64,000 nucleotides of DNA from Eledone cirrhosa (taxonomy: Eukaryota). How positions within the stretch are numbered: the stretch's first letter is position 1; each line of letters opens with the position of its first letter. The notes under the pieces were generated by a model. It did not search any database. It saw nothing but the letters and a program-made list of their open reading frames with translations, and was not told the origin of the DNA. The stretch lies in NCBI GenBank assembly GCA_964016885.1, contig OZ024742.1, forward strand, positions 149,420,001 through 149,484,000, written 5' to 3'. Both the position numbers and the translations under genes were made by a program. Below, piece after piece: positions 1-64,000 of the stretch.

Positions 1-1167
1 TCCCCACATACAGGGGGAAAAAGGACACAAAGAATAAAAATAATGAGTATCACACCAAATGTAAATATATGGTGGATACTATGTGGAATCATTGACTTTG
101 ATGAAGACAAGATAATTTCAATAAGAAAGTCCTCCGGAGGTGTATTTGGTGGGACCAGCGTAGAAGTTCTGGTGCAAATGAGCCCAGAACGAATAGCGAA
201 TATCCCACAACGCGTGGCTCTGGACGGGCTAACTTATATAAACATTTCAGTCGAGGGAAGGCAGCCGTCATGTTACCACTGCTTAAGCAGGGGTCACCTG
301 AGGGCTGCCTGTCCTCAATTAACGAGTAAAAAAAAAAAAGGTTCTTCTGCCAACCCCGAACACAACAACATAACCACCACCACAACCACCACCACCACCA
401 CCACCACAACAACAACAACAACAACCACAACAACACGGAAAAATAACAACACAAAACACTGTTCCACCCAACCCCTCCCCACCTAAAACAAATACAAAAG
501 CAACCACAACAAAACTCCAAAATATACCCCTCCCCAACAACACGGAAGAGGACTCCGTATCAACGTCACCCAGTGACGACGAGGGAGAACCCTTTCAACA
601 GGTGAAAAGGAAAAAAAAATGCACCACATTAACAAAAATGCTACAAACACACAACCACCAGCACAAACAGAACAAACATCACAACCCCCCCCCCCCTCCC
701 TCCCTCCCCAAAACATAACACATACTACAAAACGCAAACACGCACAAGAACAACAAACAAAAACAAACACAACTCAACAAAAACTCTATACATACATTAA
801 CAAGAACAATAAAACATTGATGAAAGCAATAGAAAATAACCATTCGGTGGAAACCGAAGGGATCACTTTCACCTACGCAGCGAACAAACCGCACCTAATG
901 ATGATTAGGGTCCCAACGGAAACCTATGTAACTTTGAAAAAGAACCATCCAATGCATGTGGGGACCAACTGCACCAAACCACTTAACCACGCCATATTGA
1001 GATGTTTCCCCACCCCCACACCAGACACCCACACCCCACCAAACACCCTATCCCACCACACACTGATGTCCTCACCCCACCACAAACCACCACCCAACCA
1101 AACAACCCTTCCAACACCCCCATGGAAATTGTGCAGCCTAGTCCCCAGGAGACGAAGAGGTAAGTAA
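1..1167 (+). pseudogene. LINE ORF1 (gag-like nucleic-acid-binding protein), interrupted
   Basis: Frame is open from base 1 through the 43..486 ORF and contains CYHCLSRGHLRAAC (CX2CX4HX4C). It is followed by a poly-Thr (ACC/ACA)n tract and a low-complexity continuation at 619..1167. Confidence 0.75.
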
Positions 1168-1205
1168 TTTCCTTTCCTCTTCCTTTTTAACTCTTCAGCA
1201 CCAAC

Positions 1206-4200
1206 ATGGCCAATATAAGAGTTGGATGTGTGAATGCACGCGGCCTGGGGATGTCCTGGAAACAGGGCAAACTCTTAAATGACCTCAGGTCGCAGAGTGG
1301 ATGTAATGGTTATTTGCGAGTCCAGGATCAGCAGCGAGCGCCAACTGGCCCCCATCTTTGACGACTTTGAGATCTACGCATCTCTCTGTCAGCCGAGGGG
1401 TGGGGGTGGGGTTGTCGTTCTGCTGCGAAAATACCTGGGTCTTGCCACACAGAAGGTACACCTGGACCCGGAGGGTCGACTGGTGGTTTTAGACGTCGGC
1501 AGTGGTGAAGGTGGAGCTTTCAGGCTGGTGGCAGCGTATGCCCCATCTGGGACACCGCGACCGGACTTCTTCCGACGCCTGGAGAATTTCCTGGAAACGT
1601 CTCGCTCCTTGCTTTTAGTGGGGGACTGGAATAGTATCCTGGATGCACGTTGGGACTATGTAGGGGCATGTCCCGATAGAGAGGGGGGTGTAACAGCCTC
1701 AAAGGATTAATCGGCCGATTTGATCTGGCCGATAGATATCGACTGGATTTTCCGACTGTGCCACGGTGGACGTGGAGTAATCGCAGTGGAACATCCAGGT
1801 CGTACCTAGATAGGTTCCTAGTTAGAAATAAGGATAGGGACATATTAAGCTGTCCACGAATGTTCATGGTTGACTATTCGGATCACAAGTTGTTGACCGG
1901 AGTGGTCAACCTTGATAGAACTCATAGACAGGGACCCGGTTACTGGAAGCTAAACTTGTCTTTACCGACAAACAAAGCTTACAGTAAGCGGATTAGCACA
2001 CTAGTTAAGCAGCGTTTGACGGGGGCAATTGTCAACAGCAGGTGGTGGGGCTCTCTCAAGAGAGAAATTAAAATAGAATCGATAGGTTTTAGTCGGGAAT
2101 TAGCATCAGATAGGAATAGAACTGAAAGGGAATTAACAAATAGAGTAGAAGAGGCGATTAGGAGTGGCAACGTGGCCGGCGTGCTGGCGTCAAGAACGGC
2201 CCTAGAACAGTTCTTTGATGCGAAGCACGAGGGCTGCGTTGTCAGGAGTAAAATACGTGCTCTGGGTAACGAGGGAGCCAAAGCTGTTAGCTGGGCCCGA
2301 GTGACAGAGGCAAAAAGTGGAAACAAGTCCACGATTCGGTCTTTGAAGGACCAGGATGGACGCGTGATCCTTGAACCTGAGCGGATGAGCGCGGCCTTTC
2401 AACGGCGCTTTGCACGACTGTTCGGGAGGAGCGGCGGGCCGGGTGGGGCCATGGATTTCGGTCCATACCTCGACGGTCTGGCGCGGCTCTCGGACGGGGA
2501 GGCGAAGTCCTGCGAGAGGCCGATTTCAGCCGCTGAAATAGGGAAAGCGCTGAGCCAATGCGGCAAACGCAAATCTCCGGGTCTCGATGGTCTACCATAC
2601 GAACTTTATGTAGCGATGCCGGGCTTGTTCTCCGGTCTCCTCGAGGCGGTCTACTGCAACTGGCAACAGAACGGGAGAATTCCCAGTTCTGTGACCAAGG
2701 GCGTAGTCACGCTGGTGAGGAAGGTCGAGAACAAGGGGGATGACATAGATAACTTCAGGCCCATAACTCTGCTAAACACAGAGTTAAAGATTTTGGCCAA
2801 GGTGTTAGCGAAGAGGTTGGCGCTTGTCGTCGGGAACCTGGTGGGAGAAGCGCAGACATGCGCAATCCCGTCCAGGTCCATACACGACAACCTCCACCTC
2901 ATGCGATACATCGTAGAGAGGGTAGGGAACGAACCCGGCTTTGGTGGGGCCCTGATAAACTTGGATCAATCTAAAGCGTTCGATAGGGTTGACCATCGGT
3001 ACCTGGATGCGGTGCTCGCGGCGGCAGGCTTCGGACCTGTTTTCAGGGGCTGGATTGCTGCAATGCACAGCAGCAACACCTGCTCGAGGGTCAAGGTGAA
3101 CGGCTACCTCTCGGAGCCGTTCCAAATCACGCGATCCATTCGACAGGGATGCCCTCTCTCCTCCCTTCTGTATGTGCTGGCTCTCGAGCCACTACTGAGG
3201 AAGCTGGAGCTGTTGCAGGGCATCCCCTTGGAACCGGGATTGCGGAAAGCGGTGTCGGCCTACGCCGATGACGTGACAGTAATGGTGTCGTGCGCCTCGG
3301 AAATCGGGCAGATCGGCACCTTACTGGAGGAATATGAAAGGTTCACAGGAGCCAAGCTGAACCGGGACAAGTCCGTCGGTTTGCAACTCGGGACGTGGAG
3401 GGGCAAAACGATGCCCTCCGACGGCATCGTCGGACGCTGGACGGAAGGACCGGTGAAGCTGCTCGGGGTCTGGTTCGGACCGGACCTCCAGGTGGAGAAA
3501 AACTGGGACGAGGTAACGGGCAAGGTGTTTGCACTCGCCCAGAAGTGGGCCGAGTGCAAACTATCCCTGAAAGGTCGAGCGGAGGTGGCGAACGCTTATA
3601 TAGCGTCCGTCATCTACTACCGCTTGACCGTCGTGCCTTGCCTAGAGAAAACACTCGCCAAAATGGAGCGCGCGCTCTTCCGATTTCTTTGAAAGAAGCG
3701 GGCTTCTTTGGTGAGAAGATCCATCTGCTGTCAACACCCTTCGAACGGAGGGCTGGGGAAGCCGTGGCTGACGATGCGTAGACACGCATTAAGGCTACGG
3801 CACCTCCAGGTATTCCTCACCGGTCAGCCGGTGTGGGCCCTGTTTGTGAAGCGAGCCTTTCCGAGACTCGTCTCACTCACCGAGCTGCAATCCTGGATCA
3901 AGCAAAGACCGAGAAAAATGGGCGACTGGCACATTGAATGTGCCCAGGCGCTCACGGCCCTCTGGCAAGCGGATCCGGCAATCAGTGGAGACTCAACCTC
4001 AACATTCTATAGAGGGTTGGTGCGCAGTAAGTGCGACGACGCTCTCGGACAGGCTCTGGGCATGGAGGAAGACGAGCTGGCCAGTCTGTTCGGTAGGACG
4101 TTTGGCCCGGGACCGATGGACAACTTCCAAAAGTCCCTGGCTTGGCAATGTTACCGAGGAGCTCTACCCGTTCGGGACAAGCTCTACAGACACGGGCGCC

Positions 4201-4643
4201 CGGGTAGGGACCCCTCGAAGAAGATCTGTCCAAGATGCGTGCGTGACGAGGAAACCGTCGCACACGCATTCGTACACTGCCCGGGCGTTGCTGACCTGTG
4301 GGGCTATGTAGAACGACTACTGTCGCGGGTGGGACCAATCCGGTTGACCACCGAGAACATTGTCACAATCAAACCGCCTCCCCCTTTCAAAAACGAAGGA
4401 GAGGCGGTTTTCCTCTGTGTGATAGCCATGGCGAAAGAAGTTGTATGGTGGACAAGGTTGAAAGGGCTGAGGTCAGACACCTATCTCTCCGGCCAACAAC
4501 TGGTCTTTTTTTTCAAGTACCACTTTAGAAGAAGGATCAGAATGGAGAGAGAGGTGCTCTACCCCAGCAAGTTTTATGAAAGATGGGTGAAAGTAGCGAG
4601 AATGGCCCGAGTGAATGGGCCTTCTCTCTATATCAGCCTGTAG
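1206..4643 (+). pseudogene. LINE ORF2: AP endonuclease, reverse transcriptase and zinc finger, with 3 lesions
   Basis: ATG at 1206 gives MANIRVGCVNARGL. EN motifs: VICESR, AYAP, GDWN, SYLDRFL, SDHK. RT motifs: KSPGLDG, FRPITLLN, DQSKAFDRV, RQGCPLS, YADD. C-terminal CPRC-x8-HAFVHC. Lesions: frameshift near 1290, frameshift in the G-run 1683-1688, in-frame TGA at 3690-3692. Confidence 0.92.
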
Positions 4644-4884
4644 GTGAGAGAGGAGAAGAATGAGGAGAGGAAGGAAGCACCCGCTCTTTGTGCTCCTGAA
4701 GAGGAGGGTTGCACATTTTTTCGGGGGTGTGTGCGACCCATGTCAACGCCCCTCCCTATTGAGGACATCGATTGTTAAATTTAATTTGTTATATGTTTTT
4801 ACACGTCTTTTTAAATGTATGTAAACTCCCCCCTTTGTATTTGTTCCAATCTTTGATGCCCTGGTGGCAAATAAATAAAAATAT

Positions 4885-5390
4885 ATATCCATTACCATCA
4901 AACTGTCCCCCTCTCTGTATCGACCACGACACAGTCTTTTTCATCCTCCTCTCTATATCTATCTACATTTATCTCTCCATATCCCTCTCTATATACCAAT
5001 AACACTCATTATACTCTCATTATACCTCTCTCGATATACACGAACACCAATCTAACCCCCTCTATATGTCTATTACACAAAGCTCTCTCATAATCACACT
5101 CTCTATATCTACTACCTCCAGTAAACTCTCCCCTTCACTATATCTATCTAGACTTATCTCTCCCAATCCCCCTCCCTATATCTATCACCACCAAACTCTC
5201 CTCATCTCTATAGGTACTCTCTTTTAAGCCCCCTCTCAATATCAATTAACACTAAATTCTCCCCCTCTTTATATCTACAACGACACTGTCTCTCTAATTA
5301 CCCCTCTCTATATTAATCACCACTACACTGTACCCCTTTATATATATACTATACAACAATCTCTCTCAATCCCCCTCTCTCTATCAATTA
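4885..5390. repeat. Degenerate CT/TA-rich tandem repeat (CTCTCTATATC-like units)
   Basis: Recurrent ctctctatatc/ccctctc motifs directly downstream of the LINE tail. Confidence 0.55.
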
Positions 5391-5787
5391 CCCTCAGGTC
5401 TTGAATAATCGTCCTCACCTCGCTTATTAATTTTTTAGATGTCCCCCCCCCCCCCCGCTTTTACTCCAACAACACCCAAAACCCCACCCCGCTTTTACTC
5501 CAAGAACACCCAACATCCCACCCGCGCTTATTAAATTTTGCTAATCTATCTCCGGCGAAATTTTATTGTAAGTGATTTATATTGTAAGTGATTTATATTG
5601 TAAGTGATTTATATTGATACAGCAGCTGGAGAATCTAATAATAATTGTATTTTGAATTAAAAAAAATATTATATATGACAAAAAGAGAACATTACAAGAA
5701 ATCCCATATTTACGAACGTACACTATACTATTACCCATCCCCCGCTTATAAGAATATAAGCAAATGGCCTGTTATTTGGGACCCGGG

Positions 5788-5790
<3 letters not shown>
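5390..5790. mobile_element. Probable pogo/Tc1-type MITE, diverged
   Basis: Imperfect TIRs CTCAGGTCTTGAATAATCGTCC ... GGCCTGTTATTTGGGACCCGGGAG. Internal repeated CCCGCTT(A/T)T motifs and a 16-bp GTAAGTGATTTATATT triplication. Confidence 0.45.
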
Positions 5791-5823
<33 letters not shown>

Positions 5824-6111
5824 TACATATATATATTCAGTGGTGGTGGAAGCATTTCTGATTGTGTATGTGTGTGAGGGGGGAGGAGGGGGTTTGTTCA
5901 ATATAGTCTCAGTGATTAGTTTAGTTTTTTGCCCTCTTAAATAGTCAGAAAAACAGGTCATATTATATTTACAGGTGTTTCAATAATTATAAAGTGATTA
6001 TTACAAAATGACCTATGAAATCCGTCTCTGAATACACATATTAGCAATTGATATGTGGAGAAAAATTTATGACATGACAACAAAATTTACTATGAAGGCT
6101 AACATAAAATA

Positions 6112-6297
6112 TTTGTTTCTACTTTAGGGACAAAGCCAGCAAATACTCAGTTCATTACTGGTACTTTATTTTATCGACCCCGTAAGGATGAAAGGCAAAG
6201 TCAACCTCGGCGGGATTTGAACTCAGATCATAAAGGGACGTAACTATGCTGGAAAGCATGGCGTCCGAACCTCTACCAATACTGCCAATTCACCGCC
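6112..6297 (-). mobile_element. tRNA-derived SINE, family A
   Basis: Minus strand reads GGCGGTGAATTGGCAGTATTGG (A box) ... GAGTTCAAATCCC (B box), core GCCTTTCATCCTTACGGGGTCGATAAAATAAAGTACC (resembles the MetaSINE domain), tail ...GTAGAAACA. Many near-identical copies occur in the window. Confidence 0.9.
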
Positions 6298-7309
6298 TAA
6301 CATAAAATATTATCAAATATTAAGATACAAAAAACTTCGATATACGATAAAAATAACATGTACATAAATTGTAGCGCATATACAAATAGATATGTGTTTT
6401 GGTAGTTTAGGGAGAGAAATATAATTATAGTGTCACCGCGCCCATAACTATGCTGTCCGACTCTCTACCGACACTGTCAATCCATCGCCCTTTTAAACAA
6501 CGAAAGAATAATTTAGATGATATAATCTAGATATTTCCAGATAACACCAGAGCGGTTATATATAGTTTTGATCAGGGTTCTGTTCAGTCAGAGCTGACAA
6601 ACGAAGCTCAAGAAGCACATCAAAACAAAAAGAAAACAAAAATAATTGCACTAACAATATATAAGTTATTGTTGTTTATCTCCAAGTCGGTTCTAATCGA
6701 GAAAATCCATGATAAAAAATATGACAGCTATAAGGCCCTAAAATGTGTAATATGCATATATCCTTATTTAAGACGGCTGTGTGTGATTTGAGAAAGATGT
6801 GGTCGCTATTTTTAGCAAACTGAGAGACTATGCAGAGGCTCCTCCATTGGCTAGCACAGCATTTAGGTTGTCGAAGACGCTGACTTTCTTAACAGATTTA
6901 AGTTAGCTAAAAATACACGAAAACTGGAAATCAGAATCAAAGTTTTCTGCAGTCTTTAGAATGGTTGCTGTGAACCATCTAAAAAAAAAAAAAAATGCGT
7001 GTTTTTGGCAACTGTAAGTCTATTCTTTAAAGTCCTTACCAACAACTACTTATATTTTAGAAATCAGAACAGTTGTAAAGAATTCCAAGTGAAGCATTGT
7101 ATGTAAAAACTGTTGTGTCTGGTGCCTATCTTTCATTTCTCGTTCTGAGTAAAATATTTTGTTATGCAACGTCATCTGTTTTCTTTACATCTCATATTTT
7201 ACTGAATACCACAAACACCACCAACTATACATATACACACATACACACATACATACAGACCATTTACGTATGTACGTATGTACATTACAATATACTTTCA
7301 TACACACAC

Positions 7310-8595
<1,286 letters not shown>

Positions 8596-8613
8596 ATTAA
8601 AATAACAGATTAA

Positions 8614-8664
8614 AGTTTAAGCAAAGAATCGCTGCTTTAACCCTTAACGGGATCTTCTGAAACT
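8614..8664 (-). ncRNA. Hammerhead-like motif, type I, variant core CAGAAGA, with G12 lost
   Basis: AGUUU-CAGAAGA-UCCC GUUAA GGGU-UAAA-GCA(GCGAUUCUU)UGC-UU-AAACU. Stems I, II and III all form. A related copy lies at 60159-60208. Confidence 0.55.
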
Positions 8665-8959
8665 AACAAAGTCAATCTGTAAACGCAGAACTGGATATTT
8701 CAAAAAACGTTGCAACCGGAGGAAGACAGGAAGACGATACTTTGGTTCGTGGAAACGTTCCCTGGCAAAGAACGGGAAAAAACGAATATAATACGTCATT
8801 AATAGGAGCGGTGAAAAACAATACGCGCAAAGACAGAACCACGTTTATAGTATAATGGAAAGGCACCTAAGCAATGGCAATCGGGAGTGATAATCCCAAT
8901 TTTCAGAATGTGAGACAAGAGAGTTTGTTTCAATTACAGAGGGGTCTCCTTGTAAAGTC

Positions 8960-9933
8960 TATGCTAAGTGTCTGGTAAAGAGATGTAGGGAGCTTGTTGA
9001 GTCCAAGCTAGCTGATGAACAACGTGGTTTTCGCCTCGGACGCAGCACAGCTGACCAAATATTCACACTGCGGCAGGTCTTCGAGAAATCGTAGGAGGGA
9101 GTATTTCCAAGAGGTAGATTCTTGTTATGTCGACCTCGAAAAGGCATATGATCGCTTTCTTCGGAACCTTCTGTGGAAGGTTGTGTGGGAGTATGGGATC
9201 GATGACCAGGTTCTTGTTGCCCTAATATCTATATGAATGTCCATTTATAAATGGTGCTAAATCGAAACCATTCAATGTGGGATTCGGGCTCCGCTAAGGG
9301 TTGGTACAGTCACCCCTTATGTTCATTATTTACATGAATAGGATTGACATGCGCAACCGGGTTGGAAGTCGTATCATGACTGGCAGATGTAAAATCAGTC
9401 GGCTGGAATTTTCAGACGACACGCTGTTAGTTAACTCGACAGAAGGTAATCTTGATGGGTTTGATGCCGAGTGCTGCATGGCTGGAATGAAAATCAATGC
9501 AGCGAAAACTGAGACACTCTCTTCTCAATGATAGCGAATTCAAGCAGCCGAAATGGGATTCCTCCAAAGGGTCTTTGGAGTAATGTTACTCGATAAAGTG
9601 CATAGCTCGGAGATCAGAGAGTCACTCCAGGTAGAGCCACTACTTCTCCGAATAGAATGATCACAGCTCCGACACTATGGCTATGTGGTTAGAATGTTTC
9701 AGGAAAGAATCACTTGACAGATTTTATGGGCAAAACAAACGGCAGGAGACCCAGCGGCAGACCCCGAGCAAAATGGTTGAATAACATCGCTTGGGTATCC
9801 ATCTGGATCAGCTGGTGACCCTTGATTTTGATAGGATCCACAGGAAGGAGTGCTTGAGGACTCTGCTCCCCCATGACTGTCTCAAGAAGAAGAAGAAGAA
9901 GAAGAAGAAGAAGAAGAAGAAGAAGAAGAAGAA
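8960..9933 (+). mobile_element. RTE-clade LINE, 5'-truncated degenerate RT and 3' end with (AAG)n tail
   Basis: Translated pieces EQRGFRLGRSTADQIFTLRQ, VDLEKAYD, QSPLMFIIYM, LEFSDD, GRRPSGRPRAKW. (AAG)n at 9884-9933. Confidence 0.85.
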
Positions 9934-11100
9934 ATTCAAATATAGCAAATATCATGCACAATTGTTATTTAGACTAAGTTTATGAGAACAGATATTTCGG
10001 CCCCGTCTTCTTCGTAAATATATTCAGTTATTAACTTTAAAAAATGATTAATTCAAACAAATATCTCATTTTTAAAATTAAATCTCCTCGGCATTTAATG
10101 CTGGAAATGTTCCAGCAGTATCTATAAAAAACTGTCTTTGTTTTTTCTTCTGAGAGGACAATGACTCTTGTTATTATGGACTTGCAAACACAATATCAAC
10201 CCGTCTAAATCCATTTGATGCACTGACTTTCACTCTAACCGCCCAGTCTCCGTATTACAAATACAATCACGACCCATCCATTTCATATAGAAGACAGGTC
10301 AACGGTACTTATGTTTAGCGATTGGAAGTTTTCACTTCCAGCAAACATGTTACAGTACCGAGATTTAGATATAGAGTTTCAGCTATAGAAAATATACTTT
10401 ATTAACGGTGACATTTATATATGTTTTTCAGCGATAACAAATATGCCTTAACATCGACTTTGAGATATGAACTTTTCAGCTACAGCACATATTGGCATGG
10501 CATACAGAGTAGAGAGATTAAACGTTCTTGGTCAAACACAACTAACAAAAGAGCTCGTCTTTGTTTAATTTTGCTTGTTTATTGTTTATTTTTTCCTTTT
10601 GAACGGAAAAAAAATGGTTAACAATTACGCGATAAATTGTAGATACTTATTTTCTCTCTAAAGCTGTCAAAGATGATAATAAAAGAATGGGTGGAAGGAA
10701 AGAAAAGGAGACGTCAGACTAAGTATTGTTGACTTTAGTCATGAAGTGTCACCTGACAAAGATCTAGCGTCTGGTAAATGTTTCAAATGTCGATGGTATG
10801 CGGATGTTGTAGCCACCCATATCATATAGGTCGGGTGGTGTTGGTTGTAGCAAACAGTAGAATTTGTCCCTCAGATAGAGAGACAGATAGCTACCTAGAC
10901 AAAGAGACAAGCAAGTAGAAATACAAGCATATAGATAGGTAGATTAACAGATGGATGAATGGGCGTGTGGGAGTACGTTTGCGTGCAGCCAGCGTAGAGG
11001 AGGGTATGCAAAGCAGGTACCATTTCCTGTTCTAAACAGATACACATATACACATACAAGTACACACACGTACATACCACACACACTACACACGTACATA

Positions 11101-11176
<76 letters not shown>

Positions 11177-11249
11177 CACATACTACACACACTACACACA
11201 CACACACTACACACACACACTACACACACACACATACACATATATTTAA

Positions 11250-11575
11250 GGCGTATGGCTTAGTGGGTAGAACGTTGGGCTTGCAATCGAGAGATCGTGA
11301 GTTCGATTCCAGGATCGGGTGATGCGTCTTATCCTTGAGCAAGACACTTTATTTCACGTTGCTCCAGTTTACTCAGCTGTAGAAATGAGTTACGACGTCA
11401 CTGATGCCAAGCCGTGTTAGCCATTGCCTTTCCTTTGGACAAGTGGAGTGCAGAGGGGAGACTGGTATGCATGGGTGACTGCTGGTCGTTCAAAAAAAAA
11501 AAACAACCTTTCCCAGACTTGTGCCTCGGAGGGGAATTTTCTAGATGCAAATCCCATAGTTATTTGTGACCAAAT
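11250..11575 (+). mobile_element. tRNA-derived SINE, family B (CORE/V-like central domain)
   Basis: TGGCTTAGTGG A box, GAGTTCGATTCC B box, then CCTTGAGCAAGACACTTTATTTCACGTTGCTCCAGT. Related copies at 15200-15490, 41700-41930 and 60820-61090 (all minus). Confidence 0.85.
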
Positions 11576-12556
11576 GTGGTTTTTATATATATATGTTCCG
11601 TTTATGTTGGATGGTTTAACTAATGGGTCTAGCCATTCCGATGAGCAGACCATGATGCAATGAGTAAAATATATATACGTCCACGCACACATGTGCAAAA
11701 TATATAAACTTGTATGCCCACTCATATACACATATAAATAAAAGCACTCGTCATTATGTCATTATATGTATCGTCCATCATAGATGTAGTATCTCGTGAT
11801 TGGTGCAGGAATGGAGTTAAATATTTCAATGAAAATGGAAGGCCGGATTCCAATATATTCCTTTAATGTTGCACAATAATACATATCTCCATGGCCGGCT
11901 TACGTCAGCAGACTATGACGCAAGATTATAGGAGACGTCATCAGATATAATGAACATAGAAGATTTAAATGATTTATTTCAGGAAACCCTACTGGGTTAG
12001 GGCAAAATCTAAACGAAGAATTGATACGGAGGTGGTCCGGCTAGTGATGCGATCACTACGAAGGAGGTGAGTGGGTGTGTGTATTTTATTTACGGTCGCA
12101 TACGTTTTTACGTGTATATATGTTTGAATATATGTTTGTATATATGTTTGTATATATGTTTGTATATGTATGTGTGGGTGTTGTGTGTTGTATTGGCAAT
12201 TAGGATAATTTTGATGATTGTGGTGGTGGTACTTATGGTATATATGTAGTTACTATTGCTGTGGTTGTGGATTAGAAAGTAGCCCCCGCCTCCATATTTG
12301 GATAGATAAGAAGACTTCCTTGTTTATATCTGTTAAATGTTATCGGAATGACGAATCAAACAAATGAAGTACCAAAACAGCAGTAGTGGCGGACAAAGGA
12401 AAGAAAAAAAAAAGAAAAAAGAATACGGCTGGTGTTTGTGTTTGTGTAATTGAACGTGCACATATACGCATTATACACACCGTATTATCAAGTCTATTAG
12501 TGTAATGATAAATAAAATGTCCATAGGGCGGAATTACTATATATATATATATATAT

Positions 12557-12892
<336 letters not shown>

Positions 12893-12986
12893 TATACGTA
12901 TGTATGCAAAACGTAAACAGAAATAAAAATGCAAACGACACAGTACAATGAAAAAATATTAGTTTGTATATATATATGTATGAACA

Positions 12987-13171
12987 GATTCAGGACTCCG
13001 ATGGCTGAGCTCCGGCCGTTTCGACACCTAGATCCGATTCTAGCTATCGAAACGGCCGGAGCTCAGCCGTCGGGGTCCTGACTCTTTTCATATTACCCAC
13101 TCTACTGCCCTAAGTATCGAGTACTCTGGTGCGTTATGGTCCACCTGGTATCTTACCACACCCTCTTTGTT
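12987..13171 (+). mobile_element. Hairpin-ended hammerhead-half element, copy 2 (subfamily variant)
   Basis: Palindrome 12987-13084 with an imperfect centre, GAAA-CGGC...GCCG-UC, the same 3' tail as copy 1, and TA-rich flanks. Confidence 0.75.
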
Positions 13172-13182
13172 TATATATATAT

Positions 13183-13954
13183 ACTAGCAGCTGAGCACGG
13201 TTGCGCCCGGGGCCACTTTTTATTAAGTTAATAATTTGAAAAATATTATTGAAAGTTTATTATAAAGAAGCAGTTTCAGGAAAGAAAATTGAAATATGCA
13301 CGTGAAAAGCGTTGTTTATTAACAGCGAAATAGCAATGTCGATGATATGCAATTTGAAAAATACTACTTACTGTTAGTGGTGGTTAACATGTATTAGAAT
13401 TAAAATAAAAACACGCGTCCCTTCTTCGCAATTTAAGGGTTTTATTTCTTTTGATGGAAAACAGTGACCGTACTGCAGAATCGATTTCATAAAACGGTAC
13501 TGTATGATCGTTAAATGTAGAAGGATGATAGTTTATTAACAGCGAAATAGCAATGTCGATGATATGCAAGTTTTAAAATGCATATTATGAAGGTCTGTAT
13601 GATAGTTAACACTTTTTCCTGAAATTGCTTCTTTATAATAAACTTTCAATAATATTTTTCAAATTATTGGTACTGTATGCTAACAGCGAAAGAACGTTGA
13701 TATGTTTAAACATTTGTATGAAATTGTAAATAACTCAGCCAAGTATTAGAACAGGGGGAAATAACTCACCGAACGCGATAGTAAATAGACCGTTTGGGGG
13801 CCCTAGGGACCACATTTTTCAAGTTAGAGATTTGAAACCTCGTCTATTTGCTTCCTTGGCACTTTTTACATAGGTGTGTAAATTTCCATGTCCGTCCGAC
13901 CACGTCTACTACCATTTAACCGTGCACATCTGAATTTCAACCACCACCCTTTTC

Positions 13955-13960
<6 letters not shown>
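13183..13960 (-). mobile_element. Non-autonomous Helitron-like element
   Basis: Minus strand ends CCCGGGCGCAACCGTGCTCAGCTGCTAG|T (GC-rich subterminal hairpin plus CTAG) and starts in a TA tract. Internal 54-bp inverted repeat (13230-13283/13615-13668) and 39-bp direct repeat (13314/13531). Confidence 0.65.
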
Positions 13961-14007
<47 letters not shown>

Positions 14008-14028
14008 TACACGGGTGTGATGTGTGTG

Positions 14029-14189
14029 CAGGGACGTCTTAACAGCATTATAGGCCCCCCCGGGCAAAGCAGAGCACTGGAGCCCCTACCTACACAACCA
14101 CTCACAGGAATAAAAATACAAATGGGCCCCTTATCCTCGTGGGGTCCCAGGGCAACTGCCCAGCGTGCCCATGCGTTAAGACGGCCCTG
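14029..14189. mobile_element. hAT-type MITE
   Basis: TIRs CAGGGACGTCTTAAC / GTTAAGACGGCCCTG, flanked by 8-bp TGTGTGTG on both sides. Confidence 0.8.
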
Positions 14190-14289
14190 TGTGTGTGTGT
14201 GAGTGTGTGTGTGTGTATGTGTGTGTAGATGTACGCATGTATGCATGTATACACACACACACGCACACACACACATATATAATCATAGT

Positions 14290-14472
14290 AATTGTTTCTA
14301 CTTTAGGCACAAGGCCAGCAATTACCCAGTGCATGACTGGTACTTTATTTTATCGACCCCGTAAGGATGAAAGGAAAAGTCAACCTCGGCGGGATTTGAA
14401 CTCAGATCGTAAAGGGACGTAACTATGTTGGAAAGCATGGCGTCCGACCCTCTACCGATACTGCCAATCCAC
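14290..14472 (-). mobile_element. SINE family A
   Basis: Near-identical to 51185-51371 and 55619-55805. Confidence 0.9.
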
Positions 14473-15199
14473 AATGGGAGCAGGAAATGAATTTGGAACC
14501 TACATATACAATCACAATATATGTTTGTTATTTTATTAGATCTAAAGCTCATATGTGCATATATAATTAATACATATATGGTTAAGCAGTTCGATTCCCA
14601 GTTATGATTTTCCAAGTTTCATCTTACAGAATAGCATCTTGGGCGATTTTATCATGGCCTCAGGTCGACTCAAACCTTGTAAGTGAAATTAGGTAGACAG
14701 AACTTGCTTAGAAGTGTCGTTGAGTATCTGCAATTCAAAAGAATGTCACAGTGATCCTCCCCGAGAATTGCGTTATGAATACTCGTGTCTGTGGAATGCT
14801 TTGTCACACTAATTTTATGTTCCAGTTATTTGATTGACGGAACTGCCAACATGAAATTAGTGTGTACAGGAGGTTATATGCTAATTTGCCATGTAGTTCA
14901 TGCAGTCTTCTTTACTTTAGTTGAGATTAGGAAGTTGAACAATGGTCTAACCGGTTTTAACTAGTAACATCTCGCGAGCACGCACGCACCCCCACACGTA
15001 CACACGCACGCACATACACACACACGTATATATATTCATGTATGTATAAACTTATATTCAGATCGTAAAGCTAGTAGTCAACTGAGATGCAGTATTTTAA
15101 CTGTGTACGATAAAACTTGTCCTGATTGAATTATGCCAGACCGAACATGATGTGTTGAGACTCTAGACTCAGAAGTTGTTGGGCCTCCATCGAAAACGA

Positions 15200-15490
15200 C
15201 GACAAGTGCTTCAATTGATTCAATCAACGGAACTTTCTACTTATGAAATTAGCATTTATGTGGCTGAGCATTCGACAGACACATGCACTAATAACGTAGT
15301 TCTCTGGGAGATTCAGTGTGACACAATGTGTGACAAAGCTGGCCCCTTGAATTACAGATGCAATTATTTTTTTGTCAGCTGAGTGGACTGGAGTAACGTG
15401 AAATAAAGTGCTTTGTTCAAGAACACAACGCGCTGCCCGGTCAGGGAATCAAACTCACAACTGTACGATTGTGAGCCGAACACCCTAAGT
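15200..15490 (-). mobile_element. SINE family B
   Basis: Reverse complement of the B box and of the TTGAACAAAGCACTTTATTTCACGTTACTCCAGT core. Confidence 0.7.
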
Positions 15491-15618
15491 GCCTTCACTA
15501 GAAATATGTTTTGGAGTGGTATATCATTGTTTTTCTATCGCCATACAAATGATATGATGTCATCAATTCAAACCTATTTGGTATATTGTGGTCTATTACA
15601 GTTGTATATTGTATAGTT

Positions 15619-16281
15619 GGCATAGGTTAATTATAACGTCCGCGAAAGTGAAAGTCAATTTTCTGATAAGTGAATGTGTTGTTTTTTTTTTTTACAGTGA
15701 AATTTACGATAAACTCTTTGTTTATTTACAACAGGTCTCTATAGTGATATGGTGTTAATTAGTATTGCGTGTGTGATTATTTTCTCTTATATATATATGT
15801 GCGGGTGTGTATATGTGTGTATATATATGTGTGTCTGTATGTATATATATATGTGTGTTTGTATATATATATGTGTTTGTGTCATCATCATCGTTTAGAT
15901 GTTTTTACCCAAATCCCTTATCATTATCTGTCCTTCTTATGACCCGGTCTTAATTTATTTATAGTTGGTGCCAACTTTGGCAAGATATTACAAAAACATC
16001 TAAACGATGATGATGACACAAACACATATATATATACAAACACACATATATATATACATACAGACACACATATATATACACACATATACACACCCAGACA
16101 TATATATATATAAGAGAAAATAATCACACACGCAATACTAATTAACACCATATCACTATAGAAACCTGTTGTAAATAAACAAAGAGTTTATCGTAAATTT
16201 CACTGTAAAAAAAAAAGCAAACACATTCACTTGTCAGAAAACTGACTTTCACTTTCGCGGACGTTATAATTAACCTATGCC
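15619..16281. mobile_element. Foldback/MITE with about 288-bp TIRs and an 8-bp TSD (Merlin-like termini)
   Basis: Arms 15619-15906 and 15992-16281, 85-bp spacer, termini GGCATAGG...CCTATGCC, exact TSD GTATAGTT at 15611-15618 and 16282-16289. Confidence 0.88.
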
Positions 16282-16807
16282 GTATAGTTTATATGATTAA
16301 GTAGAATTGGTCAGCTAAGCTTATGTGAACACAATGGTGTATTTGTGATAGTATAGGAATGTTCAGTCGTTACCCTATTGATTCATCTGAAAACAATAAC
16401 TACATGAACCAAATGCTTGCTACTATATAGAATTCACGAAACCAGCTTTGTCTCATGCTGGACACTCATAATATGGCTGTGTGTTAAAGAAGTTCTCTTC
16501 ACAGCCAAAATGGTTCCGGCATAGATCCCAGTAATTCGGGCAAGTGTCTTCTAATTACGTTCTAACACACACGTATACACAAACACACACCCATACAGAA
16601 ACACACACCCATATAGAAACACACACACATACATACACAAACACACACCCATATAGAAACACACACCCATATGTGTGTATTGTTATTTCTTCTTTTGTTG
16701 AAGTAAACATAACACGTGTCTTTAAAGATTTTAAGAAACCTCAATTTATAACTGCAGTTTTCTTTTATGTTTACTAGTTGTAGCCCGGGTTTCTTTAGGA
16801 CATACAG

Positions 16808-17232
<425 letters not shown>

Positions 17233-17876
17233 TCTCTCTCTCACAGTATTTCTCTCTCAATAACAACAATCTCATTTTAGTGACAGTCGTTTTTTGAAGT
17301 CTGTGTTGGGTTGTATACATATTGAAGGACATACAGAAACACACAGAGACAACCCTCCACACTATAAACAGAGCCCATATTTTCGTTGGTTCAGACGTTA
17401 CATTTTAGTTAGTTAGAGAAAAAGGGAGGGGGAGAGTAGGATTTCTCTCCTTCTATATAAAGAGCGTGACGGACTGACAGACACGGTTCTTTTTATAATA
17501 TAGATTTTCAGATAAAGTTGACTGAGCAGTTTGGTCAATAGGCTAAATGATAATGCAGTTTAAAATAGGTGTTACACACTTACCCGCTTCACAAATGCGA
17601 TTATAAATGGAAATGTTGCACCAATAGAGTCAGCCGTCTTATTAACATTGGCGATGACAACGTAATCGGGCTTATTTTAACTATCGACGCCCCACACGCC
17701 GATATTAAAGTTTAGGAGGGCGCATGCACAATCTTAGTTACACACAACCTTATAGCAGACATATATACAGTTTAAAATAAAGAATCAGAGAGTAACTCAC
17801 TGAGACAAAGAAACACCAGTTTATGATGGGTAGGATACAATGATAGACAGAGAGATACTAAAATAATTGTAGCATG

Positions 17877-18241
17877 GGTGTGGTCACATTAGATATGTTG
17901 GTGTAGCCACATTAGATATGTTGGTGTGGCCACATTAGATATGTTGGTGTGGGCACATTAGATATGTTGGTGTGGCCACATTAGATATATTGGTGTGGGC
18001 ACATTAGATATATTGGTGTGGTCACATTAGATATGTTGGTGTGGTCACATTAGATATGTTGGTGTGGTCACATTAGATATGTTGGTGTAGTCACATTAGA
18101 TATGTTGGTGTGGCCACATTAGATATGTTGGTGTGGTCACATTAGATATGTTGGTGTGGCCACATTAGATATGTTGGTGTGGTCACATTAAATATGTTGG
18201 TGTAGTCACATTAGATATGTTGGTGTGGGCACATTAGATAT
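17877..18241. repeat. 23-bp minisatellite, about 16 copies (GGTGTGGTCACATTAGATATGTT)
   Basis: Head-to-tail units with 1-2 substitutions and no spacers. Confidence 0.95.
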
Positions 18242-18661
18242 AACTTTTATTTTAGCCTTTGTGCTTCTTAGCCAAAACACAGTTTATAAAGTGTAAATAC
18301 GTGTTTACCGTTTAATCTTAGTTAGGTATTGTATGGTCCCGTAACTCCTGATAGAGTCATAGGGGCGCCATATTGACAGGTGGTGTTTCTTGGGTCTTTT
18401 AAGCCTTGCAGAGCCCATCCCTCTCCAGGCCTGAATACAGAAGATTTCTTCCAGAGAGAGGAAGAATCGACCTCAATACTAGACTGGTACTTTTTTTATC
18501 GACCTCGAAAGGATGAAAGGCAAAGTTGACATCGGCGGGATTTGAACTCAGAAAGCAGAGAGCCGGAACGAATAACATAAAACATTCTATCCGACGTTCT
18601 AACGAATCTGCCATTTTGCTGCCTATAATCTTAGGTTACTCATCAGTAAAATAAAAAAATA

Positions 18662-19075
18662 GTTTCTGATTTAGGCACAAGGCCAACACTTTTTGAGGGG
18701 GAGAATGTCAATTAAATGGATACCAGTGCGTTACTGATACATTATTTTATCGACCCCTGGCGGTGGATTGGCAGTATCGGTGGAGGGTCGGACGCCATGC
18801 TTTCCAGCATAGTTACGTCCCTTTACGATCTGAGTTCAAATCCCGCCGAGGTTGACTTTGCCTTTCATCCTTACGGGGTCGATAAAATAAAGTACCAGTA
18901 ATGCACTGAATAATTGCTGGCCTTGTGCCTAAAGTAGAAACAATTATTTTATCGACCCCGTAAGGATGAAAAGCAAAGCTAACTCCCGCAGGATTTGAAC
19001 TTAGAATGCAGTGAGCTGGAACAAATACCGTAGCATTTTTTTAATCCGATGCCATTACGATGCCAAACCACCACT
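18662..19075 (-). mobile_element. Older SINE A interrupted by a young SINE A (+ strand, 18759-18942)
   Basis: The inner copy is flanked by a 17-bp TSD ATTATTTTATCGACCCC (18741-18757 and 18943-18959) taken from the outer SINE core. Confidence 0.88.
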
Positions 19076-19136
19076 TTCAATCAGTAAAATAAAAAAATAA
19101 ATAAATGTAGGTGTTGTAAGACTTCAAATTAATCAT

Positions 19137-19520
19137 TCACAGGAAGAGCGGTATTGCCCGCATCCGTTGTAGGCCTTCAAGACTGACAATACTGAGGCAG
19201 TTGTAGATTAGTTTGAAATTCTTGTAGTTAAACATAGAAATATGAGCAAACGGAGAGTTCCAGGTTGATGTAGAGTTCATACGTGTGGCCTGATTAAATA
19301 AAATATTAAGTGCTTGATCTAGAAGGTGACTCATAGGAAGTTTTGTGAAAAGATATACGTGTCTGTCAATTTGACCTGGGTGGAGAAAGTATGCTATATG
19401 TAGTTTAGAGGAATGTAGACCGTTGTAATACCGGTAGAAGGGCCAGAGAGAAAAAAACATTGTGTCTGGGAGCTAGTAATTGTAGAACGCTGGTAAACGA
19501 GGTTTTTCTAATTAGCTGAA
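19137..19520 (-). mobile_element. Degenerate 3' fragment of a CR1/Jockey-group LINE
   Basis: Translation FSLWPFYRYYNGLHSSKL...STWNS resembles the C-terminal SLFYRYYNG/LWNSLP region of these LINEs. Confidence 0.5.
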
Positions 19521-19604
19521 CTGTTTTCCTTTGTATGTGGTCTACAATATGCATATGTATGTGTATATGTGTGTATGTGTATTATGTGTATGCGTGTATG
19601 TGTA

Positions 19605-19713
<109 letters not shown>

Positions 19714-19974
19714 CAGCACCACATGAGATATCTAAGTATTGTTATATAAGGGAAATCAACTTCAGCAATTGAAAGATATACTAATTTGTTGTGTCTTTGA
19801 GGATTTTAGTTGTGTGTTACATGTGTAGAGAATGTATGATACTAGACTGTTTTCTTCGCTAGGTGTCACCACTGTTGTTCTACTGGTGTTGGAGGAGACA
19901 ACGTTATCATTGGAGCTGAAAAATATTCGGAGTTTTAGTGCAAGGCTGACACGACGGCTCCAGAACCTTCCTTA

Positions 19975-20280
19975 TGGCAGAATCGTTAGAGCATCCGATA
20001 GAATGCCTTGTGGTATTCGTTGTAGCTCTCTGCACTCTGAGGTCAACTTAGCCTTTCATCTATTCGAAATCAATCAAAAAAAAAAAAATACCCGTCGTGT
20101 ACTGAGCTCGGTTCTTTCTCTAACATCTCTTTCTCACTTCCTGTCTCACCTTCTCTAGAAGAAATCGGCTGTGTTCATATATGGAGAGGGGATAAGCGCT
20201 GCCAGGTATAAAATTCCCAAGACATGGTACTCTTACTACTCCATCACTCCATCAGGAGTTACGGGTCAATACATACATTA
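19975..20280 (+). mobile_element. SINE A subfamily with an alternative tail (GAAGAAATCGGCTGTGTTCA)
   Basis: Same head and core as SINE A with a distinct tail, shared with about 18400-18620 (-), 24725-24990, 27540-27790, 40800-41075 and 50460-50750. Confidence 0.7.
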
Positions 20281-21269
20281 CTACATTCCTACGAATACTG
20301 TACGGAGCATCTTGATTCCAAACTTTGGTCTAGATGTCTAGTCAGATTCGAAATTACAGGTTTTCTGTTTGGATTCTATAAAGTTTCAATATTTACCACC
20401 CACTAAATATTTATTTTGCAATGAATATTAGTCAATAATTACAGTGTATGAAAACAAAAAACGATGGATATGTAAAGATACACAGGGTCAAATGTGTTAT
20501 GAAAAATATGCAGACATGCATACATACACACACGCGCCTGCATATATATATATATATATATATATATTGAGAGAGAGAGAGAGAGGGAGAGAGAGAAAGA
20601 AAGAAAGAAAGAAAGCGAGAGAGAGAAAACCAAAAAAGGTGGGGAAGGAAGAGCGATGGAGAAGGATTTGGAAAGAGAGATAAGCATAAAGTGAGGAAAA
20701 GGACATAATAGCAGATAGACAGACAAACTGACAGACATACAGTCAGATAGAAATACACACAGGCAGACAGAAAGACACACATATAAGCAGACTGACAAAC
20801 AGACAGACAGATGATCAGTTTTAGGGATAGAAATGACAGATATGTGGACTGACACAGAAATATAGACTCAAAAAATGTCGGTTAAACAGGTTGTCACATC
20901 AAAAAGATTGTTATGGCTTCTACAAACATTGTTTTGTAGATTTTCGCTCCCTTAAAATAATTCTCGGCTCCCTATTTATCCACCCATTCTCTCTTTGCAC
21001 ATTCTCTCTCCCCCTCTCTCTCTCTTTCTCTCTCTTGCCCTCTCTCTCTCCCTTACTCTCTCTTTCTTCTTTCTGTCACTTCCTATTTCTATCTCTCTGC
21101 CTCTCTTTCTGCACACTCACTCTTTTTGCATATATCGATGTTGTGTGCGTATATATATATATATATATATATGCACACATCGATATATGAACCTGTTATT
21201 TTTTTTCTAAAAACATTTTTTCCAATTCCACCCCGCCCGTCCCTTCAATCTTTCTAATTTCTCATTCTT

Positions 21270-21305
21270 TCTTCTGATGAAGGACTAGCGTCCCAAACGC
21301 TAAGA
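21270..21305 (+). ncRNA. Decayed minimal type I hammerhead (PLE-type)
   Basis: UCUU-CUGAUGA-AGGAC UAGC GUCC-CAAA-CGCUA-AGA. GAAA is mutated to CAAA. Confidence 0.55.
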
Positions 21306-22566
21306 CCCTCTTTTTGATCTTTCAAGCGTAGGTCCAGTGAGTGTGTAGGTCCAGTAGACGTGTAGGTCCATGTGGGTGTGTAGGTCCAGTGGATGTGTAG
21401 GTCCATGTGACAGTCTAAAATCAAAGCTGAGTAAATTTGGTGAATGTCATGTGACAGAATAATCAACTGTTGCAGGTATTTGAACTGTTAGAAATAGCAG
21501 CCAAATCTATCTTAATTCACAACAACTGCCATACACATGAAAGAATACATCGGAGAAAGTAACCCGAGAGATATTATAGCTCGAAAATACAGGATAGTCA
21601 CAGACAAAGTCTTTGTTCTTGTTTTTGTTTAATACAAGGTCAGTCCTGATCAGAGAGACCTGTGATCAAAGGTTTTAAATTCGTGACCATTTCATTTTTT
21701 CCCTAGGGATCTCAATATGATATTATCCAAAGAACGTTTTTTTAAGACGGTGAGTCTGTGTGATTTAAGGAATATTTGACAGCTATGTCTAGCAGGTCTA
21801 ATGGCCACGTAGAAGCTATTTTGTTGGCCATGTCAGTTGACATAATTCCTGTGACAAACGGTGGCGTGGTGGTAGGATGTCGGAAGTCGCAGAATAATAA
21901 ATAACAAGAGAATTAAATTTAACACAAAGACCTGCCCTTTCTTCACTCGTCTTTGCGGCTTTGTCTCCAGCTTTGCTAGACCTTTTCAGAGTGCAACGCG
22001 ACAGCGATCATCTATTGTTACTGAATTTGGAGGAGATGGTGGTTAAATAAACGGCATTTAAATACCAGTTCTCAGATTAGAACACTAGTTAACCACATGA
22101 CAATTACATCTACTTAGACTCGCACCTTGAAACTAGGAATTTCAGTTTATAATCTCATTTATGATAAACTATTACCCCTGACCTATCTTCCCGTCCATTT
22201 CCTTTTGTTTTCTTTACGGTGTAACATACTTATATTACTCTCTTCACAACAACTTTTCTATTTTTTCTTCTAAAGAGCATTTCTGTTCCTGGGGTAGATT
22301 ACATCGTCATTGTGTATTAAGTGGCGGTACATTGCATGTCTAAGGCAGCGAATTGGCAGAGCCATTCGAATGTCGGATAGAATGCTTGGCGGTTTTCGTT
22401 CCAACTCTCTGTGCTCTAAATTCAAATCCAGATGTCAACTTTACCTTTCATCCTTTCAGGTCAATAAAAAAAGTAACAGTCCAGTACTGGGATCGATTCT
22501 TCTTCTATATATCTTTCTCCCTTTCCAGATTTTTCCAGATATGTAGAGGGGGATAGACCCTACCAG

Positions 22567-22747
<181 letters not shown>

Positions 22748-24066
22748 ATTACGGGTGGCCTTCCGAAGGTAATCGAGAAGAAAACACAAGTTCAATAAGG
22801 TACCCAATACATTAGTAGAAAACAAGCGAAGACTCATTTATTTTATATAAAAATAACTTTCACAGGACTCGAGATGTATTATTCGATACATATACCATAC
22901 AGAAGGTTCTTTGTATACAGAAAATCTCACTGAAAAGATAGCCAAAATATATCTAATTAAGCATATACATATAGAATAACTGATGCAAAGTTAACGGACG
23001 AGCAGATTGCTAGTTAGAGCTAGGCAACTCTGCTATTCAGAAACACCACCCTGTGTACATTCTCGTGCATTTACTTATTGAGTCTCCTATAACTACTTCA
23101 GCAAATATTGTGAAATAGAAGTTTTCGCTGATGAGGTCAATAATACCAAAACATATTCGGAGTTGTTTCTCGTAATTGCCATTAAAATGGTGTTAATCAA
23201 TGGCGAATATTATCTTTTTTCATCGAATAAATATTTCTAGTTAGCATTTTTAATGCTATCTGCATTAAGCATATAAGTAAATATACTATTATTGGAAATT
23301 ACGCGTCTCGGCTTGTCTATCTTATGTAAAAACATATCTTCATAGGGACTGACGCTCTCTCGGATTGCTGTCAGGTTACATCGAAGTAGCTAGTCATGCT
23401 CTTTGATCTAGAAGACACTGTTTTTATCCATATAGTAATTTTGTCATTAGAACAGCTTGTTTTTATTACCGTTGCGTTTGTTGTTATTTAGTTCCAGGTC
23501 AGCCCTGATTTACTTACTAGGCCTACTGTCAAAAGCGTTTCAGATTTGAGCATCACGTATTTTCATGTGTATTTCAAACATTATCTAAAGTTTCTTTATT
23601 TTAGACAGTAGGATATGATTTGAGGGAGATTTGGATTCTATTTATAGCATCATGCAATTTATAGGATTATGCTATTTATATGATCATGCAAAGGTTCCCT
23701 CCGGCTTGTATTGTTTTGTTGTTTTAATACACTCCTTTTAATGTTTAGTTATTTCATGCAACCAGTGAAATAATACGATGTTTTGTTGATGTCGTCATCA
23801 CTACAATGGTTATTATAATGTCACTTTCTATAATATTTTCTGTTTGTGTCATACAGACTCACACCGAATACTAAGTAAGCATAGAATACTAAGTAAACAA
23901 ACCCCCATCTTGCTCTTTGTAATATAACATGTGATTACTGCAAAAATACTCAACCCGCAATTATTGTTGTCAATGACGTTGCTATACTGGAAAGTAACCC
24001 CTTAGAGCAAATTAAACTCCTGAGCTACTGGATCTCGACCACATTTTCAGTGTTTTGTAGTAGATA

Positions 24067-24240
24067 CAGTGAAATTCTGTTATAACGAAATTCACGGGGT
24101 TATAAAAAAATTCGTTGTAACGAAAAATTCTTTATAACGAGATCGACCTAACACATCGAATGTGTGGCCGAGATTGGAAAAAACTTCGTTATACTGAAAA
24201 ATTCGTTATAAGGATATTTGTTATAACGGAATTTTACCTG
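24067..24240. mobile_element. Tigger/pogo-type MITE
   Basis: TA|CAGTGAAATTCTGTTATAACG ... GTTATAACGGAATTTTACCTG|TA, with repeated internal TTCGTTATAAC motifs. Confidence 0.82.
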
Positions 24241-26113
24241 TATTTTATTTTATTTAAGTTGTTAGTGTTCTGCTCCAGACCAGGTGTCCCGAAACTCATG
24301 GTAATTACCCCAACTGGGGCAAAATGGATTTAGCTGGGGTAATACCAAAGATACAATGAGGAGAGCCCACGGTCACATGTCCGCCTCCAGTTATCGCGCT
24401 TCTCGAAAGGGGGCGGGTCCTAAATGACTCCCCACTCTTCAAACAATAAGATCCATATTAGTCTTATGGTCTTCGTAATGTTCGTCCTTCGTCTCGCACT
24501 GCACCAGAAATACAAGATATCAGTAGGAAGTTGCCAAGTCATAAGTTGAGGTTTATCGTTGACGTTAATTCATTTTAAAATTCAAATTTGTGCTCAACAC
24601 TTGTGCTTCTTTTCTGCCACGATAGGTAAAATTAGTTTAGGTTAGGTTAGTTTAGCTTAGTTAATAATAGAAGGGGCTCCTCTATGATAATTATGATTTA
24701 CTATACATGTTTATTAAAGTTTGAACGTCGGATAAAATGCTTCGAGTATTCGTTTCGGATCTCTGCGCTTTGATTTCAAATCTTGCCGGGGTCAAATTTG
24801 CCTTCTATCGTTTCAAGATAGATTAATAAAGTACTAGTCAGTACTGTGGTCGATTATTCGTCTGCTTCTCTCTCTAGAAGAAATCAACCGTGCTTAAACT
24901 TATAGAGGGATGTCTGCCATGTTTAAATACTCAAGATACGTCGTATATAATTATAGTGCCACTACAACTCCATCAGAAGTTAAGGGCCCACGAACGCCAA
25001 CACAAACGAACACAAACGAACACAAACGAACATTATAAATATAAATCCAACACGTTTATTTATAAAATTAAAACAACATGGAATACGACGGGAATGTTTT
25101 GAATAAGTTTATATAATTTTCTATCGTGTTTTCCAATGCTAAGAGAACCACTGCCTTGTTTAAGGCTTGGATTGATGCTGAGGTTTGTCAGGTTTTTTGT
25201 TGAATAAATGATTAAATGTACATATATAGTGTTATTTTTGTCACTGATTTTGTAAAAGTCAAACTCCTGAAGTTGATGAGAAATAATTCTGTAACGCGTA
25301 GCATATTTGACAGTCAAGATTATTACATTTTCTGGCTTTAGCAAGAAACAATGGAATACTCAACTCAAATGCCTTTAGCTGTCACTACCTATACGTTTGT
25401 ACTTGAGTTCTCAGCAATATACAGTGTCATATCTAAGACTAGAAATGATCTTGTTCCAGGCTCAGATATGAAGCTTGTTCTGCAAAAGTCTAAACCACGC
25501 ATCCAAAATCTGGTATCCAAAATACTTTATCCATCTGTCTAACTAAATCCATGATAGCACTGTATACTAAATGTTGAATTGTTCCAGAATTGTGCCTTTG
25601 TGTTTTGTTTAGTATGCAATTTTATGTTGAACTTGTCAGATTGTAAACAGGAGAAAAATTGGAAACGAGTTTTGGAAGCAGCACTGTCTAAGACAAAGGT
25701 ATCATGTGACACTTTATTACTCTTTCCTATATAAATAGGAGGCATTGTGCTCTAAGTACGAACAATTGTAATATATAAAATGACTCAATAAGAGTCGAAA
25801 TACGAAGACTGAAAAATATCACCAGCTTCTTAATCTGATTGCATATATTTATTTTTCTTGTTTAAACTGTGGATCCGTTGAGTGTAGATAATTTATTAGC
25901 CTTCATTTGTATTTTTCTGACAGAGAAAATAAAGTGTACTCTTGCCAGTATTCAATGTTTGCGATTTAGTAAATATATAACTAATATAAAAACTATCAAA
26001 AGTATTTTTGGAGCGGGATGGGATCAGAGCAAATAGATTTTTGTGGGAGGAATCTGTTGATAGAAACTAATTCAACTAAAATCTTTCTTCTGCGTATTAT
26101 TTAACTCTGAAGG

Positions 26114-26296
26114 GCGGCGGATTGGCAGTATCGGTAGAGGGTCGGACGCCATGCTTTCCAGCATAGTTACGTCCTTTTACGATCTGAGTTCAAATCCCGC
26201 CGAGGTTGACTCAGCCTTTCATCCTTACGGGGTCGATAAAATAAAGTACCAGTAATGCACTGGATAATTGCTGGCCTTGTGCCTAAAGTAGAAACA
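26114..26296 (+). mobile_element. Young SINE family A with TSD
   Basis: Full length. 15-bp TSD ATTATTTAACTCTGA at 26096-26110 and 26297-26311. Confidence 0.92.
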
Positions 26297-28059
26297 ATTA
26301 TTTAACTCTGACTCATTCTGTGTATTAGGCAAAGTGTATAAGAGTTTACTCCTAGTATTCAATGTTCAAACGCAGTCATGCGAATAGGAAAGCCAGTTTA
26401 TCGGAGATCATGCACGTACGAGTAGCTGAATTTAATATCAAAGCTAACGAATACTCCATGGTATCTCTTACAGCTAGGATGAACTGGGAAATTAAGAATT
26501 AAGCACTATTGTTAACCACACTCCCAATGATGGCATATAGATAATCGTCCTTTGACTCGAAGATCCACATGTTTTATTTATTTGAGCGAGCGGTGGACGA
26601 TCTATATCTCATTACTGACATTGAATATGGCCAAGCCAAATAACCATTACTGGCTCAGTTGAAATAACAATAAATATGTTTCATGTGATTGTAAAGTTCA
26701 GGTCCGTCGCTAGGTTTTAGTGTTTAGAAGAACCTTAGAACATTCAGGATGGGCACTCTAATTCCATAGGGAAATTTTTGACCAGTTTCTTTGGATAACT
26801 GTTTCTTGAAATTTATTTTCATTCTATGTTCTTGCTTTGAGAAGAAAAATTAGTAAAGAGAAGCCTACGTGGAACGTATTTAGGACGCTTTCTTTTTTAT
26901 AAACTCAATTTTCCTAATCTGAGGGAGCACACCATTAAAAAGTGAGGAGGTAGTGCTATTCAGGGCCCTCCTTGCCTGGTTGAGTTTACAGTTGCAATAT
27001 GCTTCCTTATCTGAAATCATAACATGACAGTAAATTTTGTGAGGAATGATCAACTTCTGGCTTTATTTGATCTAGTTTTACTAGATAAACTTTATAGGAT
27101 TAATACCATTTACATACGTTTAAATGTAGCTAAGTCTTTATAAAGAAGGCTTCTGTTTAAGAAGTGTTTGACACTATGAAAGATGAAATCTGTGAAATCT
27201 ATAAAATATTTCAGTATAGGAAATATGTAGCCTATTCATTGATATATGTATAACAACCACACAATTAACTTCTATTCTATATCTACAAATTGATACTGGT
27301 GAAAACAAACAAAAGAGAACAAAAGCATAAAGAAAATGAACGAAATAAATAAATTCCAACGGAAGTTATACAAAGACTTAACGGCAAAGTTTGAAATAAA
27401 GTCGAATAGATTTTGTATGTTTTCTTTCTCTTGTTTTCATATCTTAATTTTTTTTCTTAGAAAACCTTATGTTTTGAATTAGATTTATGTTGTTATTTCA
27501 ATTCAAAAAATGTTTCTAATTTACATTGGCTACGTCAGTGGAAGGATGAAAAACAAAACGATAATGGTGAAGTAAAAATGTACCAGTCAAGTACTGAGGT
27601 CAATGTTTTCTCTATGCCTCTTTTTCACATCTCTCACTTTTTCTTTATCTCACTCTCCTTCATCTATCTCTCTTACTTTCTCTCTTTCTCTGGAAGAAAT
27701 CGGCTGTATTCAGACCTGGAGAGGGATGGATTCAGCCAGATTTAAAATCCCGAAGATACGTCGTATGTCACTACGGTGCCCCCACGACTCCATTACATGA
27801 TGGCTGCAATCCGATTTCATTTCAAGTAATATCATCACTTGATACTTAAACATGAGCATCATGGAGGTAGCTTTTTAGTCCTTATAGGGATTTGCTTATG
27901 ACCAGCAATGCCATGCATCACAAAATATGTCACATATCAAGCGATGCCTGTGCTTGAAGCATTTTTAAGTGAGGAAAACCTTTGCACGGGGCCAATCCCA
28001 CTGCATCGAATTCATTTACCCAAAACGTAGAACTGGTCTACATCATTGGATGCAAATGA

Positions 28060-29065
28060 AGTCGCAGGATTTATTGGCGTCAGCATAGCTGGCGATGTTG
28101 CCAACCTATTTATGGTATGGTAGGAAAGGAGACTCAGAGAACCCCTAGTATAGAAATCCATAGTCCTCGTCATGTACTCTTGTTACGTAGATGATATCAA
28201 TATAGTAATAAAAACAACCCCACAAGAGAGTACCAATAAACCCGAATTAGAAACTAACACAATGGAGAGCATCCAGCAGATAGCTAATTCCATACACCAG
28301 AGCATAACAGTAATTATCGACTACTCTTCGAAACACTTTAACAATAGACTACCAGTATTAGACACTGAACTCTGGTTAAACACTATAAACGAGAAAACCA
28401 AAATTCTCCACTCACATTATGCTAAACCCATGGCCTCTAAATACCTTATACACAAAAAGTCAGCTATGTCCAATAGTGCTAAGTTTAATATCCTGATCGC
28501 AGACTTGGTAAGACTGATGAAGAAGGTATCCCGCATGTACAATCCAATTGAACTGGAAAGACACATCCAATACTTCATCAATCGTATGCAGTTCTCTGGC
28601 TACAACCAAAGAAACAGAATCAGGGGGTACAAAGGAGCCACGGAGAAATATAAGACCCTCATAGAGATGGACATGAAAGGGATTTGCCCATTGTACAGGA
28701 GCAAATCATAGAATAGGACTAAAAATAAGATAGGGAAAGCCACTTCATAGTACGACAACCAGAGATACCAGAGTGTCATGTTCGTGTATGCAACCTCTGG
28801 AGTTGAATTAGCTAACCAATTTAGAAAGGCCCTAAGAAAGACGCATTTAAAGATTAAAGTGGTAGAAAATCCAGGAACTACCATAAAATCCATGATCAGC
28901 AAAACTTACCCCTTTAGGAAAACCCAATGTACGAATAAGAAATGTGTTATATGTAGAATAAATCCACAAATAAATTGTAAAACTAGAAATGTAGTCTATA
29001 GCATAAGATGTTCAGAGGGTACTTGCAGAAACATGACAACGACATACATAGGGGAGACAGTTCGG
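28060..29065 (+). pseudogene. Penelope-like element (Neptune-type) RT C-terminus plus GIY-YIG endonuclease fragment
   Basis: GVSIAGDVANLFM, YSCYVDDI, LPVLDTEL, HKKSAMS..K, MQFSGY; Cys linker CTNKKCVIC; then NCKTRNVVYSIRC...YIGET. Stops and a frameshift are present. Confidence 0.88.
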
Positions 29066-30759
29066 ATAGACCGATACCGTTGATGTTCTGTTAAATTTGT
29101 TGCAGGTCCACTCCTTTGAAAAATACATGAACAGGGTGGGAGTTCAGGAAGACTGGCATTCTGAGGAGGAAGGGTTGGGAATAATGGTTGGTATGGGGGA
29201 TGGGAAGTGAGGTAGACACAACATCGGTGATGAGCGGAGGAGAGACGAGTAAGTTGGGAGTTATAAGAGTTCAGCATGCTCGGTGGGACAGACATCAGTA
29301 TAGTAACAGTTAAAGAGGAAGAAAGAGGAGACCACACATATGTGGATCAGAGGCTGGATGATATCAGAGAGAGATTTTAAATCGATTTACCCAGTAGCTT
29401 TGTGATAGACCAGTCTTAGAAAGAAAAGAACACTTTGGATAATTTGGTGCATCATGCTTAGAGAAAAGTCGGGATGATCAAGGCTGCAATGTTTTTGATC
29501 ATTAGTTTACTTGATCAAGCTTGACGTTTAGCTAAACAACAACAACATTACCACAACCACAAAGTTAACAGCAAACAACCTTGTCAATGAAGCAACAACA
29601 GTAAGAAGAAAAAATAAGGAAAGAAAGAAGGAAGAGGGGAAAATAGCAAGAGGGTAAACTCGATACCCTTTGTCGGATGTCATATCTTAGTTGTGCCACA
29701 GAGAAAACACAGCGATACCCAGCGAAACATTCCCCATCGTGGTATTCCATTTCTGAGACACCAAAGAAATCGGTTAGTTAATGCCCAGTATTTCGTTTTT
29801 AAATAATTGTTATAGAATTAACATAACACAGCTGAAATTACGAAGTCCATAACTGACAATTAGCATAGAGTCTAGAGAAGAAAAGGCTCCTTGAATTTGA
29901 CTTCTGTTTGGTTGAAATATTTTAAATATTTAAGACTTTATGCTTCATAAAGTTATTTGATTCATTTTATGTAGGTAAAATAATTTAAGTAAACAAAGAA
30001 AAAAAAAAAATACTCTGGTCGAAACAGAAAAAATAAAGGTATTCAAAAGATCCCTGTTGTTGCTTTGTTTGTTTGTTTGTGAATTGTGTCAATTGTATAG
30101 TAATTTTATGGTTGTAATGGTGCTCAAGGATAACTGAAAACTGTGCTTTCATATGATATTTCTAGTGCACACCAGTCTGGCTGTGTACAAGTTGCATGCA
30201 TGGTAGGATTTCAATTGAGGTTACACTCACGAAGCTATGCCTCAGGGCTTTAAGCTAACAAAACATATATACCTTCAATGATAGAAATAGTATTTACCTA
30301 ACATGATGCCCAAGCCAATATGACTGCTCCATGTTGCCATTCGACCCGCTAGAAATAGGTTAAACCTCCCTCAAATCAAGCTTTAAAAGAAGAAGGACAC
30401 GTTAGATGAAGCTTTTTCTTGGCTGGGATGCTTTTGATCCTTCATAATTTTGTACTGTTGTGGAAAACATTGTAAGCTTAATTAATTAAATGTCCCCCAA
30501 TTTCCAAATCCACTATTCCATTTCACTTTCTCTTTATAGATAGCATGAGGGAGGACCAGACGGTACAACTGTGCTAGAAATAGTAGTAAATTCACCCATA
30601 ACTTCCCCCCATTCCATTTTCGGAAAATAAGTTCACAGTTAGCTTGATGGAGGTCAGATTAGTTGATAACACACGAAAAATCTTAATTATTATCAATTTT
30701 ATTTAGTGTTATTACCGGTCAACGTACAAACAAACTTCCTTCTTATAAGGGTATATATA

Positions 30760-32563
30760 TATATATATAAAGTTCTAGTTCCTGTCTGATTGTTTGTTCA
30801 CGAACTCCTCCTATGGTTTTGGAGATAGACCCCCCATAACCATATATATTCTGAAACTATATTTCCCAGGGTACTTGGATAAGTATATTTCCTTTTAATC
30901 AAAGGGCTCCCCGGGGGCAAAAACCCCTGCTGAAAATCTTTTCCCTTCGATTCATATGAAATTTAAACCATAGGTAAATGACAAGATATGATACCTATTC
31001 ACAAAATTTCAGCAAATTCCAATAATATTAAGACACCCTAATGGGGGTTAAACACCCTATAGTGAACATTTTGGAAGCCCAAATAAATTAATGCTTTACA
31101 CAAAAATGAAATGATATTTTGAAAAAAATTATTTACAAGAAACAAAATAAGAATAAGATTTAATAATGTAATTTTGATTTGATATATTACAAAAAATAAT
31201 GTTTTCCAAATTTTCATGCATTACATTTTACATTGAGTAATATTGAAATGCAGAGTTTTTCTCCATAAATTATATCACTGATTTAAAATCAATCATCATT
31301 TTCTTATCTGTTAGATACGCAGTGACTAACACCAGAATGTTTTAAGTCTGCATGTTGTCTGACATGACAATATATGCGTAGCTTGTGAATAAAATATTCA
31401 AGGAGTATCGCTGACCGTGGCGATTCCTTCCAAACATGTTTTGTAATGTATCGTCTTATTGGCTAATTTCATCGTCTTATTGGCTAATCAACCAGCGAGA
31501 GTAATTGTTGCTCAAAAGCGTTTTGTTTGCACGTTTATTTATCGTTTCGCTTTCGAATCTCTCTCCTGTATTTTGTCGTTTTATCATCAAAATATTTTTC
31601 TCGTTTTAGTAAGATATATTGTTAATTTAAATATGATTTTTTAAATTTATATTAACTATTTTTTTTTTCAGTTCGTTATAACTTTATCTGAAAACGTGTG
31701 TTGAAACCGATATTGTTATGCTTTGGGAGGGTCATGTTGCAGAATGTGTGACGAAAGAACTTTGACAATATATGAACAATCGTCTGGTTATGGAACCAAC
31801 CAACCGGAAATTTATAAATTCTTAAATTTATAAATTTAATTTATAATAAATTGAAGTGAAAGCAATGGTGCGTGTGTTTCTTATTGGCAACATGACCCTC
31901 CCAAAGCATAACAATAATTATTATGTAAAATATATTTATTTAATATTGATTGTTTTTTGTAGTTGTTTATAGTAAAAGTCTGAAAATATTTTTATACATC
32001 TTACAATAATATTTATAAGATCATTTATAAAATAACAATTATATAATTACAACGATAATTTATTATTAATATATATCATGTTTAACTAGAGTTATTACAA
32101 GCGTTGCCTTAAAAATATATTAAACTAGACCTGAAAAATGCGCAAGCTCAAAAGAGCCACAGAATGTTATAATAAACCTTCAAAAGTGTGGGACTAGAGT
32201 TGTTGCTCAAAAATATTGTAATCATTATCTATCGTACACGCTGTGGCATCCTTTTATAAAAAAGAGACTCATAACGAACTCAAGACGACACGATAATTAT
32301 TTAAGTGAATTTATAATATAGAATTCGGTTTAAGTGCATTTCGTATTAATCATTACTAAACATCTAATATGAGAACATTAGCTTAAATAATTATCGTGTC
32401 GTCTTGAGTTCGTTATGAGTCTCTTTTTTATAAAAGGATGCCACAGAGTGTACGATAGATAATGATTACAATATTTTTTAGCAACAACTCTAGTCCCACA
32501 CTTTTGAAGGTTTATTATAACATTCTGTGGCTCTTTTGAGCTTGCGCATTTTTCAGGTCTAGT
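30760..32563 (+). mobile_element. Probable non-autonomous Helitron-like element with internal inverted repeats
   Basis: Starts TATATATAAAG...TGTCTGATTGTTTGTTCACG and ends CAGGTCTAG|T before a TA tract. 29-bp IR near 31712-31740/31888-31916 and 182-bp IR at 32124-32305/32382-32563. Confidence 0.45.
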
Positions 32564-33355
32564 ATATATATATGTATGTATATATATATGTATGTATATG
32601 TATGTATATAAATGTATGCATAGAGGGAGGGGGCTGAAGGAGAGAGAAATCAAACAGTGATAAATAAAAAAAATTGAAAATGTAAAATTGTACAAAGGCA
32701 CACACAAAACTAGATAAATAGCTAGCTATACACATCCAACACACATAGCAGACACAAAATGCTAATTGTATCAGCAATTCTTTTCTTATTAATTATGGTT
32801 AAGCCAAAGTTAATCAGTGGCAGCTGTATATTTCATGTTAAAATAAATAAAACATGGTTAACCATTCGTTAATAATTAGGAGGAACTTGATGTAAACAAA
32901 ATAACGTCAACGACCGGATTAATGAAATAACAAGTTTCAATAATTTCACTGTTAAAGGATGATGGGTTGGCATCGGATAAAATGCCATTATGATATTTGT
33001 TCTAGTGCTTTACATTCTCAGTTCAAATCCCGACGATGTCAACTTTGCTTTTCATCCTTCTAGCTTAGTTAAAATAAAGTACCAGTCAAATACTGGGTTT
33101 GATTTAATTAACTTTGCTCTTCACCCAAATTTGTTGGCATTTTGCCTAAATTATAATCGATAGTTTTCGCTGTTGAACTTAATAAATATTTCCGTTTGGG
33201 TAAAGAAAATGATATGTTTTAAATCAGCAAAATCATGATAAAATAACAAAGACAAAAGAAAAGTGATCTAAGTTGTATTACACCATGAAGTAAGTGGATA
33301 ACTGTCAACGTTACACATATATGTATGTATGCATATATACATATATACACATATG

Positions 33356-33439
<84 letters not shown>

Positions 33440-34833
33440 GTATATATGTTTCATTCAACAGAACTTAATGTAATGATTAAAGAAGTTAAAAATATACGTT
33501 TATAAAAAATATACGTTTATAAAATATACGTTTATAAAAAATACACAACAAATCGAATTTTTGTCAGTCATTCTATTCCTGCCTCTGTGTGTATGTTAAC
33601 CATGTTTTATTTATGGTTAACAATTTTGTTTCTCTCTCAAAACGGCTAAAACTGGTTCTTCCTAGGCGTAAATGTGACGCAGTTGAAACGTGTTGAGTAT
33701 ATAACTCAGTGGTCTGTAGATCGGAACTGCACTCTGCTAACTGCTGCGATTCTGAAGTAATTATTTTACTTCTATTTGGTTGCGATGTCGAATTCCACAG
33801 TAAAATAACATTTACTTGGTTTTGTTAAAAATGAGCGATGCTCTGATAGCCATGATATTCTCATGTGCTTCTCTTTCTTTAACCTCAATAAATTTAGAAA
33901 TAAATATATTAAAACTAGTTTAACAATTTCATCATACACGATTATAGCTTTTCTATATTTTAGACAATGGCGAGTAAAATTACGAGTAAAACCATTGACA
34001 TTTTTCGTACAATTGACTGTAAAGGAATTTTCGAATGCTATAGTGTAATCTGAACACCAAAAATAATGGCTTACTAATGTTTTCATCATCATCATCATCA
34101 TCATTTAATGTCCATTTTTCCACGCTTGCATAGGTTAGAGGAGTCATCCACGCCAGGAGGCAAGTCTGGCCAGGGTTGGCCTTGTGTCGCACCTTGCTCC
34201 GGTGAGGTTTGTAAATTCGGCTTTGAATAAAAGTTTCTACGCATATATGGCTGCGATATCGAGTTTATATTTAAAACCATATTATTAAATCAACATTAAA
34301 GTAACGCTTATTTAATTTCATTACGTTATAATAGAAACGAGGTTCGCATATGCGTCCGTTTTTTTCTACAGAAATAAATTTTGTAAATAGAAAAATATAT
34401 ATTAACTATTGTACCAGTGCCCTCATTGACGATTAGAACTATTTAATTTGAGACAATGTTATATTGACACAAGACGACGACTGAAACTATCAATATATTA
34501 CACAGAATTTAGACCAATCACCAAGAAAAATAATCCTAAAATATAGTGCTGAATTCGCAAAATATTGGACCACTAATGTTTATAAGCACATATTTACTTG
34601 TGGCAAGAAAAAAACATTCCAGCCCCCCCCCCCCCCCAAAAAAAAAACAAAACAAAACAAACCAAGCGATATAGCAACGCGTAGTAGTTGGTCCCAACAC
34701 TGGGAGAGCTTAGCTAAAAATAAAGCTATAACGGAAATAAAAAACCTTGTGATCTTTGTGCCGCTGAAACCCTGGAAATCATTTTTTCTTTCATTGTTTT
34801 CTTTCTTTCATTGTTTTCTTTCTTTCATTGTTT

Positions 34834-34911
<78 letters not shown>

Positions 34912-35344
34912 TCTTGTATATCTAATCTGGCCTAATCTGTTGTATATAGACGTATCGGACAAGACTGACTTACACCTCGTCATAATCTTTCCGTATTCTT
35001 TAGTACTTTGTCTTTCTTAGTCACACATTAATGTATGTTGCCACATGCAGATATACTCTACTACGCACGCACATACACATGCACACACACATGCACATAC
35101 ATACATACACACACATACACACACAAACACACAATGGGTGCCTCTCATGAAATAATGGTTAAATCCGTCTCAAATCACTTGTCTTCAATAGATAAAGGTA
35201 CAAAAGACATTGCAATCCTACAAAAAGACGGGTGGATTATAATAAGAACACCTTTGATCTTAGATTTGCTTGATCAGAGTTGACCTTGGCTAAAACTCCA
35301 TATACGCATATACAAATATCTACATAACGTGTGCTGTTACCTAC

Positions 35345-35570
35345 TTTGGATTAGCAGTATCGATAGAAGGTCGGACATCCTGCTTTACAGCATAGAGTTA
35401 CGGCCCCTTACGTTCTGAGTTCAAATCCCGCCGAGGTTAGCTTTGTCTTTCATCTTTACGGGGTCGATAAATTAAAGTACCAGTAATGTACCAGTAAAGT
35501 ACTGGGGTCGCTTAAATCGACTTTCCCTTGCCCAAAATTGCTGGCCTTGTGCCAAATCTAGAAACAATTA
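35345..35570 (+). mobile_element. SINE family A (diverged)
   Basis: B box, core and GAAACAATTATT tail are present. Confidence 0.85.
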
Positions 35571-35944
35571 TTAGGCAGATCTTCGCATCTTTCTACACAT
35601 TGAATTACACACTCCTCTAGATTCATATCTATAAATGTACACATAACTAAACTCACGTGCGTGAGTGGCCACACACATTCGCACTTATATGTATCCATAA
35701 ACACTGACGCTCACTTACACTTTTACAGTCCCAGACACAAATCACTCTTCAAGTGTTAAAGTGTTGTGTCGAGTGCATTAGAAAGCAGTGATATATTCAC
35801 CCAGTCACACCAACAGCCTGACATTCACTGCTTCAATCCATTATCCACTCACTCACCATACATAGGCACCTCACACGCACGCACACATACACTCATATGC
35901 CGCACACACACACGCGCGCACGCGCACGCACACACGTTCTCGTT

Positions 35945-36256
35945 CACACCACCACCATTACCACCATCACCATCACCATCACCACCACTATCAACACCTC
36001 CACCACGATCACCACCACCAACACCTCCACCACCACTACAACCACCCCACCACCACAAGCACCACGCCACCATTACAACCCCCACCACCATCACAAACAT
36101 CACCACTACCCCAACCACCAACACGACCATCCCCAGCACCACCACCACCGCCACTACCACCACTACCACCACCAACACCACCACCACCACCAACAACACC
36201 ATTCTTACAATACCACCACCACCACCACCAACACCATCACCACCACCACTACCACC

Positions 36257-36288
<32 letters not shown>

Positions 36289-36495
36289 CACCATTCTTAC
36301 AACCACCACCGCCACTACCACCACCACCACCAACACCATCACCACCACCAACACCACCACCACCACCAACATCAACACCACCACCAACAACATCACCACC
36401 AACATCACCACCACCAACATCACCACCACCACCACAACTACACCCCCACCTTCACCACCACCACCACCACCACCACCACCACCACCACCACCACT
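35945..36495. repeat. (CAC/CAA)n low-complexity trinucleotide tract
   Basis: Directly visible. Gives Pro/Thr/His ORFs in all frames. Confidence 0.9.
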
Positions 36496-36959
36496 AGCTT
36501 CCAACATACTACAGCCATTTCCACCCTGAGATCACATTCCTTACATTCATTGCTGTTGACAATAGACACGAACAGCTTGACATTTCAATTTCTTGTACCT
36601 GGACAACTGTGTCATGGCAACGACGCAGTATTAAACAAATACTCCACCCTTAATTATTTATTTATTTATTTATTCATTCATAAAGTAGTTATTAAAATAT
36701 TTAATTATTTATTATCACCATCACCATAGTTGCGGTTGACGATAATATTTAGAAATAAAATAGAAACTTTGATATGAACGGAAATGACCTTCAGACACCG
36801 TTTGAATAGGGGCTTTAGTATCTTCAATAAATTCATCCGATGGAAGTGTATAGCGACCATAGTTTGGGTCCATAAAATTGATTTTATGCTGTCGCCTTCT
36901 TCCTTCCCGCGGTAGGATGGCTTTGGAAGTATATCAGCTCAAATAGAGTCAACTCACCA

Positions 36960-38000
36960 GCGCACGGCTATCGATCTGTTAGGATCGAATGGAGTAGCAG
37001 TGATATTCGGAAAGGTATGTATTTTGAAGTATGGATCATCTAGGATCTGAGTGATCAGTGGTCGGTGATCTTGGATATGAACAGCATTGAACAGCCGTGC
37101 ATTGAAACTAATGACTATTTATGCCCCAATTGAAGAAGGGTAGCTAGATCTCTTCCGACACCTAGAAGCATTCTTGGGAATGTCCTACTTACAAGTGTTA
37201 GTGAGCGAATGGAATGGCACACCGAGACTGCAACATTTTAGACTATTGAACAGGTAAAGAGTGAATTTCCGAATGTGTCAATGGGGATTAGGACAAGCCG
37301 TTTCGGGTCATGAGGTAGCATCTAGATAGAGTGTTTATTTGGTCAGCGGATATCTAGGGCATAGGGTGGCCACAATTGAAGTTGGTCGTCTACACATGCC
37401 TCAGGTTTGTAATCTGCACAGTCAACATTGTTAAAACATAGAGACAGAAACCAGGAAGTGGAAGACGAAATCATTGTTTCTGGCGAGAAAAGCCTTTAGT
37501 GACCAGATTAGCAAACCAGTTAACCGGGTGTTAAAAAGTCGATCATCAACAACCGGTGATGAGACTCTTTGAGGAGTGCAACTAGAGTAAAATCGATATG
37601 ATGTAGCACAGAAATAGTGATAGGAAATAACAGATTAGAAGGGGAGCCTGGTAGCAAATTTACAAGAGGAAAATGGAAAAAGCATTACAATTGACATTTC
37701 TTCGACGCGAAACAAAGCGCGTTAAGGTAGATAAGGTGTGTTCTCTAAGAGACGAGGAAAGGAAAGCCGTTATAAAGCACAATTCAGCTTTGAAGAATCG
37801 GAACGGGAATGTGCTGCTCGATTCCAGGTCGATATGTTCGATTTTTCACGGATAAGAGTGGACCAGAGATGGTGCATTTTAGTGCCTTTGACAGGTTATC
37901 GTGGTTCATGGTAGAAGAGGTGAAGTGTTGGTAAAACTGATATCGGTAGCTGAGATTTAATTAATGGTGAAAGATTGAGAAGCAAATCACCCTACACGAT
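36960..38000 (+). mobile_element. Old, heavily degenerate Tx1-type LINE ORF2 fragment
   Basis: Collinear similarity to about 1400-2590, e.g. TATGCCCCA...TCTTCCGACACCTAGAAGCATTCTTGG (YAP...FRHLEAFL), TATCTAGATAGAGTG (YLDR) and AAATCACC (KSP). Confidence 0.7.
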
Positions 38001-38930
38001 TTATGAAGAAGAAAGTTGAGCTAAGTGCTCGTCTAATCTAAAAGCCGTCTAAGGTCACCTTAGAATATAGCGAGCATGGACTGACAAATATGATTACGAA
38101 TGAATAAGAGTAACTACAAAAATAACAATATCTATAAAAATGACAACCACTATCCCCGAAAGAATTAGAACAACGATGATAACCACAACTAACGAGCCAA
38201 CTAGGCAACCACCAACCTCACCAAAATAGTTATTAATATAAAAAACAACTTGTATTTAAAAGTTCAGATCTGGAGGAACGTTCTTGCTATCTCATTCCTG
38301 TTCGAGAATAACATTTTACAATTTGCTGATAAGTATTTCACGCATATAGAAAAACAGATTCCAATGAAGATACGAACTTTAGAATTCTCTCTATTCTTCC
38401 AACTCCAAGAGAATGAAAATATACGGAAGATAGATACACATTGTAGACAGACTCATTGGAAAATGTATGGTCGCGTCAACCTACTTTTTCATTCTTATCA
38501 AACATTTATTTCATGAGCAGAAAAATATTTACATACATAAATAAACTTTTGACAGATATAGAGAATAACTTTAAAATGCGAACAGAGATTATCACTATCA
38601 GTAAACCTCGTATATTTTGTTTATTTCCACTAAAACTAAAATGTAGACAAATTGTTATAGATGCCCTGATTGAAAAGACCTACGATAAAAGACGTTCAAA
38701 CCATGACCTTCCCGTTTTCTTTTGTGAACAGTGTGCATTCATGACCACATTATCCAACGCCTTTTTTCTAAGACAGAGTGTTGTGAAAGAGACTTAGCTG
38801 AGGTTCTTAGTAGCTTGAGCGACTGCATAGATCTTGATTTGAATTAAGTTAAATAGTTACTTCAATATAATTTATAAAGAAAATAAAATTCCAGCTGTTG
38901 TTAGGATGAAGTATTCCTAATATTTAAAAC

Positions 38931-39375
38931 CAGCGGTCGCTAACCGATGGTCCGAGAAAAAATTTGGGTGGTCCGCAGAAAAATGTGGACATTATTTGCA
39001 TTTTTTATGTTTTATTAATAATTGTTTCTACTTTTGGCACAAGGCCAGCAATTATTCCAGTGCATTACTGGTACTTTATTTTATCGACCCCGTAATAAAA
39101 ACCAAAAAATATTTGGTTAAAATATATTTCATAACACCTCTAAAAAATGTTCTCCTCAGTAAAGAACTAACATCCATGAAAGAATTTTACACATATGTAT
39201 CATCTATCGACAATATGACACACGAACGCTTCAGTATTGTTTAATAAAATGGAAGTTCTCTGATCATTATTTTACAAATGTATTTATGTTTTTAAAAAAA
39301 TTCATATTAGTGGCCCGTGGTATTTAAAATTATGTATATAGTGGTCCGTGAAGTCCGAAAGATTGACGAGCGTTG
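38931..39375. mobile_element. hAT (Charlie-like) MITE containing a SINE A 3' fragment (39020-39093)
   Basis: Imperfect TIRs CAGCGGTCGCTAACC / GATTGACGAGCGTTG, subterminal TGGTCCG motifs, and 6/8 matching flanks TTTAAAAC/TTTCAGAC. Confidence 0.65.
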
Positions 39376-39977
39376 TTTCAGACCATCGTCTTTTTCATAG
39401 AATCTATGAACCCTCGTAGACCCCAGGTATGTACAAACATATAAATAAGTCAATAAATAAATTAGTAAACAGAATATAAAATAGGCAATAACGACTAATT
39501 ATAAATCAGAAACCTGTATAAGCAAGTTATATTTTGTTGGATAATTTTATGTTGGATAATTCTTATACAATTGTCAGATTTTGGCAAAAAGGTTCAATTG
39601 ACCTCTTGGGTAGTCCCATCGATTTCTTTGGACCTCTGATTTCGATTATACCTAAGCCCGGTCTTGACCATATAAAACTGGTTATAGATTAATTACTTCG
39701 AACATATCTGTGTCGAAAACAATGTTTCGAATGCTTAATTCTATATAAGGTTATACAGGTTGTTGCTGGTTCTGTCTTGTTATTCTTAAGAACAACATGT
39801 TAAATACCTTTATAAAATTGTACCTTTCTCCTGAAACTATTGGGTCATTAAGTATGAAGTTTGTAGAAATTTATAGAAAAAAAGATTTCTACAAATTTCA
39901 TACTTGACAACCCAATATTTTGTTTATTAAAATTCCTTAGTAAATATATTTGAAAGTACAGACTGTAAATGAAATAC

Positions 39978-40008
<31 letters not shown>

Positions 40009-40208
40009 TGTATGTATGTATGTATGTATGTATGTATGTATGTATGTATGTATGTATGTATGCATGCATGCATGCATGCATGCATGTATGTATGTATGTA
40101 TGTATGTATGTATGTATGTATGTATGTATGCATGCATGCATGCATGTATGTATGTATGTATGTATGTATGTATGTATGTATGTATGTATGTATGTATGTA
40201 TGTATGTA
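39978..40208. repeat. (TATG)n/(CATG)n tetranucleotide repeat
   Basis: Directly visible. Confidence 0.95.
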
Positions 40209-40259
40209 TCCATGGCGTACAGTGGTAATTTGCGTCGGCAAAAGTTGAATTAATGGTAA

Positions 40260-40680
40260 TGTTAATGAAAGCGGAGTCTGACGTTTCGGAAAAAGCCTAT
40301 CTTCATGGAGATTGAAAAGTTTTTATTCGGCTTTAGTTCATTAGGACTTGGACACGGAGAAAAATGACAGGAAATAGCAGACAGTTGATGGCTCGGGTCT
40401 GGCGGATTTCAAAATTCATCATCAGGATAGCCTCAATTGAAGAAGTGCTACATTTCTTCAGATTTGGAGTTTATTTCCGATTTGATGCAGTGAAACTGGA
40501 AACGTTGATAGGTTAACGGATTAGGTAGTTCTGAGGTGACGGGTGGAATGTATAGGAATAGGAGCTAGTGGGCTTGAGGTGGAAGGAGGATGATGATGTT
40601 AATAGTAGCGGTGATATATAGAAAGTTGATGTGCCTACTCAACGTATTTAGGAACTGGTTCCTCATCAACCGACACCTTA
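40260..40680 (-). mobile_element. Probable PLE 3'/pLTR remnant with two decayed hammerhead motifs
   Basis: Minus strand CAUGAAGA-UAGG CUUUUU CC-GAAA-CGUC-AGA (40276-40310) and CUGAUGA-UGAAUUUU-GAAA-UCCGCC-AGA (40397-40428). Confidence 0.45.
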
Positions 40681-42704
40681 ATACGCAATATTCCATTCGC
40701 TTATCATAATCATAAAAAATATGCAGTGTCACTTTTATACATCCTGGTTGATTGCAGTATTCTATTTACATGTCCTAATCGTGAAAATCAGACGGGAATT
40801 GTTAGAACGAAGTCGTTAGAGCGTCAGATAGAATGTTTTGCGATATTTGTTTCGTCTCTCTGCGCTCTCTTTTTGTTCAAATCTCGTTGCAAAGGTTAAA
40901 TTTACTTTTCATCCTTTCGAGCTCGATAAAAAAAGTATCAGTCAAGTACTGAGTCAATTTTCCTCTATAACATTTCCTCTCTATCCCCATCTCTCTCCTT
41001 CTGTTGAAGAAATCGGCTGTGTTCAGGCCGCCAAGACTACGGTGCTTTTGCAACACCACTAGGAGTTACGAGTTCATATATACATACATTCATGAAAAAA
41101 TGGTTTCTTATATAGGCACAAGGCCAGCAATTTTTGGAGAGGGGAAAGTCGATTAAATCAACCCCAGTGCGTGACTGGTACTTTATTTTATCGACCCCGT
41201 AAGGAAAACGCAATATTCTATTTGCCTTTAACAGTGTTCCTGGTGTGTGTATATTACTTGTTTTATCCCCCTATCTCTCTCACTCTTTCTCTTTCTCACA
41301 TTCTCCAATCTATCACTCTTGGTCATTCTCTTTTAGTCATTTTTCAATATATGTATTAGCACTCTTCCACACTATCCATTTTAAACAGTACAATACCCTA
41401 TCACCACATCACCATTTCATTGACACTTAACAGTTTTGTCGGTCTGAGTCACACGGCTAAATTCGACCAGATGTTATTGTTATAACACTTTTGAAAGCTT
41501 TTCTGTTTGTATTTTCGCTATGCTGTCTTTTGACAAGTTAGAAAGACATGTTTAAATATTTTGATTTATTATGTGGAAAGAGATTGGAATTTTATTTATA
41601 ATGACTACACTTTACCGACTCTGTAGAACAAACGGTAGCAGCTAAATATGCCAGCACTTGTGTGTATATATACGCACACATACATACACATATACACATA
41701 GTGTTCCAGCTGTTCCAGATGTTAGAACAATAGAATAGGTGTGCAAGCGGCTGAGCATTACACAGGTATGTGCACCTTTAATGTAGTTCACAGTGAGATA
41801 CTGCGTTACCTTGGGTCTGACAAGGCTGGCTCTTAGAATTTACAGGTACAAGTTATTTTTTACCAGCTGAGTGGACACGTGCAACGTGCTCAAGAACACA
41901 GAGTGGAGCTTGGAATTGAACTTACGACTTTATCAAAGCTCTTTTGATGCAATATTTATACCTGACTTTTGGTTTATGCCTTGGTTGTTTGCCTTTGATT
42001 AACTCCCCATACAGTAACTGCTTAAAATATGGCCGCTTCAGCGCAATCCATATTGAATTATGAGAGATTCAACACTTTCAAAATGACTTCGTTCTAACAC
42101 TTCAACATCCCTCATATATGATTGCTAATGGATACCGAGTTTTCGGCGAAGACACTGTTAAGGAAAATATTCAAGCATTTTTATATTTCGTTGGTATGTG
42201 ACTCAAGTTTCACATTTATACAACAACGAAGATAATACACATGTTCTGTACACCTTTAGCTATGTATCAATGGAAATCCCACATAGCTATCTTATTTACC
42301 AAATGAATCACACGCCCACATACATACATACATACATACACACGCACATATATACATAGATACATACATACAAACTTATAAACGTACATACAAACATACA
42401 TACGTACATACATACATATGCGTAACAAATCATGTTCCACACTCATGTATGCATGAATGAAAGCTAAGTTTAAATGCTTATCTAGTGCGCTGCTTCATCA
42501 TTATGTGTGACTTGTTACCATTTTCCACTAAGACGCCCATTACCTCGAAATATCTAAACGCTAAAAACGTTTAGTGTTCTTGTTAAAGGCCCTACTTTGC
42601 ACCAACAGATGCAACCTATATAGTTAAGTGCACAATACAGCTCACTGCTTCCCTTGCTTGACATAATCTGGTTCCTATAATTCTTATGGCAAGCATCGTA
42701 CAGT

Positions 42705-43140
42705 GATGGTAGCGTTTATTGGGAGTGTGGTGGCGGCGGGGTTGGTGATACTGTTGGCGGTGCTGGTAGTGGTGGTTGTGTCGGTGGCGATGGTGTTGGT
42801 AGTGATGGTGTTGGTATTGGTGGAGGTGGCGGTGTTGTTGTTGGTGCTGGCAGCGGTGATGTTGGTGGTAGTAGCGGTGACGGCGTTGGTGTTGATGGTG
42901 CTGGTGCTGATGGTAGTGGTGGTGGCGACGGTGTTGGTAGTGATGGTGTTGATGTTGACGGTGGGGGCGGTGTTGTTGTTGGTGCTGGCAGCAGTGACGT
43001 TGGTGGTAGTAGTGGTGACGGTGTTGGTGTCGATGGTGCTGGTAGTTGTGGTGGTGGCGACGGTGTTGATAGTGATGGTATTGGTGGTGGCGATGGTGGC
43101 GGTGTTGTTGTTGTTGTTGGTGGTATAGTAGTGGTGTTGG
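42705..43140. repeat. (GTG/GTT)n low-complexity tract
   Basis: Directly visible. Explains the Val-rich ORF. Confidence 0.85.
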
Positions 43141-43734
43141 TGGGGTTAATTTCTTGCTTGTAAATTTTCCTTTTTCCTTAGGCTCCTTAAAAACCAGTCG
43201 TTATCATCTCAATATTCAAATAGTGAGTATTTAGAAGATAGAGCCACTACATACAAGCTGAAAATGATGATTATTATGAAAGTTAACTTTGCCTTTCATC
43301 CTTAAAACAAAGTACCAGTAATGCACTGGGTAACTGCTGGCCTTGTGCCAAAAGTAGAAACAATTATGATAATGATTATGGTGGTGGTGTGAGGAATAGA
43401 CGCGACGATGAAGTTGATGGCAGTAGTGGAGATGATGATGATAATGATGATGATGATGATGGTTGTGATGATAATGATGATGGTTGTGATGATAATGATG
43501 ATGATGATGACGACGACGATTATGATGACAATTACTTACTACACGGACGTGATTCAATATCTGCTGAACTGACAGTAGATGAATGCATTTGTTTTAGTTC
43601 CTGGTAGATCAATTGGCTTAAGGTTACTTAAAATTGTTTGTTGCTATTGCTGTTTAGTCTCTGACCAGTCATGAAAGATCAAGCTTATAATCAAAAGTAT
43701 TCCAACAATGATTAACTGTTTTGTTTTTTCCTAA

Positions 43735-44190
43735 TCAGGTCACCCTCGAGCGCTACTGGTCACATGTAACACAATACAATATGTTCGGATCATCGGTGAC
43801 TAAACCGGTAACCCCACCAAACCTGATTGGTGAGGAGGGTGATAGGAAAAGCCTGTCAAATACATATGTGCAAGCATGTATAATCATGTATACTTGTACA
43901 TATATGATTAATTATCATGTTCCAGTGGAGTGGCTTGTATGCTCTTTCAATCCGGAGGGCTATATTGGCAGGGGTCTAACTCCAGATAAGTCCCACTATG
44001 CCAGACAGTCTGACGGGTAGGAGCCTGACTAAACCTTAATCTCTAGAGGAGTAAACTTTAATGAAAAAAGCCCCACCAAGGGGTGGCAGCGTTGTGAATA
44101 AGTGACACCAGCGGAGGAACTGGAGTTTAGTCAACGACTATTCATACCAGATGCTGAACGGAAGGACTTCATGTCAACGGTCAGGACAAA
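43735..44190 (+). mobile_element. RTE-like 5' UTR fragment, related to 49592-49790
   Basis: Shares TCAGGTCACC..GCTACTGG..GACTAAAC.GG.AACCCCACCAA..TTGGTGAGGAGGGTGA and GAGGA(A/G)CT...GTCAA.G with the 49.6-kb element. Confidence 0.55.
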
Positions 44191-45156
44191 AAAAAAGAAA
44201 TTCATTAAGTGAAATATTGTACGTGCAGTGCCAGTTGCATACGAAACTCATTTGGGGCTACGCTACCTAATATCATTTTTTTTAAAGAGTAGGGCTCATT
44301 TAGCTGCCATGACCTTGCCGTTTTCCTTTTTGTATTCCTTGAGTCACATTGCCCAATATGTTTTTACTTTTCTAAGACGGTGGTGTGTGGTTTGAGGGAG
44401 ATTTGGCTGCTGTTTCTAACTGGTCGAGAGCCCATGTAGAGTCTCGTTCCTTTGCTAGAATAGTGCCCAATGATGTCATTAGTGTTGATGGTAGATTGGC
44501 ATTCTCGGTTGTGCGTCAGGCAACATGCTTTGCGGCGTATAGTTACGGTCCTTTACATTCTGAGTTCAAATCTAGCCGAGGTTAGCTTTGCCTTTGGTCC
44601 TTACGGGAGTCAATAAAATAAAGCACCAGTAACTTACTGGAGTCGATTTAATCAACTTTCCCTTTCCTCTCAAATTGTTGACCTTGTGCCTGAATCAGAA
44701 ACCATTATTGTTTAACACCAAAGTAATCCTTTTTGAGCAACCATTTTTTTTTTCGCATATAGTGTATTTACGACAGAATATACGCAAATATAATCTTTCA
44801 CTTGAACAAGGAAAAAATGCTTCCCAAGTTTTAGTTTCACTAAATTACATCTATATCGTGTATATGACCATTTACACAATTACACAATTACATCTATATC
44901 GTGTATATGACCATTTACAGATTTTAATAAAATTGGAGGAGGGAGGCAAGAACAAAGAGAAGGAAAAGGAGAGGAGAAAATTTTAAGTGATTATATTTCA
45001 TTACATGACAGTTTCATGCAGCGGAATGTTGCACCATTATGTTTACGTTGGAGTTAAGGCAATTGACAGTCTTAGTTAATGTATCACTTCAGCAGAACTG
45101 TGAATCATACTTCCTCGTGGTGATGATGATGATGATGATGACGATGATGACGACGA

Positions 45157-45222
<66 letters not shown>

Positions 45223-46067
45223 TGATGATGATGATGATGATGATAACGTCTTTGACGATGAGCATGACCACGATTATCCTCATCATTACCATCGTCCTGG
45301 TGTTACTAGTAACAGTATCAATTCTCCATACTTCAATGAAGTAAATGAAAACACGAACACCTGCAATTTCCTGTAATCATCATAAGGTCAGATCTTGACT
45401 CGACCTCAGACGTCTTACTATAACATCAATTTTCCTTTTGTCAATTTCATTTAGATTTACTTACACGAACTGTCACTATTATTGTTTTATTTCTGGCGAA
45501 CGTCTTCCAGAGAAGTTAGTTAGCAAGCGTCTCTTAAGTAGATTTCGGGATTTGGTTTCGATTCCAAATTGAAGTTCATTTTTGTAATGTTCACGTATTA
45601 TGCGCGATCATAACAATAATAACAAAATCTCATTCCTTTGTCTAATAATTTTCTGGCCTTGAATATAAGAAATCATTATACAGTAGATATGGCAAAAACG
45701 GTAGAGAACTGGATTGAATGTTTTATAGTATTTAGCTTCACCTTTCTTATTCTATAGTCAATATTACCTTATATGTATTTGAAGGCTAGTCACGTATATG
45801 GCTTGATTCAATAAATTATTCTTTTTCCTTCTACAAACGTTATTTTTTACTGAGCGGGAGATTGGTAGTTATCGGGAAATATGTTTTACGGTATTTAGTT
45901 ACGGTATTTTGTCAATTTTGAGTTTCATTTGTCTGGGGTCGATAAAACAAAGTACTAGTCAATTACTGGGGGGTGGGGGTGGGGGGTCGACTTTACTTTC
46001 TACTTCTACTAAATTACTGGTCTTGTGCCAATGTAAAAAAAAATTATTACTGCCTTATTTATGCTTT

Positions 46068-46290
46068 AGCTTTATTGGCTCCATGAAGCGTCAACTAAAT
46101 ACAGAATGCAAGAACGCTTCCATAAACCAACACCTCCGAGCGGAGATTTCCAACATCAAGAATGCGGTAGATCTATAACAACAAAAATATTCGCGGAAAA
46201 CAAAGACGCGATAAACCTTCGAATTGCAGAGGCAAATTTCATTGGGAAACGGGAACCTAACCTAAAGCATCGGAGTGATATGGATTTGTG
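46068..46290 (+). pseudogene. PLE GIY-YIG endonuclease C-terminal fragment
   Basis: FIGSMKRQL (YIG-x-T-x-R-x-L motif), SINQHL, KIFAENKDAINLRIAEANFIGKREPNL. Frameshifted. Confidence 0.7.
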
Positions 46291-47186
46291 GAAACACGTT
46301 TTCACACACTCAGGCCGGTCACAGAATTTCCAAGTCAAGAATGGAAACAACTACGTAGCCATTCAAATAATGTTAATTTTATTTATCGTACCCATTTCAT
46401 CAACCCTCTCTGTTTCATCTTATCTGAACCAAACTCTCTCTTTCCACTTCCACTCCACCTACACGCACCTCATTCATCCCAGCCTCTTCACCTAAACGAA
46501 CAATAAAAAGTAAAACGTTCGCCGTTTTGAAACAAGTTTATCTCGTTTTATTTTGTTTTCTTTCAACTAATTTCAGTCAACTCTTACCTCACGTGAACTC
46601 CTCTTACCTCACTTCTACTTGATAACACCCTCTCTTCTCTCCCACCCTTACTTGCTTACATAACAGTGCCTTGAATCGCACGTAACTACAACGGCTACAA
46701 AAATAAAAAAAATATGTTGCTTCAGATACACCATAAGTATATATATATATAATAAATACGCAAGAATGATGAAGACATTTAAAAACATTTGATTAGATAC
46801 ACACGTGTTTCACAAGAGAAATATGAAATAAGAAAATGATAAGAATTTCGTTTAAGCTATATTCTTATTATATAGAAATAATATATATTCCGTAAACTGA
46901 GCATTAAATTAATTTATCTTAACACCTAGTTTCACATTATTCGTGTATCTTCAGAGACTTGAATACAAAAATGTGGGAGCATGAAATCTGGAGAAAAGGA
47001 ACCGAGCATCACAACAACATTATGATAGCTGAAAAAATTCAGTATTATTATGTCTTAGATGTCTTCATCATTCTTGTGAAGGTAAATGCTCTGTGCACCT
47101 GCATTCGTATAACAAGCCGGATTGTTTTACCCACAGTTTAATATTTGAAGATTACACCTTGGATGAATAGATTCGTTCTTTTAACT

Positions 47187-47520
47187 CAGAGGTTCTCAAA
47201 GTGGGCGCTACCGCCCCGGGGGCGTTGGGAAGGTCCATGGGGCGCTGGGGCCTAAGAGGGATGTGGAGGTGGGGTAGTGATGATATAATTATATATCAAA
47301 TATCAAATGATATATATATAAATATAGTAAAATAAAAAAATATATAATATTTATTTATATAAAGTATATATTATATTATTTATTATATATAAATTAACAA
47401 TTTTCTTATATATTATTTACAATTTGCGTGTAGGCAGGCCACTCGGGAAAGGGGTGGGGGCGCTAAGAGTATTACGTGGCCGTGAGAGGGGCGGTAGCCC
47501 AAAGAGCTTGAGAACCTCTG
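47187..47520. mobile_element. hAT-type MITE
   Basis: 13-bp perfect TIR CAGAGGTTCTCAA / TTGAGAACCTCTG, GGGGCG subterminal repeats and an AT-rich core. TSD not evident. Confidence 0.78.
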
Positions 47521-47656
47521 TTCACATTGAGCTTGAAAATGTTCCTCATGCACACACGTATGCAAATCTCACGGTGGTTGAGCTGAGGTCATTGGTAAAA
47601 TGTATGTGAACTAACAGTGTCGCTCGTTAATATAACTCGCTAATAGGTTCGAAAAG

Positions 47657-47953
47657 TTAATGACGTACAACATGGCTCCTTCTTGTTGTTGCCCTGAGAA
47701 CTGATGCTGTCGTTCTTAACGGGATAGATACACCAATGATTAGTGTAGAAAATGATGATGTACGGTCAGTCTGGTCGAGAAAAGCAAAGTTACCAGAACA
47801 ACCAATAAGGCAAGTATGGAAATTACTAGCAAGCTTCCACCGACCCGATGAACGACCCAATTTCTTTACTTCAATCTTTTTTCTGAAAGTAACGAAACTT
47901 ATCACTTTTTCATAGATATTGTTGTCAAGCACATACGTTTCAAAATATTTCAC
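47657..47953 (-). CDS. Candidate host terminal coding exon of unknown function
   Basis: Acceptor-like TTTCTCATACAG| followed by 98 open codons of non-repetitive sequence to a stop. The other two phases stop within a few codons. No family recognised. Confidence 0.25.
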   Translation of the reverse strand: MKYFETYVLDNNIYEKVISFVTFRKKIEVKKLGRSSGRWKLASNFHTCLIGCSGNFAFLDQTDRTSSFSTLIIGVSIPLRTTASVLRATTRRSHVVRH

Positions 47954-49184
47954 CTGTATGAGAAATAGATATTTCATTTTTCTACGAGTAAAGACTCGTG
48001 GGTTAGTGGTTAGGGTGGTAAGTTCATGATCCTAAGGTCGTGAGTTCGATTCCCGATTGAGATTAATTCTTATTTAGTGCACAACCACAGAATTCTAAGT
48101 CTTATATGGGACTTAAGTGAGAGAGTGAAAGGAACTAGTTTGAACTGAAAACCGAAACCAAATTGCAGGCATTTTCACCAGAAGCTTACCTGTATTCCAC
48201 GACTCTCGCTATTTTCTTTGGTATAATAAGAATATAAAGATTTCTTTTTTGCTTCTATTTGTGTGTGATTAGGCTAGGCTGACATAATGAAGAAGCCAAA
48301 TTCTTTGTTACTTTGAGGTGTGAAAATAAAGAAAAATATAATAGTAAAATAGCAACAAATATTTGACCCAAATATCTTGACTGCAGAATATGAATTTTCA
48401 AAGCCAGTTCGTACAATAAACATAAAACTGTTGTCGAAACTTTACAAGAGGTTTGTTAATCCACAGTAAACCTAAAATAACAGAATGGAATTCTAAAAAA
48501 GCTCATTTCTGACGTAAGCCGTTCTTTCCTTCATATCTTATCTTAGTTCTCAGACAGGTTTAATACTTATATTGACTCCTGTTTCTCCTCTGCCTAAAAC
48601 CATTTCAAAGGAGACAGGAATTCATACATTCCGAGAACACTTTTCTCCCCGCGTACACAATGTTCCTTTATTTCATTTATTTGTGGATGAATGTGTATGA
48701 GTCTCTGTGTGTGTATGTATGTATGTATGTATGTATGTATGTATGTATGTATGTATGTATGTATGTATGTGTGTGTGCGCGTGCGTGTCACGCGTGTGTA
48801 TATATACCTGTCTATGTCCACGGTTGTGTTTTTTATGGTTTTACGCCATGCCACACCAATTTAATAGTTGGTATTTAGATTAAAGAACAATGTATTTACG
48901 TTTTGTTATTAATACTGTTGCTGCCAACGGTTGCTATTTGCTTGGTCACCAAGCTCTATTCTGTCCCTTGCAGTACATGTTTAAATAGCTTATGATTGAG
49001 CTTTCGACTTTATCCATGCCATTGGCAAGTTTGTCTTTGTTTAATCATCATCGGATATTTTGGAATGCTGACTATATTTATTTTTGAAATAATCTTTATA
49101 AATCTAAAATTTTCTAACTTCCCTTTTATCCCCTTCTTTTCCCCTTTAATCTACTACCACACAACAACAACAACAACAACAACA

Positions 49185-49263
<79 letters not shown>

Positions 49264-49591
49264 TATTTTTGTCTATTATTTATTCGCATTTATAATTTGA
49301 TGAATAGCTCTAATTAAATGATTATTTTAGTTCTTTTGATTATTTTAACTCTTTCGGTCATTGAGCAAAACTGGTCAAGGCGGACACCACATACATATAT
49401 ACCTATGTATATGTGTGTGTATCTCATTACTATATATATATATATATACACATACATATGTATATATGTATATAAATATATATATATACACATACATATA
49501 TGTATATATGTATATAAATATATGTATATATATATATATACACATACATATATGTATATATATATGTATATATATATATATATATATATTA

Positions 49592-50225
49592 TGTCAGGTC
49601 ACCAGTTGGTGCTACTGGGATACATGTTACCAGTACAACCTGTCTCATGGTCGGGTCGTTGGCGACTAAACTGGCAACCCCACCAAGGTTTCTTGGTGAG
49701 GAGGGTGACTTTGGACATCCTGCAGGACTAAAAACAAAACCTGTCAAAGGGCAAAGGAGCTCTTAAGAGTCAATGGCCATCCAAAATCACCGGGAGAGAT
49801 GACCCCTTAGCCTTTGTCAAGGCAGAATTCTAGGAGAAGGAAAACTCTGATATAACACCTGCAACCCTGATGGTATCCAATGATGTTGACTTGTTCTTCT
49901 TTTTGGTAAATATCATCTTGGTTAAGAGAGTGGGACTGGCTTTGTGCAGTGCCTTTGCTCACTATAAAAGCTTCACGGCACAGGCATTGCTTTATATCTG
50001 GAGATCTCTCTGCACTTGTCCTCACATGGGCCCAGCACTATGTGTCAATGGTTGTCCTACCATGGGCCCAGCACTATGTGTCAATAATTGTCACAAGTGT
50101 AGTGTTTGTACCAGAGGTTTCAAGTCGCTGGCTGGACTAAAAAGTCACACTCGTTCAGCGCTTCGGTAGGGGTTATCCTACATGGATGTAAAGTAGTGGC
50201 CGTACTCGAAAACGAGTTGGCAGCC

Positions 50226-50230
<5 letters not shown>
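49592..50230 (+). mobile_element. Internally deleted, non-autonomous RTE derivative
   Basis: RTE-like 5' UTR joined to the C-terminal motif [19 protein letters not shown] and a 3' stem-loop ACTCGAAAACGAGT. Flanked by (TA)n on both sides. Confidence 0.6.
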
Positions 50231-50298
<68 letters not shown>

Positions 50299-50335
50299 AT
50301 CGGGTTCAATCGGGGGTAACCATAGTAAGTAAGTT

Positions 50336-50401
<66 letters not shown>

Positions 50402-51187
50402 TACACATATAAGAAAGGAAATGGTAAGAGTCACTCGGCTCACTTTCTCTTTAAGAGCCGACGAATTGGCAGATTCGTTAGAACGTCGGATATAATACTA
50501 CCGGCTCTCTGCGCACTGAGTTCAAATCACGCTGAGGTCAACTTTTCGGGGTTAATAAAAAAAAATACCAGTTCTGTACTGAGGTCGATTCTTCTTCTAT
50601 ATCTTTTTTTCTTATTTCTACTCTCTTCTCTTGAAGAAATCGGCTGTTATCAGATCGGGAAAGTTGATGGGCTCCGCCAGGTATAAAAGTTCCCAAGGCA
50701 CACTATATATCACTACGCCGCCCCTACGACTCATTCGAGAATTACGGGTCCATACATACATTTGCTTTTAAGAATGAGAAAACATAGACCCCCACGGATC
50801 TAAACAGATACGGTGCAATGTCTATCATTTATGAGTGGAGTATGTATGGCGAAATATTCGCTTCGCAATGGAGTTCGATCCTATTGCACGGCACTTTAGT
50901 CATGTGTCTCCTACCATAGATTTGGGTCTACCCAAGTCTTGGGAAGTGTTACATTCGTTCAGTAGAAACTGCGCGGACATCCGTCAGATAGATTGTATCT
51001 GAAATTCAGAGCTGATTATACTCGCTTATTACATTAATGTCATAAGTATTAATAGAATACTCATCTACTTACATCATCATTTGATCAAACAACTGGAACA
51101 CTCAGTATTGTAACCATCAGGAGGTGTGTTTACTTATGAGCGAGTAGAACGGAGTGTACACGCCAAAGAGAAATAGATAACAATAAT

Positions 51188-51371
51188 TGTTTCTACTTTA
51201 GGCACAAGGCCAGCAATTACCCAGTGCATTACTGGTACTTTATTTTATCGACCCCGTAAGGATGAAAGGCAAAGTCAACCTCGGCGGGATTTGAACTCAG
51301 ATCGTAAAGGGACGTAACTATGCTGGAAAGCATGGCGTCCGACCCTCTACCGATACTGCCAATCCACCGCC
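51188..51371 (-). mobile_element. Young SINE family A with TSD
   Basis: Full length. 14-bp TSD TAGATAACAATAAT at 51174-51187 and 51374-51387. Confidence 0.92.
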
Positions 51372-51869
51372 CTTAGATAACAATAATGAACCCTAACACC
51401 GCGACCAGGGCTGTAACAACAATGATCCAGAGCATAATAATGAAAAGAACCATTAGATAAGACCAAACTGCTTTATTTTTAGTTCTGTGAATATGATCGC
51501 GTTCTCCATAACCATCTTCGTTTTTTGTACCACCTAGGCGAACTGACGTCACAGTGTATGTGAATGTATTTTAATTCATAACCACTGAATCTATAGCCAG
51601 AGGGTCACCTGATCTTAAGAAAGTGGTATGATAATTGATTAATTTTATTTTCCATTGCTTGCTTAAATGGTAATGAATACGAAACAACAGCAACATCATC
51701 GTCCTCCTCCGCAACAGCATCAGTATCAGCATCAGCATCAGCATCAGTAGCAATAATAGAAGAAGAAGAAGAAGAAGAAGAAGAAGAAGAAGAAGAAGAA
51801 GAAGAAGAAGAAGGAACTATAGCAACAGCAACAGCAGTAGAAATAACAAGTTTTGAAATCAGTATCACC

Positions 51870-52275
51870 TTCACAGCTGACATGGGCCGAAGAATCGAGC
51901 CATTTGAGCACAAGTGCCTCAGTAGGTTGCTACATATCCCATGATGCCCGGAACACAAAATAAACAGCATTGTCAGGCAGCAAGTTAACACATTTGCTGG
52001 CAGACAGGAACCACTTCTTGCGATAGTGAAAAGACGGAGGCTTGCTTGGTATGGTCATATATTCCACCACAACTCCTTGTCCCAAACCATCCTTCAGGGC
52101 ACAGTTGAGGGAAGGCGAAGAAGAGGCAGAAAAAGAAAATCCTGGTCTGACAACATCAAAGATTCGACTGGTCACAACACTGAGACCTTTCTACATATGA
52201 CGGAGATTAGAGACCAGAGGTCTAGAGTGGCACCCTAGCGACTGGCTGCACCAGTTGCAAGAACATGATCATGAT
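51870..52275 (+). mobile_element. RTE-clade LINE 3' fragment
   Basis: FEHKCLSRLLHI, KRRRLAWYGHI, ILQGTVEGRRRRGRKRKSWSDNIK. Confidence 0.85.
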
Positions 52276-52294
52276 CAACTTCATGATTAATAAT

Positions 52295-52475
52295 ATTTGT
52301 TTCTACTTTTGGCACAAGGCCAGCAATTACCCCAGTGCATTACTGGTACTTTATTTTATCGACCCCGTAAGGATGAAAAGCAAAATTAACTTCGGCTAGA
52401 TTTGAACTCAGAATGTAAAGGGCCATAACTCTATGCTGCAAAGCATGGTGTCTGGCGCTCTACCGATACTGCCTC
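52295..52475 (-). mobile_element. SINE family A
   Basis: Tail, core and B box are recognisable. Confidence 0.85.
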
Positions 52476-52655
52476 TACATTCAATGCTACGAAATACTTG
52501 AATTTAAGTGAAAATTAAGAAACATTTCTGTAACAAGAAACCCTCTCAAAAATGCCAGAAAACTAAAGAAGCATAAATCTTTAAAATTATCACATTACTA
52601 TCAGATGTAAAATGTTAGATTAATGTATGTATGTATGTATGTATGTATGTATGTA

Positions 52656-52732
<77 letters not shown>

Positions 52733-52849
52733 CTATATGCACACATTTACAATCATGGTGGGTGTTCTATAAATAATGCGTATTTATAATTATAGCCATG
52801 TTTAAATACCTACTTACGGGATAAATATGCATATGTATATGTATATGTT

Positions 52850-52884
<35 letters not shown>

Positions 52885-52929
52885 AAAGTTATCTCGAATA
52901 TCGAGTTTGAAGCACGAGCATATTAATCT

Positions 52930-53840
52930 GGTGCAAGGAAAAGATAAGATCAGATGATGTCGAAATGAACATTTCAGCGAAGTTGATCCAGAGCTTTTTG
53001 AAACCATCAAGTCCAAACACATCCATGGACCATGTGGAGTCATCAATCCATTTTCACCCTGCATACAAGATCAAAAATGCAGCAAATATTATCATAGAGC
53101 TTTTATTTAGAAAACTCAGACTGACAGTAATGGAGATCCCCTTTATTGTAGGCGTGGACCAGAACATGGAGGGAATACTGCAAACTCTTCTGCCATTCAA
53201 TAGTGGCAATAAACTCACCAAATATTCTTCCTTCTATGAGCCAGAAGAAGTTTTGCTTTTCATGAAAAACCCGAGCAAGGAGGTCATGTCAATCTTTCGG
53301 TTTCTGAGTTGGAAATAGTTCATTGGATATTTCTGTCCAGCTGAATTGCATGTAAATGTAAGGAAGAAATCCGGCCGACCAAATTTTTTGACATATACCA
53401 TTGCATCTTGCGTATGTTCATGAATGGAATGCAGTCCTTCCTGAAAGCTTCATGGCAATATGACTGGCAGGCCAATATTTTTTCGCTCACCATCAGAATT
53501 GGTGGATGTAGTTGTTTTCTCTCAACTTATTTTGATCAATTCTCAGGAAACCTAATCTTTCTCTTTCAATTTTGGCATACATGTCCACCATGAACGGGCT
53601 GGTTACTTCTTTGAATCACAGAACTTGGTTGAAGCAATACCGTGCTATAAAATGATAGGCATAGAATTTTTTGCAGCTAATTGAGTGGCCCGTTTCTTGT
53701 CTTGTTCCTGGGTTGATCTGTCGTAGCTGAAAATGATATCCATCTTGACCATTCCAGAAGATGAGCGGATATTGGTATGAGTCATAGGCCCCATGAATTT
53801 CACATATTCGTTCCAAATGGTGTAGCTAGTTTTAGACATA
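52930..53840 (-). pseudogene. Helitron Rep (HUH endonuclease) domain fragment
   Basis: YDSYQYPLIFWNGQDGYH, KFYAYH, VDMYAKIE, FGRPDFFLTFTCN, RVFHEK, EWQK. Multiple frameshifts. Confidence 0.88.
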
Positions 53841-54396
53841 TGTAGAAAATGTTAGGATTTCAGAATGTATTGGGTTGTCAGATGAATTCGATTGTTTCCT
53901 TTTTTTTTAAAAAACAATTAAGAACTAGGATAAGAATATTTGTGTTAATTCACATAACATTGGAAAAATAACGAATAAATATATCTGACAACATAATACA
54001 TATATGTTTTTCTGTTTTTTTTTCTGTTCACATTCTAGCTGTCTGATGAGGTCATAACTGTTACATATCCAGCGACTATGAATAAACAAAACATACTCGG
54101 ATTAATATATATAATTATATATATATATATATAATTATATGACATAAGGAAACATTTGTAAAAGAGATATGAATTTGGTAGTCGCCCAGTACCATTTCCC
54201 TAGCGTTGTATTTTTCGTATATGCTTTAGAAGCTGTAGGTAAGGTTAAATATACGTCAATTAAGCTAAGATTCGCCCAAACTTGACAGATAACCTATACA
54301 TTCATAAAAACACACACACGCACACACACGCACACACACACACACGCACGCACATGCCCCCCCCCCACACACACATAGAGAAAAATGGTTTTCTCA

Positions 54397-54468
<72 letters not shown>

Positions 54469-55618
54469 TACGCTCAACCTGAACGTCTGACAGCGGAATA
54501 ACGAACATAAAATTAAATAAGATACTTATGCTTCTTAAGTAACTTGTTTGTTTATAGATAAAGTAGCATTTGAAAGCCTCGAGTTTGTAAACCAACCGTG
54601 CAACTGTTGGAATTTATTACATAATTCAGTGTTGATTTTAAAATACACGTCCACTCCCAATTTCGTATATGCCCGCAGTACTACAAAATAGCATATCATT
54701 TACTTGCTCTCGGTAAAAGAAAGGTTAAACCGAAACGTGAAAAATCGTGTGCTCCGCCTAGCAATACAACGAAACATTTGCCAAAACGGATTTGGATTCA
54801 CGTTTCAGGATCTGGTAGTAGTTCAATGCCACGTTTCTAGCTAAATAATGTCTCTCTATGCTTTAGAAGCTCTATTTGGGGTTAATTTTAAGTCAAATAA
54901 GCTAAGATTTGTACAAAATGGAACAATAACCGATATGCATTGCCTTCGAGAAAAGTTTATTTACGGGTAGGGGCGTTAAATATTCAGGGCTCCTTCCTTG
55001 TTCCCAAACCCGGATCCTGGAGCAATATATTAGCTAAACCCCTCTAATAGATCCAGCCAATATGAATAGCAATGCTAACCAATTCGTTACTATATTCCTA
55101 ATGAAATACAATATATCTGAAGTAATTAATGAAAAATGTTAAGTATCTCACTATCAAGATGGTATTTGTAACGTAACCTAATATACTTATATCAAGTTAT
55201 GAGCGAATTTTAATTTATATAAGAACCCTTTAAACTAAACTAATTTGATTCATAGAACCAAGGGCTGTTCCTGGCGTCTTGTTATCAAAAGGGTGAAGCA
55301 CGTAGTAACGTGATAATTTGACCTTTTACAATTAGCAGCCTAATCTCCCTCAAAACACATCTACAACCCCCCCCCCCCCAAAAAAAAAACAGATGGACAA
55401 GATTGGAAAATCTTTCATCATACACCATGTGCAGACTTTGGCTAAATAATGGCAATAACAATAACATACATAAAACTAGACACAGCTTTATGTATATATC
55501 ATAAATTAAACAAATCAGTCGATTGTTAAAAATTTTCAAGACATAATTTACTAGTAGCCAATGAGAAAGCCCAGAGAAACAGCAGCAGATTTTTCTCATA
55601 TTATTACACTCTATCTAA

Positions 55619-55802
55619 GGCGGTGGATTGGCAGTATCGGTAGAGGGTCGGACGCCATGCTTTCCAGCATAGTTACGTCCCTTTACGATCTGAGTTCAAA
55701 TCCCGCTGAGGTTGACTTTGCCTTTCATCCTTACGGGGTCGATAAAATAAAGTACCAGTAATGCACTGGTTAATTGCTGGCCTTGTGCCAAAAGTAGAAA
55801 CA
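55619..55802 (+). mobile_element. Young SINE family A with TSD
   Basis: Full length. Flanks ATTATTACACTCTATC / ATTATTTCACTCTATC. Confidence 0.92.
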
Positions 55803-56817
55803 ATTATTTCACTCTATCATTTTATAATAAGGAAAGTTATATTAAATAATATAGTCGAGGTTATGTATGTTTTTATGTATCTGTAACTCCGAGAGGAGTC
55901 GTTGTGACATACAGCGTATCGTAGGTAATTTTTACATCTGGCAGAGCCCATCTTCTTTTCAGGTCTGAACATGGTCGATTTCTCCCACAGAAAGAAAACG
56001 AATGAGAAAAAGGAAATGAGAAAGATATTTACAGGAAGAATCGACCCTAATACTGGACTAGTACTTGGTTATTGACCTCGATGGGATGAAAAGCAAATGA
56101 TACAATCGTTGACAAAAGATTAGTTGATCGTGGTGGTTTGAATGCTTTTCATTATAAGGACTGCTTGGTCAGGATTTACCAAGTGTGTGTAATCAAGAAG
56201 AACAAACAATATGTACGGAACTAATACAAACAAACAAACAAACAACAACGGGGTATCATCTCTATCTCCTAAAAGATATAACAAATTAAAACCGCCATAA
56301 AGTTCTTATGTTGTGAGTGTTGGCAGAGTCGTGAGAAATGTTTACAGTATTCGTTCCGGTTCCCTGTGCTCTGAGGCCGAAAGCGCTAATTTACATTCGT
56401 GCCCACATTTTAAAAAAAGGGTGGTAACTCAGGTTGTTTGATTTGTTTCGTCAAAATTCCTACACGTTGTTTCCCTCGATTGCAAAAATGATAGAAAGAT
56501 AAAATACGGCTGAAAAGTTGGGGTAAAAAAATCAGAAAGATTTCACTTAGGTGACTTAGGCGAGCCATTCAGAAAGTTTCGTGGGCTTCAGGTTGCCCAT
56601 GACTGCCCTAGAGTTGAATAACAATAATATGATACCATTTATTGTTGATGGAATACAGTTTAATGACAAGGCTCGGGCCTAATATGCTACACACACATAC
56701 ATATACACATATCTGCATACATAAATACATACATACATGCATATACACATATCTGCATACATACATGCATACATACATATACATCCATTCACACATACGC
56801 GTACACACGCATATATG

Positions 56818-56857
<40 letters not shown>

Positions 56858-56859
<2 letters not shown>

Positions 56860-57046
56860 CAAAGGAAATGTGGTAAGGAACCAGGTGGACCATAACGCAC
56901 CAAAGTACTCAATACTTAGGGTAGTAGAGTGGGTAATAGGAACAAGTAAGACTCCGACGGCTGAGCTCAAGCCGTTTCGACGGCTAATTCTGGATTAGCC
57001 GTCGAAACGGCTTGAGCTCAACCGTCGGGGTCTTACTTGTTCCTAT
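56858..57046 (-). mobile_element. Hairpin-ended hammerhead-half element, copy 3
   Basis: Reverse complement of the 12557 element. Palindrome 56936-57046 with 53-bp arms and a 5-nt loop. (TA)n on both sides. Confidence 0.8.
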
Positions 57047-57269
57047 ATATATATATATATATATTTATATATACCTACATACAGACATACATAGATACAT
57101 ACATTCATGCACACATGAATACATACATACATACATGCATACATGCATGCATGTATGTATGTATGTATACGTACGTACAATATCGGCATACATAGATACA
57201 TACATTCATGCATACATGCATAAGTACATACACATACATGCACATATACATACATGCATCCATGCATAC

Positions 57270-57450
57270 ATACATGTTTATATGCATACATGCATTCATA
57301 CATGTTTATATGCATACATGCATTCATACATGTTTATATGCATACATGCATTCATACATGTTTATATGCATACATGCATTAATACATGTTTATATGCATA
57401 CATGCATTCATACATGTTTATATGCATACATGCATTAATACATGCATTCA
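57270..57450. repeat. 28-bp minisatellite (ATACATGTTTATATGCATACATGCATTC)
   Basis: About 6 tandem units embedded in CATA/CATG repeats. Confidence 0.8.
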
Positions 57451-57549
57451 TACATACTTACATACATACTTACGTTCAATAACCTCTGTATTCCAATATA
57501 GCAATATCTTAGCATCTTTGCCAAAGAGCACCACATCTTAATTTCAACA

Positions 57550-58490
57550 CCACTACCCCCCCCCCCCCCCTCCAGCAGTACCATCAGCACCACCACCACC
57601 GCCGCCGCCGCCGCCACCACCATCACCATCACTACCACCAATAACAGCAGCAGTGCAACCACAACTAGCACCACCAGCACCAGCACCCTCCCATCTAACC
57701 ACACACACCACCAGCAGCACCACTACCACCTCCACCACCAGCAACACCACCACCAACACCACCACCTCCACCACCTTCACACCACCAGCAGCACGATCAC
57801 CGCAAAAACCACTATCACCACCACCACCACCTTCACACCACAAGCAGCACCACTATCACCACCACCACCGCCAGCAACACCACCACCAACACCACCACCT
57901 CCACCACCTTCACACCACCAGCAGCAGCACCACCACCAGCAACACCACCACCAACACCACCACCTCCACCACCTTCACACCACCAGCAGCACCATCACCA
58001 CAACTACCACCACCACCACCACCACCAGCAGCAGCAGCACCACCACCACCAACACCAGCACCTCCACCACCTTCACACCAGCAGCAGCAGCACCACCACC
58101 AACACCACCACCAACAGCACCACCACCACCACCACACACACCGCCACCACTACCACCACCACCACCACCACCTACACCACACCACCTACACCATCAGCAG
58201 CACCCTCCCATCTCACCACACACACACACCAGCAGCACGACCACCACCACCACCACCACCACCGCCACCACCATCACTAACACCACCGCCGCCGCCGCCA
58301 CCACTACCACCACTACCACCACCACCACCACCACCACCACCACCATCACAAACACCACTAACACCACCACCACCGCCACCGCCACCACCACCACCACCAC
58401 CACCAGCAGCACCCTCCCATCTCACCACACACACACCACCACCACCACCGCCGCCGCCACCACCATCACAAACACCACTAACACCACGAC
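57550..58490. repeat. (CAC/CAG/CCG)n low-complexity tract with internal duplications
   Basis: Directly visible. Confidence 0.9.
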
Positions 58491-59014
58491 AGGTGTTGCT
58501 ACAGTACTGAATATCTCACCTTAACAGAAGATGTTCTGACAGAGGATGAAAGTCAAATGAATTTGAAATATATATTTATATTTTTCTTTATTGGAGACTT
58601 GCCAACCCAACAACAACAAAAAGAAAAGTTATAAAGAATGAAGAAAAAAAAAAAAAAAAGATAAAAAGAAAGTTCTCAGAAACTGCAGACTTTTGGTAAC
58701 TGCGTAGAAAAAAGGAGTAGTAGGAGGTGACAGATAGAGAGAAAACAAGGGTGAGACGAGAAGAGAGAAAGAGAGGGAGAGTGAGGGAGTGAGCGAAAGA
58801 GAGAGTGAGTGAATGAGAGAGCGAGAGAGAGAGAGAATGAGTGGGATGGAGAGTGAGTGAAAGAGAGATAGAGATAGAGGAGAGGGAGACGAGATGAAAA
58901 GGGGTATCAGTCTGGTATGAAGAGAGACGAAATGAGAAAGATTTGGTAAGATAGAAAGATAAAAATAAAAAGGGATAGATGGTGAGTTAGGGAGCTGATT
59001 ACGTATGATAGAGG

Positions 59015-59051
<37 letters not shown>

Positions 59052-59178
59052 AAAGTTTTATTTAAAATTGTTGGGTTACAACGAATAAATATTTTATAAC
59101 TGGTATAAAGCACTCAACAAGTTTTGGAGTAGATATACGATATTAAACAAATGGAAACTATATTTATAAAACCATATT

Positions 59179-59244
59179 TATTTCATTATACATATTTCAG
59201 GGATACCATATTAGAAATATGGCATGCCTTCTTCAGATAAAATA
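59179..59244 (-). ncRNA. Type I hammerhead ribozyme, mirror copy in the left arm
   Basis: Reverse complement of 59379-59444. Confidence 0.85.
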
Positions 59245-59378
59245 CAATATATAAGCAGTTTTATAAATAAATTTGACGTACCATAAATATTGTTCAACTT
59301 CCATTTAAAAAAGTTGGTTTGGAAGTTGAACAATATTTATGGTACGTAAAATTTATTTATAAAACTGCTTATATATTG

Positions 59379-59444
59379 TATTTTATCTGAAGAAGGCATG
59401 CCATATTTCTAATATGGTATCCCTGAAATATGTATAATGAAATA
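59379..59444 (+). ncRNA. Type I hammerhead ribozyme, intact core
   Basis: UAUUUUAU-CUGAAGA-AGGCAUGCCAUAUU(UCU)AAUAUGGUAUCCCU-GAAA-UAUGUA-UA|AUGAAAUA. 8-bp stem I, 13/14-bp stem II, short near-palindromic stem III, AUA cleavage triplet. Confidence 0.85.
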
Positions 59445-59484
59445 AATATGGTTTTATAAATATAGTTTCCATTTGTTTAATATC

Positions 59485-59520
<36 letters not shown>

Positions 59521-59570
59521 ATAATAATTATGAAGACCAAAATCCGAAGAGGGCTCGATAAGGATTATGT

Positions 59571-59626
<56 letters not shown>

Positions 59627-60076
59627 GTACTAAGAGTGAGAAATGAAATTTCTTTCATTTTTTCCGTTTATCGTTTTCGGTACCCCGGCCGATTAACTCA
59701 CTCGATATGCAAATTAGGCTGCTCAGCCGTTAATATGCATAAGGAAAGTATATACTTTCAGACGTTCATTCATCTGGCAGGAAGGTATACGTTGCTGACG
59801 ATAGCTAATAAGCTTGAAACTAGTACAGCGTTCATTTGTCAGTGTTGAACAAATGAGCAACGATGGCTGCTGGACACTACGGCTTAATACGGGCTGTTTG
59901 TTTACAAACACACCGAGCATTATAATAAATGTTCGGTGAATCCATACGTACATATATATATGTGTGGATGTATGTATATATATATACATACTATTGTACG
60001 TCTGTTTACTTATATGTATGTACGTATACATACTTATATATATACATATACATATATATATATAATCCTGATCGAG

Positions 60077-60120
<44 letters not shown>

Positions 60121-60158
60121 GAACCGCAGGGCAAATATATATTATAAGTACAGATTAA

Positions 60159-60208
60159 AGTTTAAGCAAAGAATCGCTGCTCTCACCCTTTTAGGGGATC
60201 TTCTGAAA
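60159..60208 (-). ncRNA. Hammerhead-like motif, CAGAAGA variant, with GAGA in place of GAAA
   Basis: UUU-CAGAAGA-UCCC CUAAAA GGGU-GAGA-GCA(GCGAUUCUU)UGC-UU-AAAC. Homologous to 8614-8664. Confidence 0.55.
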
Positions 60209-60224
60209 GGATAGGCTTTTGATT

Positions 60225-60430
60225 TGATTTTGGGAAAAGGCCAACAATTTGGGGATGGGGGAGTCGATTAAATCGACCCCAGTGGGTTACTGGTACTTTA
60301 TTTTATCGATCCCATAAGGATGAAAGGCAAAACTCACTTCAGCAGGATTTGAACTCAGAACTTAAAGGAACGTAAATATATGCCGCAATGCATGTCGTCC
60401 GACGCTCTACTGATACTGCCAGTTTACCGC
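60225..60430 (-). mobile_element. SINE family A (diverged)
   Basis: Core, B box and A box are recognisable. Confidence 0.85.
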
Positions 60431-60660
60431 TTATATATATCAGACACATACGTGGATATATACATACACACACAATAAACTACACATAAACTTACACACA
60501 CTCATATGCGCTCACACATGCACACACAAAAGCTCAGAAGGATTCCCAGACACATAGGTGTATACACGCACACAGAAACGTGCTCACACAAACAATGCAA
60601 AAAAAACAAAAAAACAAAAAAGCTTATAGACACGCACGGGTACACACACACACACACACA

Positions 60661-60714
<54 letters not shown>

Positions 60715-60819
60715 GACACGTGCACACACAGAAAACTACATTTAAAAATCTCACAGACACACACACGCGCATTTCCATCAATGTTACATAAACCACACAC
60801 ATAGTCTAAAAAAAAGTCT

Positions 60820-61090
60820 AAAGTCTGTCTTAAGCCAGAAGGCTCATTTGGCCGGTGCTTATCCCGGTTTCATGGCGTGAAGCGACTGAGAATACAAGAC
60901 TCCCCCTGGACAGGACGCCAGTCCATCGCAGGGTTAAACCTCCAGCTATTGCTGGTACTCATTTTCAGCTGAGTATACTGGAGCAACGTGAAATGAAGTG
61001 TTTTGCTCAAGAACACAACACGCAGCCCAGGAATCGAACCCACGACATTATGATCGCAAGTCCAACACTCTTACCACTAGGCCAGGTGCC
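60820..61090 (-). mobile_element. SINE family B variant
   Basis: Minus strand TGGCCTAGTGGT..GGTTCGATTCC..TTCTTGAGCAAAACACTTCATTTCACGTTGCTCCAG, followed by a GGACTGGCGTCCTGTCCAGGGG segment. Confidence 0.8.
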
Positions 61091-61310
61091 TCCACACCAC
61101 ACACATAGACAGAAGCAATAATGCACACCCATGAAGTGTACTCCATCTGCACATACATAAGAACACTTATGACACACCTGGACTTTCCACCTTGGCCCTC
61201 ACTCCCGAATGCTGGACTACACGCCTACCACCCCCAGCTTTCTTAAAACTTGTTTTCCGAACGCCGATGTTCCAACCTTTTCTCTCTCTCTCTCTCTCAC
61301 CCCCCCCTCT

Positions 61311-61380
<70 letters not shown>

Positions 61381-61711
61381 TTTCCAGAGATTGACTGGGG
61401 AGATAGGACTGTCCGTCTTTCCGTAGTTTTTGTCCATTGTCTTTGTCCAGTGTGCCCCCTCTATTTTGAATATATATATATATTGAATATATCCCCCCCC
61501 CCACCCCAACTCTCAAGTGAACCTAATACGTAACACCTTTCGTAGCTGTACTCCTTGTTGTTGTTATTTACTTTTCCAATATATATATATATATATATAT
61601 ACAGTATTTTCCGTAGTGTTGTAATATAAATATTACACACAGTAGATGGACAGCTCACGTAGAGTTTGCTCGACGGTTCCAGTTGTAGTTCCAAAAGTAA
61701 TCCGGAGAAAA

Positions 61712-63001
61712 ATAGAAGGATTTAAATGGATACAGTTTAGTTAAAAGGAATTTATTGACACGTGTTTCAATAACAGTTATATAACCTGAAAACAGCTGCT
61801 ATCTACAAAGTATTAGTTATGCAGACATTCAATATTTCAATGTTATTATCAACTGTCATTTCATCAGAATAATTTTACTGAGGACCTGTTTGGTTTTTAT
61901 AGAGAATATTAGGAGGGAGGGGTGAAGTTGTTAGAAGAATAGTCGAGGGAGTGGTTTTTTGATAGCAGTGGGAATTTTTGGTGGCAGTGAGTAATTAGAT
62001 TCCCATCTGTTGTTTTGACATTTTTATAGAATATATTATTGGTTATTTTTCTAAATCTATAGAAGGATTAGAGATAGTATAGATATGCATGGTTGGTTTT
62101 GTGTTTGCACTTAATTAACATTCAGACTTAAATTTTTCTTTCAAGTGTACGTATCCTTTCGCCCACGCATTCACACACAAACATATATGCACACCTCTAC
62201 AAAATACATATACTCACATACACATACTTACATGCTCATACTTACATACATATACACATGCACATATATATATATATACATATATATATATACATGTACA
62301 TACATACGCATTCATGTGTATACATTTTCATACTCAACTTATCTGTCTATACGTGTGTATATAAAGATAAGTTGAGTATGAAAATGTATACACATGAATG
62401 CGTATGTATGTACATGTATATATGTATATATATATGTATATATATATATGTGCATGTGTATATGTATGTAAGTATGAGCATGTAAGTATGTGTATGTGAG
62501 TATATGTATTTTGTAGAGGTGTGCATATATGTTTGTGTGTGAATGCGTGGGCGAAAGGATACGTACACTTGAAAGAAAAATTTAAGTCTGAATGTTAATT
62601 AAGTGCAAACACAAAACCAACCATGCATATCTATACTATCTCTAATCCTTCTATAGATTTAGAAAAATAACCAATAATATATTCTATAAAAATGTCAAAA
62701 CAACAGATGGGAATCTAATTACTCACTGCCACCAAAAATTCTCACTGCTATCAAAAAACCACTCCCTCAACTATTCTTCTAACAACTTCACCCCTCCCTC
62801 CTAATATTCTCTATAAAAACTAAACAGGTCCTCAGTAAAATTATACTGATGAAATGACAGTTGATAATAACATTGAAATATTGAATGTCTGCATAACTAA
62901 TACTTTGTAGATAGCAGCTTTTTTCAGGTTATGTAACTGTTATTGAGACACGTGTCAATAAATTCCTTTTAACTAAACTGTATCCATTTAAATCCTTCTA
63001 T
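61712..63001. mobile_element. 1.29-kb palindrome (about 633-bp arms, 20-bp spacer) with a hammerhead motif near each outer end
   Basis: Arms 61712-62344 and 62365-63001 are reverse complements with only scattered differences. The right end abuts (TA)n. Confidence 0.88.
61752..61872 (-). ncRNA. Type I hammerhead ribozyme with a 72-nt loop II, intact core
   Basis: UUAUU-CUGAUGA-AAUGACAGUU[72 nt]AACUGUUAUU-GAAA-CACGUG-UC|AAUAA. Palindromic stem III and a GUC triplet. The mirror copy (+, 62841-62961) has GAGA in place of GAAA. Confidence 0.8.
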
Positions 63002-63131
63002 ATATATATATATCAAGATAAGCAGAACAAGTAAAAATTCAATCAATTTTTCAAAATAAATCAAAATTAATATACAATCAAAATTAATCAAAATTAAAAA
63101 ATATAATATAAATATTTACCTATTCTAATGG

Positions 63132-63209
63132 CCCTAACTGTACAGTTTCACGGTGCAAAACATTAAATATCACCAGGATATCAATGGAAAAGCAACGATC
63201 ATCAGAGAA
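63132..63209 (-). ncRNA. Type I hammerhead ribozyme (repeat 1)
   Basis: UUCU-CUGAUGA-UCGUUGC[35 nt]GCACCGU-GAAA-CUGUACAG-UU|AGGG. Stem III (ACUGUACAGU) is self-complementary. Stem II has one internal mismatch. Confidence 0.75.
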
Positions 63210-63659
63210 GCATTTTCCTGTCCTAGGGTTAAAAACCCCAGGAACGACAAAATATATGACCTCACTCCAACTAATACAGGTCTAAAAGGTCGTGAAAGTG
63301 ACCCGTAAATACATTGGTGTATAGTGAAGGCGGGAAATCGTAGACTCGCCGTCTATAGCTCGCCACTAAAAAAAGATTTTTAGTAACTAAATATAACGAC
63401 AAAATTTGTATCTCTACATATGGAGATTATTGAAAAAGGTTAATATATATCTGAGGGTACAATGTACCCCCGGAAATATATAGTGTGTCTATGATTTAAG
63501 GTGGTTCTATAGTAATAATTTGATATACCAGAACATAATATCAAGATAAGCAGAACAAGTAAAAATTCAATCAATTTTTCAAAATAAATCAAAATTAATA
63601 TACAATCAAAATTAATCAAAATTAAAAAATATAATATAAATATTTACCTATTCTAATGG

Positions 63660-63737
63660 CCCTAACTGTACAGTTTCACGGTGCAAAACATTAAATATCA
63701 CCAGGATATCAATGGAAAAGCAACGATCATCAGAGAA
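63660..63737 (-). ncRNA. Type I hammerhead ribozyme (repeat 2)
   Basis: Same sequence as 63132-63209, 528 bp away. Confidence 0.75.
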
Positions 63738-64000
63738 GCATTTTCCTGTCCTAGGGTTAAAAACCCCAATATATATATATATATAAATGTAAGTATGTAT
63801 GTATGTATACGTACATACATATATGTATACAGACGTACAGTAGTATGTATATATATATACATACATGCACACATATATATATGCACGTATCGGTTTACCG
63901 AACATTTATTATAATGCTCGGTTTGTTTGTTTGTAAACAAACAAACAGCCCGAATTACGCCGTACAGTGTTTAGGCAACCACGTCACCTTTTTGTTCAAC

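What the first reader, a model, noticed from the sequence alone, without database searches (positions are those of the whole stretch)
61712..63001. 1.3-kb palindrome with a large-loop hammerhead, intact in one arm and core-mutated in the other
Seen: about 633-bp arms and a 20-bp spacer that is itself nearly palindromic. The left arm (minus strand) has a complete HHR with a 10-bp stem II capped by 72 nt and a CACGUG stem III. The right arm has GAAA>GAGA plus a stem I change. The scattered arm differences argue against a pure read-chimera artefact. Known: palindromes this long with tiny spacers are unstable, and A14 is a conserved core residue. Inference: the same fold-back insertion mechanism as at 59133, at larger scale. 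The long loop II would evade standard minimal-HHR searches.
Basis: partly seen in the sequence, partly recalled or inferred. Interest (0 to 1): 0.74.

Follow-up and report, generated by a model that had tools for sequence, protein, structure and literature searches.

The report
Penelope palindrome with long-armed hammerhead
This mirror-image DNA is two back-to-back end-pieces of an abundant Penelope-like jumping gene, likely made by copying its RNA from both sides of one DNA cut, a known kind of insertion; its unusual part is a hammerhead ribozyme motif with one arm three to four times longer than in published relatives, whose cutting is untested.

Summary
The palindrome is real, but it is an ordinary product of a young Hydra-clade Penelope-like retroelement (PLE) with about 3,500 hammerhead copies in this genome. 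The insertion spans 61602-63001, between (TA)n tracts. The left copy carries an extra 110-bp tail. The "spacer" is 20 more bases of the right copy. This layout excludes simple fold-back and fits two separately primed cDNAs. In 24 of 26 two-ended loci one end has the tail and the other lacks it. The A14G change is sporadic decay (5 of 3,470 copies). The "72-nt loop" is predicted to fold as a rod, giving a 92-nt stem II. Paired changes keep this fold in 26 selected relatives (covariation 0.329 against 0.205 shuffled). Published Hydra hammerheads have about 26 nt or less. Six copies begin exactly at the predicted cut, against 1, 2 and 0 at control sites (p about 0.03), a weak hint of rare cleavage. 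No long reads or RNA were seen. This scan has already reported long-armed PLE hammerheads and twin-primed palindromes on other DNA of this and other genomes.

The parts
61579..61601 (.). (TA)n tract, left side of the target
61602..61711 (-). 110-bp element tail, between the short end and the long end; in tandem copies it leads on to the ORF start
61712..62344 (-). left arm: 5'-truncated 3' UTR/pseudo-LTR copy of a Hydra-clade PLE, tail-bearing
61749..61874 (-). type I hammerhead motif with intact core: CUGAUGA 61867-61861, GAA 61768-61766, stem III 61765-61758, predicted cut between 61757 and 61756
61769..61860 (-). 92-nt domain II, predicted rod of about 35 bp in stacked helices with a 12-nt loop
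62345..62364 (+). apparent spacer: the first 20 nt of the right copy; the junction sequence is unique in the genome
62345..63001 (+). right copy: 5'-truncated PLE end stopping at the short end, no tail
62839..62964 (+). damaged hammerhead: A14G at 62947, stem I U>A at 62845, G>U at 62920 in the rod
63002..63014 (.). (TA)n tract, right side of the target

Best explanation
The palindrome is one insertion of two head-to-head, 5'-truncated end copies of a Hydra-clade Penelope-like retroelement in a (TA)n tract, likely made when the element's protein cut both DNA strands and primed two separate cDNAs from two start sites 110 nt apart on its RNA. Shown: family membership, the two end types, the junction anatomy, and the sporadic nature of A14G. 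Inferred: both cDNAs stopped early, about 590-610 nt upstream of the predicted hammerhead cut, and were joined with about 1 nt of homology, perhaps helped by the near-palindromic 20-mer. Each arm then mutated on its own. The hammerhead belongs to the parent's pseudo-LTR. Its long stem II is an old, structure-conserved trait of this lineage. With a palindromic 3-4 bp stem III it would cut weakly and mostly as a dimer or with protein help. The template for this insertion was read through the cut site, so it was uncut or re-joined there.
For: Family: 1485 first-look candidates, the 40 best places at 98-100%; 3,465 exact matches to a 30-nt core pattern, control 0. Parent ORF of 750 aa in L031 with RWK, DKT, YRDD and C-terminal IIY..YVG; a second copy (L101) shows CNC...CPLGNNC, CKLC and CRH. 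These match the Hydra features in PMC8557442 section 11. One of 4 homologues scanned hits Pfam RVT_1. Ends: of 33 loci examined, 26 showed both outer ends; 24 had one tail end and one short end, 1 a partial tail, 1 two tails (read). The short-end arm is longer in 11, the tail arm in 11, and 3 are unclear. Arms are closer to each other than to the median other locus in 21 of 22 pairs; mean arm-arm difference 71 of 7,444 (0.95%), this locus 7 of 439. Junction unique, 1 hit at up to 1 mismatch. In vitro a PLE protein cuts and extends both strands and starts at two sites that define the tail (PMC11167929). Structure: in 40 representatives under 75% identity with 70-107 nt inserts, basal stem II pairs 219 of 320 against 156 +/- 8 permuted (0 of 5000), stem I 125 of 160 against 99 +/- 4. 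In 26 selected sequences 74.6% of cells pair against 66.9% shuffled, and 92 cells change on both sides against 48.
Against: No read spans the locus. Twin priming is inferred from anatomy, not observed; a template switch onto a second molecule could give the same product. The tail is 110 bp, not the usual 30-40 bp. P0001 has no Pfam, NCBIfam or PDB hit, so clade placement rests on motifs and an eye comparison with Hydra-1_Obim, not a tree. RNAalifold found no consensus pairs on the same alignment. The structure was drawn by eye, and the 26 rows were picked from 39 by resemblance. Only 5 of 32 old relatives with long flanks had a PLE protein hit nearby. A U4C subfamily (8 of 69 copies) has near-identical copies at several places, and the main subfamily breaks two pairs at the top of the basal stem without compensation. 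Inner-rod folding across 39 relatives is weak (mean z -0.6, 27 of 39 below 0).
Confidence: 0.85

Rival explanations
1. Fold-back: one cDNA snapped back on the near-palindromic 20-mer and copied itself.
For: The central 20 nt can form an imperfect hairpin, about 7 of 9 pairs by eye, on the right copy's antisense strand.
Against: Folding back the right copy cannot template the 110-bp tail on the left arm. Folding back the left copy would put the central 20 nt in the opposite orientation. The short-end arm is the longer one in 11 loci.
Confidence: 0.07
2. A ready-made palindromic RNA, transcribed from an older inverted insertion, was copied whole, possibly with ADAR edits.
For: Arms of one insertion share subfamily variants. 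An earlier scan note reports A-to-G marks in such copies.
Against: This junction occurs once in the genome. Only 2 of 7 arm differences are A>G in the RNA sense, one on each arm.
Confidence: 0.04
3. Assembly or chimeric-read artefact.
For: No spanning read could be shown; only contigs and 150-nt RAD reads were laid.
Against: The arms carry their own mutations on both sides. They end at the family's two defined termini, and the same design recurs at 24 of 26 loci.
Confidence: 0.03
4. For the long arm only: it holds a splice acceptor, so splicing would remove half of the ribozyme from the mRNA.
For: A pyrimidine-rich YAG lies 12-26 nt before the end of domain II in 24 of 39 relatives, against 4.6 (max 11) in shuffles. 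The Drosophila virilis intron ends at helix I (PMC4209133).
Against: No conserved donor inside the arm (6 of 39 against 5.0 shuffled). The motif is also the 3' strand of a covarying helix. Shared ancestry can explain it.
Confidence: 0.12

Closest known systems
Hydra clade of C-terminal EN+ Penelope-like elements (Craig et al. 2021, PMC8557442; read: first tenth of text, passages, section 11, supplement parts 1-2 and passages)
   Same: RWK, DKT, linker CxC..CX5C, CxxC and CxH, (TA)n targets, inverted 5'-truncated copy, tail at one end, 3' hammerhead with short palindromic stem III
   Different: A different family from Hydra-1_Obim (by eye). Domain II is 92 nt against about 26 nt or less in the 26 Hydra rows of File S2 (counted by eye). 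Tail 110 bp against 30-40 bp. Unit about 3.5 kb against generally under 3 kb.
Minimal hammerheads in metazoan PLE pseudo-LTRs (Cervera and De la Pena 2014, PMC4209133; read: parts 1-2 of 4 and passages)
   Same: Type I core, short stem I, palindromic stem III predicted to need a dimer; pairs of motifs 100-700 bp apart on opposite strands were already noted
   Different: Helix II there is 6-8 bp; here it is a predicted rod of about 35 bp, without G10.1-C11.1
Poseidon PLE of Anolis in vitro (Frangieh et al. 2024, PMC11167929; read: parts 1-2 of 4)
   Same: Two RT start sites define the tail; both strands are cut and extended; uncut RNA is the main template; the hammerhead needs protein
   Different: Other clade; there the hammerhead overlaps the start codon, here the predicted cut lies about 210 nt before it
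Deviating PLE-X hammerheads of spike mosses (PMC8557442 File S2)
   Same: Long domain II, about 50 nt by eye, in a PLE
   Different: EN-minus plant elements in 28S rDNA; about half the length; no covariation analysis in the parts I read

Membership tests
Hydra-clade PLE | Single ORF with RT core and C-terminal GIY-YIG endonuclease | tested here: met
   FDI, MGSND, YRDD, IIY..YVG in P0001; homologue P0109 hits RVT_1; no direct profile hit for P0001
Hydra-clade PLE | RWK motif and DKG changed to DKT | tested here: met
   residues 49 and 133 of P0001
Hydra-clade PLE | No CCHH motif; CxC..CX5C linker; CxxC and CxH near the end | tested here: met
   L101 C-terminus, read by eye; L031 has one Cys changed and a frameshifted end
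Hydra-clade PLE | (TA)n insertion, inverted truncated copy, tail at one end | tested here: met
Hydra-clade PLE | Phylogenetic placement of the RT in the clade | not tested
   reference sequences were only read in the supplement
Type I hammerhead ribozyme | Core CUGANGA, GAAA, UH | tested here: met
   left arm intact; right arm A14G
Type I hammerhead ribozyme | Stems I and II kept by compensatory change | tested here: met
   in relatives; too little variation within the young family
Type I hammerhead ribozyme | Stable stem III as a monomer | tested here: not met
   not formed in the left arm's MFE; palindromic, so a dimer is predicted
Type I hammerhead ribozyme | Self-cleavage | not testable with these tools
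   indirect only: 6 copies start at the predicted cut against 1, 2, 0 at control sites (p 0.03)
Non-LTR retrozyme | Tandem short monomers, no coding parent | tested here: not met
   single inverted pair; parent has a coding ORF

The most novel reading that the evidence does not exclude
This PLE lineage has turned hammerhead stem II into a conserved multi-helix rod of 47-107 nt that works as a module of its own, likely a docking site for the element's protein that controls when the ribozyme cuts. The ribozyme cuts rarely in vivo, and about 0.4% of genomic copies record that cut as their exact 5' end. The genome would then be a fossil read-out of PLE ribozyme activity.
Probability: 0.3. Interest if true: 0.6.

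Novelty: new variant of a known kind. Interest (0 to 1): 0.33.

Why it matters
The palindrome itself is a described PLE insertion product. Two points have some value. First, the one-tail, one-short-end rule with either arm longer is genomic support for priming from both DNA ends, which the in vitro work suggested. Second, a hammerhead with a covarying stem II of about 90 nt in thousands of copies lies outside published Hydra examples, so short descriptors would undercount PLE ribozymes. It also gives a natural series of arm lengths for testing what these ribozymes do, which is still open.

Tried and rejected
Rfam: no hammerhead in the 150 listed of 222 matches for the window and none on the arm. 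The short-stem control at 59795 was missed too, so the miss says nothing about arm length. Pattern with a 2-nt loop III: 5 hits against 6 control. Pfam, NCBIfam and PDB on P0001: nothing. RNAalifold: no pairs. My first pair count was mis-registered by 1-2 columns and gave no signal; it was corrected. The constrained hammerhead fold failed. Alignment A1 (36 motifs with 59-62 nt inserts) was not pair-counted. tallies were not de-duplicated (72 rows); one search was (69 copies). L190, a false match, was inside the 40 rows and dropped. No RNA holder was listed. Laid contigs and RAD reads show the family in other runs but cannot span the locus. Splicing and expression remain untested. An ADAR origin of A14G was considered; no clustering of A>G was seen. 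Literature searches: the phrases 'long stem II' and 'extended stem II' did not occur in the 20 papers listed, out of 125 that held two of the terms. The library lacks most subscription journals, and the bioRxiv retrozyme preprint (10.64898/2026.07.22.740005) was read only in part 1 of 5, without supplements. PMC3088659 was seen as passages only.

Full report
Observation. The inverted repeat is present at 61712-63001. Aligning the arms gives 7 substitutions in unique sequence, plus a 4-bp indel and 2 substitutions in the central microsatellite. The left arm, on the minus strand, has a full hammerhead core around a 92-nt domain II, with palindromic stem III ACACGUGU and C17 at 61757. The right arm has A14G and a change in the stem I pair next to the core. 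The numbering of core positions is from my own knowledge of the standard scheme.

Parent element. The arm is the 3' end of a young repeat: 1485 candidates, the best 40 places at 98-100%. Longer loci gave a unit of about 3.5 kb with a 750-aa frame. Its motifs (RWK, DKT, FDI, YRDD, C-terminal IIY..YVG; linker and terminal Cys/His motifs in copy L101) are those listed for the Hydra clade in PMC8557442 section 11. The protein has 114 homologues at 30-45% identity, and one of four scanned hits RVT_1. By eye it resembles Hydra-1_Obim but is another family. No tree was built.

Anatomy. Copies end at one of two points: a short end, or a long end 110 nt further on. In tandem copies these 110 nt lead to the ORF start. 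The window's insertion has the long end on the left (61602) and the short end on the right (63001), each in (TA)n. The supposed spacer is continuous element sequence: the right copy begins 20 nt upstream of the left copy. The junction is found once in the genome. Of 33 loci mapped, 26 showed both outer ends. Of these, 24 had one tail end and one short end, one had a partial tail and one had two tails. The short-end arm was longer in 11, the tail arm in 11, and 3 were unclear (read). Arms resemble each other more than the median other locus in 21 of 22 pairs.

Mechanism. A hairpin copy of the right arm could not carry the tail. A hairpin copy of the left arm would hold the central 20 nt the other way round. 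Two separately primed cDNAs explain both. This fits PMC11167929, where a PLE protein cuts and extends both strands, starts at two sites that define the tail, and uses mostly uncut RNA. Inverted truncated copies and one-sided tails are described as typical of PLEs, and opposed hammerhead pairs were noted in PMC4209133. Twin priming remains an inference.

Intact versus mutated arm. A14G occurs in 5 copies against 3,465 with the normal core. Four of the seven differences are on the right arm and three on the left (not de-duplicated). The arm-arm distance of 1.6% lies within the 0-2.5% range of 22 pairs. This is decay. In a read-through transcript of either strand the antisense arm comes first, so the motif would likely be held in a long duplex (whole repeat -1070 kcal/mol).

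The long arm. The insert is predicted to fold as a rod. The exact core with an 80-105 nt insert has 2,825 matches against 1 control. Inserts of 49-79 nt give 167 and 18-48 nt give 101; these include deletion variants of the main family and some chance hits. A pattern excluding the main family gave 123. Among 40 representatives under 75% identity, basal stem II and stem I pair far above permutation (one false row included). In 26 hand-picked rows, four helices show changes on both sides; 0 of 500 shuffles reach the covariation score, and slid versions fall to 0.085-0.163. Core and stem III were fixed by the search pattern, so they are not evidence. Against: RNAalifold found nothing, the inner rod is only weakly favoured in old copies, the window's own upper rod is misaligned in that alignment, and only 5 of 32 relatives show a nearby PLE protein remnant. 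Published Hydra hammerheads have about 26 nt or less in domain II, and two spike-moss PLEs about 50 nt (File S2, counted by eye).

Does it cut? Six copies begin exactly at the predicted cut; in one of them both arms stop there. Three control positions gave 1, 2 and 0. The one-sided p is 0.03, and the estimate is about 13 of 3,500 copies. This is suggestive only. Most copies, including both arms here, were copied through the site. A U4C subfamily (8 of 69) also appears to have spread.

Verdict. Real, explained, and mostly known. The remaining novelty is the long covarying stem II, which this scan has reported before on other DNA. Interest 0.33.

Noticed in passing
window 63010-63768: Two identical 231-bp direct repeats, each with a minus-strand hammerhead motif with a 49-nt domain II and ACUG-UA-CAGU stem III; likely another PLE partial tandem in the same TA tract.
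   Followed up: partly
window 59130-59493: 364-bp palindrome with 174-bp arms between (TA)n; each arm has CUGAAGA near the centre.
   Followed up: partly
window 59785-59840: Short type I hammerhead motif (CUGACGA, 14-nt domain II, 6-bp stem I) on the plus strand, not found by Rfam.
   Followed up: partly
window 15619-16281, 32115-32573, 12557-12683, 56936-57046: Further palindromes, 89-94% self-complementary.
   Followed up: no
window 61874-61904, minus strand: TATAAAA and TCAGT just upstream of the hammerhead, possibly an internal promoter; the motifs are recalled, and their spacing of 22 nt is short.
   Followed up: no
L116-L175 (alignment A1): An old group of hammerhead motifs with 59-62 nt domain II and the same stem III; no PLE protein hit in the six loci with long flanks.
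   Followed up: partly
L031, L033, L045, L046: Subfamily with U4C in the core and an A-A at the base of stem II, copies about 99% alike.
   Followed up: partly
window 1680-4640 and 28154-28708: Long open frames that look by eye like non-LTR and PLE reverse transcriptase remnants.
   Followed up: no
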